From Halarcobacter sp. (lineage in GTDB: Bacteria; Campylobacterota; Campylobacteria; Campylobacterales; Arcobacteraceae), in NCBI GenBank assembly GCA_963676565.1, contig OY781089.1, forward strand, positions 640,001 to 704,000: a stretch of 64,000 nt of DNA, given 5' to 3'. Numbering within the stretch: the first letter of the stretch is position 1; each line of letters starts with the position of its first letter. A program made the translations under genes and the position numbers. This document shows positions 1 through 64,000 of the stretch, one piece after another. The notes beneath the pieces are model-generated. The model searched no databases, had not been told where the DNA came from, and saw nothing but the letters and a program-made list of their open reading frames with translations.

Positions 1-52
1 TTTTATGTAATATAGGCATAAAATATAGAGAAAATAAATAAAAGGAGACAAA

Positions 53-265
53 ATGAGTATTTCAATCATTAGAGAACAAGATTCTAACACTATCTCTAAA
101 ATTAAAAAGAAGTATGATGTATTTAGAGTTATTACAATGAAAAAAGGTAATTTAAATATTATTGAATTTTTTAATAAAGATGGTGCATTTAGAGGATTTG
201 GGAAAAGTTCAAAAGAAGCTTATAGAAAAGCTAAGAAAACACTTAAAAACTACTACGCAGCTTAA
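53..265 (+). CDS. Small basic hypothetical protein (70 aa)
   Basis: ORF with AAGGAG RBS just upstream; no family recognised. Confidence 0.75.
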   Translation: MSISIIREQDSNTISKIKKKYDVFRVITMKKGNLNIIEFFNKDGAFRGFGKSSKEAYRKAKKTLKNYYAA

Positions 266-273
266 GCGTTAAA

Positions 274-297
274 GAAGAAGAGCTTAAGCTCTTCTTC
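274..297. terminator. Perfect 24-bp palindrome between convergent genes, overlapping the helicase stop; probable bidirectional terminator
   Basis: GAAGAAGAGCTTAAGCTCTTCTTC is its own reverse complement. Confidence 0.6.
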
Positions 298-1759
298 CTC
301 TTCTTTCTGATGAATTTCTATCCGATGAGTTTCTATTTCTAGATCTTCCACCTCTATCATTTCTAGGTTTTCCACCTCTGTTATATCCACCTCGGCCTCT
401 ACCTCTTGAGTTTCTATCACCACCTCTATCATTTTGAAGTCTTTCAAAAAGTCTTTGGATGTCATTTTCTGATTTACCTATATAGTTCCCACCTTTAACA
501 TATGTCTCATTTGTTAAAATAGAAGCTAGTTTATGGGCAATAGTTGATAAGTCATATCCTTCTTTTAGAGATTCAACTAAATCAATCCCAGAATCATAAA
601 CTTTTTGATCTATAATTTTACTTTTTAATGAATCAGTTTTTTTCTCTTTTACAGAATTAATATTTGGGATAACTTTTGCTTCAAGTTTTCCACCTGTATC
701 TTTTTGAATTTTTTGTAACATTCTAAATTCATGTGGAGTAACAATTGAAACTGCCATACCCTCTTTACCAGCACGTCCAGTTCTACCAATTCTATGAACA
801 TAAGATTCTGAATCAAATGGTAAGTGGTAATTAAATACGTGAGTTACGTCATTAACGTCTAATCCCCTTGCAGCAACATCTGTAGCAATTAAAATCTCTA
901 ATTTACTTTTTTTAAATGCTTTAATAGCTTCTTCTCTTTGTCTTTGTTCCATATCTCCATGAAGTCCCTTTGCTGAGAAACCTTGAGATACTAAAAAAGT
1001 AGAAAGTCTATCAACTTCTTTTTTTGTTCTACAAAAAATAATAGATTTTTCAGGGTTTTTAAAATCATACAGTCTAATTAATGCATCATCTCTTTCATGT
1101 TCATCAACAACATAAAAAGATTGAGTGATTTTTGAATTTGTAACTTCACTTTGTGTGATTGTAATAAACTCTGGCTCTTTTAAAATAGATTTAGCTAAAT
1201 TTTTAATAGCTGTTGGCATAGTTGCCGAGAATAACAATGTTTGTCTTTGATCAGGAAGATATGTAAAAATCTCTTTTATATCATCCAAAAATCCCATATC
1301 TAACATCTCATCTGCTTCATCTAAAACAACAAAAGATGGTTTAATATTGATTTTTCCACCCTTTAAAAGATCTAGAAATCTTCCTGGTGTAGCAATAATT
1401 ATACCTGCATTTTCCACATGTTTTAATTGTCTTGAATATGATTGTCCACCATAAACAGTTGCTGTATTAATTTTTAGATTTTTACCAAATCTAAATAACT
1501 CATCTGAAACTTGCATTGCTAGTTCTCTAGTTGGAACAATAACTACAGCTTCAACACTGCCATTTGCTTTCATCATATTTAATAATGGAAGTCCAAATGC
1601 AGCAGTTTTACCTGTACCTGTATGTGCTTGTCCAACAATATCTTTCCCTTCTAAAACTACTGGGATAGCGTCTTTTTGGATTGGACTTGGCTCTTTAAAT
1701 CCAGCTTCATTGATCGCATCTTGCAATCTCTCTTTAAAATTAAACTCGTTAAAAGTCAT
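284..1759 (-). CDS. DEAD-box ATP-dependent RNA helicase (CshA/DeaD-like) with RG-rich C-terminal tail
   Basis: Q motif, GTGKT, PTRELA, DEAD, SAT and HRIGRTGR motifs. Confidence 0.95.
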   Translation of the reverse strand: MTFNEFNFKERLQDAINEAGFKEPSPIQKDAIPVVLEGKDIVGQAHTGTGKTAAFGLPLLNMMKANGSVEAVVIVPTRELAMQVSDELFRFGKNLKINTATVYGGQSYSRQLKHVENAGIIIATPGRFLDLLKGGKINIKPSFVVLDEADEMLDMGFLDDIKEIFTYLPDQRQTLLFSATMPTAIKNLAKSILKEPEFITITQSEVTNSKITQSFYVVDEHERDDALIRLYDFKNPEKSIIFCRTKKEVDRLSTFLVSQGFSAKGLHGDMEQRQREEAIKAFKKSKLEILIATDVAARGLDVNDVTHVFNYHLPFDSESYVHRIGRTGRAGKEGMAVSIVTPHEFRMLQKIQKDTGGKLEAKVIPNINSVKEKKTDSLKSKIIDQKVYDSGIDLVESLKEGYDLSTIAHKLASILTNETYVKGGNYIGKSENDIQRLFERLQNDRGGDRNSRGRGRGGYNRGGKPRNDRGGRSRNRNSSDRNSSERRGRRA

Positions 1760-1951
1760 TTGTTACCTTAATATGTAAATTTAATACACATCAATATAAC
1801 CTTTAACTCAAAACTAAGTATTAAATTAAAAAACTGCGTAAATCGATATTTAAACAGGAGCTTGAATTGCAGACTCAAAGTAAACTATAGATTATATTTT
1901 CGTGTAAGTTGCGGATTATATCTAAATTAAGATAAATATAAGCTTTTATAG

Positions 1952-1977
1952 AATAAGAGTGGTTTCCCACTCTTATT
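1952..1977 (-). terminator. Hairpin immediately downstream of accC
   Basis: AATAAGAGTGG-TTTC-CCACTCTTATT, 11-bp stem. Confidence 0.7.
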
Positions 1978-3329
1978 TATAGGTCTTCTAAACCTTTGTA
2001 GTTTTCTAAATATTTTGTATCGTAGTTATTTGAAATGAAGTCTTTATTTTCCATCATTTTAATATGGAATGGAATTGTTGTTTTAATCCCTTCTACTTCA
2101 AATTCGTTTAAAGCTCTTTTCATAATATTGATAGCTTTCTCTCTATCTCTTCCCCAAACAATTAGTTTTCCAATCATTGAGTCATAGTATGGTGGAACTA
2201 CATATCCAGCATAAACATGTGAATCAACTCTTACGTTTCTTCCACCTGGAACAAACCATTGTTTTACTTTTCCTGGACAAGGTAAGAAGTTATTTGGATC
2301 TTCTGCCGTGATTCTAACCTCAATTGCATGACCTCTAAATTTGATAGACTCTTGAGAAGGTAATTCCTCACCTTCAGCTACTCTAATCATCCATTCAACA
2401 ATATCAAGACCTGATACCATTTCTGAAACAGGATGTTCAACTTGAAGTCTTGTATTCATCTCCATGAAGTATACATTTTGTTTATCATCAGCTAAAAACT
2501 CAAATGTACCAGCACCTTCATATTTTAAATATTTAGTAGCTTTTACAGCAACATCATGAAGATGTTTTCTTGTTTCATCACTTAATAAAATTGCCGGTGA
2601 TTCTTCAATAACTTTTTGGTGTCTTCTTTGTAGAGAACAATCTCTTTCCCCAACATGGATTGCATTACCATGAGAATCACCAATAACTTGAACCTCAATA
2701 TGTCTTGGGTTATTGATAAATCTTTCAAGGTACATAGTACCATCACCAAAAGCAGCTAAGGCTTCAGAAGATGCAGCTGTAAATAGATTTTCAAACTTTT
2801 CTTCAGAATCAATAAGTCTCATACCTCTACCACCACCACCAGCAGCAGCTTTAGCCATAATAGGATATCCAATCTCTTTAGCAACTCTTTTACCCTCTTC
2901 AACAGAGTGTACAGCACCATCAGAACCAGGAACAACAGGAACACCTGCTCTAATCATCTCATCTTTTGCTTTAGATTTATCAGCCATTTTTTCCATAACT
3001 TGAGTTGATGGACCAATAAACTTAATATTGTGTAATCTACAAATTTCAACAAAATCTTGGTTTTCTGATAAAAATCCATATCCTGGGAAAATTGCATCAC
3101 AACCTGTAATTTCAGCAGCAGTAATAATTGCTGGAATATTTAAATATGAATCGATAGATTTAACATCACCAATACAAATTGCTTCATCAGCATGTTTTAA
3201 ATATGCCGCATTTTTATCTCCTGCAGAATAAACAGCAACAGACTTTTTACCCATCTCTCTAATAGTTCTAATAGCTCTTTGAACTATTTCACCTCTATTG
3301 GCGATTAATATTTTTTTAATTTCAGCCAT
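1977..3329 (-). CDS. accC: Acetyl-CoA carboxylase biotin carboxylase subunit
   Basis: ANRGEI, GGGGRGM, ERDCSLQRRHQK and EMNTRLQVEH motifs; adjacent to accB. Confidence 0.96.
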   Translation of the reverse strand: MAEIKKILIANRGEIVQRAIRTIREMGKKSVAVYSAGDKNAAYLKHADEAICIGDVKSIDSYLNIPAIITAAEITGCDAIFPGYGFLSENQDFVEICRLHNIKFIGPSTQVMEKMADKSKAKDEMIRAGVPVVPGSDGAVHSVEEGKRVAKEIGYPIMAKAAAGGGGRGMRLIDSEEKFENLFTAASSEALAAFGDGTMYLERFINNPRHIEVQVIGDSHGNAIHVGERDCSLQRRHQKVIEESPAILLSDETRKHLHDVAVKATKYLKYEGAGTFEFLADDKQNVYFMEMNTRLQVEHPVSEMVSGLDIVEWMIRVAEGEELPSQESIKFRGHAIEVRITAEDPNNFLPCPGKVKQWFVPGGRNVRVDSHVYAGYVVPPYYDSMIGKLIVWGRDREKAINIMKRALNEFEVEGIKTTIPFHIKMMENKDFISNNYDTKYLENYKGLEDL

Positions 3330-3343
3330 GTGAAACTCTCAGC

Positions 3344-3817
3344 TTATACTTTTTCAACTAAGAAAAGTGGCATATCATATTCAACTGGTGCAGAGTTATC
3401 AACTAATACTTTTAAAATTTTACAATCAAATTCAGCTTCAACTTCATTCATGATTTTCATTGCTTCTAAGATACATAAAGTTTGACCTTTTTTAACTGTA
3501 TCACCCTCTTTAACAAAAGCAGGTGCTTCTGGAGATGGAGAAGAATAATAAGTTCCAACCATAGGTGCGTTAATAGTATCACCACAAACACTTGGATCTT
3601 CAGTTGAACAAGTTACTGTATTATTTGCAGTAGAAGCAGGCGCAGGAACTGCAACGGGTGCAGGTGCAGCTAAAGCAGTTGGTGCTTGAGTTACAACAGT
3701 ACCACTTTCAAAACCTTTTTGCATAGATAATTCAAACTCACCTTCTTTTAATTTTAATTTACTTAATTCACTTTTATCAAAAATTCTTATTAATTCTTTT
3801 ACTTCTTTAAAATCCAT
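3344..3817 (-). CDS. accB: Biotin carboxyl carrier protein
   Basis: EAMKIMNE biotinylation motif and Ala/Pro linker; start moved to ATG 3817 (MDFKE) after an AAGG RBS. Confidence 0.95.
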   Translation of the reverse strand: MDFKEVKELIRIFDKSELSKLKLKEGEFELSMQKGFESGTVVTQAPTALAAPAPVAVPAPASTANNTVTCSTEDPSVCGDTINAPMVGTYYSSPSPEAPAFVKEGDTVKKGQTLCILEAMKIMNEVEAEFDCKILKVLVDNSAPVEYDMPLFLVEKV

Positions 3818-4036
3818 ATTTAACCTTTTATTTTTAAATTTAGGCAATAATACCATAAAATTTGTTATAATTTCTTTTTTAAAAATCGATTTTTTTAAAA
3901 AATCTACTCTTTTTAAAGCAAAACTAGTATGAAATTGAATAAAATTAACTAAAAATAGATAAAAAAATAGCAGTTTGTATTTTTACAATTTAAATGAAAT
4001 TTTAATGTAATTAATATGTAACTTTAAAGGATAAGT

Positions 4037-4480
4037 ATGATTAGTGACCTGAACTTTATAAACATTGCCCATGAGATTGCAAGTGCATCAAAATGTGTAT
4101 CTAAACAAGTTGGTGCAGTTATAGTAAAAGATGGAAGAATTTTATCAACTGGATATAATGGAACTCCAGCAGGATATACAAATTGTAGTGAACATTGGAA
4201 TGATGAATATACAAAAGAGCATCATGATTGGTCAAAAACATATGAGATTCATGCTGAGATGAATGCAATTATTTGGGCAGCAAGAAAAGGTATAAGTATA
4301 GAAGATGGTACTATATACGTAACACTAGAACCATGTAGCGAGTGTTCGAAAAATTTAATAGCAGCAGGAATAAAAAGAATCGTTTATGATAAAGCGTATG
4401 AGCATACAAACTCAGAAATTGTATCTAAATTTATTAAAGACAATGGTGTTACAATAGAAAAACTAAATAGAGATGTCTGA
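4037..4480 (+). CDS. dCMP deaminase family protein (ComEB-like)
   Basis: GYNG, HAE and PCxxC zinc-deaminase motifs. Confidence 0.9.
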   Translation: MISDLNFINIAHEIASASKCVSKQVGAVIVKDGRILSTGYNGTPAGYTNCSEHWNDEYTKEHHDWSKTYEIHAEMNAIIWAARKGISIEDGTIYVTLEPCSECSKNLIAAGIKRIVYDKAYEHTNSEIVSKFIKDNGVTIEKLNRDV

Positions 4481-5039
4481 GTTAAATCACAAATTTTATA
4501 AATCATCATATGAAACCTATGGTGTTTCAGCAAAGGGAGTTCACTGGAACTCAATGAAAAATCAATATATTAGATTTGAAGTGTTGACAAAATTTTTTCA
4601 AAAGGATTTAGAAAACTCTTCAATCTTAGATTTAGGTTGTGGCTTTGGTGATTATTTATATTTTTTAGAGAACAAAGAGATTATTCCAAAAGAGTATCTT
4701 GGTATTGATTGTGAAGAGTTTATGGTAGAAGAATCAAAAAAAAGATTCCCTAAAAACGAATTTAAAATATTAAACTTTTTAGAAGAGGAAATTCCTTCAA
4801 AGGATTATATTCTTTGTAGTGGAGCATTAAACATATTAAAAGAGAAAGAGTTTTTTTATGCAATAGAAAAATGTTTTAATTCTTCAAAAAAAGGTTTTGC
4901 CTTTAATTTTTTGAAAAAAGACTCCTTTAATAAGATAAAAGAGGAAACGATTATCGATTTTTGTAATAATTTAAGTAAAAAAGTAATCATCTCAAATCCT
5001 TATTTACCAAACGATACAAGTATATTTATTAAAAAATAG
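4473..5039 (+). CDS. Class I SAM-dependent methyltransferase
   Basis: ILDLGCGFG motif I; start overlaps the deaminase end. Confidence 0.85.
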   Translation: MSELNHKFYKSSYETYGVSAKGVHWNSMKNQYIRFEVLTKFFQKDLENSSILDLGCGFGDYLYFLENKEIIPKEYLGIDCEEFMVEESKKRFPKNEFKILNFLEEEIPSKDYILCSGALNILKEKEFFYAIEKCFNSSKKGFAFNFLKKDSFNKIKEETIIDFCNNLSKKVIISNPYLPNDTSIFIKK

Positions 5040-5054
5040 ATTTCTTAACAATTA

Positions 5055-5939
5055 TCAAACATATTGTATTGGAAGATATAAAGTTGCTTCAAACCTTCCA
5101 CTTGAATGAGTATAATGGTTTTGTTTTAATATAGTATGTGCAGGATTTGTTGTAGTTTCAAAACCACTTTTTGGAAGCCAATCTTGATACACCCATTGTA
5201 ATAATCTTAAGATATCTCCGTGAACTCCACTAATCTCAAAAGAAGCATATAATCCTCCTGAAATTTTAAAATAAGGTAAATTGGTATTAGATAAATCTAT
5301 TTCCTCTTCAACAAAAACTGCTGCAACATAAACACAATCATTTGCTGGGGTAATTACAGGATTATCATGGTAAAAAGCCAATTCTTTGTATTTTGTTATG
5401 TTATTAGTAAAAATCCAAGCTTGAATCTTTTGCCATGTTTTTTTTAATGACTCTTTACTATACCCTTTGTTTCTTAGATAATAAATCTTCATAGGATCAA
5501 CTTTTACAATTTTTGGTTCACTTTTGTCAAGATTTTTAATCTCATCAAAATTAATATCAATATTTTTTAAAATATTATTAGCATAATTTTTATATCCACC
5601 ATCTCTCCAGCTTTTAGGGGTTTCATTAAATCTTAATCTAAAAGCTCTTATAAATGAAGTTTGTGAAGAGTAACCACACATAATAGCAATTTGTTTAATT
5701 GTAGATGATTTATTAGTAAGAAGTAGATTAGAAGCTTTATATAATCTAATATCTTTAATTGCTTCATATATGTTTTTTCCTATTTGTTCTTTGAATATAT
5801 TTTGAAAATATACACGACTAAGTTCAAATTTAGCGGCTAGTTCGTTAATATTTATATCTGTGTCTATATTATTGTATATATAGTTCATTGTATAGTTTGC
5901 TATTTGAGTATGTTTTTTTTGGGTTGTCTTTTTTTGCAT
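5055..5939 (-). CDS. AraC-family regulator with C-terminal GyrI-like domain
   Basis: N-terminal double HTH (IAIMCGYSSQTSFIRAF) and C-terminal YHDNP...WLPKSG GyrI-like segment. Confidence 0.88.
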   Translation of the reverse strand: MQKKTTQKKHTQIANYTMNYIYNNIDTDININELAAKFELSRVYFQNIFKEQIGKNIYEAIKDIRLYKASNLLLTNKSSTIKQIAIMCGYSSQTSFIRAFRLRFNETPKSWRDGGYKNYANNILKNIDINFDEIKNLDKSEPKIVKVDPMKIYYLRNKGYSKESLKKTWQKIQAWIFTNNITKYKELAFYHDNPVITPANDCVYVAAVFVEEEIDLSNTNLPYFKISGGLYASFEISGVHGDILRLLQWVYQDWLPKSGFETTTNPAHTILKQNHYTHSSGRFEATLYLPIQYV

Positions 5940-5951
5940 TTTTCCTTTATT

Positions 5952-5989
5952 ATATTAAAAATAGATATAAAAAATATTAAAAATAGATA
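5952..5989. promoter_or_regulatory. 16-bp direct repeat with 22-bp period; candidate AraC-type operator
   Basis: ATATTAAAAATAGATA at 5952-5967 and 5974-5989 between the divergent AraC gene and lutA. Confidence 0.5.
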
Positions 5990-6082
5990 ACTATTTATCC
6001 AAAATTATCACACTTTTCTTATACAATGATATTAGAATGATTAGATAATGTAAAAAAACCAAAAGGTACACTAGGAGAGAAG

Positions 6083-6823
6083 ATGAAAGTAGGTTTGTTT
6101 ATTCCCTGTTTTATGAACGAACTTTACCCTAATTGTGGTATTGCAACTTTAAACATTTTAAAGAAATTAGATATTGAAGTAGAATATCCAATGGAACAAA
6201 CATGTTGTGGTCAAGCGATGTCAAATTCGGGTTGTTCAAAAGATATGAAGGTATTAGCAGAACAGTTTGTTGATATTTTTAAAAAATATGATTATGTGGT
6301 TGCTCCAACTGGGTCTTGTGTGGTAACAGTAAAAGATCACTATAAACCATTTTTTGAAGAAGATGATAAAGCTTATAATAAAGTAAAAACATCAATTTAT
6401 GAGATAAGTGAATTTTTACATGATGTTTTAAAAATTGAAAAATTAGATGCTAAATTCCCTCACAAAGTTGGACTACACAATTCATGTCATGGACATAGAA
6501 TGTTAGATTTAGGGACACCTACTGAGTTAAATATTCCATATAACAATAAACTAAGAAATCTTCTTGAAATGGTTGAAGGTATAGAGATCGTTGAGTTAAA
6601 TAGAGAAGATGAGTGTTGTGGATTCGGTGGAACTTTTTCTGTAACAGAACCAGATATTTCTGTAGCTATGGGAAAAGATAGGATAAAAGATCATATTGAT
6701 TCAGATGCTCAAATCATAACAGGTGCAGATATGTCTTGTTTGATGCATATGGAAGGTATCATTAATAGAGAAAAATTACCAGTAAAAGTTATGCATATAA
6801 CTGAAATCTTAGTAGGGGAGTAG
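6083..6823 (+). CDS. lutA: L-lactate utilisation protein A (CCG-domain Fe-S protein, LutA/LldE)
   Basis: Two CCG motifs (QTCCGQ, ECCGFGGTF); first of a three-gene lut operon. Confidence 0.9.
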   Translation: MKVGLFIPCFMNELYPNCGIATLNILKKLDIEVEYPMEQTCCGQAMSNSGCSKDMKVLAEQFVDIFKKYDYVVAPTGSCVVTVKDHYKPFFEEDDKAYNKVKTSIYEISEFLHDVLKIEKLDAKFPHKVGLHNSCHGHRMLDLGTPTELNIPYNNKLRNLLEMVEGIEIVELNREDECCGFGGTFSVTEPDISVAMGKDRIKDHIDSDAQIITGADMSCLMHMEGIINREKLPVKVMHITEILVGE

Positions 6824-6826
6824 AAA

Positions 6827-8206
6827 ATGAGCATACATAATCACCCACTTAAAGCAAAAGAGTTTGTTGCAAATGATGAGAGAATGCATTGGCACGACAA
6901 AGCCTTATGGTTTGTAAGAGAAAAAAGAGATAAAGCTTCTAAAAGTATTCCTGAATGGGAACAGTTAAGAACTTTTGCAGATCAAGTAAAAACCCATACT
7001 ATGGCAAATCTTGATAAATATCTTTTAGAGTTTGAAAAGAATGCTTCTAAAAAAGGTATTAAAGTTCATTTTGCAAAGGATGCACAAGAGCATAATGAAA
7101 TAGTATATAAGATTTTAAAAGAAAACAGTGTTAAAAAAGTTGTTAAATCAAAATCTATGTTAACCGAAGAGTGCCATTTAAATCCTTTCTTAGAAGGTAA
7201 AGGTTTAGAGGTTGTTGATACAGATTTAGGTGAAAGAATTGTTCAATTTAGAAAAGAGGTTCCTTCACATATTGTTCTTCCTGCAATTCACTTAAAAAAA
7301 GAGGATGTATCTGATACTTTTCATAAAGAATTAAATACCGAAAAAGGAAATTCAGATCCAACATATTTAACAAGAGCAGCAAGAGCTCACCTAAGAGAAA
7401 AGTTTTTAAATGCAGATGCAGGAATTACTGGAGTAAACTTTGCAATAGCACAGACAGGTGGAGTTGTAGTTTGTACAAATGAAGGAAATGCAGATATGGG
7501 TTCTTCTTTACCAAAACTACATATTGCATCAATGGGTATTGAAAAAATCATCCCTAGACTTGAAGACTTAAGTGTCTTTACAAGATTACTTGCAAGAAGT
7601 GCAACGGGACAACCTATAACTTCATATACATCACATTTCCATGGGCCAATTGAAGGTGGTCAGATGCATATTGTCATAGTTGATAACAAGAGAAGTCCAT
7701 TTTTACAATCAAAATCGTATAAAAAAGCTTTAAACTGTATTAGATGTGGTGCTTGTATGAATACTTGCCCAATTTATAGAAGAAGTGGTGGACATTCATA
7801 CGATTATGTTATCCCTGGGCCTATTGGTTCAACATTAGGAACATTTAGAGATCCTAAAAAACATAAAACTTTATCATTTGCTTGTAGTTTATGTGGTTCT
7901 TGTTCAAATGTATGTCCAGTTAAGATTGACCTTGATTCTCAACTATATACACACAGACAAGATTTAAGGGAAAAAGATATTATCTCAACTAAGAAAAAAT
8001 TGATTATACAGGCAGCTGTTTGGTTAATGACAAAACCAAAACTATTTACCTTTGCAGGAAAAGTTGCAAGAAAACTAGTTCCTATTATGCCAAGGGCACT
8101 TTTATACAATAAATTTAATGTTTGGGGTGAAGGTAGAGAGTTACCACCTTTTCCAAAGAAAAGTTTTAAAGAGATTTACAAAGAAGGATTAGAAAATGAC
8201 AAGTAA
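6827..8206 (+). CDS. lutB: L-lactate utilisation Fe-S protein B (LutB/LldF)
   Basis: KSKSM, TDLGE, NEGN and two 4Fe-4S motifs (CIRCGACMNTCP, CSLCGSCSNVCP). Confidence 0.93.
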   Translation: MSIHNHPLKAKEFVANDERMHWHDKALWFVREKRDKASKSIPEWEQLRTFADQVKTHTMANLDKYLLEFEKNASKKGIKVHFAKDAQEHNEIVYKILKENSVKKVVKSKSMLTEECHLNPFLEGKGLEVVDTDLGERIVQFRKEVPSHIVLPAIHLKKEDVSDTFHKELNTEKGNSDPTYLTRAARAHLREKFLNADAGITGVNFAIAQTGGVVVCTNEGNADMGSSLPKLHIASMGIEKIIPRLEDLSVFTRLLARSATGQPITSYTSHFHGPIEGGQMHIVIVDNKRSPFLQSKSYKKALNCIRCGACMNTCPIYRRSGGHSYDYVIPGPIGSTLGTFRDPKKHKTLSFACSLCGSCSNVCPVKIDLDSQLYTHRQDLREKDIISTKKKLIIQAAVWLMTKPKLFTFAGKVARKLVPIMPRALLYNKFNVWGEGRELPPFPKKSFKEIYKEGLENDK

Positions 8207-8780
8207 AGAGCAGATTTTACAAAGCATTAGAAATAATAATGTAGTTGTTGATACAGAGTTACCTTCTTATAAAAATATTGGGATTAAATATGAAAATCCC
8301 TATGATCAGTTTTCTACAATGCTAGAGAGTGTTGGAGGGAAAGCACTTTTTATAAAAAAAGAGGAATTAGATAAGACAATTTCAGAACTGTATCCTAATG
8401 AAAAACAAATAGCTTCAAATGTGGATGGCTTCACCCTTGGTAATTTTGATTCAAATGCACAAGATGATCCTCACAAACTAAAAGATATAGATTTAGCAGT
8501 GGTAAAAGGTGATTTTGCAATCTCTGAGAATGGTGCAGTGTGGTTAAATAATCCAGAAAATAGACATAGAAGTTTATATTTTATTGCACAAAATATTGTA
8601 ATTGTAGTTGATAAGAAAAATATTGTTCATAATATGCATGAAGCCTATGAGCAAATAAATTTTGATAAATCAACATATGGTGTATTTGTAAGTGGCCCAT
8701 CAAAAACTGCAGATATTGAACAATCATTAGTAATAGGAGCTCACGGACCAAAATCAGGATATGTAATTTTTATTGATTAA
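8196..8780 (+). CDS. lutC: L-lactate utilisation protein C (LutC/LldG)
   Basis: SGPSKTADIEQSLVIGAHGP LUD-domain signature. Confidence 0.92.
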   Translation: MTSKEQILQSIRNNNVVVDTELPSYKNIGIKYENPYDQFSTMLESVGGKALFIKKEELDKTISELYPNEKQIASNVDGFTLGNFDSNAQDDPHKLKDIDLAVVKGDFAISENGAVWLNNPENRHRSLYFIAQNIVIVVDKKNIVHNMHEAYEQINFDKSTYGVFVSGPSKTADIEQSLVIGAHGPKSGYVIFID

Positions 8781-8794
8781 TGATATAATCTTTT

Positions 8795-11002
8795 ATGAAG
8801 AAAACAATCCTATTTTTATTACTTTTTATAAACTTTCTATATGCACAAAATAAAGAGGTGTTACTGATTCATTCATATCATAAAGGATATAAATGGACAG
8901 ATGACATCTCTAAAGAGATAGAAAAAAACTTTGAACCCTATGATAATATTGAACTTACAACTTTTTATATGGATACAAAAAGAGTTGTAGGGGAAAACTA
9001 TTTTTACAAATTAGCAAATTTATATAAAGAAAAAATCGCAAACAGAAATTTTGATTTAGTTATTGTAAGTGATAACAATGCCTTTGATTTTTTAGTTAAA
9101 TACCACGATTTTTTATTCCCTTCTTCACCTGTACTTTTCTGTGGGATTAATAATTTTAGTAAATCAATTCTTGATGAGAACTTTGTAACCCATTATATGA
9201 GTGGTGTTGTTGAGCAAGTTGACTTAGAAAAAAACTTCGAATTGATTTTAAATCTTCAACCAAATTTAGAAAAATTAATGATTATAAATGATAAGTCTAA
9301 AACTGGTATGGCTATGAAAAAAGATTTAGAACCTATTATGAAAAGATATAAAGACAGAGTAAAAATTGAATATATAGATGACTTAGATATAAAAAATATT
9401 CAAAACGAGATTACAAAACTAGATTCAAATAGTGCAATTTTACTAGTTTTACTTTTTAAAGATAAAACAGGCAAATATTTCACCTATAAACAAAGTGTAA
9501 AAGCAATAAGAAAAGTAAGTAATGTTCCCCTTTATGGTTTATGGGATTTTTATTTAGATTATGGGATTGTTGGAGGTTTATTAACTTCTGCAAAAGCTCA
9601 AGGGGATGCAGTTTCTAAAATGGCTTTAGAGGTTTTAAATGGCAAAAAAGTTTATGATATACCTATTTTAGAAAAATCTCCAAACAAGTATCTTTTTGAT
9701 TATAATGAATTAAATAGATTTGATTTAGATGTGTCGGAGATTTTAAAAGACTATACAATAATAAATGAACCACACACTTTTATTAGAAAATACACAAAAT
9801 TAGTAATAATTACAGTAACAATAATTGCTATTTTACTTATCATGGTATTTTCAATGAAAGCAAATATTCAAAGAAGAAAAATTGTTGAAAAAGATTTACA
9901 AAATAGAATTAAATTTGATAAAGTATTACTTGATACCTTGCCAAATCCAATATATTATAAAAATAAAGATGGGAAGTTTTTAGGTTGTAATAAAGCTTTT
10001 TGTGAACTTCTAAGTGTCCCTAAAAAAGATGTAATAGGAAAAACTGCTAAAGATTTTTTTAGCCCAGAGGTTGCAAAGAAGAATAAAAAAGTTGATGAAG
10101 AGCTCTTAAAAACCCATGGAACTAATACTTCTGAAGTAACATTGCATCTTCCAAACAATCATATGAAACATATTATTATCAATAAAGCAGTATATTTAGA
10201 TAATGATGGCTCAATTGGTGGAATTGTTTGTATTATGGATGATATAACTGAAAGAATACAGCAAAAACAGTTTTTAATACAGCAGGGAAAATTAGCAGAA
10301 ATGGGTGATATGGTTGCAGCGATTGCTCACCAGTGGAATGAACCTTTAGTTGAATTATCTGCACAGGTTCAAGATATACAAACCTCATTTTTATTAAATG
10401 AATTAAAAGATATTCAAGTAAAAGAGTTTGTAAATGATTCTATGGTTCAAATAAAGTATATGTCAAAAACCCTAAGTGATTTTAGAAACTTTTTAAAACC
10501 CTCAACGAGTAAAAGACTATTTGCCATTAGAAAAGCCTTTGAAGATATCTTTGAAGTTATAGGTAAACAAATATTTTATTCAAATATAAACCTTCACTTT
10601 AATTATGAGTATGATAAAGAGGAACTTTTAATTTATGGTTATGAAAATGAGTTTAAACAGGTCTTATTAAACTTAATAAACAATGCAAAAAATAAAGTTT
10701 TAGAGAAAAAGAGTTCAAAAAAATACAATATAACTATTAATATTTCAAGTTGTAATACTTATACTACAATTGAGATTATCGATGATGCTGGAAATATAGA
10801 TGAAAATATCATTGATAAGATATTCGAACCATATTTTACTACTAAAAAAGATGGTACAGGGTTTGGTCTTTATATGGCAAAGGTAATAATCGAGGATAAG
10901 ATGAATGGAACAATTAGTGTAAAAAATAAAGAGAAACATGTTATATTCACAATTAAACTTCCTCACAATAAAAGGTTAGCAAATGAAAATAATGCTTCTT
11001 GA
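8795..11002 (+). CDS. Sensor histidine kinase: periplasmic substrate-binding-like domain, TM, PAS, kinase
   Basis: Signal peptide, TM near aa 337-355, PAS (LPNPIYYKN...GCNKAF), H-box AIAHQW, GTGFGL G2 box. Confidence 0.9.
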   Translation: MKKTILFLLLFINFLYAQNKEVLLIHSYHKGYKWTDDISKEIEKNFEPYDNIELTTFYMDTKRVVGENYFYKLANLYKEKIANRNFDLVIVSDNNAFDFLVKYHDFLFPSSPVLFCGINNFSKSILDENFVTHYMSGVVEQVDLEKNFELILNLQPNLEKLMIINDKSKTGMAMKKDLEPIMKRYKDRVKIEYIDDLDIKNIQNEITKLDSNSAILLVLLFKDKTGKYFTYKQSVKAIRKVSNVPLYGLWDFYLDYGIVGGLLTSAKAQGDAVSKMALEVLNGKKVYDIPILEKSPNKYLFDYNELNRFDLDVSEILKDYTIINEPHTFIRKYTKLVIITVTIIAILLIMVFSMKANIQRRKIVEKDLQNRIKFDKVLLDTLPNPIYYKNKDGKFLGCNKAFCELLSVPKKDVIGKTAKDFFSPEVAKKNKKVDEELLKTHGTNTSEVTLHLPNNHMKHIIINKAVYLDNDGSIGGIVCIMDDITERIQQKQFLIQQGKLAEMGDMVAAIAHQWNEPLVELSAQVQDIQTSFLLNELKDIQVKEFVNDSMVQIKYMSKTLSDFRNFLKPSTSKRLFAIRKAFEDIFEVIGKQIFYSNINLHFNYEYDKEELLIYGYENEFKQVLLNLINNAKNKVLEKKSSKKYNITINISSCNTYTTIEIIDDAGNIDENIIDKIFEPYFTTKKDGTGFGLYMAKVIIEDKMNGTISVKNKEKHVIFTIKLPHNKRLANENNAS

Positions 11003-11627
11003 AGATAATGTTAAGCTAAATGCAACAATTAAGAAAAGGCTGGAATTAAAAGGCTACAAAGTATTTAGTTATGTGGATGGAAAAGAAGCCTTTAATAATA
11101 TAACCGAAGGGTTCTCTTGTTTTATATTAGATATAAATGTACCAAATATTGATGGGATAAAGATTTTAAAGAAGATTAGAGAGTTTTATTCAGAAGTTCC
11201 AGTTATCATAATCTCAGCTTCAGTTGAACTTGATGTGATAAAGGAATCCTATGATTTTGGTTGTAATGATTATCTAAAAAAACCATTTTTTATAGATGAG
11301 CTTGAAATAAAAGTTGAAAGACTTTGTCAAATTACAAACGATTTAATTACCTTTGATGAAGATTGTTACTTTGATTACAAATCTTCAACAATAACAATTG
11401 ATGGTGAAACTCAAAGACTTACAAAAAAAGAAAGGTTATTAATCAATCTTTTTTTAACAAAAAAGAATCAAGTACTTACTTATGAAGCAATAGAAAATTA
11501 TGTTTGGGAAGGTTCTTTTGTTTCAATTGAATCAATTAGAAGTCTTGTTAGACGTCTTAGAAAAGTAGTAAAAAAAGATTATATTGAAACAGTAGTTGAT
11601 ACTGGATATAAATTTAAAGTGGACTAA
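10983..11627 (+). CDS. OmpR-family response regulator
   Basis: Receiver domain (LLEDN, ILDINVP, KP) plus winged helix; overlaps the kinase. Confidence 0.92.
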   Translation: MKIMLLEDNVKLNATIKKRLELKGYKVFSYVDGKEAFNNITEGFSCFILDINVPNIDGIKILKKIREFYSEVPVIIISASVELDVIKESYDFGCNDYLKKPFFIDELEIKVERLCQITNDLITFDEDCYFDYKSSTITIDGETQRLTKKERLLINLFLTKKNQVLTYEAIENYVWEGSFVSIESIRSLVRRLRKVVKKDYIETVVDTGYKFKVD

Positions 11628-11641
11628 ATAGTCAAAAATAG

Positions 11642-11670
11642 CATAAAAGTAGCATTTTGCTATTTTTATG
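11642..11670 (+). terminator. Hairpin after the response regulator
   Basis: CATAAAAGTAGCA / TGCTATTTTTATG near-perfect inverted repeat. Confidence 0.45.
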
Positions 11671-11788
11671 AACATATGCTCACAAAGCCCTATTTATAGG
11701 GATTTTATCAAAAAAAATTATGAAAATATCATATCATTATCATGTATGGCTGTTACAATTTTTCCGAGACACAAAAAAAGGAGATCAC

Positions 11789-12862
11789 ATGAAAATGTTT
11801 GGTAAAACTACTAAACTACTTGTAGCAACTGTATTAGTTGCTGGATTAGCAACAACAGATGCTATGGCAAAAAAAGTATACAAATGGAAACTAGCAACAA
11901 CTTGGGGACCAACTTTACATCCATTTATTGATGCACCACTAAATATGGCAAAAATGGTTGAAGAGATGTCTGATGGAAGACTTAAAATTAGAGTTGATGC
12001 ATCAAATAAACACAAAGCTGCACTTGGTATCTTAGATATGGTTAAGGGTGGACAATATGAAATGGGTCACTCTGCATCATATTATTGGAAAGGTAAAGAT
12101 ATCAATACATTACCATTCTCAACAATGCCATTTGGTATGACTACACCTGAACAATATTCTTGGTTCTACTACGGTGGTGGAAAAGAATTAATGGAAAAAG
12201 TTTATAAAAAACATAAAGTATTATCTTTCCCTGGTGGAAGTTCAGGAAACCAAATGGGTGGATGGTTTAGAAAAGAGATTAATAGTGTTGATGATTTAAA
12301 AGGTCTTAAAATGAGAATTCCAGGATTTGCTGGAGAGATCATGGCAAAACTAGGATTAACAGTTACAAACATTGCTCCAGGTGAATTATATACTTCACTT
12401 GAAAGAGGAACAATTGATGCTTTAGAGTGGGTTGGACCAGGTATGGATATTAACATGGGATTCAACAAAATTGCTCCTTACTACTATACAGGATGGCATG
12501 AACCAGGATTAGATTTACAATTTTTAATTAATGAAAAAGCATTTAATAAATTACCAAAAGATTTACAAGAGATTTTAGTTACTGCAATGAAAGCAAGTGC
12601 TTTTGATATGTATTTACAAAATTATCACATGAGTGCTGAAGCTTGGGCTTCAATTGAAAAAGATTATCCAAATATCAAAATCAAAACTTTCCCAAAACCA
12701 GTAATGGATGCTATGAAAAAAGCAAATGTTGAGTTAAGAGAAGAGATGACAAAAAATAATCCTTTATTAAAAGAGATTTTAGATTCTCAAGAATCTTATC
12801 AGAAAAAAGTTAGAAAATGGACAGAAATGTCTGATTATATCTACTTAAAAGATAACTTATAA
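11789..12862 (+). CDS. dctP: TRAP transporter substrate-binding protein (monocarboxylate/2-oxoacid type)
   Basis: Signal peptide; YYWKGK, GNQMGGWF, GLKMRIPG and LERGTIDALEW motifs; start set at ATG 11789 after AAGGAG. Confidence 0.92.
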   Translation: MKMFGKTTKLLVATVLVAGLATTDAMAKKVYKWKLATTWGPTLHPFIDAPLNMAKMVEEMSDGRLKIRVDASNKHKAALGILDMVKGGQYEMGHSASYYWKGKDINTLPFSTMPFGMTTPEQYSWFYYGGGKELMEKVYKKHKVLSFPGGSSGNQMGGWFRKEINSVDDLKGLKMRIPGFAGEIMAKLGLTVTNIAPGELYTSLERGTIDALEWVGPGMDINMGFNKIAPYYYTGWHEPGLDLQFLINEKAFNKLPKDLQEILVTAMKASAFDMYLQNYHMSAEAWASIEKDYPNIKIKTFPKPVMDAMKKANVELREEMTKNNPLLKEILDSQESYQKKVRKWTEMSDYIYLKDNL

Positions 12863-12875
12863 TATCTTTTTACAT

Positions 12876-12904
12876 CAACCTCTTTTCCTAAGGAAAAGGG
12901 GTTG
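12876..12904 (+). terminator. Stem-loop after dctP (mRNA-stabilising or partial terminator)
   Basis: CAACCTCTTTTCCT / AGGAAAAGGGGTTG inverted repeat. Confidence 0.6.
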
Positions 12905-12992
12905 CTTAATTTAAAAATGGGTAAGATAAATGTAAGAAGGATATATTTTTCTTACCTATTAACATATTTAGATAACACCCAAAGGAATTTTT

Positions 12993-13628
12993 ATGTTATT
13001 AAAACTAGAGCGTGGTTTTGATAAGTTTGCCGATTTTATCGGACTTATTACAGCTGTAGCAATGGTACTTATGATTTTAAATGTATTTTATGATGTTGTT
13101 ATGAGATACTTTTTTAAAGCAGGATCTATTGCAATGCAAGAGATGGAGTGGCACCTATTTTCTGTAATTATATTAATTGGAATTAGTTATACACTAAAAG
13201 AAGATGGTCATGTTAGAGTTGACTTAGTATATGATAAGTTAAGCCCAAGAAAAAAAGCAATGATTAATATGATTGGTGCAATTATTTTTATTTTACCAAT
13301 TTCTATTTTAGTAGGTATTGATTCAATTGCAAATGTTAAAGAGGCATTTAGCTCGATGGAAGGTAGTGGAGATCCAGGTGGGTTACCATATAGATGGATT
13401 GTTAAATCACTTATTCCATTATCATTTTTGCTTTTAATTATTACAACAATTGGATTTTTTATAAAAAATCTTAATATATATAAAGGTTATAGCGTACTTG
13501 ATGAGTATAATCTAAAAGGTGAAATTGAAAATCTAAAATGTGATTTAGAAGAGCATAAATTTCATGTTGTAAATATAGATGGAAGTGATGATGAACCAAA
13601 AAAAGATGAGAAAAGAGATTTAAAATGA
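12993..13628 (+). CDS. dctQ: TRAP transporter small permease with acidic C-terminal extension
   Basis: Four TM segments; DVVMRY, QEMEWH and HVRVD motifs. Confidence 0.9.
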   Translation: MLLKLERGFDKFADFIGLITAVAMVLMILNVFYDVVMRYFFKAGSIAMQEMEWHLFSVIILIGISYTLKEDGHVRVDLVYDKLSPRKKAMINMIGAIIFILPISILVGIDSIANVKEAFSSMEGSGDPGGLPYRWIVKSLIPLSFLLLIITTIGFFIKNLNIYKGYSVLDEYNLKGEIENLKCDLEEHKFHVVNIDGSDDEPKKDEKRDLK

Positions 13629-14998
13629 TTGGTATAGTTATGTTCTTTACTGCATTGTTTATGCTAATCATTGGATTTCCAGTAGCATTTACATTTGCAG
13701 CTGTTTCAGTGTTTTTTGGAATTGCAGCAGGTTTTATTGAAATATTTAAATACGCAGAAGAGGGACAAGCCTTTATGGATCTTGTTCAATCAGGATGGTT
13801 AGAAGGTATTTCAATGTTTGAGTTTATGCCTTTTAGAATTTACTCAATTCAACAAAGTACAATTTTGATGGCTATTCCTATGTTTATCTTTATGGGAATT
13901 GTTTTACAAAAAACTGGGCTTGCTGAAAGGCTTCTTGAGTCTATGGGATTCTTGTTTGGAGAAATTAGAGGTGGTGTTGCAATTTCTACAGTTTTAGTTG
14001 GAACATTACTTGCTGCTTCTACTGGTGTGGTTGGTGCTTCAGTTGTGGCTATGGGAGTTATTTCTCTTCCTGTTATGCTGAAATATAAATACAATACCCC
14101 TATGGCTTGTGGAACCATATGTGCCTCAGGAACATTAGGGCAAATTATTCCACCATCTATTGTATTAATTATCTTAGGGGATGTTTTCCAAGTTCCTGTT
14201 GGTGATCTTTTTACAGCAGCAGTTTGGCCAGGACTTGCATTGGTTGGAGCATATATTGTATATATTTTGATTTTATCTTTTGTTAATAAAGATATGGCTC
14301 CTGCTATTCCAGCAGATCCAAGTAGAGGGAATAAAACAAAACAAGTTATTAGAGCCTTGATTGATATCATTCCTTCATTGACACTAATTATTTTAGTTTT
14401 AGGTTCAATTTTTGCAGGTGTAGCAACTCCAACTGAATCAGCAGCTGTTGGTTGTATCGGTGCAATTGCACTTGCCTTAATGTATAAAACATTTTCAGTG
14501 GGAATGGTAAAAGAAGCAGCTTTAGAGTCAGTTAAAGTTACATCTATGGTATTTGGTATTCTAATTGGTGCAACAGCCTTTTCAATGGTATTTTCATATA
14601 CAGGTGGAGAAGAAGTTGTTGAGCATGTGATGCTAAGTTTACCAGGTGATGAAAAATGGGGATTTGTAATCTTTACAATGTTAGCAATTTTAATTTTAGG
14701 TTTCTTTATTGACTTTATTGAGATTTCATATATAATTGTTCCTATTTTAATTCCTGTTGCTGAAACATTAGGAATAAATCCTGTATGGTTTGCTATTTTA
14801 ATTGCAATGAACTTACAAACTTCATTTTTAACACCACCATTTGGATTCTCCCTATTTTATCTAAAAGGGTGTGCCCCAGCTGGTGTTACAACAGGACAAA
14901 TATATAAAGGTGTAGTTCCTTTTATTGCAATACAAATTATAGTATTGTTTATAGTTGCTTTCTATCCAGAATTTTTCGGTATGAGCGCTGATATGTAA
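13625..14998 (+). CDS. dctM: TRAP transporter large permease
   Basis: GTLGQIIPPS, ATPTESAA and TPPFG motifs; many TM segments. Confidence 0.93.
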   Translation: MIGIVMFFTALFMLIIGFPVAFTFAAVSVFFGIAAGFIEIFKYAEEGQAFMDLVQSGWLEGISMFEFMPFRIYSIQQSTILMAIPMFIFMGIVLQKTGLAERLLESMGFLFGEIRGGVAISTVLVGTLLAASTGVVGASVVAMGVISLPVMLKYKYNTPMACGTICASGTLGQIIPPSIVLIILGDVFQVPVGDLFTAAVWPGLALVGAYIVYILILSFVNKDMAPAIPADPSRGNKTKQVIRALIDIIPSLTLIILVLGSIFAGVATPTESAAVGCIGAIALALMYKTFSVGMVKEAALESVKVTSMVFGILIGATAFSMVFSYTGGEEVVEHVMLSLPGDEKWGFVIFTMLAILILGFFIDFIEISYIIVPILIPVAETLGINPVWFAILIAMNLQTSFLTPPFGFSLFYLKGCAPAGVTTGQIYKGVVPFIAIQIIVLFIVAFYPEFFGMSADM

Positions 14999-15000
14999 TT

Positions 15001-15026
15001 AAAAGAGAGTTTCAAAACTCTCTTTT
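15001..15026 (+). terminator. Intrinsic terminator after dctM
   Basis: AAAAGAGAGTTT-CA-AAACTCTCTTTT. Confidence 0.7.
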
Positions 15027-15037
15027 TAAAGGTCAAA

Positions 15038-15151
15038 ATGTCATTAGTTATTGATTTAATTGAAAATATTATCTTACAAATTTGTGATAGGATGAACAGT
15101 TTTATTGATGATCCTCAACAAAGAATCTACACCGTTCCACGCCTTGAATAG
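15038..15151 (+). CDS. Candidate small protein, 37 aa (MSLVIDLIENIILQICDRMNSFIDDPQQRIYTVPRLE)
   Basis: Hand-translated ATG..TAG ORF with AAAGG 5 nt upstream; below the ORF-track length cutoff. Confidence 0.4.
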   Translation: MSLVIDLIENIILQICDRMNSFIDDPQQRIYTVPRLE

Positions 15152-15220
15152 CCCTAAAATAACATATTAATATCACACAAAAAATATATAATTAACAAAA
15201 TGAAGAAATAAGGAAAGATA

Positions 15221-18061
15221 ATGTTAGAAGGGAAATATCTAGATTTTTTTAATCAAATTTCACAAAAACTAAAAAAAGAGAATATCTTTACAGATAAATT
15301 ACACACTTATGCATATGGTACTGATGCCTCATTTTACAGACTAACTCCTAAAATTGTTATCAAAACTGATAATGCCGATGAGGTGGCGACAATTTTAGAA
15401 TTAGCACATGAAATGGAATTAAGTTCTACTTTTAGAGCAGCAGGAACTTCTCTATCAGGTCAAGCAATTTCAGATTCAATTTTAATTGTTACTTCAAGAA
15501 ATTTTAGAGACTTTAGAGTTTCAGATGATAAATCTTTAATCTCATTAGAACCAGGTTTAACTGGTCTTGAAGCAAATAATATCTTAGCACCATTTGGTAA
15601 AAAAATTGGTCCAGATCCAGCTTCAATTAATGCAGCGATGATTGGTGGAATTGCCGCAAACAATGCATCTGGTATGTGTTGTGGTATTTCACAAAACTCA
15701 TACAAGACTTTATCATCAATGAAGCTTATTTTTAAGGATGGTACAAAATTAGACACAGCTGATGAAAATTCAAAGGCAGCATTTAGAAAATCCCATGGAG
15801 ACTTTCTAAAAGGTTTAAAACAAATTGCAAGTGATACTGTAAATGATGAGGTTTTAAGAGCTAAAATTGAAAAGAAATTTAAAATCAAAAATACATGTGG
15901 GTACTCTTTAAATGCATTAATTGATTTTGAAGATGAATTTGAAATCTTACAACACTTAATCATTGGAAGTGAAGGTACATTAGCATTTATTGAAGAGATT
16001 ACTTATGAAACAGTTGAAGATTTAAAAGATAAATCAAGTGCATTAATCTATTTTAAAGATGTAGAAGAAGCATGTAATGCTGTTACAAAATTAAAACTTG
16101 CACGTGAAGCAGGAACAATCATTGTTGATGCTGTTGAACTGATGGATAGAGCAGGGCTTAGAAGTATTGAAAATGACCCAGCTATGCCTGAATACATAAA
16201 AGATTTTGACGAAAATGTCACTGCACTTTTAATTGAAACAAGAGCAGTAAGCGATGAAGCTCTTGATGTTCAAATTAAGCAATTAGAAGAGTTATTAGCT
16301 GAGTTTGAAGTAGTAAGAGACATTTACTTCACTAAAGATGTTGCTGAATACACTTTATATTGGAAAATTAGAAAAGGATTATTCCCAGCAGTTGGAGCAG
16401 TTAGAGAGCTTGGAACTACTGTTATTATTGAAGATGTTGCTTACCCTATTGAAAGACTTGCAGAAGCAACTTTAGAGCTTCAAGAATTATTTAAAAAACA
16501 TGGTTACAGTGAAGCACTTATTTTTGGACATGCATTAGAGGGGAATTTTCACTTTGTATTTACTCAAGATTTTTCAATTGAATCAGAGGTAAAAAGATAT
16601 GATGCTTTTATGAATGATGTTGTAAATTCAGTTGCTGTTAAATATGAGGGAAGCTTAAAAGCTGAACACGGTACAGGAAGAAATATGGCAGCTTTCATTG
16701 AAGTAGAGTGGGGTAAAACTGCATATGAAATGATGAAAAGAATTAAAAATCTTTTTGACCCAAAAAATCTATTAAATCCTGGTGTAATTATTAATGATGA
16801 TGCAGAAGCACATTTAAAAAATCTTAAACCTATGGCTGCTACAAATGAATTAGTAGACAAATGTATTGAGTGTGGATTTTGTGAACCAACTTGTCCTTCA
16901 AATGATATTACATTAACTCCAAGACAAAGAATTACAGTAAATAGACTTATTTCTCAACTTGAAGATGATGGGAAATTTGAAGAAGCTAAAGAGTATAAAG
17001 ATTTATACCAATATGATGGAGTTGATACTTGTGCCGCATGTTCACTATGTGCAACTGCTTGCCCTGTTAAAATTGATACAGGAGCATTAACAAAACATCT
17101 AAGATATGAACAAATTAGTCCTAGAGCAAACTCTATTGCTACAAAAATTGCAAACAATTATGCCTCAACATTAAGTGGTATGAGATTTGGTTTAGGAGGA
17201 GCAAACTTAGTTCATAAAATTTTAGGAACTGCTTCTATGGGTTCTCTTACATCAACTTTTAGAGATTGGTCAGGAGGAGCAATTCCAAAATGGTCACCAT
17301 ATCTACCAAAGGCTACCAATATTGATATTACATTTGAACAAAAATCAAGTGATAAAAAGATTGTTTATTTCCCATCTTGTTTAGCAAGGTCTATGGGTAG
17401 AAGTAGCGAAAGTAGCGTAGAAGAAGAACTATTTGATGTAACAGTTAGAGTTCTTAAAAAAGCTGGTTTTCAAATTTTATTCCCTGATAATTTAAGTGAG
17501 CTTTGTTGTGGTACCCCTTTTGCTTCAAAAGGATTTAAAGAACAAGAGAAAATGAAATCTGATGAATTAGAAAAAGAGTTATTAAAAATCACAAATAATG
17601 GTGAAATTCCAGTACTTTGTGAAACAGGTACTTGTACTAAGAAGATGCTTGATAATTTCTCTTCAGATATGAAAATCTATGAACCAATTGATTTCTCACT
17701 TGAGTATTTAGTTGATGCTTTAGAGTTTGAAAAAATTGATGACCCAATCACGATTCACACAAACTGTACAACAAGAAAAATGGGATTACATGAAAACTTT
17801 GTAAAATTAGCTAGCATGTGTGCTAAAAAAGTTATTGTTCCTGAAAATGTAAAATGTTGTGGATTTGCAGGGGATAGAGGTTTTAATTTCCCAGAATTAA
17901 ATAAATCAGCTTTAAGATTTTTAAAAGATGATATAAAAGATGCAAAATTTGCATTCTCTACGTCTAAGACTTGTGAAATTGGTCTTAGTGAATACTCAGG
18001 ATTAGATTACAACTCAATTTTCTATCTAATTGATAGAACTTCAAAAGCTAAAAACATCTAA
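15221..18061 (+). CDS. FAD-binding, Fe-S-containing D-lactate dehydrogenase (Dld-II-like)
   Basis: FRAAGTSLSGQ FAD motif, IIGSEGTL, LKAEHGTG, two 4Fe-4S motifs and CCG domains; lactate gene context. Confidence 0.85.
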   Translation: MLEGKYLDFFNQISQKLKKENIFTDKLHTYAYGTDASFYRLTPKIVIKTDNADEVATILELAHEMELSSTFRAAGTSLSGQAISDSILIVTSRNFRDFRVSDDKSLISLEPGLTGLEANNILAPFGKKIGPDPASINAAMIGGIAANNASGMCCGISQNSYKTLSSMKLIFKDGTKLDTADENSKAAFRKSHGDFLKGLKQIASDTVNDEVLRAKIEKKFKIKNTCGYSLNALIDFEDEFEILQHLIIGSEGTLAFIEEITYETVEDLKDKSSALIYFKDVEEACNAVTKLKLAREAGTIIVDAVELMDRAGLRSIENDPAMPEYIKDFDENVTALLIETRAVSDEALDVQIKQLEELLAEFEVVRDIYFTKDVAEYTLYWKIRKGLFPAVGAVRELGTTVIIEDVAYPIERLAEATLELQELFKKHGYSEALIFGHALEGNFHFVFTQDFSIESEVKRYDAFMNDVVNSVAVKYEGSLKAEHGTGRNMAAFIEVEWGKTAYEMMKRIKNLFDPKNLLNPGVIINDDAEAHLKNLKPMAATNELVDKCIECGFCEPTCPSNDITLTPRQRITVNRLISQLEDDGKFEEAKEYKDLYQYDGVDTCAACSLCATACPVKIDTGALTKHLRYEQISPRANSIATKIANNYASTLSGMRFGLGGANLVHKILGTASMGSLTSTFRDWSGGAIPKWSPYLPKATNIDITFEQKSSDKKIVYFPSCLARSMGRSSESSVEEELFDVTVRVLKKAGFQILFPDNLSELCCGTPFASKGFKEQEKMKSDELEKELLKITNNGEIPVLCETGTCTKKMLDNFSSDMKIYEPIDFSLEYLVDALEFEKIDDPITIHTNCTTRKMGLHENFVKLASMCAKKVIVPENVKCCGFAGDRGFNFPELNKSALRFLKDDIKDAKFAFSTSKTCEIGLSEYSGLDYNSIFYLIDRTSKAKNI

Positions 18062-18131
18062 TCTTTTTTTGGACAAAACAGATATTTACCTTTTCTTTGG
18101 TAAAATATCTGTTTTTAAGAAAAAGGATAAA

Positions 18132-18986
18132 ATGATGAAACAATATGGAATTCTGTCAACAGGTAAAAAAGTATTTTTTACTCTTCTTTTAACTTCAAGT
18201 GTTGCATTTGCAGGGATGATAGATGCGATAGCTTTAGTTGTAAATGATACACCAATCACTCTTTACGATATTGAAAAAAGGAAAGTTGAACGAAACATTC
18301 CAAAGGAAGAAGCAGTTAGTCAATTAGTTGATGAAGCTTTATTTCAAGAATTAGTTCAAAAAAACAATATAACAGCTGACATTTTTGATGTTAATAATTA
18401 TTTAGAGAAGATTGCAGCTTCAAATGGTATGGACCTATATACATTCAAATCAATAATTAAACAAAAATATAAAAACTATGAAGCTTATGAAGAACAAATA
18501 AAACAGCAAATTATTAGAGAAAAACTAACTCAAAAATTAGTTAGAGGAAATATAAAAATAGCTACTGAAGAGGATTTAAAAATCTATTATGAAAATAATC
18601 AAAATCAATTTAAAGCAGCTTCAAATGTAAAAGCAGTTCAATATGCTTCTGCAAATAAAGCAGATTTGATTAAAGTTACTCAAAACCCAATGGTAAATAT
18701 CCCAGGGGTTACTAGAGCACCAATTGATTTAGACCAAACAACTTTAAATCCACAATTAAGATATGTGATTAATGAAACAAAGATAAACCAATTTACACCA
18801 ATTTTTACATCAAATAAACAATTTGTTACATTAATGATTGTTCAAAAAGAGAATCAACAAACAATAGCTTTTGAAAATGTAAAAGATAGAATTTTTAACA
18901 TAATTATGCAAGATAGAGAAAAAACATATTTAAAAGATTATTTTGAGAAATTAAAACTATCTGCAGATATAAAAATAGTAAGGTAG
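18132..18986 (+). CDS. Periplasmic SurA-like chaperone / peptidyl-prolyl isomerase
   Basis: Signal peptide, IALVVND.PITLYDI SurA N-terminus, C-terminal LKLSADIKI; start set at 18132. Confidence 0.8.
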
Positions 18987-18993
18987 AGGAGAG

Positions 18994-20427
18994 ATGTCAT
19001 CAATGTTTGAAGTTATTATTGGATTAGAAGTACATGTACAGTTAAATACAAAATCAAAACTTTTTTGTTCTTGTGCAACGAGTTTTGGGGAAGAGCCTAA
19101 TACAAATGTTTGTCCAACATGTTTAGGTCTTCCAGGAGCTTTACCTGTATTAAATAAAGAAGCAGTACATAAAGCAATTATGCTTGGAACTGCCCTTAAA
19201 TCACAAATTAATAAAAAATCAATTTTTAATAGAAAAAACTACTTTTATCCAGATTTACCAAATGGATATCAAATTTCACAATTTGAAGTACCAGTAGTAG
19301 GTCTTGGTGAACTAGTTATTGATTTTGAAGATGGAACTTCTAAAACAATAGGTGTAACTAGAGCACACTTAGAAAATGATGCAGGTAAAAATATCCATGC
19401 TGGAAGCGTTTCACATGTAGATTTAAACAGAGCAGGAACTCCTTTATTAGAAATCGTATCTGAACCAGACATGAGAAATGCAGATGAGGCAATTTTATAT
19501 CTTAAAAAACTTCACTCAATTGTAAGATACTTAGGAATTAGTGATGCAAATATGCAAGAGGGTTCATTTAGATGTGATGTAAATGTTTCTATTAGACCTA
19601 AAGGTGATGATAAACTTTACACTAGATGTGAAATTAAAAATATGAACTCATTTAAATTCATTGAAAAAGCTATTAAATATGAAGTAAATAGACATATTGA
19701 AGCTTGGGAAGATGGAATTCATGATACAGAGATTGTTCAAGAAACAAGACTATTTGATCCTGATTCTGGTGAAACTAGATCTATGAGAGGTAAAGAAGAT
19801 GCCGCTGATTATAGATATTTCCCAGATCCAGACCTATTACCATTAATCATTACAGATGAAATGATGGAAAAATATTCACAAATTCCTGAACTTCCAGATG
19901 AGAAAAAAGAGAGATTTGTAAAAGAGTTTGGTCTTAAAGATTATGATGCTTCTGTAATAACTGCTTCTTTAGAGATGGCTAAGTATTTTGATGAGATGAT
20001 GAAAGAGGGTATCTCAGGTAAAAATGCTGCTACATGGCTAACAGTTGAATTGCCAGGAAGATTTAAAGAGGGAGTTTCTATTGAAAATTCTCCTGTTGAA
20101 GCAAAAACATTAGCTACTCTTGTAAAAAGAATAGAAGATGGGACAATATCTGGAAAAGCAGCTAAAGAGGTTTTAGACTATTTAGTTGAAAATGATGTAG
20201 AGGTTGATTCAGTTATTGAAAAACTTGGATTAAAACAAGTATCTGATGATGGAGCTATTTTAGAGATTATTGATGGAATCCTAGCTGCAAATGAAGATAA
20301 AGTTGCTGAGTATAAAGGTGGGAAAGAGAAACTATTTGGATTCTTCGTTGGTCAAACAATGAAAGCTTCTAAAGGTAGTGCAAACCCAGCAAAAGTAAAT
20401 GAATTATTAAAGCAAAGATTATCATAA
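18994..20427 (+). CDS. gatB: Asp/Glu-tRNA amidotransferase subunit B
   Basis: [30 protein letters not shown] and [10 protein letters not shown] motifs. Confidence 0.97.
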
Positions 20428-21327
20428 ATGACTAAAAAAACAATTGCAGTAATTGGAGCAGGGAAGTGGGGTCAAGCCTTACACTTTGCTCTTTCTCAAA
20501 AGCAAGAGTGTCTAATAACTTCAAGAACAAAAAAAGATATTAGAAATTTTGTTGATTTAGATACTGCTTTAAATTGTGAATATTTAGTTATTGCAATTCC
20601 TGCACAACAAATAAAACAATGGTTAAAAGACAACTTCATATATAAAGGTCAAAAAGTTTTAGTAGCTTCTAAAGGTATAGAAGCTACTAGTGGGCAGTTT
20701 TTAAATGAGATTTATGAAGAGTTTGTACCTTCAAAAAATGTTGGTTTTATCTCAGGTCCTTCTTTTGCAACTGAAGTTATAAAAGCTCTTCCTGCTGCTA
20801 TTGTTATAAATTCTAAATCAAAAAAACTTTATAATGAATTTGAGCCTTTTTTCCCAAACTTTTTGAAAGTATATTATTCAAAGGATGTAATTGGAGCTGA
20901 AGTTTCAGGAGCATATAAAAACGTTCTTGCAATAGCAAGTGGTATTTGTGCTGGATTAAATCTTGGGAATAATGCAAGGGCATCATTAATCTCTAGAGGT
21001 TTAGTGGAGATGCAAAGGTTTGGAAAACATTTTGGGGCTAAAAAATCTAGCTTTATTGGACTTTCAGGAGCTGGAGATTTATTTTTAACTGCAAGTAGTA
21101 CATTAAGTAGAAATTACAGAGTTGGACTTGGACTTGCCGAGGGTAAATCACTTGAAGAGATTTTAGAAGAGTTAGGGGAGGTGGCTGAAGGTGTAATGAC
21201 TGCTGAAGCTATAAATAAACTATCTCAAAAACACCAAATTTATACACCTATTGCAAAAGAGGTAAAACTAATCTTAGATGGGAAGAATCCCTTAGATAGT
21301 TTAAAAGATCTACTTAGTTCAAACTAA
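20428..21327 (+). CDS. gpsA: NAD(P)H-dependent glycerol-3-phosphate dehydrogenase
   Basis: GAGKWG, SKGIE, SGPSFA, KNVLAIASG, GDLFLT and SRNY motifs. Confidence 0.94.
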   Translation: MTKKTIAVIGAGKWGQALHFALSQKQECLITSRTKKDIRNFVDLDTALNCEYLVIAIPAQQIKQWLKDNFIYKGQKVLVASKGIEATSGQFLNEIYEEFVPSKNVGFISGPSFATEVIKALPAAIVINSKSKKLYNEFEPFFPNFLKVYYSKDVIGAEVSGAYKNVLAIASGICAGLNLGNNARASLISRGLVEMQRFGKHFGAKKSSFIGLSGAGDLFLTASSTLSRNYRVGLGLAEGKSLEEILEELGEVAEGVMTAEAINKLSQKHQIYTPIAKEVKLILDGKNPLDSLKDLLSSN

Positions 21328-21336
21328 TGATAGTTT

Positions 21337-22035
21337 ATGCAAACAATATCATTCTTTAATCTATCCCTTACCTTTATTCCTCTTATTTTTGTTTGGTATT
21401 TTTATAAAAAATGGACATTTAATAGTGATGAGATATTAATCTCAACACTTAGAATGGTTATCCAGCTAATTGCAATTGGGTACCTTTTAGTTTTTATTTT
21501 TGAAACAAAAAGTATCTATATTGATTTATCTATTATGCTTTTTATGATAAGTATCTCTGCTTGGATTACATTAAGAGTTACAAATAATAAATCCTTAAAA
21601 CATTATGGTCAAATATTCTCTTCTGTAGCTATATCAGGTTTTATAAATCTTGGTATTATAATAATTCTTGTTTTAGAATTAAAGCCACCCTTTGAAGCAA
21701 GATATGTAATTCCAATTGCAGGGATGGTATTTTCAAATGCCATGAACGCTTTATCAATTGCAATTGAAAGGTTCGAAAAAGAGACTCAAAGGGGTGAAGA
21801 GTTTGAAAAAGCAAGGGAAATAGCTTTTAAAGCTTGTATGATACCTCAAATTAATTCCTTACTTGCTGTGGGGCTTGTCTCACTTCCTGGAATGATGACA
21901 GGGCAAATTTTATCTGGAGTAGACCCTTTAATTGCTGTACGGTATCAAATTATGATTATGACTATGATTTTATCAAATGCAGGAATTAGTTCAATAATCT
22001 ATTTCACCCTAAAAAATTCAAAAAAGATTATTTAG
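21337..22035 (+). CDS. UPF0014 / FetB-like ABC permease
   Basis: RMVIQL and [23 protein letters not shown] signature. Confidence 0.88.
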
Positions 22036-22372
22036 GGAATTTCTCTTTGTGAATTTCACCCCATAAATACATCTGTTTTAAAATAGGTTTTAAAGTCTCT
22101 CCATATTCTGTTAAAGAGTATTCAACTTTTGGTGGTACCACTGGATAAACTTTCCTATGTACAATTCCATCTTCCTCAAGTTCTCTTAGTTTTTGAATTA
22201 ACATCTTTTGTGTAACTCTTGGTAATAGTTTTTGAAGCTCATTAAATCTTAATGTTTTACTTCTTAAATACCATAAAATTAAGATTTTCCATTTCCCTGC
22301 TAAGATATCAAGTGCAGTTTCAACTGGACATTTTTCAAAATTTTCTTTTATTTCTATTTTTTTTGTCATCAT
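22028..22372 (-). CDS. HxlR/DUF24-family redox-sensing regulator
   Basis: N-terminal CP, GKWK and [11 protein letters not shown] motifs; exact start uncertain (22369-22381). Confidence 0.92.
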
Positions 22373-22395
22373 AAACTCCATAAAATCACATAGTA

Positions 22396-22410
22396 TACTT
22401 TTTGATAGTA
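22396..22410. promoter_or_regulatory. TACT-N7-AGTA box; candidate HxlR/YodB-type operator
   Basis: TACTTTTTGATAGTA between the divergent HxlR and oxidoreductase genes. Confidence 0.5.
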
Positions 22411-22486
22411 CCTGTTTTTTTTGTTAGTACTTGCAATTATATCATATATTTGCTAAACTTTTAAAAAAATTTAAAGGATATTACAA

Positions 22487-23461
22487 ATGAAAGCATATGT
22501 TGTAGAAAAAATAGAAGATAAAAAATTCGATTCAGGTGTTAAAGAAGTAGAAAAACCAACGATTGCAGAGAATGAAGTTCTAATTAAAACAACTTATTCT
22601 TCTTTAAATTATAAAGATGCATTAAGTTCTGTTGGAAACCCAGGTGTTACTAGAGTTTTCCCACATGTTACAGGTATTGATGTAGCTGGTACAATTGAAG
22701 AATCAAACTCAAGTGACTTTGAAGTTGGTGAAAAAGTTTTAGTTACAGGTTATGATTTAGGGATGAATACAGATGGTGGACACTCTGAGTTCGTAAAAGT
22801 TCCAGCTTCATGGGTTGTAAAAATTCCAGAGGGTATTTCAGATAAAGAGATTATGACATATGGAACAGCTGGATTAACAGCGGCACTTTCTGTAAATGAA
22901 CTTTTAAATAATAATGTTACTTCAGGTGAAGTTTTAGTAACTGGAGCAACTGGTGGGGTTGGTTCTATTGCCGTAGCAATTTTAAGTAAATTAGGATTTA
23001 ATGTAACAGCTATCTCAGGAAAAGAGGACAAAATCCCATTTTTAAAAGAGCTTGGAGCTAAAGATGTAATCTTAAGAGCAGATTTTGATGTTGAAAATAA
23101 AAGACCAATGGGAAGTGAAAAATATGATGGAGTTATTGATACAGTTGGTGGAAATATTTTAGCAGAAGCACTTAAAGTGATAAAATATGATGGAGTTGCA
23201 ACTTGTTGTGGTTTAACATCATCACATGCGTTACCAACAAATGTTTTCCCATTTATTTTAAGAGGTGTTAGACTTATTGGTATTGACTCTGTTGAGTGTA
23301 AAATAGAGAAAAAACAAGCTGCATGGGAAAAAGTTGCAGGAGATTTTAAAATAGATACATTAGATGATTTAACAAATGAAATCTCAATTGATGGAATTAA
23401 AGAAGCTTATGAAGCATTATTAGCAGGAAAAGCTGTAGGAAGATTCCTAGTTAAATTTTAA
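22487..23461 (+). CDS. YhdH/YhfP-family quinone oxidoreductase (MDR superfamily)
   Basis: YSSLNYKDAL, GTAGLTAA, VTGATGGVGS and PFILRGV.LIGIDSV motifs. Confidence 0.93.
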   Translation: MKAYVVEKIEDKKFDSGVKEVEKPTIAENEVLIKTTYSSLNYKDALSSVGNPGVTRVFPHVTGIDVAGTIEESNSSDFEVGEKVLVTGYDLGMNTDGGHSEFVKVPASWVVKIPEGISDKEIMTYGTAGLTAALSVNELLNNNVTSGEVLVTGATGGVGSIAVAILSKLGFNVTAISGKEDKIPFLKELGAKDVILRADFDVENKRPMGSEKYDGVIDTVGGNILAEALKVIKYDGVATCCGLTSSHALPTNVFPFILRGVRLIGIDSVECKIEKKQAAWEKVAGDFKIDTLDDLTNEISIDGIKEAYEALLAGKAVGRFLVKF

Positions 23462-24044
23462 AATATTTATCAAAATTTTTTAAAGAGGAAAGATGAATCT
23501 TTAAGTATTCATCTTCAAAATCCTCTTTAAATCTATAAAACTTGTTCCCGTTAATCTCTATTAAAAATTCCAAATTTTCTTCTTTATTAAATTTCTCAAA
23601 ATGAAAATGCATATTTATATATTTGTTTTGATAATCTTCAAAAACTTTATGTTCAAATGATTTTTCTAAGCTACCATTGCTTATTATTTTTTCCCCTTCA
23701 TTTCCAACTGCTGGACACAATAGGTCTATAAAAGGAACATTTGTTAAGTGTGGACTTAAAGGATAAACTTTGCAAACAGAGGGTCTCTTTTCATAAATTG
23801 TGCATTTATTATTTAAAAGATATCTACAACTATCAATACCATTTGTAAGAAGTATTACAGGTTTTATGTAGTTTAAATCCCCTTTCATAAAAACAATTGG
23901 GAATCGTTCAAAAATCTGTTTAAAATCTTCAAGTAAGAGTTGTGAGTAAACTGTCCCATTAAATCCTTTACAACATGCAGCATCACATATATCGCATGAA
24001 GAAAAATAGTATGTTTTATTTAAAGTATTTTCAAAAGTTTTCAT
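23451..24044 (-). CDS. YkgJ-like cysteine-cluster (CxxCxxxCC) protein
   Basis: CDICDAACC and CTIYEKRPSVCKVYP motifs. Confidence 0.85.
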   Translation of the reverse strand: MKTFENTLNKTYYFSSCDICDAACCKGFNGTVYSQLLLEDFKQIFERFPIVFMKGDLNYIKPVILLTNGIDSCRYLLNNKCTIYEKRPSVCKVYPLSPHLTNVPFIDLLCPAVGNEGEKIISNGSLEKSFEHKVFEDYQNKYINMHFHFEKFNKEENLEFLIEINGNKFYRFKEDFEDEYLKIHLSSLKNFDKYFKI

Positions 24045-24046
24045 AA

Positions 24047-24403
24047 TTACTCAATTATACAATTTGCATCTTTTATAATATTTATATCATTTTCCTTTGC
24101 AAACTCTTTTCCCCAATCATGTAATTGTTCTAATATAGGTATTAGCTTTTTGCCATTTACAGTTAATTTATACTCCACTTTTGGTGGAATAACTGGGTAT
24201 ACAATTCTTTCAACTATTCCAACATCCTCTAATTCTCTTAATTGTTGAGTCAACATTTTTTGAGAAATATTGGGTATTAACTTTTTTAGTTCACCATTTC
24301 TTTTGACATCTTTTTTCAATGCCCAAAGAACCATACCTTTCCATTTGCCACCAATCATATCAGTTGCCAATTGAAAAAAACAATTATATTCTTTAGCTTC
24401 CAT
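24047..24403 (-). CDS. HxlR/DUF24-family regulator
   Basis: N-terminal Cys, GGKWK, SQKMLTQQLRELE and PPKVEY motifs; start set at MEAKE. Confidence 0.92.
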   Translation of the reverse strand: MEAKEYNCFFQLATDMIGGKWKGMVLWALKKDVKRNGELKKLIPNISQKMLTQQLRELEDVGIVERIVYPVIPPKVEYKLTVNGKKLIPILEQLHDWGKEFAKENDINIIKDANCIIE

Positions 24404-24443
24404 AACAAACTCCCTCAATATACATATTTTACATAAAACTTTT

Positions 24444-24469
24444 TTATAGTTACCTAAAAGTAACTATAA
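24444..24469. promoter_or_regulatory. 10-bp inverted repeat; candidate HxlR operator in the trxA promoter region
   Basis: TTATAGTTAC-CTAAAA-GTAACTATAA. Confidence 0.55.
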
Positions 24470-24546
24470 TACTATTTGGTATGTACTTGACTTTTGTTCA
24501 CTAATCCGTTAATATTCATGCACAAAAAAATATAAAAGGATATTTA

Positions 24547-24864
24547 ATGGCAGGATATGTTGAATTAACAGCTGATAACTTTGATGCAACTGTAGGAACT
24601 GGTGTTTCTTTAGTTGACTTTTGGGCTCCATGGTGTGGACCTTGTAGAATGATTGCTCCCGTAATTGATGAATTAGCAACTGAGTTTGATGGAAAAGCAA
24701 ACATTTGTAAAGTAAACACAGACGAACAACAAGATTTAGCAGTAAAATATGGTGTTAGATCAGTTCCAACAATTTTATTTATGAAAGATGGAGAAATAGT
24801 TGACCAAGTTATTGGTGCTCAATCAAAACAAGCACTAGCGGATAAAATTAACGCACAACTTTAA
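24547..24864 (+). CDS. trxA: Thioredoxin
   Basis: WAPWCGPC active site, 105 aa. Confidence 0.97.
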   Translation: MAGYVELTADNFDATVGTGVSLVDFWAPWCGPCRMIAPVIDELATEFDGKANICKVNTDEQQDLAVKYGVRSVPTILFMKDGEIVDQVIGAQSKQALADKINAQL

Positions 24865-24874
24865 TAACACTTTT

Positions 24875-24897
24875 TGGCAGTGAAACATTCACTGCCA
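24875..24897 (+). terminator. Terminator hairpin after trxA
   Basis: TGGCAGTGAA-ACA-TTCACTGCCA followed by CTTTT. Confidence 0.75.
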
Positions 24898-24973
24898 CTT
24901 TCAACTAAACTCCCCTTTTCTTAGGCTTTTTTAGATAAAATATTCTCAAATGTAAAGAGTATAGGAAAATTAC

Positions 24974-26206
24974 ATGACACAATTCTTAGAAGAATCAAAA
25001 AAAATCAGTAGAGAAATAGCTACACTTAGTGGTGAAGTAAAGAACAAAGTTCTAAATGAAATGGCTGATGCTCTTATGGATCATTGTGACTTTATAGTAA
25101 GTTGTAATGATAAAGATATGAGCGAAGGAAAACTTAATAACCTTTCAGATGCTTTACTTGATAGATTATATTTAGATGGTGACAGAGTTAAAGGTATGGC
25201 TGATGCAATTAGAGAAATTGCAACACTAAAAGAACCAGTAGGAAGAACACTTGATGGTTGGGTTACTGAAAATGGATTAAATATTCAAAAAGTTTCAATT
25301 CCAATTGGTGTGATTGGAATCATTTATGAAAGTAGACCAAATGTTACTTCTGATACTGCAGCACTGTGTTTTAAAAGTGGTAATGTTTGTGTTTTAAAGG
25401 GTGGAAAAGAAGCTGAACACTCAAACAATGCAATTGCAAATGTTTTAAGACATGTATTAGCTAAAAACAAACTTCCAGAGCAAGCTATTGCACTTTTACC
25501 AGATTCAAGCCGTGAAGGTGTTGCAAACTTAATTAAACAAGATAAGTATGTAGACCTTATTGTACCAAGAGGTGGTGCAGCATTAATTAAATATGTAAGT
25601 GAAAATGCAACTGTGCCAGTTGTAAAACATGATAAAGGTCTTTGTCATATCTATATTGATAAAGATGCAAACCATAAAAAAGCGATTCAAATAGCAATAA
25701 ATGCAAAGGTTCAAAGACCTGGAGTTTGTAATGCTATGGAGACTTTATTAGTTCATAAAGAAGTTGCTGCTTATATTTTACCACCTTTATATGAGGCTTT
25801 TATTGCAGAAGGTACTGAACTTAAAGGTTGTGAAGTAACTAGAGAATATATTGAAATTGATTGTGCTACCCATGAAGATTATGACACTGAGTACTTAGCA
25901 AATATATTAAATATAAAAGTTGTTAAAAATGTAGATGAAGCAATTTTTCATATAGGTAAATATGGTTCAGGTCATTCAGAAGCAATTATTAGTGAAAACT
26001 ACTCAATAGTAAATAAATTTTTAAATGAGGTAGATGCTGCTTGTGTATATGCAAATGCAAGTACAAGGTTTACCGATGGTGGAGCTTTTGGATTAGGAGC
26101 AGAAGTTGGTATCTCAACAAATAAACTTCACTCAAGAGGACCAATGGGAATCAATGATTTAACAACATTTAAATATAAAATTTATGGTCAAGGACAAATA
26201 AGATAA
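24974..26206 (+). CDS. proA: Gamma-glutamyl phosphate reductase
   Basis: IYESRPNVT, PRGG, CNAMETLL and GAEVGIST.KLHSRGPMG motifs. Confidence 0.96.
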   Translation: MTQFLEESKKISREIATLSGEVKNKVLNEMADALMDHCDFIVSCNDKDMSEGKLNNLSDALLDRLYLDGDRVKGMADAIREIATLKEPVGRTLDGWVTENGLNIQKVSIPIGVIGIIYESRPNVTSDTAALCFKSGNVCVLKGGKEAEHSNNAIANVLRHVLAKNKLPEQAIALLPDSSREGVANLIKQDKYVDLIVPRGGAALIKYVSENATVPVVKHDKGLCHIYIDKDANHKKAIQIAINAKVQRPGVCNAMETLLVHKEVAAYILPPLYEAFIAEGTELKGCEVTREYIEIDCATHEDYDTEYLANILNIKVVKNVDEAIFHIGKYGSGHSEAIISENYSIVNKFLNEVDAACVYANASTRFTDGGAFGLGAEVGISTNKLHSRGPMGINDLTTFKYKIYGQGQIR

Positions 26207-26532
26207 TGTCAAAAAAAATATACTGTATAGCTTCATTTAAAGCAAAAGAGGGGAAAGAACAAGAGCTTTTAGAGATTCTACAAAGTCTTGAACCTCAAAC
26301 AACAAGAGAAGATGGGTGTATTCAATATATTGTTACAAAACATATTGAACATCCAAATGCAATGGGTAAATCATTTCCTATAGTATTTAATGAGATTTGG
26401 GAGTCTAAAGAGGCTTTTGAACTTCATTGCAATAAACCATACATAACTAACTTTTTTGAAGCACAATGTGTTGATAAAAACGGTTTAGTTGAGGATTTTA
26501 ATGTATGTGTTTATAGTGATGAGGTAAACTAA
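26206..26532 (+). CDS. ABM-domain (putative quinol monooxygenase) protein
   Basis: TTREDGCIQY and EIWESKEAFELH motifs. Confidence 0.85.
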   Translation: MSKKIYCIASFKAKEGKEQELLEILQSLEPQTTREDGCIQYIVTKHIEHPNAMGKSFPIVFNEIWESKEAFELHCNKPYITNFFEAQCVDKNGLVEDFNVCVYSDEVN

Positions 26533-26560
26533 TGGCATAAGCCATTAGTTTAATCCTAAT

Positions 26561-27277
26561 TTACTTTTCATCTTCAAATATTCCACCCATACTTTTCATC
26601 ATCTCTTCCATCATTTTTTGTTGTTCTGGAGGTAAATCTTCCATTTGTTTTTGATTTTCTCTCATCATATCTTTCATGGTTCTAATAGGATAATTTGGTA
26701 ATTTAAATTTACTATCATCAAGAGAGATATTTAATTTAACTTTTGTAGCTATTTGAGTCTCTTTTATACCCATCGCTTCAGTTTCTATTTTTAAAGGGAT
26801 CCCTTTATAAATGCACATAGAAACTCCGCTTACATTCCATATATCACATCTATATCCAGCAACTTTTTCACTACCAACTTTTACACCGCCAAGGGATTCT
26901 AATCCTTTTTTCCCATCTTGATTAAAGTATATATCTTTTTGATCTTTTGGGATAGTTTGTTTATAAATAACATTCTCTTCATTATCAACACTATAAACTA
27001 CACCATTATCAAATTTTGTAGTCTCATCTTCAATCTCTTCTTGTCCCATTATTGTTTGAACTCTATGTTCTTTAGCTAATTCAAGGGCACCATAATTTTT
27101 AAAAAAAAGTGATTTATTACCTATTAATTTTGTAGGCATACCCATCATAGAGCCACTACCTGAGATTTTGTAATCTATAGCTGCTGATTTAATCTCATAA
27201 CGTTTTGTATCTGCAAATAAAGAACTAACACTAAATATTAAAATAATACCTATTAAATAGATAAAATGATTTTTCAT
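26561..27277 (-). CDS. Exported hypothetical protein with Met-rich C-terminal helix
   Basis: Signal peptide; GSEKVAGYRCDIW segment resembling DUF4412-type proteins. Confidence 0.65.
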   Translation of the reverse strand: MKNHFIYLIGIILIFSVSSLFADTKRYEIKSAAIDYKISGSGSMMGMPTKLIGNKSLFFKNYGALELAKEHRVQTIMGQEEIEDETTKFDNGVVYSVDNEENVIYKQTIPKDQKDIYFNQDGKKGLESLGGVKVGSEKVAGYRCDIWNVSGVSMCIYKGIPLKIETEAMGIKETQIATKVKLNISLDDSKFKLPNYPIRTMKDMMRENQKQMEDLPPEQQKMMEEMMKSMGGIFEDEK

Positions 27278-27346
27278 AACTTCTCCTTTATGACAATCTT
27301 TATCTAATTATACTCCTCTATAATTAAATAGGTTATTAACTATTCT

Positions 27347-27976
27347 TTATCTTGAAGATAGGGCTAGTTTTACTGCAAGAGCCCCTAAAACAAAAGAGGT
27401 TATGATATTCATATATTTTGCAATACTTGGGTTCTCAACTAATCTTTTACTTAATACATTTCCAGCAATTCCAATTGAAGAGAAAACCACAATAGTCATT
27501 GCCATAAAAATCAGCCCTAGAAATATCATTTGTAAAGGTACATTACCATTTGCTGGTGTGACAAATTGAGGTAAAAAGGCTAAAAAGAAAATAGAAACCT
27601 TTGGATTTAAAACATTCATAAAAAAACCTTTTACATATAGTTTTTTTAGTTCACCACTACTATTTTGAACAGATAAATCAAGGGGTTCATTTCTATATCT
27701 AAACGCTTGATATGCTATATAAAGTAAATAAGCAGCTCCAGCATACTTTACGATATTAAAAGCTATTTCAGAGGTTTTAAAAATCACAGAGATACCAAAA
27801 GCAGCGGCACTTGTATGTATTATAATCCCTGTACAAAGCCCAAGGGTAGTTACTATTGCAGCTTTTTTACTTTTTGTCATCCCTTGCGTTAATACATAGA
27901 TATTATCAGGACCTGGGGCAAGACATAGTAAAAATGAAGCTATTAAAAATAGATATATATTTGAAAGTTCTAACAT
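27347..27976 (-). CDS. LysE/RhtB-family amino-acid exporter
   Basis: APGPDN and NVLNPKV..FFLAFLPQF motifs; start set at ATG 27976. Confidence 0.92.
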   Translation of the reverse strand: MLELSNIYLFLIASFLLCLAPGPDNIYVLTQGMTKSKKAAIVTTLGLCTGIIIHTSAAAFGISVIFKTSEIAFNIVKYAGAAYLLYIAYQAFRYRNEPLDLSVQNSSGELKKLYVKGFFMNVLNPKVSIFFLAFLPQFVTPANGNVPLQMIFLGLIFMAMTIVVFSSIGIAGNVLSKRLVENPSIAKYMNIITSFVLGALAVKLALSSR

Positions 27977-28108
27977 GCAATTACCTTTAAATTGTCCCAA
28001 TCTAAAGGGACCAATTATTATCTGTCTACTTTTTATCAATGGATGTAAAATCCATTTAAAAGTAGCAAAACACTAAAGGGCTTTAAGAATAAAGCCTAGT
28101 AAACTTGT
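27977..28108 (-). promoter_or_regulatory. Structured 5' leader (three hairpins); candidate cis-regulatory RNA
   Basis: Extended -10 TGTTATAAT on the minus strand (TATAAT at 28115-28120); stems at 28079-28096, 28026-28065 and 27990-28016. Confidence 0.5.
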
Positions 28109-28148
28109 CTTTGAATTATAACAAAAACTATAAAAAAATATTCCATAC

Positions 28149-28185
28149 CACCAAATGAACACCATTTGTCACTAAAGTGTCACTA
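28149..28185 (+). promoter_or_regulatory. Four CAC(C/T)A repeats at 10-11-bp period upstream of ccoG; candidate OmpR-type binding array
   Basis: CACCA at 28149 and 28160, CACTA at 28170 and 28181; the last two extend to TGTCACTA. Confidence 0.5.
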
Positions 28186-28206
28186 TAAAAAAATTTGGAG
28201 AGAATT

Positions 28207-29550
28207 ATGAACTATTCTGAAAAAAGATATTTAACTTATGGTGTAATTACAATCTTTACACTTCTGCTTCCTTTTATAACTATAAATGGAAACCACATGT
28301 TGCTTTTATCCTTTGATAAATTGCAATTCCATCTCTTAGGATTTGTTTTTAATATGAACGAACTATATGTGATGCCGTTTTTATTAATGTTCCTATTTAT
28401 TGGCATTTTTGCCATGACAGCAATGTTTGGTAGAGTTTGGTGTGGATGGGCATGTCCTCAAACTATATTTAGAGTAATATATAGAGACTTAATTGAGACA
28501 TGGCTTTTAGGGTTAAGAAGAATAAAGAATAAACAAAAAGATATTGATTATTCAAAAAACAATAATAAAATCAAAAAATATATTGGTGTAATTTTATGGA
28601 CAATACTATCTTTTGTTGCTGCTTCGAACTTTATGTTGTATTTTGTTCCTCCTGAAGATTTTTTTAATTATATACAAAATCCAAGTGGACATCTTATCCT
28701 TTTCATGTTTGTTATAAGTATTGCATTATTCTTAGTTTTTGACATTATATTTATGAAAGAAGATTTTTGCACCTTTGCCTGTCCTTATTCTAGAATTCAG
28801 TCAGTTTTATATGATGATGATACTAAACAAGTTGTTTACAATACTAATAGAGGTGGTTCTGTTTACAATAAGGGTGAAAAATCTATTTTTGATGTAAAAC
28901 AATGGGTAGCAAATGAAGAGTGTACAACCTGTGAAGCATGTGTTAAAATCTGTCCAACCCATATTGATATTAGAAAAGGTTTACAAGTTGAATGTATTAA
29001 CTGTTTAGAGTGTTCTGATGCTTGTAGTACAGTGATGGGTAAACTTGGAAAAACTTCACTTATTGAATGGGGAAGTACAAATTCAGTAATAAAAAAGAGA
29101 ATCACTACTATTTTTTCAAAAAGAAATATTGCATATTTAGCATCTTTAGTTTTTTGCATAGTTTTAGCAGGATATTTTGCATCAGGGAAAGAAGACTTTT
29201 TAGTTAATATAAATAAAACTACAAAACTTTACAATATTGAAGAAAATGGATTGGTTTCAAATAACTATCTAATTACATTACATAATACAAGTAGAAAACC
29301 TATAGATCTAGCTGTTGAATTGATGGATAAAGAGAAATATGAAGTGAAAAGATTTAGAGAAGTTAAACTTAATCCAAAACAAAGGGTGAAAACAGTTTTA
29401 ATTATAAAAGTAAAAGAAAAAATGTTCTTATCAAATAAAAAAGATACACCATTAAAAACTAAAATTAAATTTTATGACAAAAACAATTCTAAAATTAGTG
29501 TGATAAAAGAAAGCTCTTTTATTTATCCAAGAAATGATTTAATTAAATAG
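28207..29550 (+). CDS. ccoG: Cytochrome c oxidase accessory Fe-S protein CcoG/FixG
   Basis: GRVWCGWACPQT, FC..ACPY, CTTCEACVKICP and ECINCLECSDAC motifs; start 28207 or 28195. Confidence 0.92.
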   Translation: MNYSEKRYLTYGVITIFTLLLPFITINGNHMLLLSFDKLQFHLLGFVFNMNELYVMPFLLMFLFIGIFAMTAMFGRVWCGWACPQTIFRVIYRDLIETWLLGLRRIKNKQKDIDYSKNNNKIKKYIGVILWTILSFVAASNFMLYFVPPEDFFNYIQNPSGHLILFMFVISIALFLVFDIIFMKEDFCTFACPYSRIQSVLYDDDTKQVVYNTNRGGSVYNKGEKSIFDVKQWVANEECTTCEACVKICPTHIDIRKGLQVECINCLECSDACSTVMGKLGKTSLIEWGSTNSVIKKRITTIFSKRNIAYLASLVFCIVLAGYFASGKEDFLVNINKTTKLYNIEENGLVSNNYLITLHNTSRKPIDLAVELMDKEKYEVKRFREVKLNPKQRVKTVLIIKVKEKMFLSNKKDTPLKTKIKFYDKNNSKISVIKESSFIYPRNDLIK

Positions 29551-30862
29551 CTTTTTCAATAAAGAGGGAGAAAACAGCTCCTTCTTTATCATTTTCTACT
29601 TCTATTTTCCCATTAAAACTATCTTTTATAATAATCTTTGTTAAATATAAACCAATTCCTGAACCATTCTCTTTAGTTGTAAAATATGGTTCAAAAATCT
29701 TATCCATAATTCTTTTTTTAATACCACCTGCATTATCCTTTACTTTGAGTATAACTTCAGCAGATGTTGAATCAACTTCAACTTTTATAATTGGTTTTTC
29801 TGTGTCTTTTAATGCATCATTTGCATTTGATATTAAAGCCAATAAAACTTGAGAAAGTTCATTTCTTATCCCAAACATTTTTATATCTTCACTTACTTTA
29901 AAATCAATAAGAAATTGAATATTCCTTTTTTTCAAATCTGCACTTAAAATTGTAGATACATTTTCAATTACTTCTTTAATACTAAAATACTCTTTTTTCT
30001 TAGAGGGTGCATAAAACTCTTTAAAATCGTCTATTGTTTTTGATAGAAAATTCAATTGACTATTTGCTTGATTTACTTTTTTTTCAAAATATTCACTATC
30101 TAGTTTTTTATTTTCATATTTTTTCTTTAGATTTATTAAAATATATGAAATATTGTTAAGTGGTTGCCTAAATTGGTGTGTGATATTTTCTATCATTTCA
30201 CCTGATTTAGCAAGTCTTGATTGTTGTAAAAGCATATTCTCAAAACTTTTGTTTTGTTTTTGTAGAGTATTGTATTTATAAGCAAGAGATAAAGTAAATA
30301 ATATTGCTTCAATAGCAAAAGCAACTAAAACTAAATCCATAAAACCTTGGTGCTCATAATAGGTTTTAAAATCAAAAACAAATACAATAAAACAAAAAAA
30401 CGACCAACCTATTACATAAACAAAATTGGCTTTAAACCCATCTCGTAAATTAAAAGCAACAGATATAAATAAAATGGCATAGATAATTGTATATGGAAGA
30501 TATTCAAAAAGTATATAATGATAAAAAGCAGTTAATATAATGATATTTAAAATGATGGTATTTATAACTAATTCTTTAAAGTTTTCTAATTTTGGAAAAA
30601 ATTTACCTTCATAAAATCCAATTGCAAAAACTAAAGAACTTAAAGTTGCAAATAGTAATGAGATTTGCTCTACATAATGGGGTATATTAAACAATTTACT
30701 AGTAGAGAATATAAAAATTAAAGAGAAAATCTGGGTTAAACAATAACTAATATAAAATAGCTCTTTAGAGTAGATATATCTAACAAAAGTGTAGACTATA
30801 GTCATTATAACTATTCCAAAAGTTATACCATAGGCTAAAACTATATTTAAATCAGACATCAA
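29543..30862 (-). CDS. Membrane sensor histidine kinase (7TM-type N-terminus)
   Basis: About seven TM helices; ITHQFRQPL H-box; DNAGG and GSGIGL motifs. Confidence 0.9.
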   Translation of the reverse strand: MMSDLNIVLAYGITFGIVIMTIVYTFVRYIYSKELFYISYCLTQIFSLIFIFSTSKLFNIPHYVEQISLLFATLSSLVFAIGFYEGKFFPKLENFKELVINTIILNIIILTAFYHYILFEYLPYTIIYAILFISVAFNLRDGFKANFVYVIGWSFFCFIVFVFDFKTYYEHQGFMDLVLVAFAIEAILFTLSLAYKYNTLQKQNKSFENMLLQQSRLAKSGEMIENITHQFRQPLNNISYILINLKKKYENKKLDSEYFEKKVNQANSQLNFLSKTIDDFKEFYAPSKKKEYFSIKEVIENVSTILSADLKKRNIQFLIDFKVSEDIKMFGIRNELSQVLLALISNANDALKDTEKPIIKVEVDSTSAEVILKVKDNAGGIKKRIMDKIFEPYFTTKENGSGIGLYLTKIIIKDSFNGKIEVENDKEGAVFSLFIEKAI

Positions 30863-31532
30863 TTTTATACCCAGATCCCGAAAGATTTTGAATTATATCT
30901 TTTGGTATCTTTGTTTTTAAATTTTTCATTAAAGTTTTTAATGCATCTTTTGTCATTACGGAGTCTTTCCATACAAAGTTTTCAATTTCTTCATATGTAA
31001 CATATCTATTTTTATTAGATAAAAGTAAAAATAACAGTTCTAGTTCTTTTGCTCTTAATTTTACAAGTTCACCGTTTTTTACTAAGGTTTTGTTATATAA
31101 ATCAAAAGTAAAATTCTCAGGTAGATGAATAATGTTTGAATCATCATTTTCAATATATTTTATACATAGATTTAAAGCTTCATCAAACTCTTTTTCTTTT
31201 ATGGGTTTGATTAAATATTTTACTAAACCTAATTCGATGGCTGAAAAAAGATAATCTTTATTAGAATAAGCACTTAATACAATAACTTGAGTTTTTTTAT
31301 CTTTTTTTCTTATATTTTTTATAAACTCTAAACCATTTAATTTTGGCATTTGTATATCTGTAATTATAATTTCTGGTTTAATCTCATCATATAGTTTTAA
31401 AGCTGTTAATGCGTTTGATGCTTCATATAAGTTTTCAAAATAGTTTTCTAAGTACTCTAAACCATTTTCTCTTGCAATATCATCATCTTCAACATATAAA
31501 ACTTTTATTCTTTTATTAATCTCATTTTGCAT
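30852..31532 (-). CDS. OmpR-family response regulator
   Basis: VEDD, ITDIQMP and KP receiver motifs plus winged helix. Confidence 0.92.
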   Translation of the reverse strand: MQNEINKRIKVLYVEDDDIARENGLEYLENYFENLYEASNALTALKLYDEIKPEIIITDIQMPKLNGLEFIKNIRKKDKKTQVIVLSAYSNKDYLFSAIELGLVKYLIKPIKEKEFDEALNLCIKYIENDDSNIIHLPENFTFDLYNKTLVKNGELVKLRAKELELLFLLLSNKNRYVTYEEIENFVWKDSVMTKDALKTLMKNLKTKIPKDIIQNLSGSGYKIDV

Positions 31533-31581
31533 ATGATATTATATCTTTTATGTTAAAATTCTCCCTTATTAAGGAAATTTC

Positions 31582-32124
31582 ATGAGACCATATAAACAAA
31601 CTGTAAAGAAAAATATTTTAGCAACATCTACCATTAAAACACCCCTAGGAGATATGTTTTGTGCCGCTACTTCTAAAGGTGTTTGTTTATTAAGTTTTTT
31701 TAACTCTAAACATCTAGAAAAACAAATTGAAAAGATTCAAAAGTTTTTTGATGCCCAAGTAATACCAGCACACAATAAATATTTTGAATGCTTACAAAAA
31801 GAGTTAGATGAGTATTTTGAGGGAAAAAGAAAAGAGTTTACAGTCCCTTTGCAATTAGTAGGTACACCTTTTCAACAAGATGTGTGGAAAGTTTTACAAC
31901 TAATACCCTATGGTGAAAAAATATCTTATAAAGATGAAGCCTTGCTTCTAAAAAAACCAAATGCTTCTAGAGCAGTTGCCAATGCAAATGGTCAAAATAT
32001 GATTTCTATTTTAATCCCATGCCATAGAATAATACAAAAAAATGGAACTTTAGGTGGTTACTCAAGTGGTATTGATAAAAAAGAGTTTTTGTTAAATCTA
32101 GAAGAAAAGAATTTTAGAGTATAA
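31582..32124 (+). CDS. ogt: Methylated-DNA--protein-cysteine methyltransferase
   Basis: GTPFQQ.VW, RAVANA and IPCHR active site. Confidence 0.93.
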   Translation: MRPYKQTVKKNILATSTIKTPLGDMFCAATSKGVCLLSFFNSKHLEKQIEKIQKFFDAQVIPAHNKYFECLQKELDEYFEGKRKEFTVPLQLVGTPFQQDVWKVLQLIPYGEKISYKDEALLLKKPNASRAVANANGQNMISILIPCHRIIQKNGTLGGYSSGIDKKEFLLNLEEKNFRV

Positions 32125-32154
32125 TAATGGTTATTGTTATACAAAAAGAGATGC

Positions 32155-33567
32155 ATGATTGATAAAACTATATTCAGACAATATGATATTAGAGGACTTG
32201 TCCCAACACAATTAGATTTTGAAAAAGCAAAATTGATTGGATATTTTCTAGGTGTTAAACTTAAACAAGAGATAAGTGAAGATTTATATATAGTTGTTGG
32301 GTATGATATTAGAACCCACTCTAAAGAGCTTTTTAATGGTTTAATTTCTGGATTAAATAAAGCATCTTGCAATATTCTAGATATAGGACTTGTTGCAACG
32401 GGTGTTAACTATTTTGCTTCATATCAAGAGTATGAAATAGATGGTGAAAAAATCAAGCCCCATGCTTCAATTATGATAACAGGTAGTCATAATGACAAAA
32501 AATATAATGGTTTTAAAATTACCTTTAAAAATGAACCTTTTTTTGATAAACAACTACTTGATCTTTATGAAGAGATAAATAAAAATAAAGATATTAAAAT
32601 AGAAGATAATTTTAAAACTATAAAAATAGATGCAAAATCTTTATATATTGATTTTATGGTAAATGAATTTAAACACCTAAAATCACTTCCTACTTCCTTT
32701 GCAATAGATTGTGGAAATGGGGTAGCTGATACTGTTATAACTAAAATCTTTGATAAATTAGACTTAAATTATAAAGCTATTTATACTAAGCCAAATGGAG
32801 AGTTTCCAAATCATCATCCTGACCCTTCAAAAAATGAAAACTTAGTTGATTTAAAGTCTTTACTAATAGATTCAAATCTTGGTTTTGCCTTTGATGGAGA
32901 TGCAGATAGAATAGCTGTATTAACTAAAAATCATCATATAAAAGGGGATACTTTAGCGTATCTTTTTTCAAAAACTATGAAAAATCCAGTAATTATTGGG
33001 GAAGTTACCTATTCCCAAAATATCTTTGATGAGATAAACACTCATGGTACAACTATTATGAATAAAACTGGTTATTCAAATCTAAGACTTAAACTAAAAG
33101 AGTTAAATGCAGATTTAGCAGCTGAAGTCTCAGGGCACATTTTTTTTAATGATAGGTATTATGGTTTTGATGATGCTATATACGCATCTTTGAGAGTTTT
33201 AGAATTGATTTATTTAGGGTTTAACTTAGATAAAGAGGTGGAAAAATTACCAAAAGTGTATACAAGTTCAAATATAGAAATTGAGGTTAAGGATGAAGAA
33301 AAATCTTTAATAATAGATAAACTTAACAAATTGATTACAAATCCTCAAAGGGGATTTCCTATTATAAATGATATAATTTGCGTTGATGGCATAAGAATCA
33401 TTTTTGAATATGGCTGGGCATTGATTAGAGCATCAAATACAAATCCTGTAATTGTTACAAAATATGAAGCAAGTTCCCATGCAACAGCACTTACGTATCA
33501 AAATGCAGTAGAAAATTTGATAAAAAAGGTATTGAATGAAATTAATAGCACTTCAAACAAAAACTAA
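32155..33567 (+). CDS. Phosphomannomutase/phosphoglucomutase
   Basis: IFRQYDIRG, TGSHN, FDGDADR, AEVSGH and IRASNT motifs. Confidence 0.92.
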   Translation: MIDKTIFRQYDIRGLVPTQLDFEKAKLIGYFLGVKLKQEISEDLYIVVGYDIRTHSKELFNGLISGLNKASCNILDIGLVATGVNYFASYQEYEIDGEKIKPHASIMITGSHNDKKYNGFKITFKNEPFFDKQLLDLYEEINKNKDIKIEDNFKTIKIDAKSLYIDFMVNEFKHLKSLPTSFAIDCGNGVADTVITKIFDKLDLNYKAIYTKPNGEFPNHHPDPSKNENLVDLKSLLIDSNLGFAFDGDADRIAVLTKNHHIKGDTLAYLFSKTMKNPVIIGEVTYSQNIFDEINTHGTTIMNKTGYSNLRLKLKELNADLAAEVSGHIFFNDRYYGFDDAIYASLRVLELIYLGFNLDKEVEKLPKVYTSSNIEIEVKDEEKSLIIDKLNKLITNPQRGFPIINDIICVDGIRIIFEYGWALIRASNTNPVIVTKYEASSHATALTYQNAVENLIKKVLNEINSTSNKN

Positions 33568-34258
33568 AAAAAATTTTAAAAAAAATCTTGATAACTTATT
33601 AGAACTTATTAACAAATGTGAAGAGGGTTCTTTTATTTTAGCCCCTGAAGTTTGTTTAACTGGCTTTTCATATGATAGGATGGATGAAGCTTCAGAGTTT
33701 ACAAATAAAGCAAAGAAAAAGATAAAAAAGCTTTCATGCAATAAAACAATAGCTATGACTTTTATTGAAAAAGAGGATATTGAATTTTACAACACCTTGT
33801 ATATTTTTCATAAGGGGAAAGTTGTACATAGACAAGCAAAACATAGATTATTCCCCCTTGGTGATGAACCTTCACACTTTGCAAAGGGTAAATTAGAAAA
33901 TATGGAAATCATTGAGATTGATGGAATTAAGATTGCTGCATTAATCTGTTTTGAGATTAGATTTCCTGAATATTGGTTAAAGGTTTTAGGCGCAGATTTG
34001 ATTTTAAATCCTTCAATGTGGGGACTAAAAAGAAAAAATCACTTTGAAACAATGACTAAAGCCTTAGCTGTAGCAAATCAATGTTATGTATTAACTGCAA
34101 ATAGTGCAGATGACAATATGGCAAAAGGAAGTGGAATAATCTCTCCATGGGGAGATGAAATTAGAGATGATTCCCAAGAACTTATAAGTGGAGATTTAGA
34201 TTTAGAAGAGATAAGTAAGGTTAGAAAATATATTGATATAGGATTAAAAAACAAATGA
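33536..34258 (+). CDS. Carbon-nitrogen hydrolase (nitrilase superfamily)
   Basis: Glu-Lys-Cys triad contexts: APEV, AKHRLF, ICFEIRFPE. Confidence 0.9.
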   Translation: MKLIALQTKTKKNFKKNLDNLLELINKCEEGSFILAPEVCLTGFSYDRMDEASEFTNKAKKKIKKLSCNKTIAMTFIEKEDIEFYNTLYIFHKGKVVHRQAKHRLFPLGDEPSHFAKGKLENMEIIEIDGIKIAALICFEIRFPEYWLKVLGADLILNPSMWGLKRKNHFETMTKALAVANQCYVLTANSADDNMAKGSGIISPWGDEIRDDSQELISGDLDLEEISKVRKYIDIGLKNK

Positions 34259-34701
34259 AATCGGTACTTTTTGTATGTTTAGGTAATATTTGTAGGTCAC
34301 CATTAGCCCAAGGTATAGCAAATGAGTATTGTAATCAAAACAATATTGAATTGATATGTGAAAGTGCAGGAACTGGAAGCTGGCATATTGGTGAACCTCC
34401 GTGTGAAAACTCTATTAAAATTGCAAGAGATAATGGCATTGATATTTCTACTCAAAGGGCTAGACAAGTAAAAGTAGAAGATTTTGAAAAGTATGACATT
34501 ATTGTAGGATTAGATGATTCTAATATTAAAAATCTAAAAAAATTAGGTTGTAAAAATCCTCTTAAATTAGGTGATTTTGGTTTTGATGGAGAGGATGTAC
34601 CAGACCCTTATTTTTTTGATGGCTTTGAAGGGTTTGATAAAGTTTATAATATGATAGAAGTTTGTGTGAAAACTTTAATTAGGCAAAAGGTTATACAATA
34701 G
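34255..34701 (+). CDS. Low-molecular-weight protein-tyrosine phosphatase
   Basis: VCLGNICRS P-loop and DPY motif. Confidence 0.94.
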   Translation: MKSVLFVCLGNICRSPLAQGIANEYCNQNNIELICESAGTGSWHIGEPPCENSIKIARDNGIDISTQRARQVKVEDFEKYDIIVGLDDSNIKNLKKLGCKNPLKLGDFGFDGEDVPDPYFFDGFEGFDKVYNMIEVCVKTLIRQKVIQ

Positions 34702-35092
34702 TTGATAAGCCTTTTGCTTGCTCTACCCAGTTTTGTTCTTTAATTTGGTCATCTTCTAAAGTTAAATACTCTTCAATCCAATGGCAGTTTTTAGGACTCC
34801 ATTTAGCAATTTGGTCAAAATGATAAATTCCTAATTCATTTAGTTTTTCTTCCAATTCAGCATCAATACCTTCAATATTTTTTAATATATCTTTTCCATT
34901 TGGTCTTGGGGCACTTCTAATTAGTGGTTTATTATAGATATTACCAGCTGCTGCACCACCATGGGCCGTTACAGTATTGTAAACAGGAGTTCTATCTCCT
35001 GCAAATGCTTTTCCTATTATAAATCCAATTAGGATACCAATTATCGCTGCAATTACTAAACATAAAATCATCTGAGATGCTATTTCTATCAC
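34691..35092 (-). CDS. Membrane-anchored protein with C-terminal helix-hairpin-helix-like domain
   Basis: N-terminal TM; LKNIEGID..LEEKLNELGIYHFDQIAKW segment. Confidence 0.7.
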   Translation of the reverse strand: MIEIASQMILCLVIAAIIGILIGFIIGKAFAGDRTPVYNTVTAHGGAAAGNIYNKPLIRSAPRPNGKDILKNIEGIDAELEEKLNELGIYHFDQIAKWSPKNCHWIEEYLTLEDDQIKEQNWVEQAKGLSTIV

Positions 35093-35095
35093 TTT

Positions 35096-35887
35096 TTATT
35101 CCTCTACAATATTAAATTCAACTCTTCTGTTTTCAGGAGAATAAACATTTTTCGCATTTTTTGGGATACCTTCACCATATCCTCTAGCCTTAATTCTATT
35201 TTCATCAATTCCAAGGTTTTCCATAACTTTTACAACTGTTTTCGCTCTTTCAAGGGAAAATATTAAGTTCACATCTTTTGAACCTGCTGCATCAGTATGC
35301 CCTGCAATTTCTAATTTTATATTTGGATTTTCTTCTAAAATTCTAACAATCTCTTTTATTGAGTTAACACTTTTATTATTTGCAATTGTATATTTACCTC
35401 TTTTAAATGAGATTGGGTTGTTATCTATATATTCATTTATTTGAAGTTGAAGTTCCTGTGTTGGAAAAGATAAATCTTCAATTCTTTTTTCATTACCCTC
35501 TCTAATATAATCTTTTGGTGTTTTGATTAAAGGTTCTTTCGGTTCTTCAATAATCTCTTCAACAATCTTTTCTTTTAAAGTAGGGTCTTCTTTTACTACC
35601 TCTTGAGTTTCAACAGTAGTATCTTCTACTGTAGGAGTATCTTCTTTTGTTGTTTCATTAGGTTCAACTAAAGTTTCATTCTGTTGAATTGTAGGTTCTT
35701 CTAAATCTTTAGTCTCTTCATTTACTGAAGTTTGTTCTTGTGTATTATCTAAAATTACTTCTTGTTTAGGTTCAACTTGAAGCTCTTGCTGTTTTCTCAT
35801 CATTTCAGGCAGATGATAATAAACACAGCCAACAATAAAGGCAATTAACAGTAAAAATAGAATTATTACTTTTCTTTCTGAACTCAT
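35096..35887 (-). CDS. OmpA/MotB-family peptidoglycan-binding protein with N-terminal anchor and acidic linker
   Basis: IAGHTD, SLERA, GYGE and NRRVEF motifs. Confidence 0.9.
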   Translation of the reverse strand: MSSERKVIILFLLLIAFIVGCVYYHLPEMMRKQQELQVEPKQEVILDNTQEQTSVNEETKDLEEPTIQQNETLVEPNETTKEDTPTVEDTTVETQEVVKEDPTLKEKIVEEIIEEPKEPLIKTPKDYIREGNEKRIEDLSFPTQELQLQINEYIDNNPISFKRGKYTIANNKSVNSIKEIVRILEENPNIKLEIAGHTDAAGSKDVNLIFSLERAKTVVKVMENLGIDENRIKARGYGEGIPKNAKNVYSPENRRVEFNIVEE

Positions 35888-36048
35888 TTTTAATCTTTAT
35901 TTTATTTTTGTATAACATTCTATCTTATTGTTAATCAAAATACTTTAAAACAAGCCCTAAAATAAGAATTTTATTTAACAAAAAATTCTAAGTTTAATTT
36001 GTTTGCATTTAAATATAATCTAAAAATGCATTAAAAGGAGCAATATAT

Positions 36049-36363
36049 ATGAATAAAATTTTCACATTATTTTTTTTTATATCATTATGTTCATATCTAT
36101 TTGCAAATGATATAGATGATGTTTTCAAAAGATGTGTTGCCTGTCATGGTATAAAAGGGGAAGTTCCCGCATTAGGTAGAAGTATTCTAATCTCAGAATT
36201 ATCAAAAGAAGAGTTTATAACATCACTAAAAGAGTATAAAAATAGCAATAAAAATATAAGTGGTTTAGGTGGTATTATGCAAGCGCAAGTTTATAACCTA
36301 GATGAAAAGGATTTTAAAGATTTAGCCCAAATGTTTAATTTGTTAAATAAAAAGGAGAAATGA
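36049..36363 (+). CDS. Monoheme c-type cytochrome (c553-like)
   Basis: Signal peptide, CVACH and GGIM. Confidence 0.87.
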   Translation: MNKIFTLFFFISLCSYLFANDIDDVFKRCVACHGIKGEVPALGRSILISELSKEEFITSLKEYKNSNKNISGLGGIMQAQVYNLDEKDFKDLAQMFNLLNKKEK

Positions 36364-36845
36364 TGAAATCTATAGTTCTATTTTTTTGTTTTGTTGGTTC
36401 TTTATTTGCTTTACCTGATGAATTTGATAGAGAATTATACAATGAAGGGGAAAAGATATTTGAAGCCAAGTGTAATAGCTGTCATCAAAAATCTATAAAT
36501 ATGCAATCACTTTTAAAAAACTTTTTAGAAGAGGATAACAAAACCCTAAAACTTTTAGCTCCAACGGGGAATCAAATTTCATATCGTCTGAAATCTCAAG
36601 TAGGTAGTCCTGATGATAGGGAGTTCCATTTGATGGAAACTGCTGATTTTTTAGTTAATTATGTAAATAATCCTGATAAATCAAAATCAATTTGTCTTGA
36701 GGGTGTTGTTAAACACTTTGATACGATGCCAAGCTTAAAAGGTCAAATTAGTGAAGATGAAATTAGAACTGTGAATCATTTTCTTTATTTTTTAGAAGGG
36801 TTTAATGGAGTAAATAAATACTACCACAAAGAGGATGAGTTTTAA
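36360..36845 (+). CDS. Monoheme c-type cytochrome
   Basis: Signal peptide, CNSCH and distal MP. Confidence 0.83.
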   Translation: MMKSIVLFFCFVGSLFALPDEFDRELYNEGEKIFEAKCNSCHQKSINMQSLLKNFLEEDNKTLKLLAPTGNQISYRLKSQVGSPDDREFHLMETADFLVNYVNNPDKSKSICLEGVVKHFDTMPSLKGQISEDEIRTVNHFLYFLEGFNGVNKYYHKEDEF

Positions 36846-36856
36846 ACTCAACCTCC

Positions 36857-37471
36857 TTATGCTTTTGCAATAAGTACTCCACCTGCAGTCATCATAACAG
36901 AACCTGCCGCTACATTCATTCTTTTTTTAGCTTTTTTACTTTTAAACAATTTTTTTGCTCCACTTGCACTATAGGCATAACTTAATAATACTATTGCAAT
37001 TACTGTTATTGTAATTATTGTAATTAAAACAATATCAATAGCTACCAAAGTTTGTAGATTAACAAAGGTTGGTAGAAAACCTAAATAAAAAAGTATAACT
37101 TTTGGATTAGACAAAGTTATTAAAAGTCCTGTTAAAAAGTTTTTCTTCCATGATAATTCTATAATACCGCTAACATCTATTTTTTCATCTTTTGAAGTTA
37201 GAATCTTATATCCTAAATAGATAAGATATGCTCCCCCAATAAGTTTAACAAAAATAAAAAAATCACCTAATACTAAAGCAATTGACTTAAGTCCAAAAAT
37301 TGCTAACAATAAAAAGATTACATCTCCAAGTATAATACCTAATACTACAAAAGCTGCATTATTAAAACCTGAAGCCAAACCTCTTGAAATTGTTGCAAAC
37401 ACTCCAGGTCCAGGAGTGATTGCTAATAAAAACATCGCACCAGCAAATGCTAGCATAGTGTAAAATGTCAT
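36857..37471 (-). CDS. LysE/RhtB-family exporter
   Basis: ITPGPG and LSNPKVILFY..FLP motifs; start set at ATG 37471 after AAGGAGG. Confidence 0.92.
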   Translation of the reverse strand: MTFYTMLAFAGAMFLLAITPGPGVFATISRGLASGFNNAAFVVLGIILGDVIFLLLAIFGLKSIALVLGDFFIFVKLIGGAYLIYLGYKILTSKDEKIDVSGIIELSWKKNFLTGLLITLSNPKVILFYLGFLPTFVNLQTLVAIDIVLITIITITVIAIVLLSYAYSASGAKKLFKSKKAKKRMNVAAGSVMMTAGGVLIAKA

Positions 37472-37579
37472 TATTTCCTCCTTATTTAATTTAAACTTAA
37501 TTATAGGTCTTTCAAGCAGTTTTATCAATCATCTATGTAATAAAATATAAACAAATTTTGTATTATTTTCAAAAAAAAC

Positions 37580-37608
37580 TTGACAATAGTTTGATATCAA
37601 ACTATAAT
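37580..37608 (+). promoter_or_regulatory. Consensus sigma70 promoter with a 20-bp palindromic operator in the spacer
   Basis: TTGACA (37580) - 17 bp - TATAAT (37603); ATAGTTTGATATCAAACTAT at 37586-37605. Confidence 0.8.
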
Positions 37609-37620
37609 TCTTTTATCTAT

Positions 37621-37640
37621 TTGGTTTGACATCAAACTAA
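37621..37640. promoter_or_regulatory. Second copy of the operator palindrome
   Basis: TTGGTTTGACATCAAACTAA, core GTTTGA-CA-TCAAAC. Confidence 0.7.
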
Positions 37641-37664
37641 ATAAAAAAATAAAAGGGGATTAAA

Positions 37665-38522
37665 ATGAAATTTTTTAATAGAAAAACAGTTATGTCATTA
37701 TTTCTTATCACTTCTGTTTTTTCAGGATGTGCAATTTCTCAACAAATAGATGAGGGAAATATGATTACAAATAAACAAAAAGTTGTAGAGTTACTTAACT
37801 CTATAGAAAATGGAAATACAAAGCCAGCTAGGTACATAAACCCTAATAAATATATACAGCATAACTTATCTGCTAAAGATGGGATTTCAGGATTTGGAGA
37901 AGTTTTATCTAAACTTCCTAAAGATAGTGCAAAAGTTGAGGTAAAAAGGGTGTTTGAAGATGGTGATTTTGTATTTACACATACAAAATACAATTTTTTT
38001 GGTCCAAAAGTTGGTTTTGATATCTTTAGATTTGAAGATGGAAAAATTGTAGAACATTGGGATAACTTACAAGAAATTGTAGAAAAAACTGCAAGTGGCA
38101 GAAGCCAGATTGATGGAGAAACTAATATTATTGATTTAGATAAAACTGGAGAAAATATACAGTTAGTCAAAAATTTTGTTCAAGATATATTACTTGGCAA
38201 AAATCCTAATAAAATCACAGAATATATTTCATCTAAAAAATATATACAACACAATCCATTTATAAAAGATGGTCTTAAGGGCTTAAATGAAGCAATTACG
38301 TATTTAATTAGTCAAAATGATATGTTTATTTATAAAAAAGTTCATAAGGTACTTGGGGAAGGTAATTTTGTTTTAACTGTAAGTGAAGGTTCTTGGCATG
38401 GAAAAGCACACTCTTTTTATGATCTATTTAGAGTTGAAAATGGAAAAATTGTGGAGCATTGGGATACAATCGAAGAGATTCCTCCACGAAAAAAATGGTT
38501 AAATGATAATGGTAAGTTTTGA
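37665..38522 (+). CDS. Lipoprotein with tandem SnoaL/NTF2-like domains
   Basis: Lipobox FSGC; two YIQHN...DxFR.E.GKIVEHWD repeats. Confidence 0.88.
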   Translation: MKFFNRKTVMSLFLITSVFSGCAISQQIDEGNMITNKQKVVELLNSIENGNTKPARYINPNKYIQHNLSAKDGISGFGEVLSKLPKDSAKVEVKRVFEDGDFVFTHTKYNFFGPKVGFDIFRFEDGKIVEHWDNLQEIVEKTASGRSQIDGETNIIDLDKTGENIQLVKNFVQDILLGKNPNKITEYISSKKYIQHNPFIKDGLKGLNEAITYLISQNDMFIYKKVHKVLGEGNFVLTVSEGSWHGKAHSFYDLFRVENGKIVEHWDTIEEIPPRKKWLNDNGKF

Positions 38523-38587
38523 TAAAATTTCACAGTTTTAAAGAAATTATAGTTATTATTTTAAAAAAATAGTAGGATATAAAACTA

Positions 38588-39028
38588 ATGATTAAAATAA
38601 ATTCGATTATTTCAACAATAGCAACCATTGATAATAGTGCAAATAAGCTTATTGTTGATGAATTAAAAAAACATAATCTTAATGGTTTAGCACCCTCTCA
38701 TGGAAGTATTCTTGTAGTTCTTTATGCTAATGAAGAGGGTGTTCCTATGAGTAAAATCACTCAAGAGATAAATAAAGATAAGTCAACAGTTACTGCCCTT
38801 GTTAATAAGCTAGAAAAGATGGAACTTCTTGAAAAGTTAAAAAATGCAGATGATAGTAGAAGTACTTTAGTAAGGCTTACAAAAAAAGGTCTTGATACAA
38901 AATATATAGTTATGGATGTGATTTCTAAGAAACTTTTGGATTTGACATATAAAGGTTTTACAGAAGATGAAAAAGAACTTGTATGTAATCTTTTAGAAAG
39001 AATTAAAAACAATTTTTTAGAAAAATAG
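38588..39028 (+). CDS. MarR-family regulator
   Basis: DKSTVT.LV.KLE...D.RS..V.LT.KG winged helix. Confidence 0.9.
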   Translation: MIKINSIISTIATIDNSANKLIVDELKKHNLNGLAPSHGSILVVLYANEEGVPMSKITQEINKDKSTVTALVNKLEKMELLEKLKNADDSRSTLVRLTKKGLDTKYIVMDVISKKLLDLTYKGFTEDEKELVCNLLERIKNNFLEK

Positions 39029-39042
39029 TTTTTTGTAAATAT

Positions 39043-39780
39043 TTAAATTGTCTGAATAAAAAGGGCAATTGCTATTAAAAAAAGTACACCTTTAACCATT
39101 TTTGCATAAGCGGTTGGGTTGATTTTATTTCTGATTTTAATACCAACGAATATTGCTATTGAAATAAAAACTAAAGGGATAAAAGAGTGCGATATTTCTG
39201 TTTGTGTAAAAATACCTGCACTAGTAAAAAGAATAATTTGAACTATTTTACCAAATAAAAAACAGATATTAAAAGATTGGACAATCTCTTTTTTTGTAAA
39301 CTTTGATTCTAAAACATATATGATTAATGTAGCTGACATTACATTTGTAAGACCTCCAATTATCCCTGAGCCAATTCCAAATATAGTTTTAGATAGATTT
39401 GGATTTTCTCTAATAAATGGAAACTCTACTTTTCTGTAATCGAAAAACAAATATAAAAAAATAGCAAATACAAGAATAAACTTGAATAAATCAGTGTTAA
39501 AATAAATTATGATTTGAGTACCTATTGCACTACCAATCATTGCTAATATAGCTAAAGGATAAAATTTTTTTACAGCTTCAAAGAAGTTTCCTTCACTTCT
39601 AATACTAAGTATATTTACAAGTAATGTTGGAATAAGTGTATAGATAATAGCAGTTTGTAAGTCTGTAAACATTGCTATAAGTGGTGTTGCAATCATAGGG
39701 AAGCCAAATCCTACACTTCCATGTACAAAGGCTGCAGTAGTTAAAAAAACAGTGATATAAATTAAAATCTCAAATTCCAT
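39043..39780 (-). CDS. TauE/SafE (TSUP) family exporter
   Basis: VHGSVGFGFPMIATP motif, about eight TM segments. Confidence 0.85.
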   Translation of the reverse strand: MEFEILIYITVFLTTAAFVHGSVGFGFPMIATPLIAMFTDLQTAIIYTLIPTLLVNILSIRSEGNFFEAVKKFYPLAILAMIGSAIGTQIIIYFNTDLFKFILVFAIFLYLFFDYRKVEFPFIRENPNLSKTIFGIGSGIIGGLTNVMSATLIIYVLESKFTKKEIVQSFNICFLFGKIVQIILFTSAGIFTQTEISHSFIPLVFISIAIFVGIKIRNKINPTAYAKMVKGVLFLIAIALFIQTI

Positions 39781-39849
39781 TCAAAATTATATCTTTTTAG
39801 TTCTTCACAAGAGTATTTTTGTAATATTACTTATAAAAAAGGATTTAAA

Positions 39850-40209
39850 ATAGATACTATAAAACTAGAATACAAAGATATTTTTGATAATAATAAAACA
39901 AAAGAATTACTTATAAAAAAGCAAGCAATAGATGACGAGTATAGTGAAAAGTCTCTTTTTGCTCTAATTGTAGATGGAAAATCGATGCAACCAAAGATTT
40001 TAGATAAAGAGGTTATTGTTGTAGATTTGTCACAAAAAATGCTTTTAGATGAAAAAATTTATGTGGTACACTTTGAAGGAAAAATGTGGGTTAAAAAATA
40101 TGATGAAACCTCTAAAAACTTTATTTCTATAAACCCAGAGTTTTCACATCTAGTTTATAATAAAGATGAGGTTCATATTGTGGGAAAGGTTTTAGAGATA
40201 AGTAGATAG
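39850..40209 (+). CDS. Stand-alone S24-family peptidase domain (LexA/UmuD C-terminal-like), probable ATA start
   Basis: Frame is open upstream of ATG 39985 and encodes VDGKSMQP (catalytic Ser) and WVKK (Lys); AAGGA RBS precedes in-frame ATA 39850. Confidence 0.7.
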   Translation: MDTIKLEYKDIFDNNKTKELLIKKQAIDDEYSEKSLFALIVDGKSMQPKILDKEVIVVDLSQKMLLDEKIYVVHFEGKMWVKKYDETSKNFISINPEFSHLVYNKDEVHIVGKVLEISR

Positions 40210-40575
40210 CTCTATAAGATTTAAATCTGGGTCTCTTATATAAATTGATTGTATAGGCCCATTTGCTCCCGTTCGTTTAACTATTCCCTCTTCTATGTCA
40301 ATATTTCTTGAAACTAAAAAGGCAAAGATATCTTCAATGGATTCTTCAACAATAAAGCATAGGTCTGCACTACCTTCTTTTACATTAAAAGCTTTTGGTT
40401 CAAACTCTTTTCCTAATAGGTGTAGGTTTATTTTTTGATTACCATATTTTAATGCAATTCGATTTTCTTTGAAAATCTCTTTTTTCATACCAAGAATATT
40501 TGTATAAAACTCTACAGTTTTGTTTATATCTTTTACTGTTAGAACTAAATGATCTAGTCTATTTATACTTATCAT
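40192..40575 (-). CDS. VOC/glyoxalase-family protein
   Basis: LDHLVLTV, QKINLH, GSADLCF and YIRDPDLNLIE motifs. Confidence 0.92.
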   Translation of the reverse strand: MISINRLDHLVLTVKDINKTVEFYTNILGMKKEIFKENRIALKYGNQKINLHLLGKEFEPKAFNVKEGSADLCFIVEESIEDIFAFLVSRNIDIEEGIVKRTGANGPIQSIYIRDPDLNLIELSTYL

Positions 40576-40576
40576 T

Positions 40577-41017
40577 TTAATCTCCTAATTCTTCTATCTC
40601 TTTAGGCCAAGCTTTTTGAAAAAAGTGTTCTTGTAATTTATCTTTAATATCATCAGGTATTTTCATTGATTGTTTCGTTTCGAAATTATAATGAACGATT
40701 ATAGCCTTTCCTGTTGTACATAACTTATTGTCTTGATAAACGGCATGAACCAATTCAATTGAAGAGTTTCCAATTTTTGAAATTCCTGTTTTTATAACAA
40801 CATCTTTTCCCCAAAAAACTTCATTCAAAAAATCAAAAGAGCTATGAGCCATAACTAGATTCCACTCTTTTATATTTGAACTAGGATTAAAAATACGAAA
40901 AAACTTATCCCTTGCAGCTTCAAACCATACCCCATAAGAATTATTATTTATATGCCCTAAGGCATCAGTTTCTAAAAATCTGGGTGTAATTATCTCTGTA
41001 AACATCTTGAACTCCAA
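40577..41017 (-). CDS. Acyl-CoA thioesterase (hot-dog fold)
   Basis: ETDALGHINN..Y..WFEAAR motif. Confidence 0.9.
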   Translation of the reverse strand: MEFKMFTEIITPRFLETDALGHINNNSYGVWFEAARDKFFRIFNPSSNIKEWNLVMAHSSFDFLNEVFWGKDVVIKTGISKIGNSSIELVHAVYQDNKLCTTGKAIIVHYNFETKQSMKIPDDIKDKLQEHFFQKAWPKEIEELGD

Positions 41018-41070
41018 AATAAAGTGATGTAGTTTATCACAAAGATTTTAAGAATTATTTGAGTTGTTGA

Positions 41071-41955
41071 TTAAATATATTGAATAGGGATATAATAAGT
41101 TCCCTCAAATTTCTCATCCTCTTCTAAAAATTGGTTCTTTCTAAATATCGCATGAGATGGTTTTGTTGTAGTCTCAAAACCACTTTTAGGTAACCATTCA
41201 TGATATACCCATTGAATAAATCTAAGAACATCTCCAATTTTCCCACTTATCTCAAAAGTAGCGTATATTGCCTCTGCAGTCATAAAAGATGGTAAGCTAG
41301 TATTTGATAAATCAATATCCTCTTTAGGAATAATCCCTGCCACATAGAAACAATCTTCATGGGGAGTTATAGCAGGATTGTCATGATAGATTGCTATTTG
41401 GGCGTATTCTTTAATATTATTTGTATAAACCCAAGCTAATAGTTGTCTCCATACTTTTTTTGCATCTTCTGTTATATAGCCTTTGTTTCGAATATAATAC
41501 ATTTTTTTTGGAGTACTCTTTACAATTTTTGGTTGAAGCATATTAAAATCGGGTTTTTTATAAAAAGAGATTATTGATTTTTCTAAAATCAATTTTGAAT
41601 ACTCTTTATATCCACCATTTCTCCAATCTTTTGGGGTTTGATGAAATCTTTCTTTAAAAGCTCTGATAAAAGAGGTTTGAGAACTATATCCACACAAATT
41701 GGCAACTTCTGTAATTGTAGAGAGTTTATTTGTCAAAAGAAGACTTGAGGCTTTTTGTAATCTATTTGATTTTATAGTTTCATATAGATTTATCCCCATA
41801 AACTCTTTAAATACTTTATGAAAATGAAACTTACTCATACCAAAACTTGCTGCTAACTCATTTATATTTATATCTGTATCAATATGCTCATAGATATAAA
41901 ACATAGTGTCATTTACTATTTGAATATTTTTATTATATGTTTTTCTTTTTTGCAA
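41071..41955 (-). CDS. AraC-family regulator with GyrI-like domain (paralog of 5055-5939)
   Basis: Shares IDTDININELAA, CGYSSQTSFIRAF and WLPKSGFETTT with the first copy; TTG start at 41955 or 41964. Confidence 0.88.
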   Translation of the reverse strand: MQKRKTYNKNIQIVNDTMFYIYEHIDTDININELAASFGMSKFHFHKVFKEFMGINLYETIKSNRLQKASSLLLTNKLSTITEVANLCGYSSQTSFIRAFKERFHQTPKDWRNGGYKEYSKLILEKSIISFYKKPDFNMLQPKIVKSTPKKMYYIRNKGYITEDAKKVWRQLLAWVYTNNIKEYAQIAIYHDNPAITPHEDCFYVAGIIPKEDIDLSNTSLPSFMTAEAIYATFEISGKIGDVLRFIQWVYHEWLPKSGFETTTKPSHAIFRKNQFLEEDEKFEGTYYIPIQYI

Positions 41956-42095
41956 AATAAACAACCTTAAGTAAAAAATAAAACAAATTATAGCACTTTT
42001 AATGACAAAAATAGATAACTTTTAGAACATTAATAGTATAGAGTAAAAAAAAATTAACTGCTAAAATATGTTTCCATTTTTTTAAAAGAGTATGT

Positions 42096-42977
42096 ATGAA
42101 AGAAAAAGATTTTTTATTAGCTATATTAATTACATTTATTTGGGGAGTTAATTTTTCTGTAATAAAACTAGGATTAACCTCTCTTGATCCCTTTATCCTT
42201 TCAGGGATGAGGTTTTTATTATGCTCTTTACCTTTGATATTTTTTATTAAAAAACCAGATGTAAATATGAAATATATCATCACCTATGGATTACTTTTTG
42301 GAGTTGGTTTATGGGGAATCGTATCTTTAGGTATATATTTTGGAGTCTCTGCAGGAATGGCATCACTTATTTTACAGTTTAGTGCATTTTTTACTGTTAT
42401 TCTTGCGGGATTATTTCTACAAGAAGAGATTGATATTTTAAAAAAATTTGCATTTGCAATAGCTATATTAGGTTTGACCTTGATTATTAGTGTAACTGAT
42501 GGTTCAGTTACACTTATTGGATTAGTTTTGCTTTTAATTGCTGCATTATCTCTAAGCTTTACAAATATAATTATAAAGAAAGCAGGAACAAAAAACCTTT
42601 TTTCTTTTATGGTATGGGCTAGTATATTTTCTCCTATTCCACTTTTTGTATTAGCATTTTTAACACAAGGGGAAATTGTATTTACTAGTTTTTTTGAACA
42701 TTTAGATAATACAGCAATATTTTCTATTCTTTTCCAAGTATATCCAACAACACTTTTTGGATATTGGGTTTGGAATAATTTGTTACATAAATATCCTGTG
42801 TCTAGTGTTGCTCCAATTTCATTATTGGTACCAATTTTTGGACTTATGGGCTCATATTTTATATTTCATGAACAAATTGGGCTAATAAAAATACTTGCTT
42901 CATTTTTAATTGTTTTGGCATTGATTGTCAACTCTTTTGGAGAAAGAATTTATTTAAAATTATATGGAGAGAAATAA
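42096..42977 (+). CDS. EamA/DMT-family exporter (O-acetylserine/cysteine exporter-like)
   Basis: IWGVNFSVIK, AGMASLILQ and VAPISLLVPIFG motifs; ten TM segments. Confidence 0.88.
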   Translation: MKEKDFLLAILITFIWGVNFSVIKLGLTSLDPFILSGMRFLLCSLPLIFFIKKPDVNMKYIITYGLLFGVGLWGIVSLGIYFGVSAGMASLILQFSAFFTVILAGLFLQEEIDILKKFAFAIAILGLTLIISVTDGSVTLIGLVLLLIAALSLSFTNIIIKKAGTKNLFSFMVWASIFSPIPLFVLAFLTQGEIVFTSFFEHLDNTAIFSILFQVYPTTLFGYWVWNNLLHKYPVSSVAPISLLVPIFGLMGSYFIFHEQIGLIKILASFLIVLALIVNSFGERIYLKLYGEK

Positions 42978-43594
42978 TGGAAAGTTTCTATACCCTTACT
43001 ATGCTTTTTTCTATAGGGACATTTGCAATTACAAGTGCAATTACACCAGGGCCAAATAATATAATGCTTTTATCTTCTGGTTTAACCTTTGGTTTTAAAA
43101 GAACAATTCCTCATATAGGGGGAATTATAGTTGGTTTCCCTTTTATGCTTTTATTAATTGGATTAGGAATGGGAATAATCTTTGAAAAATATCCTATTGT
43201 TTTATCAGTATTAAAAATAGTTGGGATTTTATATCTTATTTGGATGGCATATAAAATAGCTACAAATACAAGCACTTATGATGTGATAGATGGGGAAGAT
43301 AGTAAACCTTTTACTTTTTTACAAGCAGCTATATTTCAGTGGGTTAATCCAAAAGCTTGGATTATGGGTGTTACAGCTATTTCTATTTTTATAACAGCAA
43401 AAGAGGATAACTATGGACAAATTTTAATTTTAGTTTTTATCTTTTTACTTTCGGCCATTGTTTCATGTAATACTTGGGCATTAGGTGGAGTTGTTTTAAA
43501 AAAATTTATAAAAGAGGAAAAAAGCATTAGAATATTTAATATTTTTATGGCAATACTTTTAGTAGCTTCAGTTCTTCCAATTATTTTAGAATAG
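42977..43594 (+). CDS. LysE-family exporter (EamB-like)
   Basis: ITPGPNNIML..SG and FQWVNPKAW motifs. Confidence 0.92.
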   Translation: MESFYTLTMLFSIGTFAITSAITPGPNNIMLLSSGLTFGFKRTIPHIGGIIVGFPFMLLLIGLGMGIIFEKYPIVLSVLKIVGILYLIWMAYKIATNTSTYDVIDGEDSKPFTFLQAAIFQWVNPKAWIMGVTAISIFITAKEDNYGQILILVFIFLLSAIVSCNTWALGGVVLKKFIKEEKSIRIFNIFMAILLVASVLPIILE

Positions 43595-43610
43595 AGTATT
43601 GATGTGAATA

Positions 43611-43703
43611 TTAATATGAAATTAAATAAAAAAATGCAGCTGATGCATAGTAACAAATAGATACAGCTACAAAAAATAAACTGTCTTCATATCTCTTTAA
43701 CAT
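43611..43703 (-). CDS. Candidate small membrane protein, 30 aa (MLKRYEDSLFFVAVSICYYASAAFFYLISY)
   Basis: Hand-translated ORF; AAGGAG RBS 5 nt upstream; one hydrophobic helix. Confidence 0.6.
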   Translation of the reverse strand: MLKRYEDSLFFVAVSICYYASAAFFYLISY

Positions 43704-43822
43704 AGGTTCTCCTTAAAATTATTTTCTTGTAAAATTAAACTCATACCAATATTCTATTATTGTTTTGTTACATTAAAGTAGCAATTCTTATTGGGGTTAC
43801 TTTTTAAATTTATAGAATTAAT

Positions 43823-44446
43823 TTAAGCTGTTATATCTGCACTTTTTTCATTTGATTCAGTATTATTTTGTTCATACTGATTTTTGGCATTTTGTGAATA
43901 TTTATTCGATTCTAGCATTTTTTCTTGAATCTCTTGTGCAAATTCTTGTTGGGCTTTCATCAACATAACCCTAGCTTTTGATGCCACTGATAAATCTTGA
44001 GGGCTTGGGTCTGCGGGAGCTAAGGCCGTAGCAATCACTCCTTGTAAATTTGAAATACTCTCTTGTGGAGTTGAACCTGTTTGTATTCTAACTGGAACTT
44101 CTCCTGCAACAGCATACATAACCCCATCTGGACCTTTTTGATAGGTAAATGAAGCTCCACCTGAAGCTGCTGGTCCACTTTGGTGTGCTGCTTCGTGAGC
44201 TCGCACTTTTGTATCGGCTGCTTTTAGTTTTGTTAGTTCGACTTTTTCTTCTTGAGTTAATTGGGTATTGTCTTTATTAGATTGTTCTTTATTTTCTTCA
44301 GATTTTTTTGAGGCATCATTTTTTTCAAGACCTCTTGTATCTTCTTGTGTTCCATTCTTTTCTGACACAATTTGTTTTTGGGCATTTGCCCTTGAAAAAT
44401 AGTCGACATTGTAGCCGAAGGTTGAAGTGTTGTTTCCTATTTCCAT
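43823..44446 (-). CDS. SprA-related family protein (putative metalloprotease, HExxH)
   Basis: D.KVRAHEAAH, YQKGPDG..YAVAGEV and ALAPADPSPQD motifs. Confidence 0.85.
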   Translation of the reverse strand: MEIGNNTSTFGYNVDYFSRANAQKQIVSEKNGTQEDTRGLEKNDASKKSEENKEQSNKDNTQLTQEEKVELTKLKAADTKVRAHEAAHQSGPAASGGASFTYQKGPDGVMYAVAGEVPVRIQTGSTPQESISNLQGVIATALAPADPSPQDLSVASKARVMLMKAQQEFAQEIQEKMLESNKYSQNAKNQYEQNNTESNEKSADITA

Positions 44447-44509
44447 AATATAGATTTTATAACAACTTGAAAAAAATGTAAAGTAATGAAGATTTATTCA
44501 GTACTAGGT

Positions 44510-44983
44510 CTATTTTAATTTGATATTTTGGCTTTTCCCTTTGATAAATGATGTTGTATCATGTATTTCTCTTAAAAACAAAAGTAATGCAACAATCAAT
44601 GAAATCATAGAAAAAATAAATAAAACTGATATCACAAAATGTGAGTCAAAATTCATCAATGAACTTGCAAAAATACTTAGGATAACTAAAGCAATCATAA
44701 AACCTGTAGTTGTACCAAAAAAGATTGCTCTATTTATATTTTGCATTCGTCTAACTAGAAACTTTCTTCTTTTTTCTTGTGCTTCTGTCATCTTGAAATT
44801 TGGATTTTCTTCTTCTGCTTGAACTAATGAGTTATCTAACTTCTCTAATCTGTCTATAATTCTTGCTAACCTTCCTGTAAATACATTTAAAAGCCCCGCA
44901 ACACCTGCAATTAAAAATACCGGTGCAACTGATACTTGTATAAGTTGAGTGATTGTATCTATTGTAGTTTGTTCTTGTATCAT
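44510..44983 (-). CDS. DUF2721-type membrane protein
   Basis: IQVSVAPVFLIAGV..LLNV...RLARIIDR motif and C-terminal FLREI. Confidence 0.8.
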   Translation of the reverse strand: MIQEQTTIDTITQLIQVSVAPVFLIAGVAGLLNVFTGRLARIIDRLEKLDNSLVQAEEENPNFKMTEAQEKRRKFLVRRMQNINRAIFFGTTTGFMIALVILSIFASSLMNFDSHFVISVLFIFSMISLIVALLLFLREIHDTTSFIKGKSQNIKLK

Positions 44984-45119
44984 TGTTTTCCATTTTATTT
45001 CTTCTTTTCTAAATAGGAAGAAAGTAAGTAGTCAAAGTTTTAAAGATTTTTGACTTTTTTCGTATTTTATCATATTTTCTAAACTGTAAGAGATATAAAA
45101 AGAGTGATTTTTACTCTTT

Positions 45120-45145
45120 CATACTTTTTTATTGAAAAAAGTATG
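45120..45145. repeat. Perfect 11-bp stem-loop within a hairpin-rich spacer
   Basis: CATACTTTTTT-ATTG-AAAAAAGTATG. Confidence 0.6.
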
Positions 45146-45188
45146 GCCTGTGCTTGCACTCTCTTTGAGAAAAACAACAGCCAGGTTG

Positions 45189-46043
45189 TTAAACTCCATT
45201 ATATTTATCTATTAAAGTTTGATTTGAACCAAAAGCATTAATATCATATTCTTTTAATGATTTTTCGATATCAACATTATAAGTAATATGTTCAAAAAAT
45301 TCATATTTTTCTATTAATCCTTTAAATTTCCTCTTTCCTATATTCCCTAAACAATGATAAAACAATAATTCAAGTTCATTTTCTGTAAATTGAGCTCTAA
45401 AGATATTTATATATCTTTGTTTTGAATCAATATCACTATCATCTATAAATTTTATAATCTGGTATATTTGAGAAAAGTAACTACCAGTTAAACACTCATG
45501 ACTATTATTAAATTTCTCATAATCTCCTAAATATTGTAGTTTAAGCTCATCTAAAAAACTATGAATTGTTTCATGATAAGTCATTTCTCTTATTATAAAA
45601 TTGGTTGTAGGACTACCATTTTCAAAACCATCTACTCTTTCTCTACGACTAACTGTAAAGTTAGATTTTAATTCAATAAAAATACTTATAAGTTGGAAAA
45701 AAGTATTTTCAAATATCTGTAATTTTGTTGCTTTGTTTTGTAGTTTTAAAGATTTTGCTTGTTTTTTTTGTGCTGTCACAGTCTTTTTTAATTCTTTACG
45801 GGTTGCTTTTAATTCATCTGATTGAAGTTTAATTGTATATAGTAATGCAATCAATGCAAGAAAAGCAAGAATTGGATTTAATGTACCTCCAATAAAATCT
45901 CCAAAATTTGCAAATTTATTTATTTCAGTCGGAACAGTATCTCCAAATTTTTTTGTAAAAAAAGCTAATACTCCCCCAATAAAAAGTATGGCAATTATAA
46001 AAATTATAGTTAAAAAAATTAATGTATTATCATTTTTCTTCAT
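45189..46043 (-). CDS. Putative phage abortive-infection protein (putAbiC-like) with two N-terminal TM helices
   Basis: FGDFIGGTLNP TM motif, coiled coil, FENTFFQL, YFSQIYQIIKFID and YINIFRAQF...EL.LLFY segments. Confidence 0.7.
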   Translation of the reverse strand: MKKNDNTLIFLTIIFIIAILFIGGVLAFFTKKFGDTVPTEINKFANFGDFIGGTLNPILAFLALIALLYTIKLQSDELKATRKELKKTVTAQKKQAKSLKLQNKATKLQIFENTFFQLISIFIELKSNFTVSRRERVDGFENGSPTTNFIIREMTYHETIHSFLDELKLQYLGDYEKFNNSHECLTGSYFSQIYQIIKFIDDSDIDSKQRYINIFRAQFTENELELLFYHCLGNIGKRKFKGLIEKYEFFEHITYNVDIEKSLKEYDINAFGSNQTLIDKYNGV

Positions 46044-46076
46044 TTTTCATCCAATAAATAAGATAACTTATTATAA

Positions 46077-46225
46077 CTAAAAAGAGTTTTAGTGATTGCA
46101 ATTTTTTAGGAAGTTCAAGGCTAGCGTGGAGATTTTATTAGGAGCTTACTGTAGTAAGTGACTGGTGAAATTTCCGCGATAACGCAGAAATTCCAACAAA
46201 GAGTTATTAATAAAACTCTTTTTAG
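46077..46225. mobile_element. 149-bp palindromic MITE-like element with ERIC-like core
   Basis: Perfect 15-bp terminal inverted repeats CTAAAAAGAGTTTTA / TAAAACTCTTTTTAG, nested stems, core AGGAGCTTAC-TGT-AGTAAGTGACTGG. Confidence 0.7.
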
Positions 46226-47241
46226 AAGTCGTCGAAGTCGATAGACCCTTTCGAATAGTTAACTACGTTTCCTTCAAAGAAGTTAGTTCTTTGATCATTA
46301 AAACTCGCATACCCATCAACCCATGGTATTGGGTGCTTAACATTATACATTGGTTTATATCCAACTGCTTCAAGTCTTCTATCAGCAAGGTATTGAATAT
46401 ATTGTTCAATGATTTTATCTGTAAATCCAAGGATTTGACCTTGAGTTACATATGCTCCCCATGAAGCTTCAAGTTCAACTGCTTTTTTAAACATAGCTCT
46501 TACTTGTTCTTCAAGTGCTGGCGTGAATAAATCAGGTCTTTCTTTTCTAGTAGAGTTAATCATATTTTGGAATAAAAGTAAGTGAGTTACTTCATCCCTT
46601 TGAATAAATCTAATCATCTGTGAAGAACCTAACATTTTCCCAGATTTTCCAAGTGCATACATAGCAGCAAAACCAGCATAAAAATATAAACCTTCTAAAA
46701 TTTGGTTAGCAAACATTGCAAGAACGATTTTTTCATCAGTAATATCTCCTGCAAGGTTTTTATATACAGCAGCGATATAGTCATTTTTTTCTTTTAATTT
46801 AGCATCTGTTTTCCACATATTGTAAATCTCATCTGTATTATCAGAAATTGACTCAACCATAACTGCGTATGATTTAGAGTGATTTGCTTCTTCATATGAT
46901 TGTCTTGAAAGACAAGCATTGATTTCTGGAACTGTGATGTATGGATTGATATTGTCCATAAGATTGTTAGTTTGTAATGAATCCATAAAAATCAACTGAG
47001 ATAAAACTAAGTCATACATTCTTTTTTCTGCAACAGTAAGATACTTATAGTCTTTTGCATCGCCTGTCATTTGAACTTCTTTAGGAAACCAAGTATTTGC
47101 TTCCATCGTATCCCAAAGATTTAATGCCCATTGGTACTTCATCTTAGTAAAGTTAATCATACCATCAGGGTTTCCACCAAAAATTCTTCTGTCGTTTAAG
47201 TTCTCTTTTGATTCTGGGTTATATATTGTTTTTCTTCCCAC
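46222..47241 (-). CDS. nrdB: Ribonucleotide reductase class Ia beta subunit
   Basis: Metal ligands (MDS, EEANH, LEG, RDEVTH), radical Tyr in SKSY, C-terminal NFFE...Y. Confidence 0.96.
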
Positions 47242-47316
47242 TTAATTTTCCTCTATATTTTTTGATATTTTATTTTATTTACAAAACTTTTCGTATATAT
47301 AAAATGTAAGGCTATC

Positions 47317-49701
47317 TTATTGACAACCTGAACATTCCATACTTCTGTCTTCTACATCATTTGATGCTTCAGGTGATTGAGATCTTAAATAATATGTTGA
47401 TTTAAGTCCAAGTTTCCATGCTAGCATATAAATCTCGTGTAAATATTTTCCACTTGCTTTATCTAAGCTCATAAAGATATTTAAAGATTGTCCTTGGTCA
47501 ATCCATTTTTGTCTAACTGCACCAGCTCTAATGATATCTAATTGGTCAACATCATAAGCAGGAATATAATATGTCCATGTTTCTGGACTTAGGTTTGGTA
47601 CAACTACAGGAATAAGTCCTGATAAGTTTTCTTCATACCACTTTCTTTTATAAACTGGTTCAATAGCTTGTGTTGTTCCAACAAGGATTGAAATAGATGA
47701 AGTTGGTGCAATTGCCATTAAGTATCCATTTCTCATACCATTTGTTTTAACTTGTTCTCTTAATGCATCCCAATCATATCCTGCATCAAAAAGGTCTTTA
47801 TCTACAAGTGCATTAACAGCTTGTGGTGCATGGTCGTGTGGCATAATACCTTTTGACCAGTTAGAACCTTCAAATGTTGGATAAACACCTTTTTCAACAC
47901 TAAGTTCGCTTGATGCTTTAATTGCATTGTATGAGATTGCTTCCATAATTGAATCAATCTTTTTAAAGTGGTCATTGCTTCCCCAAACAAGTTTTTGTTC
48001 AGCAAGCATTTGTGACTCACCCATTACACCAAGTCCAATAGATCTTGATTTTAGGTTTGTTGCTTTTACTTTTCTAAGTGGATAGAAGTTTAAGTCGATT
48101 ACATTGTCAAGCATTCTAACTGCTGTTGGAACAACTCTTTCTATATCCTCTTTTGTATTTATTCTAGAAAGGTTAATTGATGCTAAGTTACAAACAGCTG
48201 TATCACCATCAGTTTTTTCTTTTTCAACAATAAATACTCTTTTTCCATTTATTGAATCAAGAGCAGTTACTTTATTTGCTTTTTTCTCTTGACCTGCATC
48301 TACTAAGATTAAATCTTCTTCTTCATAAGTTTCAATTGTACCATCTTCAAACTCTAACTTAATTTTATAGTGATTAGGGTTTGTATTTTGGAAAATCTCT
48401 GTACAAAGATTTGAAGATCTAATATGTCCAACATGGTTATTTGGATTAGCTCTATTTGCATTATCTTTAAAGCAAAGGAAAGGCGAACCAGATTCAAAAT
48501 AAGAAGTTAGAATTTTTTTCCATAACTCTTTTGCTTTCATTCTTTCTTTTGTGATTGATTCATCATTTTCATATTGAATATATCTTTCAATAAATGCTTC
48601 ACCATGTAATTCAGATAAATCTTTTACTTCATATGGATCAAATAAAGTCCAGTATGAATCCTCAGCAATTCTTTCCATGAAAAGGTCTGTAATCCAAAGG
48701 GCAGGGAATAAATCATGTGCTCTTCTTCTTTCTTCACCTGAGTTTTTCTTTAAGTCAATGAAATCAACAATATCCATGTGCCAAGGCTCAAGGTAAACAG
48801 CTATTGCACCTTTTCTTGTACCTAATTGGTCAACTGCAATTGCAATATCATTTGTGATTTTAAGAAATGGAACAGTACCCCCAGCAGCACTTTTGTGGTC
48901 ATCGATAACTCCACCTAATGCTCTAATTTGGTTCCAATCCCAACCAATACCACCACCATATTTAGAAAGTAGTGCCATCTCTTTATATCCATCAAAAATA
49001 CCTTCAATATTATCAGGACTTGAACCAATATAACAAGAAGATAATTGGTGTCTGTTTGTTCTTGCATTTGATAATGTTGGAGTTGCTAACATAACTTCAA
49101 ATTTTGAAACTACATCATAAAACTCTTTTGCTCTTTGTTGTTTATTATCTTCATCTTGAGCTAAGAACATAGCAATCGCCATAAACATTTGTTGAGGAAG
49201 CTCTATTGGTATACCTTGTCTATTTTTGATTAAATATCTATCGTATAAAGTTTTAATTCCAAGATAATTGAATAAATAGTCTCTTGTTGGATCCATATAA
49301 TCATTTAAATCATCTAGATCATAACCTTCACCTAAAGCAGGAAGTAGTCTTCCAGCTTCTTTTCCATATTTTAGGTAATCTTTTAAATGGCAGTATGGTT
49401 CACCTTTGATTCCATGAGTAGCTTTTCCAACTTTATGATACAGGTCAAATACAAAAAGTCTTGCGGCAACAAAAGTCCAATTTGGGACATCAATATCGAT
49501 TTTTTCAACCGCAGTTTTTATTAATGCATCTTGAATATCTGAAGAACTCATTCCATCAATAAATTTAATTTGAGCATCAAGCTCTAATTCACTTTGAGAT
49601 ACACCATCTAAGCCTTCAGTAGCTTCAATAGTCATCTTTTGGATTTTAGTAATATCTAAAATCTCTTTTCTACCATTTCTTTTTTGAATCATTATTGCCA
49701 T
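47317..49701 (-). CDS. nrdA: Ribonucleotide reductase class Ia alpha subunit with ATP cone
   Basis: QKRNG ATP cone, LSSC, SNLCTEI, VCNLAS, APTSS, TYYLR and C-terminal CSGC. Confidence 0.97.
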   Translation of the reverse strand: MAIMIQKRNGRKEILDITKIQKMTIEATEGLDGVSQSELELDAQIKFIDGMSSSDIQDALIKTAVEKIDIDVPNWTFVAARLFVFDLYHKVGKATHGIKGEPYCHLKDYLKYGKEAGRLLPALGEGYDLDDLNDYMDPTRDYLFNYLGIKTLYDRYLIKNRQGIPIELPQQMFMAIAMFLAQDEDNKQQRAKEFYDVVSKFEVMLATPTLSNARTNRHQLSSCYIGSSPDNIEGIFDGYKEMALLSKYGGGIGWDWNQIRALGGVIDDHKSAAGGTVPFLKITNDIAIAVDQLGTRKGAIAVYLEPWHMDIVDFIDLKKNSGEERRRAHDLFPALWITDLFMERIAEDSYWTLFDPYEVKDLSELHGEAFIERYIQYENDESITKERMKAKELWKKILTSYFESGSPFLCFKDNANRANPNNHVGHIRSSNLCTEIFQNTNPNHYKIKLEFEDGTIETYEEEDLILVDAGQEKKANKVTALDSINGKRVFIVEKEKTDGDTAVCNLASINLSRINTKEDIERVVPTAVRMLDNVIDLNFYPLRKVKATNLKSRSIGLGVMGESQMLAEQKLVWGSNDHFKKIDSIMEAISYNAIKASSELSVEKGVYPTFEGSNWSKGIMPHDHAPQAVNALVDKDLFDAGYDWDALREQVKTNGMRNGYLMAIAPTSSISILVGTTQAIEPVYKRKWYEENLSGLIPVVVPNLSPETWTYYIPAYDVDQLDIIRAGAVRQKWIDQGQSLNIFMSLDKASGKYLHEIYMLAWKLGLKSTYYLRSQSPEASNDVEDRSMECSGCQ

Positions 49702-49733
49702 CTTAGTTTAACCCCTATCCCTTTTTAAGTTAA

Positions 49734-51062
49734 TTATTTAAATACTCTTTTAAATATAGCATCCACATTTTTTGTATAATAATCGTAGTTAAAACACTCT
49801 CTGATTTGTTCTTCAGATAGTTTTGCTCTTAAGTCTTCATCTGCTAATAAGTGACCTAAGTATAAAGACTCACCCTCTTCATTTAATGTTGGTTTACCTT
49901 GTTGAATCTCTTCCCAAACCTTCATAGCGTTTCTTTGAACGATTTTGTAAGCATCTTCTCTGCTTACTCCAGCTTTTGGTAACTCTAGCAAAACTCTCTG
50001 AGAAAAAACTAAACCACCAGTTAAGTTTAAATTTTTCATCATATTTTCAGGCATAACAGTTAAGTTAGCAATTACATTGTTCATTCTATGTAACATAAAG
50101 TCTGTTGTAATAAATGCATCAGGTAACCAAAATCTTTCATTTGATGAGTGTGAGATATCTCTTTCGTGCCATAATGCTACATTTTCCATCGCTGGATTAG
50201 CATATGCTCTAATTGTTCTTGCTAAACCTGTGATATTTTCAGTTAAAATAGGATTTCTTTTGTGTGGCATAGCTGAACTTCCTTTTTGCCCTTTCGCAAA
50301 AAACTCTTCAGCTTCGTATACTTCTGTTCTTTGTAAGTGTCTAACTTGAACAGCAAATTTTTCGATTGATGATGCCATAGATGCTAAAGCAGTAGCAAGT
50401 CTTGCATATCTATCTCTATGAACTACTTGGTTTGAACAAGGTTCTGGTTTTAAACCTAATTCTGCCATAGCTAATTCTTCAAGTTCTAATGGAGCATGAG
50501 CAAAGTTACCCATTGCACCAGAGATTTGACCAACAGAGATAACTTCCATTGTTTGCTCTAGGTTTAATAGGTGTCTTGACATCTCATCATACCAAACAGC
50601 TAAAGTTAAACCAAATGTAATAGGCTCACCATGAATACCATGAGATCTTCCTACCATAAGTGTAAATTTATGCTCTTCAGCTCTTTTTTTAATTGATTCC
50701 ATTAACATCTTAACATCATCAATAATAATATTTAAAGAGTCTCTCATTTGAAGGGCAACACCTGTATCAACTGCATCAGATGAAGTCATACCATAGTGGA
50801 ACCATCTTGATTCTTCCCCTAATGACTCTGAAACACTTGTGTTAAATGCAATTAAGTCATGTTTTGTAACAGCCTCAATCTCTTCAATTCTCTCAACTGA
50901 AAATGTTGCATTATTTACAATTTTTTCACAATCATCATCTGGAATAAGACCTAATTTATTCCAAGCCTTTACTGCTGCTTTTTCTACTTCTAACCATGCT
51001 GCATATCTTGCGTGTTGAGTCCAGTGTTTTGACATCTCTTCTCTAGCATATCTTTCAACCAT
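49734..51062 (-). CDS. purB: Adenylosuccinate lyase
   Basis: MVERY start, HYGMTSSD, GRSHGIH and GSSAMPHKRNP motifs. Confidence 0.96.
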   Translation of the reverse strand: MVERYAREEMSKHWTQHARYAAWLEVEKAAVKAWNKLGLIPDDDCEKIVNNATFSVERIEEIEAVTKHDLIAFNTSVSESLGEESRWFHYGMTSSDAVDTGVALQMRDSLNIIIDDVKMLMESIKKRAEEHKFTLMVGRSHGIHGEPITFGLTLAVWYDEMSRHLLNLEQTMEVISVGQISGAMGNFAHAPLELEELAMAELGLKPEPCSNQVVHRDRYARLATALASMASSIEKFAVQVRHLQRTEVYEAEEFFAKGQKGSSAMPHKRNPILTENITGLARTIRAYANPAMENVALWHERDISHSSNERFWLPDAFITTDFMLHRMNNVIANLTVMPENMMKNLNLTGGLVFSQRVLLELPKAGVSREDAYKIVQRNAMKVWEEIQQGKPTLNEEGESLYLGHLLADEDLRAKLSEEQIRECFNYDYYTKNVDAIFKRVFK

Positions 51063-51199
51063 AAACAAATCCCTTGTATTCAAATATCTATTAGTTTTTA
51101 TCAATTTTTTCTAATAATTTAAGTATGATATGCTATCTAAATAAGACAAAATATATGTTTAATTTTTGTTGAATTTTTACTTAATTTCAGGAAATAATA

Positions 51200-52111
51200 T
51201 TGCCGTTTACTTTAAAAAAATTTGATGCCATAAAAGATAAAAAAATACAACTATTTATGTTGCAAGACTTGGGCTACAAGCCCCGTCCTGCCAATCGTTT
51301 GATAGCAAGATCAAGGGTTTTTGACTCAAACCATGTTCCCTATGAAATCAATGAATTAATAAAAGAAGATGTCATCTACATTGCTTTGTTTGAGGGGCAT
51401 ACAAGGGGCTTAAGACCTTTACATATTTTTAAAGATTTTGCAATCTTTGATAAGCCTTCAAATTTAATGATTCATCCTATTTCAAAAAACACTCCTTATT
51501 CACTTTTGGATGAGATTAGATACCATTTAGGAGAGAGTGCAAACCAAGCTCACAGAATAGATGCAGAGACATCAGGACTAGTATTAGTGGGAAAAAATGA
51601 GAAGGTTACAAATAAACTTGCAACCATGTTTGAGAACAAAGAGTATAAAAAATCTTATCTTGCAATAGTTGAAGGAAAAATAGAAAAAGAAGAGTTAATT
51701 GATAAAAATTTAAAAAAAGAGGGGAAGGCTATTGGTGTTAGAATGGCAACTTGCTCAAAAGATGAGGGTAAAGAATCAATTACAAAGGTAAAACCTTTAA
51801 AATACAACGAGAAAAAAGATATTACATTAGTTGAAGTTACTCCAATAACAGGTAGACAACATCAAATAAGAGTACATCTATACTCAATTGGGCATAAAAT
51901 ATTAGGTGACCCAATATATGGAATAGATGATGATATTGCAGAAGATTATCTAAATAAAAAGCTTAGTGATGATGATAGAATTAAAGCTTCTAAATCCCAT
52001 AGGTTATGGTTGCAAGCAAATTACCTTGAATTTACTTACGATAAAGTAATTTATAAAATCTATTCTAAAAATAAAGATATATATAATGAGTTTAGCTCTT
52101 TAAGAAGCTAA
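51200..52111 (+). CDS. RluA-family pseudouridine synthase
   Basis: HRIDAETSG and TGRQHQIRVH...I.GD..Y motifs. Confidence 0.92.
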   Translation: MPFTLKKFDAIKDKKIQLFMLQDLGYKPRPANRLIARSRVFDSNHVPYEINELIKEDVIYIALFEGHTRGLRPLHIFKDFAIFDKPSNLMIHPISKNTPYSLLDEIRYHLGESANQAHRIDAETSGLVLVGKNEKVTNKLATMFENKEYKKSYLAIVEGKIEKEELIDKNLKKEGKAIGVRMATCSKDEGKESITKVKPLKYNEKKDITLVEVTPITGRQHQIRVHLYSIGHKILGDPIYGIDDDIAEDYLNKKLSDDDRIKASKSHRLWLQANYLEFTYDKVIYKIYSKNKDIYNEFSSLRS

Positions 52112-52420
52112 CTCACAATTAAAACAATTTGATATATCTTTACATGTAGAACAAGCTGGTGCAGTTTTACCTATAGAATCGTAAAGATATTTTTTCCATC
52201 TTACATCTTTTGGTTTTATTTTTGCCAAAGATGGAAAGTTGTTTGTCATTAACCTATTCATCTCTTTTCTACTGATTAAGCCTAAATCAGAGTACAAATG
52301 CCCCATTCTTAATGAAGTTTTAGCAATCCAAGGCGCCAATGTATTTTTTGCATAATCATCATCTGCATTTTTTTGAAGTAAGCTTAATACTTCAACTTCC
52401 ATCATTTCAAATTCACTCAT
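52100..52420 (-). CDS. nifQ: NifQ molybdenum-donor protein (compact form)
   Basis: HLYSDLGL.SR.E...LM...FP.LA......RWKKYLY segment plus C-terminal Cys cluster; nif context. Confidence 0.85.
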   Translation of the reverse strand: MSEFEMMEVEVLSLLQKNADDDYAKNTLAPWIAKTSLRMGHLYSDLGLISRKEMNRLMTNNFPSLAKIKPKDVRWKKYLYDSIGKTAPACSTCKDISNCFNCELAS

Positions 52421-52437
52421 AGTTTTTTCCTCCTTAT

Positions 52438-53436
52438 TTAAACTACATCACAATATTCAAGATCCATTCCCGCAGGTCTTGATAAATCTTTATTTCCGCC
52501 AATATAAAGATTTTTTAAATTCATTAACTCCTCAATTGAATCAGGTAAAACGCTAATTTCATTATCCTCTAAATCCAATTCTTCAAGCTTTTCAAGGTTT
52601 CCTAAATCATTTGGTAGCGAAACTAGAGAATTGGAACTTACACTTAAACTTGTAAGTTTTTTTAATTGACAAATTTCATTGGGTAGATAACTTAGGTTAT
52701 TGTTATCTAAAATCAATATTCTTAAATCTTCTAATTTACTAATGTTAAAGTTTAAAGATTCAAGGTTATTATCACTTAAATCAAGTTTTATCAACATATC
52801 ATGGGATTCCAACGAGGGTAGGTTTTTTAGATGATTCCCTTCTAAAAGTAGAGTTTCAAGCTCTTCAATACTAGATATTGATTCTGGAAGAAAACTTAGA
52901 TTATTAAAAGATAGATCTAAATAATATAAAGATTTCATTTTAGAAAAAGAATCGGGTAATTCCTCTAGTTCATTGGTATCAAAAGATAGATACAACAACT
53001 TTGTAAGATTTCCTAAACTAGGGCTAACATTTTTTATTTTATTAGCAGCTAGGGTTAATCTAGTAAGTGAACTAAGATTGTAAATCTCTTCAGGTAATGT
53101 TTCAAGTCTATTTCCATTTAGATTTAAAATCATAAGTTTCTCTAGATTGCCAATAGACGAGGGTAATTCTTCAATAAGGTTGTTTTCACATTGAAGATTT
53201 TTTAGATTTTTTAATTGTCCAATTGAATTAGGTAATTTAGAAAGTCTATTGTTTGAAAGTTTTAAAACACTTAAAGATTTTAAAACATGAATAGACTCAG
53301 GTAATTCACGAATTTTTTTCTTAGTTAAATCTAAATGGGTCATCATAAAAATATCATCATCATTTGTTGAAATGGTAGATTCTAATCTATTAGTTCTAAC
53401 CCATCTTACAAAATCATCAATATCACTCATGCTCAT
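52438..53436 (-). CDS. Leucine-rich-repeat protein (12-13 repeats of about 23 aa)
   Basis: Repeating LxxLxLxxNxLxxLPxxIxxL pattern. Confidence 0.92.
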   Translation of the reverse strand: MSMSDIDDFVRWVRTNRLESTISTNDDDIFMMTHLDLTKKKIRELPESIHVLKSLSVLKLSNNRLSKLPNSIGQLKNLKNLQCENNLIEELPSSIGNLEKLMILNLNGNRLETLPEEIYNLSSLTRLTLAANKIKNVSPSLGNLTKLLYLSFDTNELEELPDSFSKMKSLYYLDLSFNNLSFLPESISSIEELETLLLEGNHLKNLPSLESHDMLIKLDLSDNNLESLNFNISKLEDLRILILDNNNLSYLPNEICQLKKLTSLSVSSNSLVSLPNDLGNLEKLEELDLEDNEISVLPDSIEELMNLKNLYIGGNKDLSRPAGMDLEYCDVV

Positions 53437-53675
53437 CCCTTTAACCTGTCATTCATTGCGTCAATTAAAAAAGAAATCTCTTCATAATCAATAAATCCAA
53501 AGTCAACCATATTGTATAAAGCCATTAAAGGCTTTCTACAACAAGTTTTACTACATCCAGTTACTAGTTTTTTAGCTTTTTTATATGGAAGATCTGTATC
53601 TTGAAAAATCTTTACTGCATCTTGGATAGTTTTCTCTCCACATTCGCAGATTCTTTTATTTTTTAAATCTTCCAT
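53433..53675 (-). CDS. Small Cys-rich protein, BFD-like [2Fe-2S] candidate
   Basis: ICECG ... TGCSKTCC spacing resembles BFD-like domains. Confidence 0.6.
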   Translation of the reverse strand: MEDLKNKRICECGEKTIQDAVKIFQDTDLPYKKAKKLVTGCSKTCCRKPLMALYNMVDFGFIDYEEISFLIDAMNDRLKG

Positions 53676-53687
53676 AATATTTCCAAA

Positions 53688-53897
53688 TTATTTTAAGTAT
53701 GGATGTGCTTCTTTGAAAGTATTAACATCTTTCATAGCAACAGCAATTTTTTCACTTAATTCTGGTAATTTATCATAATCTGTCCAGATTGTATCTTCAA
53801 CAATATCATGAACAACACCAGCAAGTTCAACAACTTTTCTTTTATACTTTGCTAGTTCTTTTTTCTTCTCTTTTTGTTCTTCTGTTAATCCTGCCAT
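53688..53897 (-). CDS. Rop-like / CCE_0567-family nif-associated protein
   Basis: Helical 69 aa protein with VHDIVED..W....LPEL motif; nif context. Confidence 0.7.
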   Translation of the reverse strand: MAGLTEEQKEKKKELAKYKRKVVELAGVVHDIVEDTIWTDYDKLPELSEKIAVAMKDVNTFKEAHPYLK

Positions 53898-53949
53898 AAT
53901 TTCGTCTCCTTTTTTTAAATTTATTGTCTATTTTTTATATATTTTATGA

Positions 53950-54756
53950 TTATATTGCGTATAAATTTTCTAATTTTAATTGTGGTTTTTCCCCTAAATA
54001 CATTAAAGAATAGGTACCATCTTTTTTAAATTTATAACTATCATAAAGTTCAGTTATCTCTTTGATATCTTTTGGGGTATAGGCAAAAATCTTTTTTAAT
54101 CCCCTATAATATAAAACACCCCTTAGAAGTTTTTCTGCATCTAAATAAGACTCACTTTGCATAAGCCAGGGTGAAATTCTAATAAATCTTTTATTTACTA
54201 CATATGAGTGTAAAAAGCCTGTTTGAGTTGATAGTTTTAAAGAGTTTGAGAAGGTACAATCAGTTTTTATATAATCTTCTCTATTGTCCATAAATACTTG
54301 TTTATCAATTTTTATTGAAATGTCATCATAGTTTTCACCACTTACTTGCTTTGCAATAGAGTTTGAAAAATTAAAGGGAACGGCTTCTCCACTATGCATA
54401 TATCTAGAAAATAAAGAATGCTCTTGAAAATTAAAAGCTTCTACAAAGTGTTTTTTCTTAAAATCAATTAATACAAAAATATTCATACTAGGAGTATTTT
54501 GTATAAGAAGCTTTAAAAGTCTTGTTAAAACTTCTTCATGGGATTCTAATGCATTTATTACATTTATAAAAATATGTTTATGAAACTCATAAGCACTAAC
54601 TACACCAACTATATTTCCATTTTCATATGCTGCAAAGCAATATTGAGGAAATACATTATAAGTTTGTTTCAATAACTCCAATTCAAAAAGCTTATCACTT
54701 TCTAATAAATCAGAGATATCATCTTCAAAATCGTTTCTTAAATATCCAACGAACAT
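53950..54756 (-). CDS. GNAT-like (tandem acetyltransferase-fold) protein
   Basis: CFAAYENGNIVGVVSAY strand pattern and ELYDSYKF; overlaps the nifV end. Confidence 0.55.
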   Translation of the reverse strand: MFVGYLRNDFEDDISDLLESDKLFELELLKQTYNVFPQYCFAAYENGNIVGVVSAYEFHKHIFINVINALESHEEVLTRLLKLLIQNTPSMNIFVLIDFKKKHFVEAFNFQEHSLFSRYMHSGEAVPFNFSNSIAKQVSGENYDDISIKIDKQVFMDNREDYIKTDCTFSNSLKLSTQTGFLHSYVVNKRFIRISPWLMQSESYLDAEKLLRGVLYYRGLKKIFAYTPKDIKEITELYDSYKFKKDGTYSLMYLGEKPQLKLENLYAI

Positions 54757-55853
54757 AGGTATAACTCTTTTAATTCAGTACTATCTAATACTTTTTTTCT
54801 ATTTGTAACAATCTCTCTTACTAATGGTAAAAGTTCTTGCAGTCTTTTTTTGTCTGGATTAATCCCCATAGCTTGTAAGTGATATAATAAAGTTGAGGTT
54901 CCTGAATGTTTTCCAATGGGGAAAGCCCTTTGTAAACCAACCTCTTTTGGGGTAAATGGTTCATAGGCTGATTTTGATTTCATCATCCCATTTACATGAA
55001 TTCCTGATTCATGGGCAAAAATATACTCTCCAATAATTGGAAGATTTGTATCTATTCTTCTATTTGATGCAAGACTAACACTTTGAATTAAAGATTTTAA
55101 TTTTTCAGAGTTAATATCTACAGCTTTTCCAAAAAGTCTTGTTAAACTCATTAAAACCTGCTCGAAAGATGCATTGCCCGCGCGTTCACCTAAACCTATT
55201 ACAGTTGTATTAGCACTCATTGCTCCTGCTTCAAAACCAGAAATTGCATTTGCTGTTGCCATACCAAAATCATTATGTGTATGCATCTCAATATCGAGCA
55301 GTTTTAATGAACTTAACTCTTTTATATTTTCGTATGTTTTTTGGGGAGTTAATATCCCAACGGTATCACAATACCTAAATCTATCAGCGTTAATAGATTT
55401 TCCTAAACTCATAATCTCTTTTAAAAATCCTAAGTCTGCACGGCTAGAGTCTTCTCCTCCAATACAAACAAAAAGCCCCTCTTTTTTTGCTTCTAAAACT
55501 ACTGTTTCTAATTGTCTTAAAAGTTTTTCCTTGTCTCCTCCAAATTTTACATCAATTAAGATATCTGAGACAGGAATTGAAAGGTCTACTGCTTTTAATC
55601 CGCAGTTAATTGAAGCTTCTAAATCACTTAAGGTTGCTCTATTCCAACTCATAATTCTAATAGGTAAATTTAATGCTAAAATTTCTTTAAGGTCATCTTG
55701 CTCTTTTTGTCCCATTGCCGGAATTCCAACTTCAAGCTCATCGGCGCCTGCTTCATAGAGTTTTTTAGCAATATCTAATTTTTCTTTAGTATTAAATGCA
55801 ACATATGGGGCTTGTTCACCGTCTCTTAAAGTTGTGTCGTTGATTAGAAACAT
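54738..55853 (-). CDS. nifV: Homocitrate synthase
   Basis: DTTLRDGEQAP, VGIPAMG, HTHNDFGMATAN, GERAGNA, HESGIH and IGKHSG motifs; no LeuA regulatory domain; nif context. Confidence 0.93.
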   Translation of the reverse strand: MFLINDTTLRDGEQAPYVAFNTKEKLDIAKKLYEAGADELEVGIPAMGQKEQDDLKEILALNLPIRIMSWNRATLSDLEASINCGLKAVDLSIPVSDILIDVKFGGDKEKLLRQLETVVLEAKKEGLFVCIGGEDSSRADLGFLKEIMSLGKSINADRFRYCDTVGILTPQKTYENIKELSSLKLLDIEMHTHNDFGMATANAISGFEAGAMSANTTVIGLGERAGNASFEQVLMSLTRLFGKAVDINSEKLKSLIQSVSLASNRRIDTNLPIIGEYIFAHESGIHVNGMMKSKSAYEPFTPKEVGLQRAFPIGKHSGTSTLLYHLQAMGINPDKKRLQELLPLVREIVTNRKKVLDSTELKELYLCSLDI

Positions 55854-55888
55854 TTAATTTACCTTTTTATTAGTATTAAACTAATATA

Positions 55889-55903
55889 TGCAAAAAGTGT
55901 TCC
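55889..55903 (-). promoter_or_regulatory. Sigma54-type -24/-12 promoter of the nifV operon
   Basis: GGAACACTTTTTGCA (GG-N10-GC) on the minus strand, 35 nt before the ATG. Confidence 0.8.
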
Positions 55904-55910
55904 TTTATGA

Positions 55911-56189
55911 TTAAATTTTAAGTATCTCTAAACTATGGATTTTATTTAAATCCTCTTTTTCTAAAGAATCATATGAGTATACAAAACAACAAGGTTTGTC
56001 TTTTATTGTTTTTTCAATTTCCCAAAAAGTATCAAGGGAATCAACTAAGTAGATTTTATCTGCACGTAAAGATTTCAAAGGAAAACCAATAGCTCCATGA
56101 CAGGTAGTTGCTGGGTATAGTTCTAATAATTCACTGTTAATAGATATAGGACCATTACCCTTTAGAAGTAAAACTTTTGGATTTTTCAT
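55911..56189 (-). CDS. Hypothetical protein downstream of nifB
   Basis: 92-aa ORF filling the nifB-nifV gap; no family recognised. Confidence 0.6.
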   Translation of the reverse strand: MKNPKVLLLKGNGPISINSELLELYPATTCHGAIGFPLKSLRADKIYLVDSLDTFWEIEKTIKDKPCCFVYSYDSLEKEDLNKIHSLEILKI

Positions 56190-56215
56190 TTGTTTTTTTG
56201 AAAATGAATTAGGGA

Positions 56216-57664
56216 TTACCCTAATTCAGCTTCTAACTCTTTTTCTTGGAAAAAATATTTTTTTGCAGCTTCAAAAACAGATTTTTCAATTGGTTGAAGT
56301 GCATATGAATCATCTGAAATTAAATTAATAGTTGCTAATTCATCTTGTGGACAACCACCTATTTTTTCTGTTAAAAGAATATCAATATCTTTTAAAGTAT
56401 TTTTAATTTCTTCAATTGGATAAGAACCATCACAATCTTCAGGACCTTTACAGTAAGCATTTTCTACTTTTCTGTGCATTACAAATTTAAGTGCTTTATC
56501 TCCAACTTCATAGATTAAGAACTCTGTTGCATTACCAAAGTGTAAATTAATTGTTCCCTCTCCAGCTGTTGTAACAGCTACAAGTTTAGTTTCACCTGTA
56601 CTACTTAATTCCTCTTTTGTAGCTTGTTCGATTTTAATTCTATCGTTTGCAGCATCAAGTGCAGCTCTCCAGTTTTCAATAACTTCGTGTTTCTTTTTTC
56701 TACCTTCAATATCATATTGCTCTTCTAAAGCTTCCCAAGTCATATCTTGGAATACATCAGGAGTAAACTCTTCCCCTCTATCTTCACCAATTAAACCAAC
56801 AGCATCTGCACGACATTGTCTACAGTGGCTCATTAGTTTCATATCCATACCACATGCTTCTTGTGCTGCCATAACCTCTTGGTCTGTAGCACTTCTTTGT
56901 CCATTTAATCCATAATATGTTCCATATTCTTCTTTTGATAAAAGTGGCATGATATTGTGTAAGAAAACACCTAATTCTTTTAGCTTTTTAGCTACATTTG
57001 GTAATTCTTGGTCATTTACACCAGGGATTAAAACAGAATTTGCTTTTACTAAAATCCCATTTTCAACTAACATCTTAATACCTTTAAGTTGTTGCTCTAA
57101 TAAAATTTTTGCACCCTCGGCTCCAAATACTTTTTTATGATTCCAGTGAATCCATGGATAGATTTTTGCACCAATTTCACCTGTTTCATCAACAGAGTTT
57201 ATTGTTACAGTTACATGGTCAACATTGTATTTAATCATCTCATCTACATAATCAGGAAGTTTAAGTCCATTTGTTGATAAACATAGTTTTTGATCAGGTG
57301 CTTTCTCGTGTAACATTTTAAATGTATCAAATGTTTTTTTAGGGTTTGCAAGGGCATCACCAGGCCCAGCAATACCAACAACTGAAAGTTGTTGAATATC
57401 TCCACCAACATATAATACTTTTTTAACAGCATCTTCAGGGCTTAATTTATTTGAAGTAACACCTGGTCTAGATTCGTTTGAACAGTCAAACTTTCTATTA
57501 CAATAGTTACATTGAATATTACAAGCAGGGGCAACTGCTACGTGGATTCTTGCATAGTGTTGGTGGGCACCTTCACTATAACATGGGTGATTGTTAATCT
57601 TATCCATTACCTCTTGTTCTAAACTTTCTTGCGTGCTACTTGATGTACATGAACAACTCATCAT
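56216..57664 (-). CDS. nifB: FeMo-cofactor biosynthesis radical-SAM protein NifB with C-terminal NifX-like domain
   Basis: HPCY, CNIQCNYC, ESRPG, AGPGDAL, CRQCRADA and HFGNATEF motifs. Confidence 0.97.
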   Translation of the reverse strand: MMSCSCTSSSTQESLEQEVMDKINNHPCYSEGAHQHYARIHVAVAPACNIQCNYCNRKFDCSNESRPGVTSNKLSPEDAVKKVLYVGGDIQQLSVVGIAGPGDALANPKKTFDTFKMLHEKAPDQKLCLSTNGLKLPDYVDEMIKYNVDHVTVTINSVDETGEIGAKIYPWIHWNHKKVFGAEGAKILLEQQLKGIKMLVENGILVKANSVLIPGVNDQELPNVAKKLKELGVFLHNIMPLLSKEEYGTYYGLNGQRSATDQEVMAAQEACGMDMKLMSHCRQCRADAVGLIGEDRGEEFTPDVFQDMTWEALEEQYDIEGRKKKHEVIENWRAALDAANDRIKIEQATKEELSSTGETKLVAVTTAGEGTINLHFGNATEFLIYEVGDKALKFVMHRKVENAYCKGPEDCDGSYPIEEIKNTLKDIDILLTEKIGGCPQDELATINLISDDSYALQPIEKSVFEAAKKYFFQEKELEAELG

Positions 57665-57700
57665 CTCTCCTTTTCGCGTTTTTATATTGAAAATGAATAA

Positions 57701-57715
57701 TGCACATAGTGTTCC
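57701..57715 (-). promoter_or_regulatory. Sigma54-type promoter of nifB
   Basis: GGAACACTATGTGCA (GG-N10-GC) on the minus strand. Confidence 0.78.
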
Positions 57716-57737
57716 ATTGAAAAAAAATTAAAATTTA

Positions 57738-57752
57738 GGAATAAAAATTGCA
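57738..57752 (+). promoter_or_regulatory. Sigma54-type promoter of the 61-aa gene, divergent from nifB
   Basis: GGAATAAAAATTGCA (GG-N10-GC). Confidence 0.7.
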
Positions 57753-57782
57753 TATAAGTAGATAATTTTAAAAGGAATCTCT

Positions 57783-57968
57783 ATGACTATTCAAGAACAA
57801 ATAAAAGAACAATTGATAAAAGAAGTGTTTTCAAATATAGACAATATATACGAATTTATGGATACTAGGTACAATCTAGACAAACCTTGCAACGATGCGG
57901 TTGTAAAAAAACTTAATGAACTAAAAGATGTTATATATAAAGTTTCAGGACTTAGTGAATTAAATTAA
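57783..57968 (+). CDS. Small helical hypothetical protein (61 aa)
   Basis: AAAGGA RBS and its own sigma54-type promoter. Confidence 0.7.
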   Translation: MTIQEQIKEQLIKEVFSNIDNIYEFMDTRYNLDKPCNDAVVKKLNELKDVIYKVSGLSELN

Positions 57969-57976
57969 CTCCTTTT

Positions 57977-57992
57977 ATTGACTTATGTCAAT
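57977..57992. promoter_or_regulatory. Crp/Fnr (Nss-type) box TTGAC-N4-GTCAA
   Basis: ATTGACTTATGTCAAT, centred about 64 nt upstream of 58049. Confidence 0.65.
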
Positions 57993-58048
57993 GATAAACA
58001 TTATCAAAATAGCTATATTTACTTTATAATTTTTTATAAGGTAAATAA

Positions 58049-58642
58049 ATGAAATATCCAAAGTTTTTCGATGAAATTGAAACAATAAAATTAAAAGATG
58101 ACTTATCAGCAGTTCTTGGTTCATTAGAGGATGGAGTTGTAGAGTTTTCATATTTAGATATTGTAAAAAGTGCAGGGCACTCTTGCCCAACAGTAGCTGG
58201 AGCATATCTAATGACTCAAATTGCACTAAAGAATTTATACAAAAATGAAACTCCAAAAAGGGGAGAGATTTTTGTAAGTTTTAAAGAGGATTTACTAGAG
58301 GGTACTGCAGGAGTTGTTGCAAATGTTGTTTCTCAAATTACTGGGGCAACGGAGTTTTTAGGATTTAAAGGCTTAAATGGTAAGTTCACTAGATATGGTT
58401 TGATGCAATTTAATGATAAAATCACAACTAGTGCAAAGTTTACAAGAATAGATACAAAAGAATCATTGGAATTAATCTACAATCCAAGTATAATACCACC
58501 AGATGAAAAAATACCACAATTAATGGAAAAACTAATACAAGATAAAGCTTCTCTTGAAGAGAAAAAAGAGTTTGCGAAACTTTGGCAAGAACGAGTTGAA
58601 AAAATATTTAGCAATAAAAATAGGGTGATAAAAATATTATGA
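58049..58642 (+). CDS. FmdE-like domain protein
   Basis: GHSCPTVAGAY motif and V.SQITGA segment. Confidence 0.7.
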   Translation: MKYPKFFDEIETIKLKDDLSAVLGSLEDGVVEFSYLDIVKSAGHSCPTVAGAYLMTQIALKNLYKNETPKRGEIFVSFKEDLLEGTAGVVANVVSQITGATEFLGFKGLNGKFTRYGLMQFNDKITTSAKFTRIDTKESLELIYNPSIIPPDEKIPQLMEKLIQDKASLEEKKEFAKLWQERVEKIFSNKNRVIKIL

Positions 58643-58977
58643 CAGAAGAAAAATTTCAAAGTGAAATTGATACTCTAAATAGATTTTTTACAAAATATTG
58701 TAAAGATAAACATGAAAATCAAAAAAGTAAGCTTTATAAATTTGAGTATAAAAATCTTTCCTTTGAAACTTCTATTTCCCTTTGCGAGGAGTGTAATTCT
58801 CTAATCTCTTACTCTTTTGATAGATTAAAAGAATGTCCCCATGAAATAAAACCTAGATGTAGAAACTGTGAAAAACCATGTTATGAAAAAACTCAATGGA
58901 AAAGCTTGTCTAAAGTTATGAGATATAGTGCAATTAGATTAAATTTAGCAAAAAGAATAAAAAAAATATTTTCTTGA
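58639..58977 (+). CDS. YgbA-like (nitrous-oxide-stimulated promoter family) Cys-rich protein
   Basis: YC...H...CEEC..L..Y...RL..CP...KP.C..C..PCY......VMRYS pattern. Confidence 0.85.
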   Translation: MTEEKFQSEIDTLNRFFTKYCKDKHENQKSKLYKFEYKNLSFETSISLCEECNSLISYSFDRLKECPHEIKPRCRNCEKPCYEKTQWKSLSKVMRYSAIRLNLAKRIKKIFS

Positions 58978-58987
58978 CCTTAGTCTA
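58974..58987. promoter_or_regulatory. Degenerate Crp/Fnr box TTGAC-N4-GTCTA upstream of cytochrome c553
   Basis: One mismatch from the 57977 box consensus; centred about 61 nt upstream of the ATG. Confidence 0.45.
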
Positions 58988-59041
58988 TTTTTTTTCCACA
59001 ATTTTTTATTACAATTTTTAAACAATAAAAAAGGAGAAGAA

Positions 59042-59317
59042 ATGAAGAAAGTTTTACTTTTAAGTTCAGTGTTAGCATGTGTTGCTTTTGCAAATCCATA
59101 TGCAAAGTGTGTTGCATGTCATGGAGCAAATGGTGAGAAGGTTGCCTTAGGAAAGTCAAAAATCATTAAAGATATGACTAAACAAGAGATTGTAGATTCA
59201 TTAAAAGGTTACAAAGATGGATCTTACGGAGGACCTATGAAAGCTCTTATGAAAGGTCAAGTTGTTTCTTTATCAGATGCTGATATCCAAGCTATTGCAG
59301 ATAAAATTGGTAAATAA
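59042..59317 (+). CDS. Cytochrome c553
   Basis: Signal peptide, CVACHG and YGGPMKALMKGQ. Confidence 0.92.
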   Translation: MKKVLLLSSVLACVAFANPYAKCVACHGANGEKVALGKSKIIKDMTKQEIVDSLKGYKDGSYGGPMKALMKGQVVSLSDADIQAIADKIGK

Positions 59318-59340
59318 ATAATTTAACAATAAAATCAATA

Positions 59341-59397
59341 GGTGATGAGTATAAGTATTAGTTTTAGTCAAAGGTACTGTAATTTATACTCATCACC
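59341..59397. repeat. 14-bp perfect inverted repeat with 29-nt spacer between convergent genes
   Basis: GGTGATGAGTATAA ... TTATACTCATCACC. Confidence 0.7.
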
Positions 59398-59399
59398 AA

Positions 59400-60641
59400 T
59401 TAATTCATAGTAATTTCTATCATCTTACCATTTAAAATTTCACCGAATTCTACCCCATAATTATAGCATTGGTTTAGCTCCTCTTTTGTAGGGATTAATT
59501 TTATTTTCATAGACTCCATTGGAGGCACTCTAAAACTTAATGATTTTAGTCTATGGTTAATCATATCAACAGCTTCACCACTCCACCCATATGAACCAAA
59601 GGCACCACCAGTTTTCCCCCGTTTTTCTAGATACATCATACAAGAGAGTAAATCCCAAACTGGTTTAGGAGCATCGGAGTTAATTGTTGGCGATCCTATT
59701 AAAATTCCATCACTTTCTTCTAATATATTTATCATGTTTGACTCTTCAAGTGAGGTCAAATCATACACATTTGCTATAATCCCCTCAACACTTTCTGCTC
59801 CATCGAAAATTGCTTCAGCCATATCTCTAGTATTTTTATAGCTTGTGATATAAAAAATTGATAAAATCTTATTTCCATGACTTATCTCTTTATAATCTTT
59901 TTGACTCCAACTTCTATAATACTCCATATATTTATAGGGTTTTTGTCTTAATATTGGTCCATGAAGTGGTGCAATCATTTCTATACTTAACTTATCATAC
60001 AACTTCAAAGCATTTAAAACATAAGATTTAAAGGGTCTCATAATATGATCATAATAATATTTAAAAGCATAAAAGAAATCACTAACTTGGTCATCAAACA
60101 ATCTTTTATCATGGTAATGGCTTCCAAAAACATCCCCTGAAAACAATAAACAATCCTCTTCTACAAAAGAACTCATTGTTTCAGGCCAATGTAAATAAGG
60201 AGTTGTTAAAAACCTAATTGTTTTATTTCCAAGTTTTAAACTTTTGTTTGTCCAAACAGTTTCAAAATCGATATTTTCCCTATGGGTAATTGCTTTTAAC
60301 ATTGATGTTGCTTGCGGTGAAATTAAAACTTTCACATCATCATTTACTCTATTCATTAGTTCTGGTATTGCTCCAGCATGATCTGGTTCCATATGGTGTA
60401 AAATCACATATTTTATCTCATCATATGAACACAAGCTTTCTATTTTTTTAAAAAATTCTGCTTGAAACTCTACTTTTACGGTGTCAACTATTATTACACC
60501 TTCATCAGTTTTTATCAAATAAGCATTATATGATGAACCATTTGCAGTTTTCATTATAATATCAAAGGTTCTAATATCAGGGTCAAAGGCACCAATAAAA
60601 TATATATCGGGTGCAATTTCTATTGGCTTATTTGTATCCAT
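59400..60641 (-). CDS. fprA: Class A flavodiiron protein (O2/NO reductase)
   Basis: SYNAYL, HMEPDH, HWPE, SGDVFG and PLHG diiron ligands; flavodoxin domain with GSPT and FGSYGWSGEA. Confidence 0.92.
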   Translation of the reverse strand: MDTNKPIEIAPDIYFIGAFDPDIRTFDIIMKTANGSSYNAYLIKTDEGVIIVDTVKVEFQAEFFKKIESLCSYDEIKYVILHHMEPDHAGAIPELMNRVNDDVKVLISPQATSMLKAITHRENIDFETVWTNKSLKLGNKTIRFLTTPYLHWPETMSSFVEEDCLLFSGDVFGSHYHDKRLFDDQVSDFFYAFKYYYDHIMRPFKSYVLNALKLYDKLSIEMIAPLHGPILRQKPYKYMEYYRSWSQKDYKEISHGNKILSIFYITSYKNTRDMAEAIFDGAESVEGIIANVYDLTSLEESNMINILEESDGILIGSPTINSDAPKPVWDLLSCMMYLEKRGKTGGAFGSYGWSGEAVDMINHRLKSLSFRVPPMESMKIKLIPTKEELNQCYNYGVEFGEILNGKMIEITMN

Positions 60642-60657
60642 AATCTATCCATTTTTT

Positions 60658-61017
60658 TTATTTTGCTATTAATCTTCTCATCCAAATTGGTGGATTTTCT
60701 TGCATCTTAATTAAAGAGTTTAAAACATCTTCAATCTTTTCATTTTCACGGCTTGCTTGCATAGGAAAAATTTGACATTTCTTTACCATCATTGCAGCTT
60801 TTGGTCCTATTTGTTGAACATATAATATATCACTATCTTCTAGACACTCGATTTTATATGTAAGTTTTTCAATCTCATCATCAATCTCAAGTGAAGAATC
60901 AATAGATTTAACAAAAGTATATTCATCACCATGAATCTCATAAATATAAAACTCTTTACACCAACCAAAATGTTGATTAACGTGAATATTATCTTTTGAA
61001 GCAAATGCAATTCTCAT
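60658..61017 (-). CDS. nifX: NifX-family FeMo-cofactor carrier protein
   Basis: IAFASKD..HVNQHFG, IG..AA and PPIWMRR motifs. Confidence 0.8.
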   Translation of the reverse strand: MRIAFASKDNIHVNQHFGWCKEFYIYEIHGDEYTFVKSIDSSLEIDDEIEKLTYKIECLEDSDILYVQQIGPKAAMMVKKCQIFPMQASRENEKIEDVLNSLIKMQENPPIWMRRLIAK

Positions 61018-61985
61018 AATATAAATATCCTAACTCTTTCATCAATGATTTTTTGCATAGTGTCTGCAATCATTGTATATGTTCCAGTACTTGCAATAGA
61101 ACATCCAACACATGCACCTTGATAAGCTAATCTAATCTCAACTTCTGGCTCGCTTATATAATCAATTAAAACAATATTTCCACCATCTTTTAGAAGTATT
61201 GGTCTAACAAATCTATCTAAGGCATCGTTTATAATTTCTAATTGTTTTTCTTTTGTTTGCGCTCTAAAATCTGTATTTAATTCGCAGGCATCATTTAAAG
61301 GTTTGTCCATCCCTGTTAATTGTACATTTGCCATAGCATGACCATTTTGTGCAGCCTTTAACATACAATCAAATCCCTCTTTAACTAAATCAAGTTTTGT
61401 TCTATCTTGTAGTAAAATTAAGGCTAATCTAAAACAAGCTTGCGTATGGTTTTTAGCTACGGCCCTTCTAAAGTAGTCAATAGCTTTATTTAAATCTTCT
61501 TCTACCCCAATTTTTGTTTGATACATTAAAGCTAAGTTGAAATTTGCTGAGTCATTATCGTATTTACTCGCTTCTTCAAACCACTCTTTTGCTTTTGTAT
61601 AATCTTTTTGAACACCTTCACCTTTTAGATACATTAATCCAAGGTTTGCCATTGCTCTATCACTTTTTGTTTTTGCTTCCTCTTTCCAAATAGAAAGTGC
61701 TGTATCAAAATCTTTACTTTTGTATGCAGCTAATGCTTCTTTGTGTCTCATAAAATTTCTTCCTTCCCCTGGATTTGGAAGTTCTTTCCCCATCTCCAGT
61801 TGTTTATATATATGTTCTATTAAAAACTTATGGGCAAGTTCAACTGCTTCTTCGTAATCTTCACTTGCTGCTTTAATATCAAAATCTAAAAATTCAACTA
61901 AAAATGCATCACCAAGTTCATTTTCCCCACTATAACACTCAAAGGGATAATCTAAAGATGCATAATATTTTAAATCTTTTTCCAA
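61014..61985 (-). CDS. Fusion protein: HicB-like N-domain, Sel1 repeats, NifU/Nfu C-terminal Fe-S domain
   Basis: Y..L.YP...FLVEFLD...EEA...A...L......G.ELP.P; NLGLMY..GEGV.KD...A.EWF repeats; VRP.L..DGG...YQGACVGC. Confidence 0.8.
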   Translation of the reverse strand: MEKDLKYYASLDYPFECYSGENELGDAFLVEFLDFDIKAASEDYEEAVELAHKFLIEHIYKQLEMGKELPNPGEGRNFMRHKEALAAYKSKDFDTALSIWKEEAKTKSDRAMANLGLMYLKGEGVQKDYTKAKEWFEEASKYDNDSANFNLALMYQTKIGVEEDLNKAIDYFRRAVAKNHTQACFRLALILLQDRTKLDLVKEGFDCMLKAAQNGHAMANVQLTGMDKPLNDACELNTDFRAQTKEKQLEIINDALDRFVRPILLKDGGNIVLIDYISEPEVEIRLAYQGACVGCSIASTGTYTMIADTMQKIIDERVRIFIL

Positions 61986-61993
61986 AATAGTTC

Positions 61994-62374
61994 CTAAAAT
62001 TCTAATGGTTTATGTTCTAGTCTATCTTCCATACTAATAAGCTCTCTAAAAGGCCTTGGTTGATTCTCAGGAGAGAATATACCTTTTTTCTTATGAACTC
62101 TGATTTTATAAGTTCCTTCCTCATGGCCACTTAAATAGTAGTCATTAAACTCTTGAGTATAAGGCATATCCCAAGCTATAGCTCCTGGTGTAGGACAAAC
62201 GTCAAAACATTTTGGTACAGAACAATCTACACACTCTATACACTTTTCAGGTTTTACATATACATATTCTGCATCTTCAATGGGTGAATCATCTGCACTT
62301 ACAATCGCCGTTGCAGGGCATTCATCAACACATGAATCACAACTGATACATTCATCTGTAATAACTACTGCCAT
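61994..62374 (-). CDS. 2x[4Fe-4S] ferredoxin (FdxN-like) with C-terminal extension
   Basis: CISCDSCVDECP and CIECVDC...CFDVCP. Confidence 0.9.
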   Translation of the reverse strand: MAVVITDECISCDSCVDECPATAIVSADDSPIEDAEYVYVKPEKCIECVDCSVPKCFDVCPTPGAIAWDMPYTQEFNDYYLSGHEEGTYKIRVHKKKGIFSPENQPRPFRELISMEDRLEHKPLEF

Positions 62375-62377
62375 ATT

Positions 62378-62761
62378 TTACTCCTTAGAACCGCATGTGC
62401 AACTTGCACTACCTGAATCAAGTAGTGTTTTTGCATTATCCTTAGTTACAGCAATTGTTTCTTCATTTAAAAAGTTTTGGTAAATCTCATCAATTGAAAG
62501 AAAGTTCTTTTTTGAAGTGAATACTTTTACTTGCTCTTTATAAAGAGTATTAAATACACCTTCTCCCATATGATAAAAAATAGTGCTTGTAGCACCACTT
62601 TTTTTTACAAACATTGCTGTATCAGAACCGCTTCCACAACCATCATTTTTTTCAACTGTCATCTCTCCAGTTAAAGTATTTAAAAATGCAAAAAATGGTG
62701 CATTCCCATATAAATCTGAAATAGTTGTAGAACTACTTTTACTAAGTGGTATTGCTAACAT
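62378..62761 (-). CDS. NifB/NifX-family (FeMo-co/Fe-S binding fold) protein
   Basis: AIP...IS..YG.APFF, GCGSG and MGEG pattern; nif context. Confidence 0.75.
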   Translation of the reverse strand: MLAIPLSKSSSTTISDLYGNAPFFAFLNTLTGEMTVEKNDGCGSGSDTAMFVKKSGATSTIFYHMGEGVFNTLYKEQVKVFTSKKNFLSIDEIYQNFLNEETIAVTKDNAKTLLDSGSASCTCGSKE

Positions 62762-62796
62762 TTTCTTCTCCTAAGCAATTATCTTATGAAGTTATA

Positions 62797-62811
62797 TGCA
62801 AAAACTGTTCC
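62797..62811 (-). promoter_or_regulatory. Sigma54-type promoter of the ferredoxin-to-fprA operon
   Basis: GGAACAGTTTTTGCA (GG-N10-GC) on the minus strand, 35 nt before the ATG. Confidence 0.8.
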
Positions 62812-62835
62812 GTAATTTATAAAAAACATTTAAAG

Positions 62836-62850
62836 GGAATAGAACTTGCA
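62836..62850 (+). promoter_or_regulatory. Sigma54-type promoter of nifE
   Basis: GGAATAGAACTTGCA (GG-N10-GC). Confidence 0.78.
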
Positions 62851-62905
62851 TAGGTTAAGGAATAAAAAGCTAGCTGAAGGAGTAACCTTCTGTAAGGAGT
62901 AGACA

Positions 62906-64000
62906 ATGGTAAATAAAAAACTAATTAGAGAACTATTAAGTGAAACTGCATGTTCACACAATAAGACTAAAAAATCTTCATGTGATAAACCAAAACCAGG
63001 GGCAACTTCTGGTGGTTGCGCCTTTGAAGGTGCTCAAATTGCATTATTTCCATATGCTGATGTTGTTCATCTTGTTCACTCCCCTTCAACTTGTATTGGT
63101 GCATCTTGGGAAACGAGACAAACTTTAACTTCCCACAAAGGGGAAAATAATACTGTAACAGGATATACAACAGATGTTAGTACAAATGATGTAATTTTTG
63201 GGGGAGATAAAAAATTAGAAGACTCAATTAATTATATAGTAGAACATAAAAATCCTAAGGGAATTTTTGTATATGAAACCTGCGTTACTGCAATGATAGG
63301 TGATGATATCGATAATGTTTGCAATAGAATGGAAACAAAACATGGCATACCTATTGTAGTTATTCACTCTCCTGGATTTGTAGGAGGTAAAAACTTAGGT
63401 TCAAGGCTTGGAGGTGAGTCTGTGCTTCATCAACTAATAGGAACAAAAGAACCTGAAGAGATACACCCATTTGGTATAAATTTAATAGGTGAATATAATG
63501 TAACAGGAGATATGTGGCAATATACTCCAATTTTGGAAAAAATAGGTATCAAAATTGTTTCAACTTTAGCTGGAGATGGAAGAATTGAAAATATACAGAT
63601 GGCACATACTGCAAAATTGAATGTAATTGTTTGTGCTAAATCATTAATTAGTTTAACAAGAAAAATGCAAGAAAAATATGAAATCCCATATATATCTATT
63701 TCTTTTTACGGGAAAAGGGATACTACAAATGCTATTAGAAGTATTGTAAATGCCTTTGGAGATGAAGAATTAACTGCAAGGGCAGAGAAAGTAATCGCTG
63801 AAGAAGAAGCAAAATTAGAAGAAGCCTTAATCCCATATAGAAAAATACTTGAAGGGAAAAAAGCTATTTTAAATACAGGTGGAAATAAAACTTGGTCTAT
63901 AGCTTCAGCCTTACAAGATATTGGTATTGATGTTGTTGCAACAAGTGTAAAAAAAGCAACCTTAGAAGATAAAGAGATTTGTGCAAAATATGTTGATATT
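62906..64000 (+). CDS. nifE: Nitrogenase FeMo-cofactor scaffold NifE (partial, runs off the window; absent from the ORF track)
   Basis: Hand translation MVNKKLIRELLSETACSHN...PGATSGGCAFEGAQIAL...HLVHSPSTC...TCVTAMIGDD...PGFVGGKNLG...IGEYNVTGD...TGGNKTWS; AAGGAG RBS. Confidence 0.92.
   Translation, partial: MVNKKLIRELLSETACSHNKTKKSSCDKPKPGATSGGCAFEGAQIALFPYADVVHLVHSPSTCIGASWETRQTLTSHKGENNTVTGYTTDVSTNDVIFGGDKKLEDSINYIVEHKNPKGIFVYETCVTAMIGDDIDNVCNRMETKHGIPIVVIHSPGFVGGKNLGSRLGGESVLHQLIGTKEPEEIHPFGINLIGEYNVTGDMWQYTPILEKIGIKIVSTLAGDGRIENIQMAHTAKLNVIVCAKSLISLTRKMQEKYEIPYISISFYGKRDTTNAIRSIVNAFGDEELTARAEKVIAEEEAKLEEALIPYRKILEGKKAILNTGGNKTWSIASALQDIGIDVVATSVKKATLEDKEICAKYVDI

Follow-up and report, generated by a model that had tools for sequence, protein, structure and literature searches.

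A three-domain HicB-like/Sel1/Nfu protein encoded in a nif gene cluster of Halarcobacter: a predicted Fe–S carrier core with an optional head

The window analysed here, a stretch of 64,000 nucleotides of contig OY781089.1 from Halarcobacter sp., contains an operon in which the genes were found in the order NifX-like, ferredoxin, 323-aa gene, NifX and flavodiiron protein, spaced by gaps of 3, 8 and 16 nt and by a 4-nt overlap with nifX (table 1). The operon is flanked by nifE and also by nifB, nifV and nifQ, and nifH lies 23 kb outside the window. According to the ORF list, the 323-aa ORF starts with TTG at 61985 and ends with TGA at 61014–61016; ATG is found at the same place in 6 relatives, and a 93% identical relative (L058) starts with TTG, as does the window gene. 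The ATG of the downstream NifX-like gene overlaps the stop codon of the 323-aa gene (ATGA), which suggests that the two genes may be translationally coupled. The product of this downstream gene matched TIGR02663 (nifX) at E 2.2e-28 with 99.1 bits, under the cut-off of 112. The upstream ferredoxin gave a YfhL-type match (E 9.8e-12), and the flavodiiron protein was resolved by Pfam into a metallo-beta-lactamase-like domain and a flavodoxin domain. Only three PF01106 proteins, the window protein included, were found in the genome; the remaining two frames, one NifU-sized and one of 95 aa, are each more than 0.6 Mb distant, and the 323-aa protein is therefore the sole Nfu protein of the nif region.

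Table 1. Positions of the genes and features in the window. Counts out of 80 refer to the best 80 of 147 genome-contig matches.
Feature	Position	Strand	Basis
nifE, divergent, extends past window end	62906..64000	(+)	PF00148 E 8.9e-79; 54/80 loci
NifX/NafY-like Nitro_FeMo-Co domain gene, first of operon	62378..62761	(-)	PF02579 E 1.3e-6; 65/80 loci
2x[4Fe-4S] ferredoxin gene, upstream, 8 nt from start of 323-aa gene	61994..62374	(-)	Fer4; 27/80 loci
Whole gene (323 aa), encoding a HicB-like head, Sel1 repeats and an Nfu domain	61014..61985	(-)	ORF list, Pfam, AF2 model
N-domain (head), aa 1-78, HicB/UPF0150/TTHA0281-type fold	61752..61985	(-)	AF2 model, structure search, profiles
Internal Shine-Dalgarno-like GGAAGGAAG, Gly-Glu-Gly-Arg codons, 7 nt before internal ATG	61759..61767	(-)	sequence
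Internal in-frame ATG (Met79), possible second start	61749..61751	(-)	sequence; equals short-form start codon
Sel1 repeats (about four helix pairs), aa ~80-222	61320..61748	(-)	PF08238
Nfu domain, of NifU C-terminal type, aa 252-319	61029..61232	(-)	PF01106
CxxC motif Cys292-Val-Gly-Cys295, presumed [4Fe-4S] ligands	61101..61112	(-)	sequence; invariant in relatives
NifX-like gene, downstream	60658..61017	(-)	PF02579 E 2.5e-16; homologue in 79/80 loci
Flavodiiron protein gene, last of operon	59400..60641	(-)	PF19583 E 2.3e-28 + PF00258 E 1.4e-12; 56/80 loci

An earlier note had read the ORF as a fusion of HicB-like, Sel1 and Nfu parts, and this observation was confirmed: the ORF is a real three-domain protein, with Pfam matches for Sel1 and Nfu and with an N-domain fold of HicB type recognized by profile and by structure. 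The full-length AF2 model had a pLDDT of 90.2 and a pTM of 0.72. Sel1 (PF08238) was matched at E 1.2e-20 with 73.6 bits, above the membership cut-off of 30.7, and paired helices were modelled over residues 75–222. By phmmer, 23 Sel1-type PDB sequences were matched (E down to 1.4e-36), and a Foldseek search with the full model returned 37 matches at E ≤ 1e-3, those listed being Sel1/TPR-type repeat proteins, including LceB (8sxq, E 4e-8) and HcpC (1ouv, E 1.1e-6). Nfu (PF01106) was matched at E 9.6e-13 with 48.5 bits against a cut-off of 27, and was above cut-off in the genome search as well. Cys292 and Cys295 (YQGACVGC) were unchanged in 30/30 mixed forms and 50/50 long forms aligned, Gly290, Gly294, Thr300 and Thr302 were invariant in the same 30/30 and 50/50 relatives, and the pattern GxCxGCxxxxxT around the CxxC motif was invariant among the aligned relatives. 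Judged by sequence, the core conserved across the family is Sel1 plus Nfu. Database searching gave 365 homologues of the 323-aa protein, the best 120 being 318–333 aa long with coverage of 99–100%; they carried just the labels 'NifU family protein', 'SEL1-like repeat protein' or 'beta-lactamase', and no account of a HicB-like/Sel1/Nfu architecture was found in a full-text literature search whose coverage excluded most subscription journals.

The head was modelled by AF2 (pLDDT 88.4) as a short helix, three strands and a long helix, followed by an ELPNPGEG linker. Residues 1–80 of the window protein gave no Pfam match even at E ≤ 10, the cut-off of PF15919 (HicB_lk_antitox) not being reached, and heads of relatives matched PF15919 below threshold only (E 0.032 for P0007 and 0.17 for L024). 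Since Pfam was silent on these residues, the pattern match by which the earlier note had assigned them to HicB called for other tests. Against the PDB, a profile built from 9 head sequences matched three HicB antitoxins (E 0.023, 0.026 and 0.29). When the head model was compared with 48,161 chains using VIA-align, TTHA0281 was ranked first (Z 7.8) and four HicB entries occupied ranks 2–5 (Z 7.4, 7.3, 6.8 and 6.5), Z values of 6.5–7.8 being graded by VIA-align itself as 'middling'; Foldseek of the same model against the PDB gave no match at E ≤ 1e-3, and its list was headed by HicB and dsRBD entries. Searched against 1.84 billion proteins, the head profile gave 133 matches at E ≤ 1e-3, mostly HicB-family, and Pfam assignments obtained for 132 of the 133 comprised PF15919 HicB_lk_antitox (56), PF05534 HicB (53) and UPF0150 (33); a chain of homology from the head to the HicB family was demonstrated for P0130. 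In two short stand-alone matches of the profile, P0121 (90 aa) and P0123 (86 aa), similarity ends abruptly past the domain, and both look like truncated or frameshifted fragments.

With TTHA0281 and HicB entries as the top five structural matches, and with a profile that reaches HicB-family proteins, the proposed HicB N-domain fold was borne out. By these comparisons the head shares ancestry with the toxin-binding domain of HicB antitoxins and appears detached from toxin–antitoxin function. Its dN/dS was 0.22 versus 0.17 for the Sel1–Nfu core (121 usable pairs of 351), from which it follows that the head is selected as a protein and functional where kept. Homodimer prediction with two copies of the head (residues 1–80 of A4) gave a score of 0.01 against a mark of 0.42, which speaks neither for nor against self-association.

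The distribution of the gene was scored at E ≤ 1e-20 in 301 Campylobacteria genomes, and a Sel1–Nfu gene was present in 19/32 nifH+ versus 0/269 nifH- genomes. The other 13 of the 32 nifH+ genomes had no match at this threshold, and nitrogen fixation in this class therefore does not always require the protein. Neighbours of nif type were found at 80/80 loci (the best 80 of 147 matches) and at 17/19 in the first set, and the four nearest ESM-Atlas clusters were described as 'commonest Campylobacterota'. The head was present in 53 and absent in 27 of the 80 loci (again the best 80 of 147 matches); an assembly artefact, or a fusion absent from all relatives, had been envisaged in the earlier note, and neither was found. 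On the core tree, at least 13 gains or losses of the head were counted, of which at least seven are forced by well-supported branches, and a clean indel of ~170 nt, within flanks that are 94% identical, separates the loci L093 and L094. The single fixed three-part fusion described earlier thus did not hold: the head seems to have been lost in many relatives and is, as far as the alignments and the tree indicate, an optional add-on to a conserved core. A split gene, in which a separate hicB-like ORF would lie upstream of the short forms, was considered and rejected, no head homologue being found in any frame within ~6 kb at E ≤ 1. Presence of the head did not correlate with that of the upstream ferredoxin gene, long forms occurring with and without it.

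NfuA of E. coli and Azotobacter vinelandii is a late-acting [4Fe-4S] carrier, not a scaffold. The 323-aa protein resembles it in having a C-terminal Nfu domain with CxxC behind a non-catalytic domain (in NfuA, one that targets clients), and differs from it in that the putative targeting part consists of Sel1 repeats where NfuA has a degenerate A-type domain, in its nif linkage and in its extra HicB-like head; against TIGR03341 (NfuA) it scored 18.9 bits with a cut-off of 269.35, the Nfu part (108–172) alone being matched. Like NifU (TIGR02000), it has a C-terminal Nfu-type domain (profile positions 183–286 of 290, E 2.8e-7), but it has neither the IscU-like N-terminal domain nor the central ferredoxin-like [2Fe-2S] domain, and its score of 30.2 bits against the whole profile lies far under the cut-off of 273.3 for NifU proper; a NifU-sized gene is encoded separately, elsewhere in the genome. 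The head shares fold and homology over residues ~10–78 with the HicB antitoxins (6hpb, 6u0i, 5yrz, 6g1c, 4p78) and with TTHA0281 (2dsy)/UPF0150, at Z 6.0–7.8 with 61–72 residues aligned. Unlike the HicB antitoxins, the protein has no C-terminal RHH/HTH and no HicA in its genome, is fused to a predicted Fe–S carrier and is encoded in a metabolic operon. The repeat fold is that of the bacterial Sel1-repeat proteins HcpC (1ouv), LpnE (6deh) and LceB (8sxq); these are secreted or periplasmic, whereas the 323-aa protein bears a putative cytoplasmic Fe–S domain. NifU has a part in [4Fe-4S] supply to Nif proteins, according to excerpts of two papers (PMC11605450, PMC13382767). Paenibacillus polymyxa WLY78 is presented, in an excerpt of PMC8038749, as a diazotroph without nifUS that has housekeeping Fe–S systems and NfuA-type carriers. 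As far as that excerpt goes, the present case is similar in having a nif cluster without a dedicated NifU/NifS pair and in that an Nfu-type carrier is implicated, and dissimilar in phylum, in carrier architecture and in the placing of the carrier gene within the nif cluster.

From domain content and gene context, we consider it rather probable that the 323-aa protein is a nif-dedicated Nfu-type [4Fe-4S] carrier, targeted by its Sel1 repeats and provided with a dispensable accessory head; the strict nif linkage agrees with the earlier idea that an antitoxin fold was domesticated in a targeted Fe–S carrier. Two C-terminal Nfu domains would share one [4Fe-4S] cluster between their CxxC motifs, and the cluster would be drawn from the housekeeping NifU/NifS system encoded far off in the genome. 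The Sel1 repeats would serve as an adaptor by which the carrier is docked on nitrogenase-maturation clients, the candidates being the co-transcribed NifX-type proteins, the ferredoxin, NifB, NifEN and NifH. The Sel1–Nfu core would be the conserved, essential part and the head an accessory module, whose likeliest role would be to offer an additional surface for protein binding or self-association. The long gene may yield products of 323 aa and 245 aa from nested starts, and if so the repeated tolerance of head deletion would be explained as well.

Other functions were weighed against that of a targeted carrier. The protein could instead help to move FeMo-cofactor between NifB, NifX and NifEN, as a scaffold or chaperone built on Sel1 repeats; the Nfu domain would then be structural or would sense clusters or redox state. 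The apparent translational coupling to nifX, the two Nitro_FeMo-Co domain genes on either side, the NifX-like neighbour in 79/80 loci (best 80 of 147) and the nature of Sel1 repeats as protein-binding scaffolds all speak for this; the CxxC motif and GxCxGCxxxxxT are, however, invariant, as expected of a cluster-binding carrier, and we regard the scaffold function as improbable. The head might alternatively bind RNA through a dsRBD-like fold and so tether the protein to the ribosome or to nif mRNAs, since dsRBDs and ribosome hibernation factors were found at structural ranks 7–50 (Z 4.8–6.0) and make up many of the Foldseek rows. Every dsRBD is nevertheless outranked by HicB/TTHA0281 entries, the sequence-profile matches are HicB-family and not dsRBD, and the dsRBD matches share 5–16% identity, which makes an RNA-binding head very improbable. 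Homology of the head to HicB N-domains is all that speaks for its still binding a HicA-like RNase encoded elsewhere, whereby Fe–S or nitrogen status would be coupled to growth arrest. In the single-contig, 99.97%-complete genome, the HicA family PF07927 was without a match at E ≤ 0.01, in a search that hit 7/14 control genomes; the link to a toxin encoded elsewhere that had been suggested earlier therefore fell away, as did the orphan hicA gene for which a search had been advised. The earlier observation that no HicA is adjacent was correct: by ORF list and Pfam, the adjoining genes, encoding NifX-like, ferredoxin and flavodiiron proteins, include no hicA and no small toxin-family ORF. An RHH or HTH DNA-binding domain is absent C-terminal to the head, residues 80–323 being Sel1 and Nfu, and in close relatives the head has been deleted with no other local change. 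Lacking a DNA-binding domain, and with no HicA found in its neighbourhood or in the genome, the gene is not a toxin–antitoxin element; a HicA-like partner is already largely refuted and can be given next to no credence.

Returning to the targeted carrier, the question of its products turns on Met79. Short-form orthologues begin exactly at the position of this residue (27/80 loci, best 80 of 147), and the Shine–Dalgarno sequence of their 5'UTR is homologous to the Glu-Gly codons just before Met79 of the long forms; the internal ATG was thus rightly singled out earlier as a potential start of a shorter product, and a second isoform of 245 aa besides that of 323 aa is plausible on this homology. 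With the Shine–Dalgarno sequence and ATG of the short form retained inside the long gene, both products may arise. GA[AG]GG[AGT] was conserved in every long form listed, although conservation of Glu-Gly-x-Arg-Phe-Met could be a purely protein-level constraint. We give about even chances to the possibility that the 323-aa protein is the sole product, with the internal Shine–Dalgarno-like sequence and Met79 as a relic or a protein-level constraint and the Met recruited by chance in the deletions. The genes are purine-rich, and the internal Shine–Dalgarno match is not unique: its median rank among codon positions is 27.5 of 314, no better than the top ~9%, and in 25/44 genes an equal or better upstream match was found at another in-frame ATG. 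The purifying selection on the head means, moreover, that the first start is certainly used. Against a single product, the homologous Shine–Dalgarno and ATG pair is kept in two divergent clades whose heads are only 24–36% identical, and the internal site pairs better with the anti-Shine–Dalgarno sequence, with duplex energies of -5.9 versus -3.9 kcal/mol for the TTG start in the window gene and of -5.5 versus -3.9 kcal/mol for the first start on average over 44 genes. The first start was weak (-0.2 to -2.9 kcal/mol) in 7/9 Sulfuricurvum-type genes scored, and an already functional short product would make the form transitions on the core tree easier to account for. A stronger claim is that two isoforms from nested starts are kept across dozens of Campylobacterota species, the head of the long one gating or redirecting cluster delivery, through self-association or through binding of a partner in nitrogenase maturation, and the short one acting as a constitutive carrier; the many independent head deletions would then have arisen because the internal start makes the head disposable. 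This we hold to be possible but somewhat unlikely.

Nitrogenase assembly needs many [4Fe-4S] units, for NifB, NifEN, NifH and NifDK. In model organisms these are supplied by NifU/NifS, of which nif-specific copies are missing from many diazotrophs, and in sulfidic and marine habitats the Campylobacterota count among the important diazotrophs. The Sel1–Nfu family would represent a distinct Campylobacterota solution, with an Nfu carrier and a Sel1 adaptor encoded within the nif cluster, and identification of its clients would extend the parts list for transfer of the nitrogenase pathway to other hosts. The head clearly exemplifies an antitoxin fold taken up into a protein outside toxin–antitoxin systems, and the nested start, with the at least 13 gains or losses, may serve as a natural experiment on the adding and stripping of accessory domains. 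Should the reading with two isoforms and a gating head prove right, it would give the first described case in which a HicB toxin-binding domain was co-opted for metallocofactor assembly, and also an Nfu carrier that is targeted by Sel1 repeats and specific for nitrogenase.

The studied protein (323 aa: HicB-like head, aa 1-78, then Sel1 repeats and an Nfu domain) is encoded by gene three of a compact five-gene operon on the minus strand (see table). Its TTG start, with AGGAA 5 nt upstream, is supported by homology because relatives start at the aligned position, with ATG in six relatives from other genomes and TTG again in the 93%-identical related locus L058. Within an ATGA (window 61014..61017) the stop codon overlaps the start of the nifX-like gene that follows, suggesting that the two may be translationally coupled, and the flavodiiron protein probably protects the nitrogenase machinery against oxygen or nitric oxide. 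A NifB-NifX fusion, nifV and nifQ are located within 10 kb of the operon and nifH 23 kb past the window end. The genome contains three Nfu-domain frames, studied gene included, the other two being >0.6 Mb away.

Features of the studied gene and its surroundings (window coordinates unless stated otherwise)
Feature	Position	Strand	Remarks
Studied gene, three-domain protein	61014..61985	-	open frame of 323 codons, TTG start
Nfu/NifU C-terminal domain of the studied protein	residues 252-319	-	Pfam E 9.6e-13, above curated threshold
nifE	62906		divergent from operon
NifX/NafY-like protein	62378..62761	-	operon gene
2x[4Fe-4S] ferredoxin	61994..62374	-	operon gene
NifX-like protein	60658..61017	-	ATG overlaps stop of studied gene
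Flavodiiron protein	59400..60641	-	last operon gene; homologue in 56/80 related loci
FmdE-like; YgbA_NO (nitrous-oxide-stimulated promoter family); small c-type cytochrome	58049..59317	+	4-nt overlap of YgbA_NO with FmdE-like
Leucine-rich-repeat (LRR) protein, 332 aa	52438..53436	-	Pfam LRR_14 E 2.1e-46; NCBIfam matches to LRR effector families
Further Nfu-domain frames, 95-aa stand-alone and 327-aa NifU-sized	G000:C1:1356724-1356921 and 1583446-1583655 (source genome)		outside nif region

The three genes on the plus strand separate nifB from the studied operon. The LRR protein, flanked by nifQ (52100..52420) on one side and by a GNAT-like gene plus nifV on the other, has no obvious role in the nif cluster, and neither Pfam nor NCBIfam matched a 92-aa ORF between nifV and nifB (55911..56189, minus strand). 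Ribonucleotide reductase genes adjoin the gene of a 284-aa protein (45189..46043, minus strand) that carries a putative abortive-infection domain (putAbiC, E 7.3e-24).

The Sel1 repeats (Pfam E 1.2e-20) and the Nfu-type domain with CxxC, both read from sequence in the earlier note, were recovered above curated Pfam thresholds; in NCBIfam, NifU proper and NfuA were matched by their C-terminal part alone, far under the whole-protein cut-offs. Cys292 and Cys295 of YQGACVGC were invariant in 30/30 and 50/50 aligned relatives. The full-length model was confident (pLDDT 90.2, pTM 0.72) and has the head followed by roughly four helix-pair repeats at residues 75-222 and then an Nfu domain of alpha/beta type, with the CxxC loop as its lowest-confidence block (pLDDT 60). 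Whole-protein Foldseek gave 37 matches at E<=1e-3; the rows listed were Sel1/TPR-type repeat proteins, and no PDB entry among them had the three-domain combination.

Residues 1-80 had no Pfam match even at E<=10, and relatives' heads gave sub-threshold matches only (PF15919, E 0.032 and 0.17; PHD_like, E 0.0059); the identity of the head was therefore approached by three independent routes. A 9-sequence head profile (A1) matched three different HicB antitoxins among PDB sequences (E 0.023, 0.026 and 0.29), aligning query 27-72 with HicB 14-60, terminal P-x-P included. The AlphaFold2 model of residues 1-80 (pLDDT 88.4, confident; short helix, three strands, long helix) gave nothing at E<=1e-3 in Foldseek, where HicB and dsRBD entries topped the list. 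When VIA-align compared the model exhaustively with 48,161 representative chains, TTHA0281 ranked first (Z 7.8, 72 residues), followed by HicB entries 6g1c, 6u0i, 6g1n and 5yrz (Z 7.4-6.5), with all dsRBDs below them at Z 6.0 or less; Z-values of this size are middling by the tool's own warning, and what counts is that a single family takes all five leading ranks. An HMMER search of 1.84 billion representatives with the profile gave 133 proteins at E<=1e-3, and Pfam on 132 of these gave 56 HicB_lk_antitox, 53 HicB and 33 UPF0150 (counts that may overlap), with Sel1 in only 6 and NifU in only 5. As a worked example, P0130 was matched over its residues 3-78 (E 1.3e-9), and PF15919 (positions 1-65) matches it at residues 14-81 (E 1.5e-11); in other top matches a HicB RHH module follows the matched part on its C-terminal side. 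From these three lines we take the head to be a real but divergent homologue of the HicB N-domain, as first proposed.

HicB antitoxins have a DNA-binding C-domain, which the studied protein lacks, its neighbours are nif genes, and the genome, a single contig of 99.97% completeness, gave no HicA-family match at E<=0.01 in a search that matched 7 of 14 control genomes. The studied gene does not form a toxin-antitoxin system, and the HicA search gave no support to the suggested tie to a toxin encoded elsewhere.

A word-indexed protein search returned 365 relatives, the best 120 of which (Arcobacter, Halarcobacter, Aliarcobacter, Marinarcus) were all 318-333 aa, with coverage of 99-100% and identity of 70-94%, and were called, where named, NifU family, SEL1-like repeat, TPR repeat or beta-lactamase; the family is thus already in databases under generic names. 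Among 301 Campylobacteria genomes, 20 gave a match at E<=1e-20, one (G246) through a Sel1-only protein. The Sel1-Nfu gene was present in 19 of the 32 genomes with nifH over the cut-off, the other 13 having no match, and in none of the 269 nifH-negative genomes. The scan of GTDB species representatives gave 147 relatives, and the record titles of the best 80 point almost throughout to Campylobacterota (Arcobacteraceae, Sulfurimonas, Sulfuricurvum, Sulfurospirillum, Sulfurovum), the exceptions being one MAG labelled Pseudomonadota and a few titles without a phylum. At least one nif-type neighbour was found at 80/80 loci (NifX-like downstream 79, NifX-like upstream 65, flavodiiron protein 56, NifE 54, ferredoxin 27, NifB 26). 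The four nearest ESM-Atlas clusters combine Sel1 and NifU ('commonest Campylobacterota'). The Pseudomonadota-labelled locus (L106) is a short form nested within Sulfuricurvum sequences (branch length 0.02 to L103), which probably reflects its taxonomic label or the binning and not gene transfer.

The three-part fusion held at 53 of these 80 loci (long form; L046 is cut by a contig end, L041 carries an in-frame TAA), and the head proved optional: 27 loci encode a Sel1-Nfu protein of ~242-256 aa (short form). Split genes were ruled out as an explanation of the short forms, since the head HMM found no copy at E<=1 in any reading frame of these loci. On a maximum-likelihood core tree (98 rows, among them 6 pairs/groups of identical sequences contributed by the two genome collections; built without L046 and without L027, a Sel1-only locus), head presence required at least 13 changes, at least 7 forced by well-supported branches, against a shuffled-label mean of ~30, and 0/500 shuffles were as low as observed. 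The long-form L093 and the short-form L094 are 94% identical across 630 nt upstream; a clean indel of ~170 nt, equal to the head, sets them apart. An in-frame degraded remnant of the head region's last ~15 codons in L078, and apparent remnants of both head ends in the L067 leader, point to loss rather than gain in these lineages; in others the head may have been gained, the core tree being unrooted. The heads of the two deepest clades are homologous (24-36% identity), and the head, where present, is under purifying selection (median dN/dS 0.22 vs 0.17 for the core; 121 usable pairs of 351, 27 gap-free genes).

Two loci were irregular. L041:5992-6969 (one Arcobacter MAG) has 323 codons and is intact but for a single in-frame TAA at codon ~94 (KDF*KA); pseudogenisation, a sequencing error or natural production of only the part after the internal region could each account for it. 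L096 and L098, long-form copies on different contigs of one Sulfuricurvum MAG, are identical across aligned core columns and could represent a duplicated nif region or an assembly/binning duplicate.

The internal in-frame ATG (Met79; 61751..61749, minus strand) is preceded by GGAAGGAAG, as the earlier note described, and the short-form start Met aligns with it. In all Arcobacter-type long forms shown, the 15 nt before this ATG read GA[AG]GG[AGT]-NNN-NNN-TT[TC], encoding Glu-Gly-x-Arg-Phe, and short-form leaders have a stop codon followed by near-identical nucleotides (aatGGAGTAAGATTT-ATG in L063, gaaGGAGTAAGATTT-ATG in L061; likewise L089 vs L042 and L054 vs L051). Independently, in the Sulfuricurvum-type clade an internal ATG-GAA-GCA/GAA follows AGGAG or GAGGAG at a distance of 5-7 nt, and short-form relatives in this clade use its ATG as start codon. 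The predicted pairing energy with a generic anti-Shine-Dalgarno, used in place of one from this genome's 16S, averaged -5.5 kcal/mol at the internal site vs -3.9 at the annotated start (median rank 27.5 of 314 codon positions). The proposal of two isoforms gains comparative support from a homologous internal start in two clades, but in only 19/44 genes is the internal ATG unrivalled by an equal match at another in-frame ATG; production of both from the studied gene is plausible, at about even chances.

Nfu domains hold a [4Fe-4S] cluster bridged by CxxC pairs from two subunits and hand it to apo-proteins, and Sel1 repeats are protein-binding solenoids. These properties, taken with the strict nif linkage, are best read as pointing to a late-acting Fe-S carrier dedicated to nif, in which the Nfu domain would bind a [4Fe-4S] cluster and pass it on late, the Sel1 part would select clients, and the head may serve as an accessory surface; a homodimer prediction for the head gave no verdict on self-association. 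Full-text literature searches found no published description of the three-part architecture. The protein adds a new architecture to a known type, Nfu carriers equipped with a targeting domain, and does not amount to a novel system. What stands out most is that a domesticated antitoxin domain has been lost repeatedly around a nested start site.
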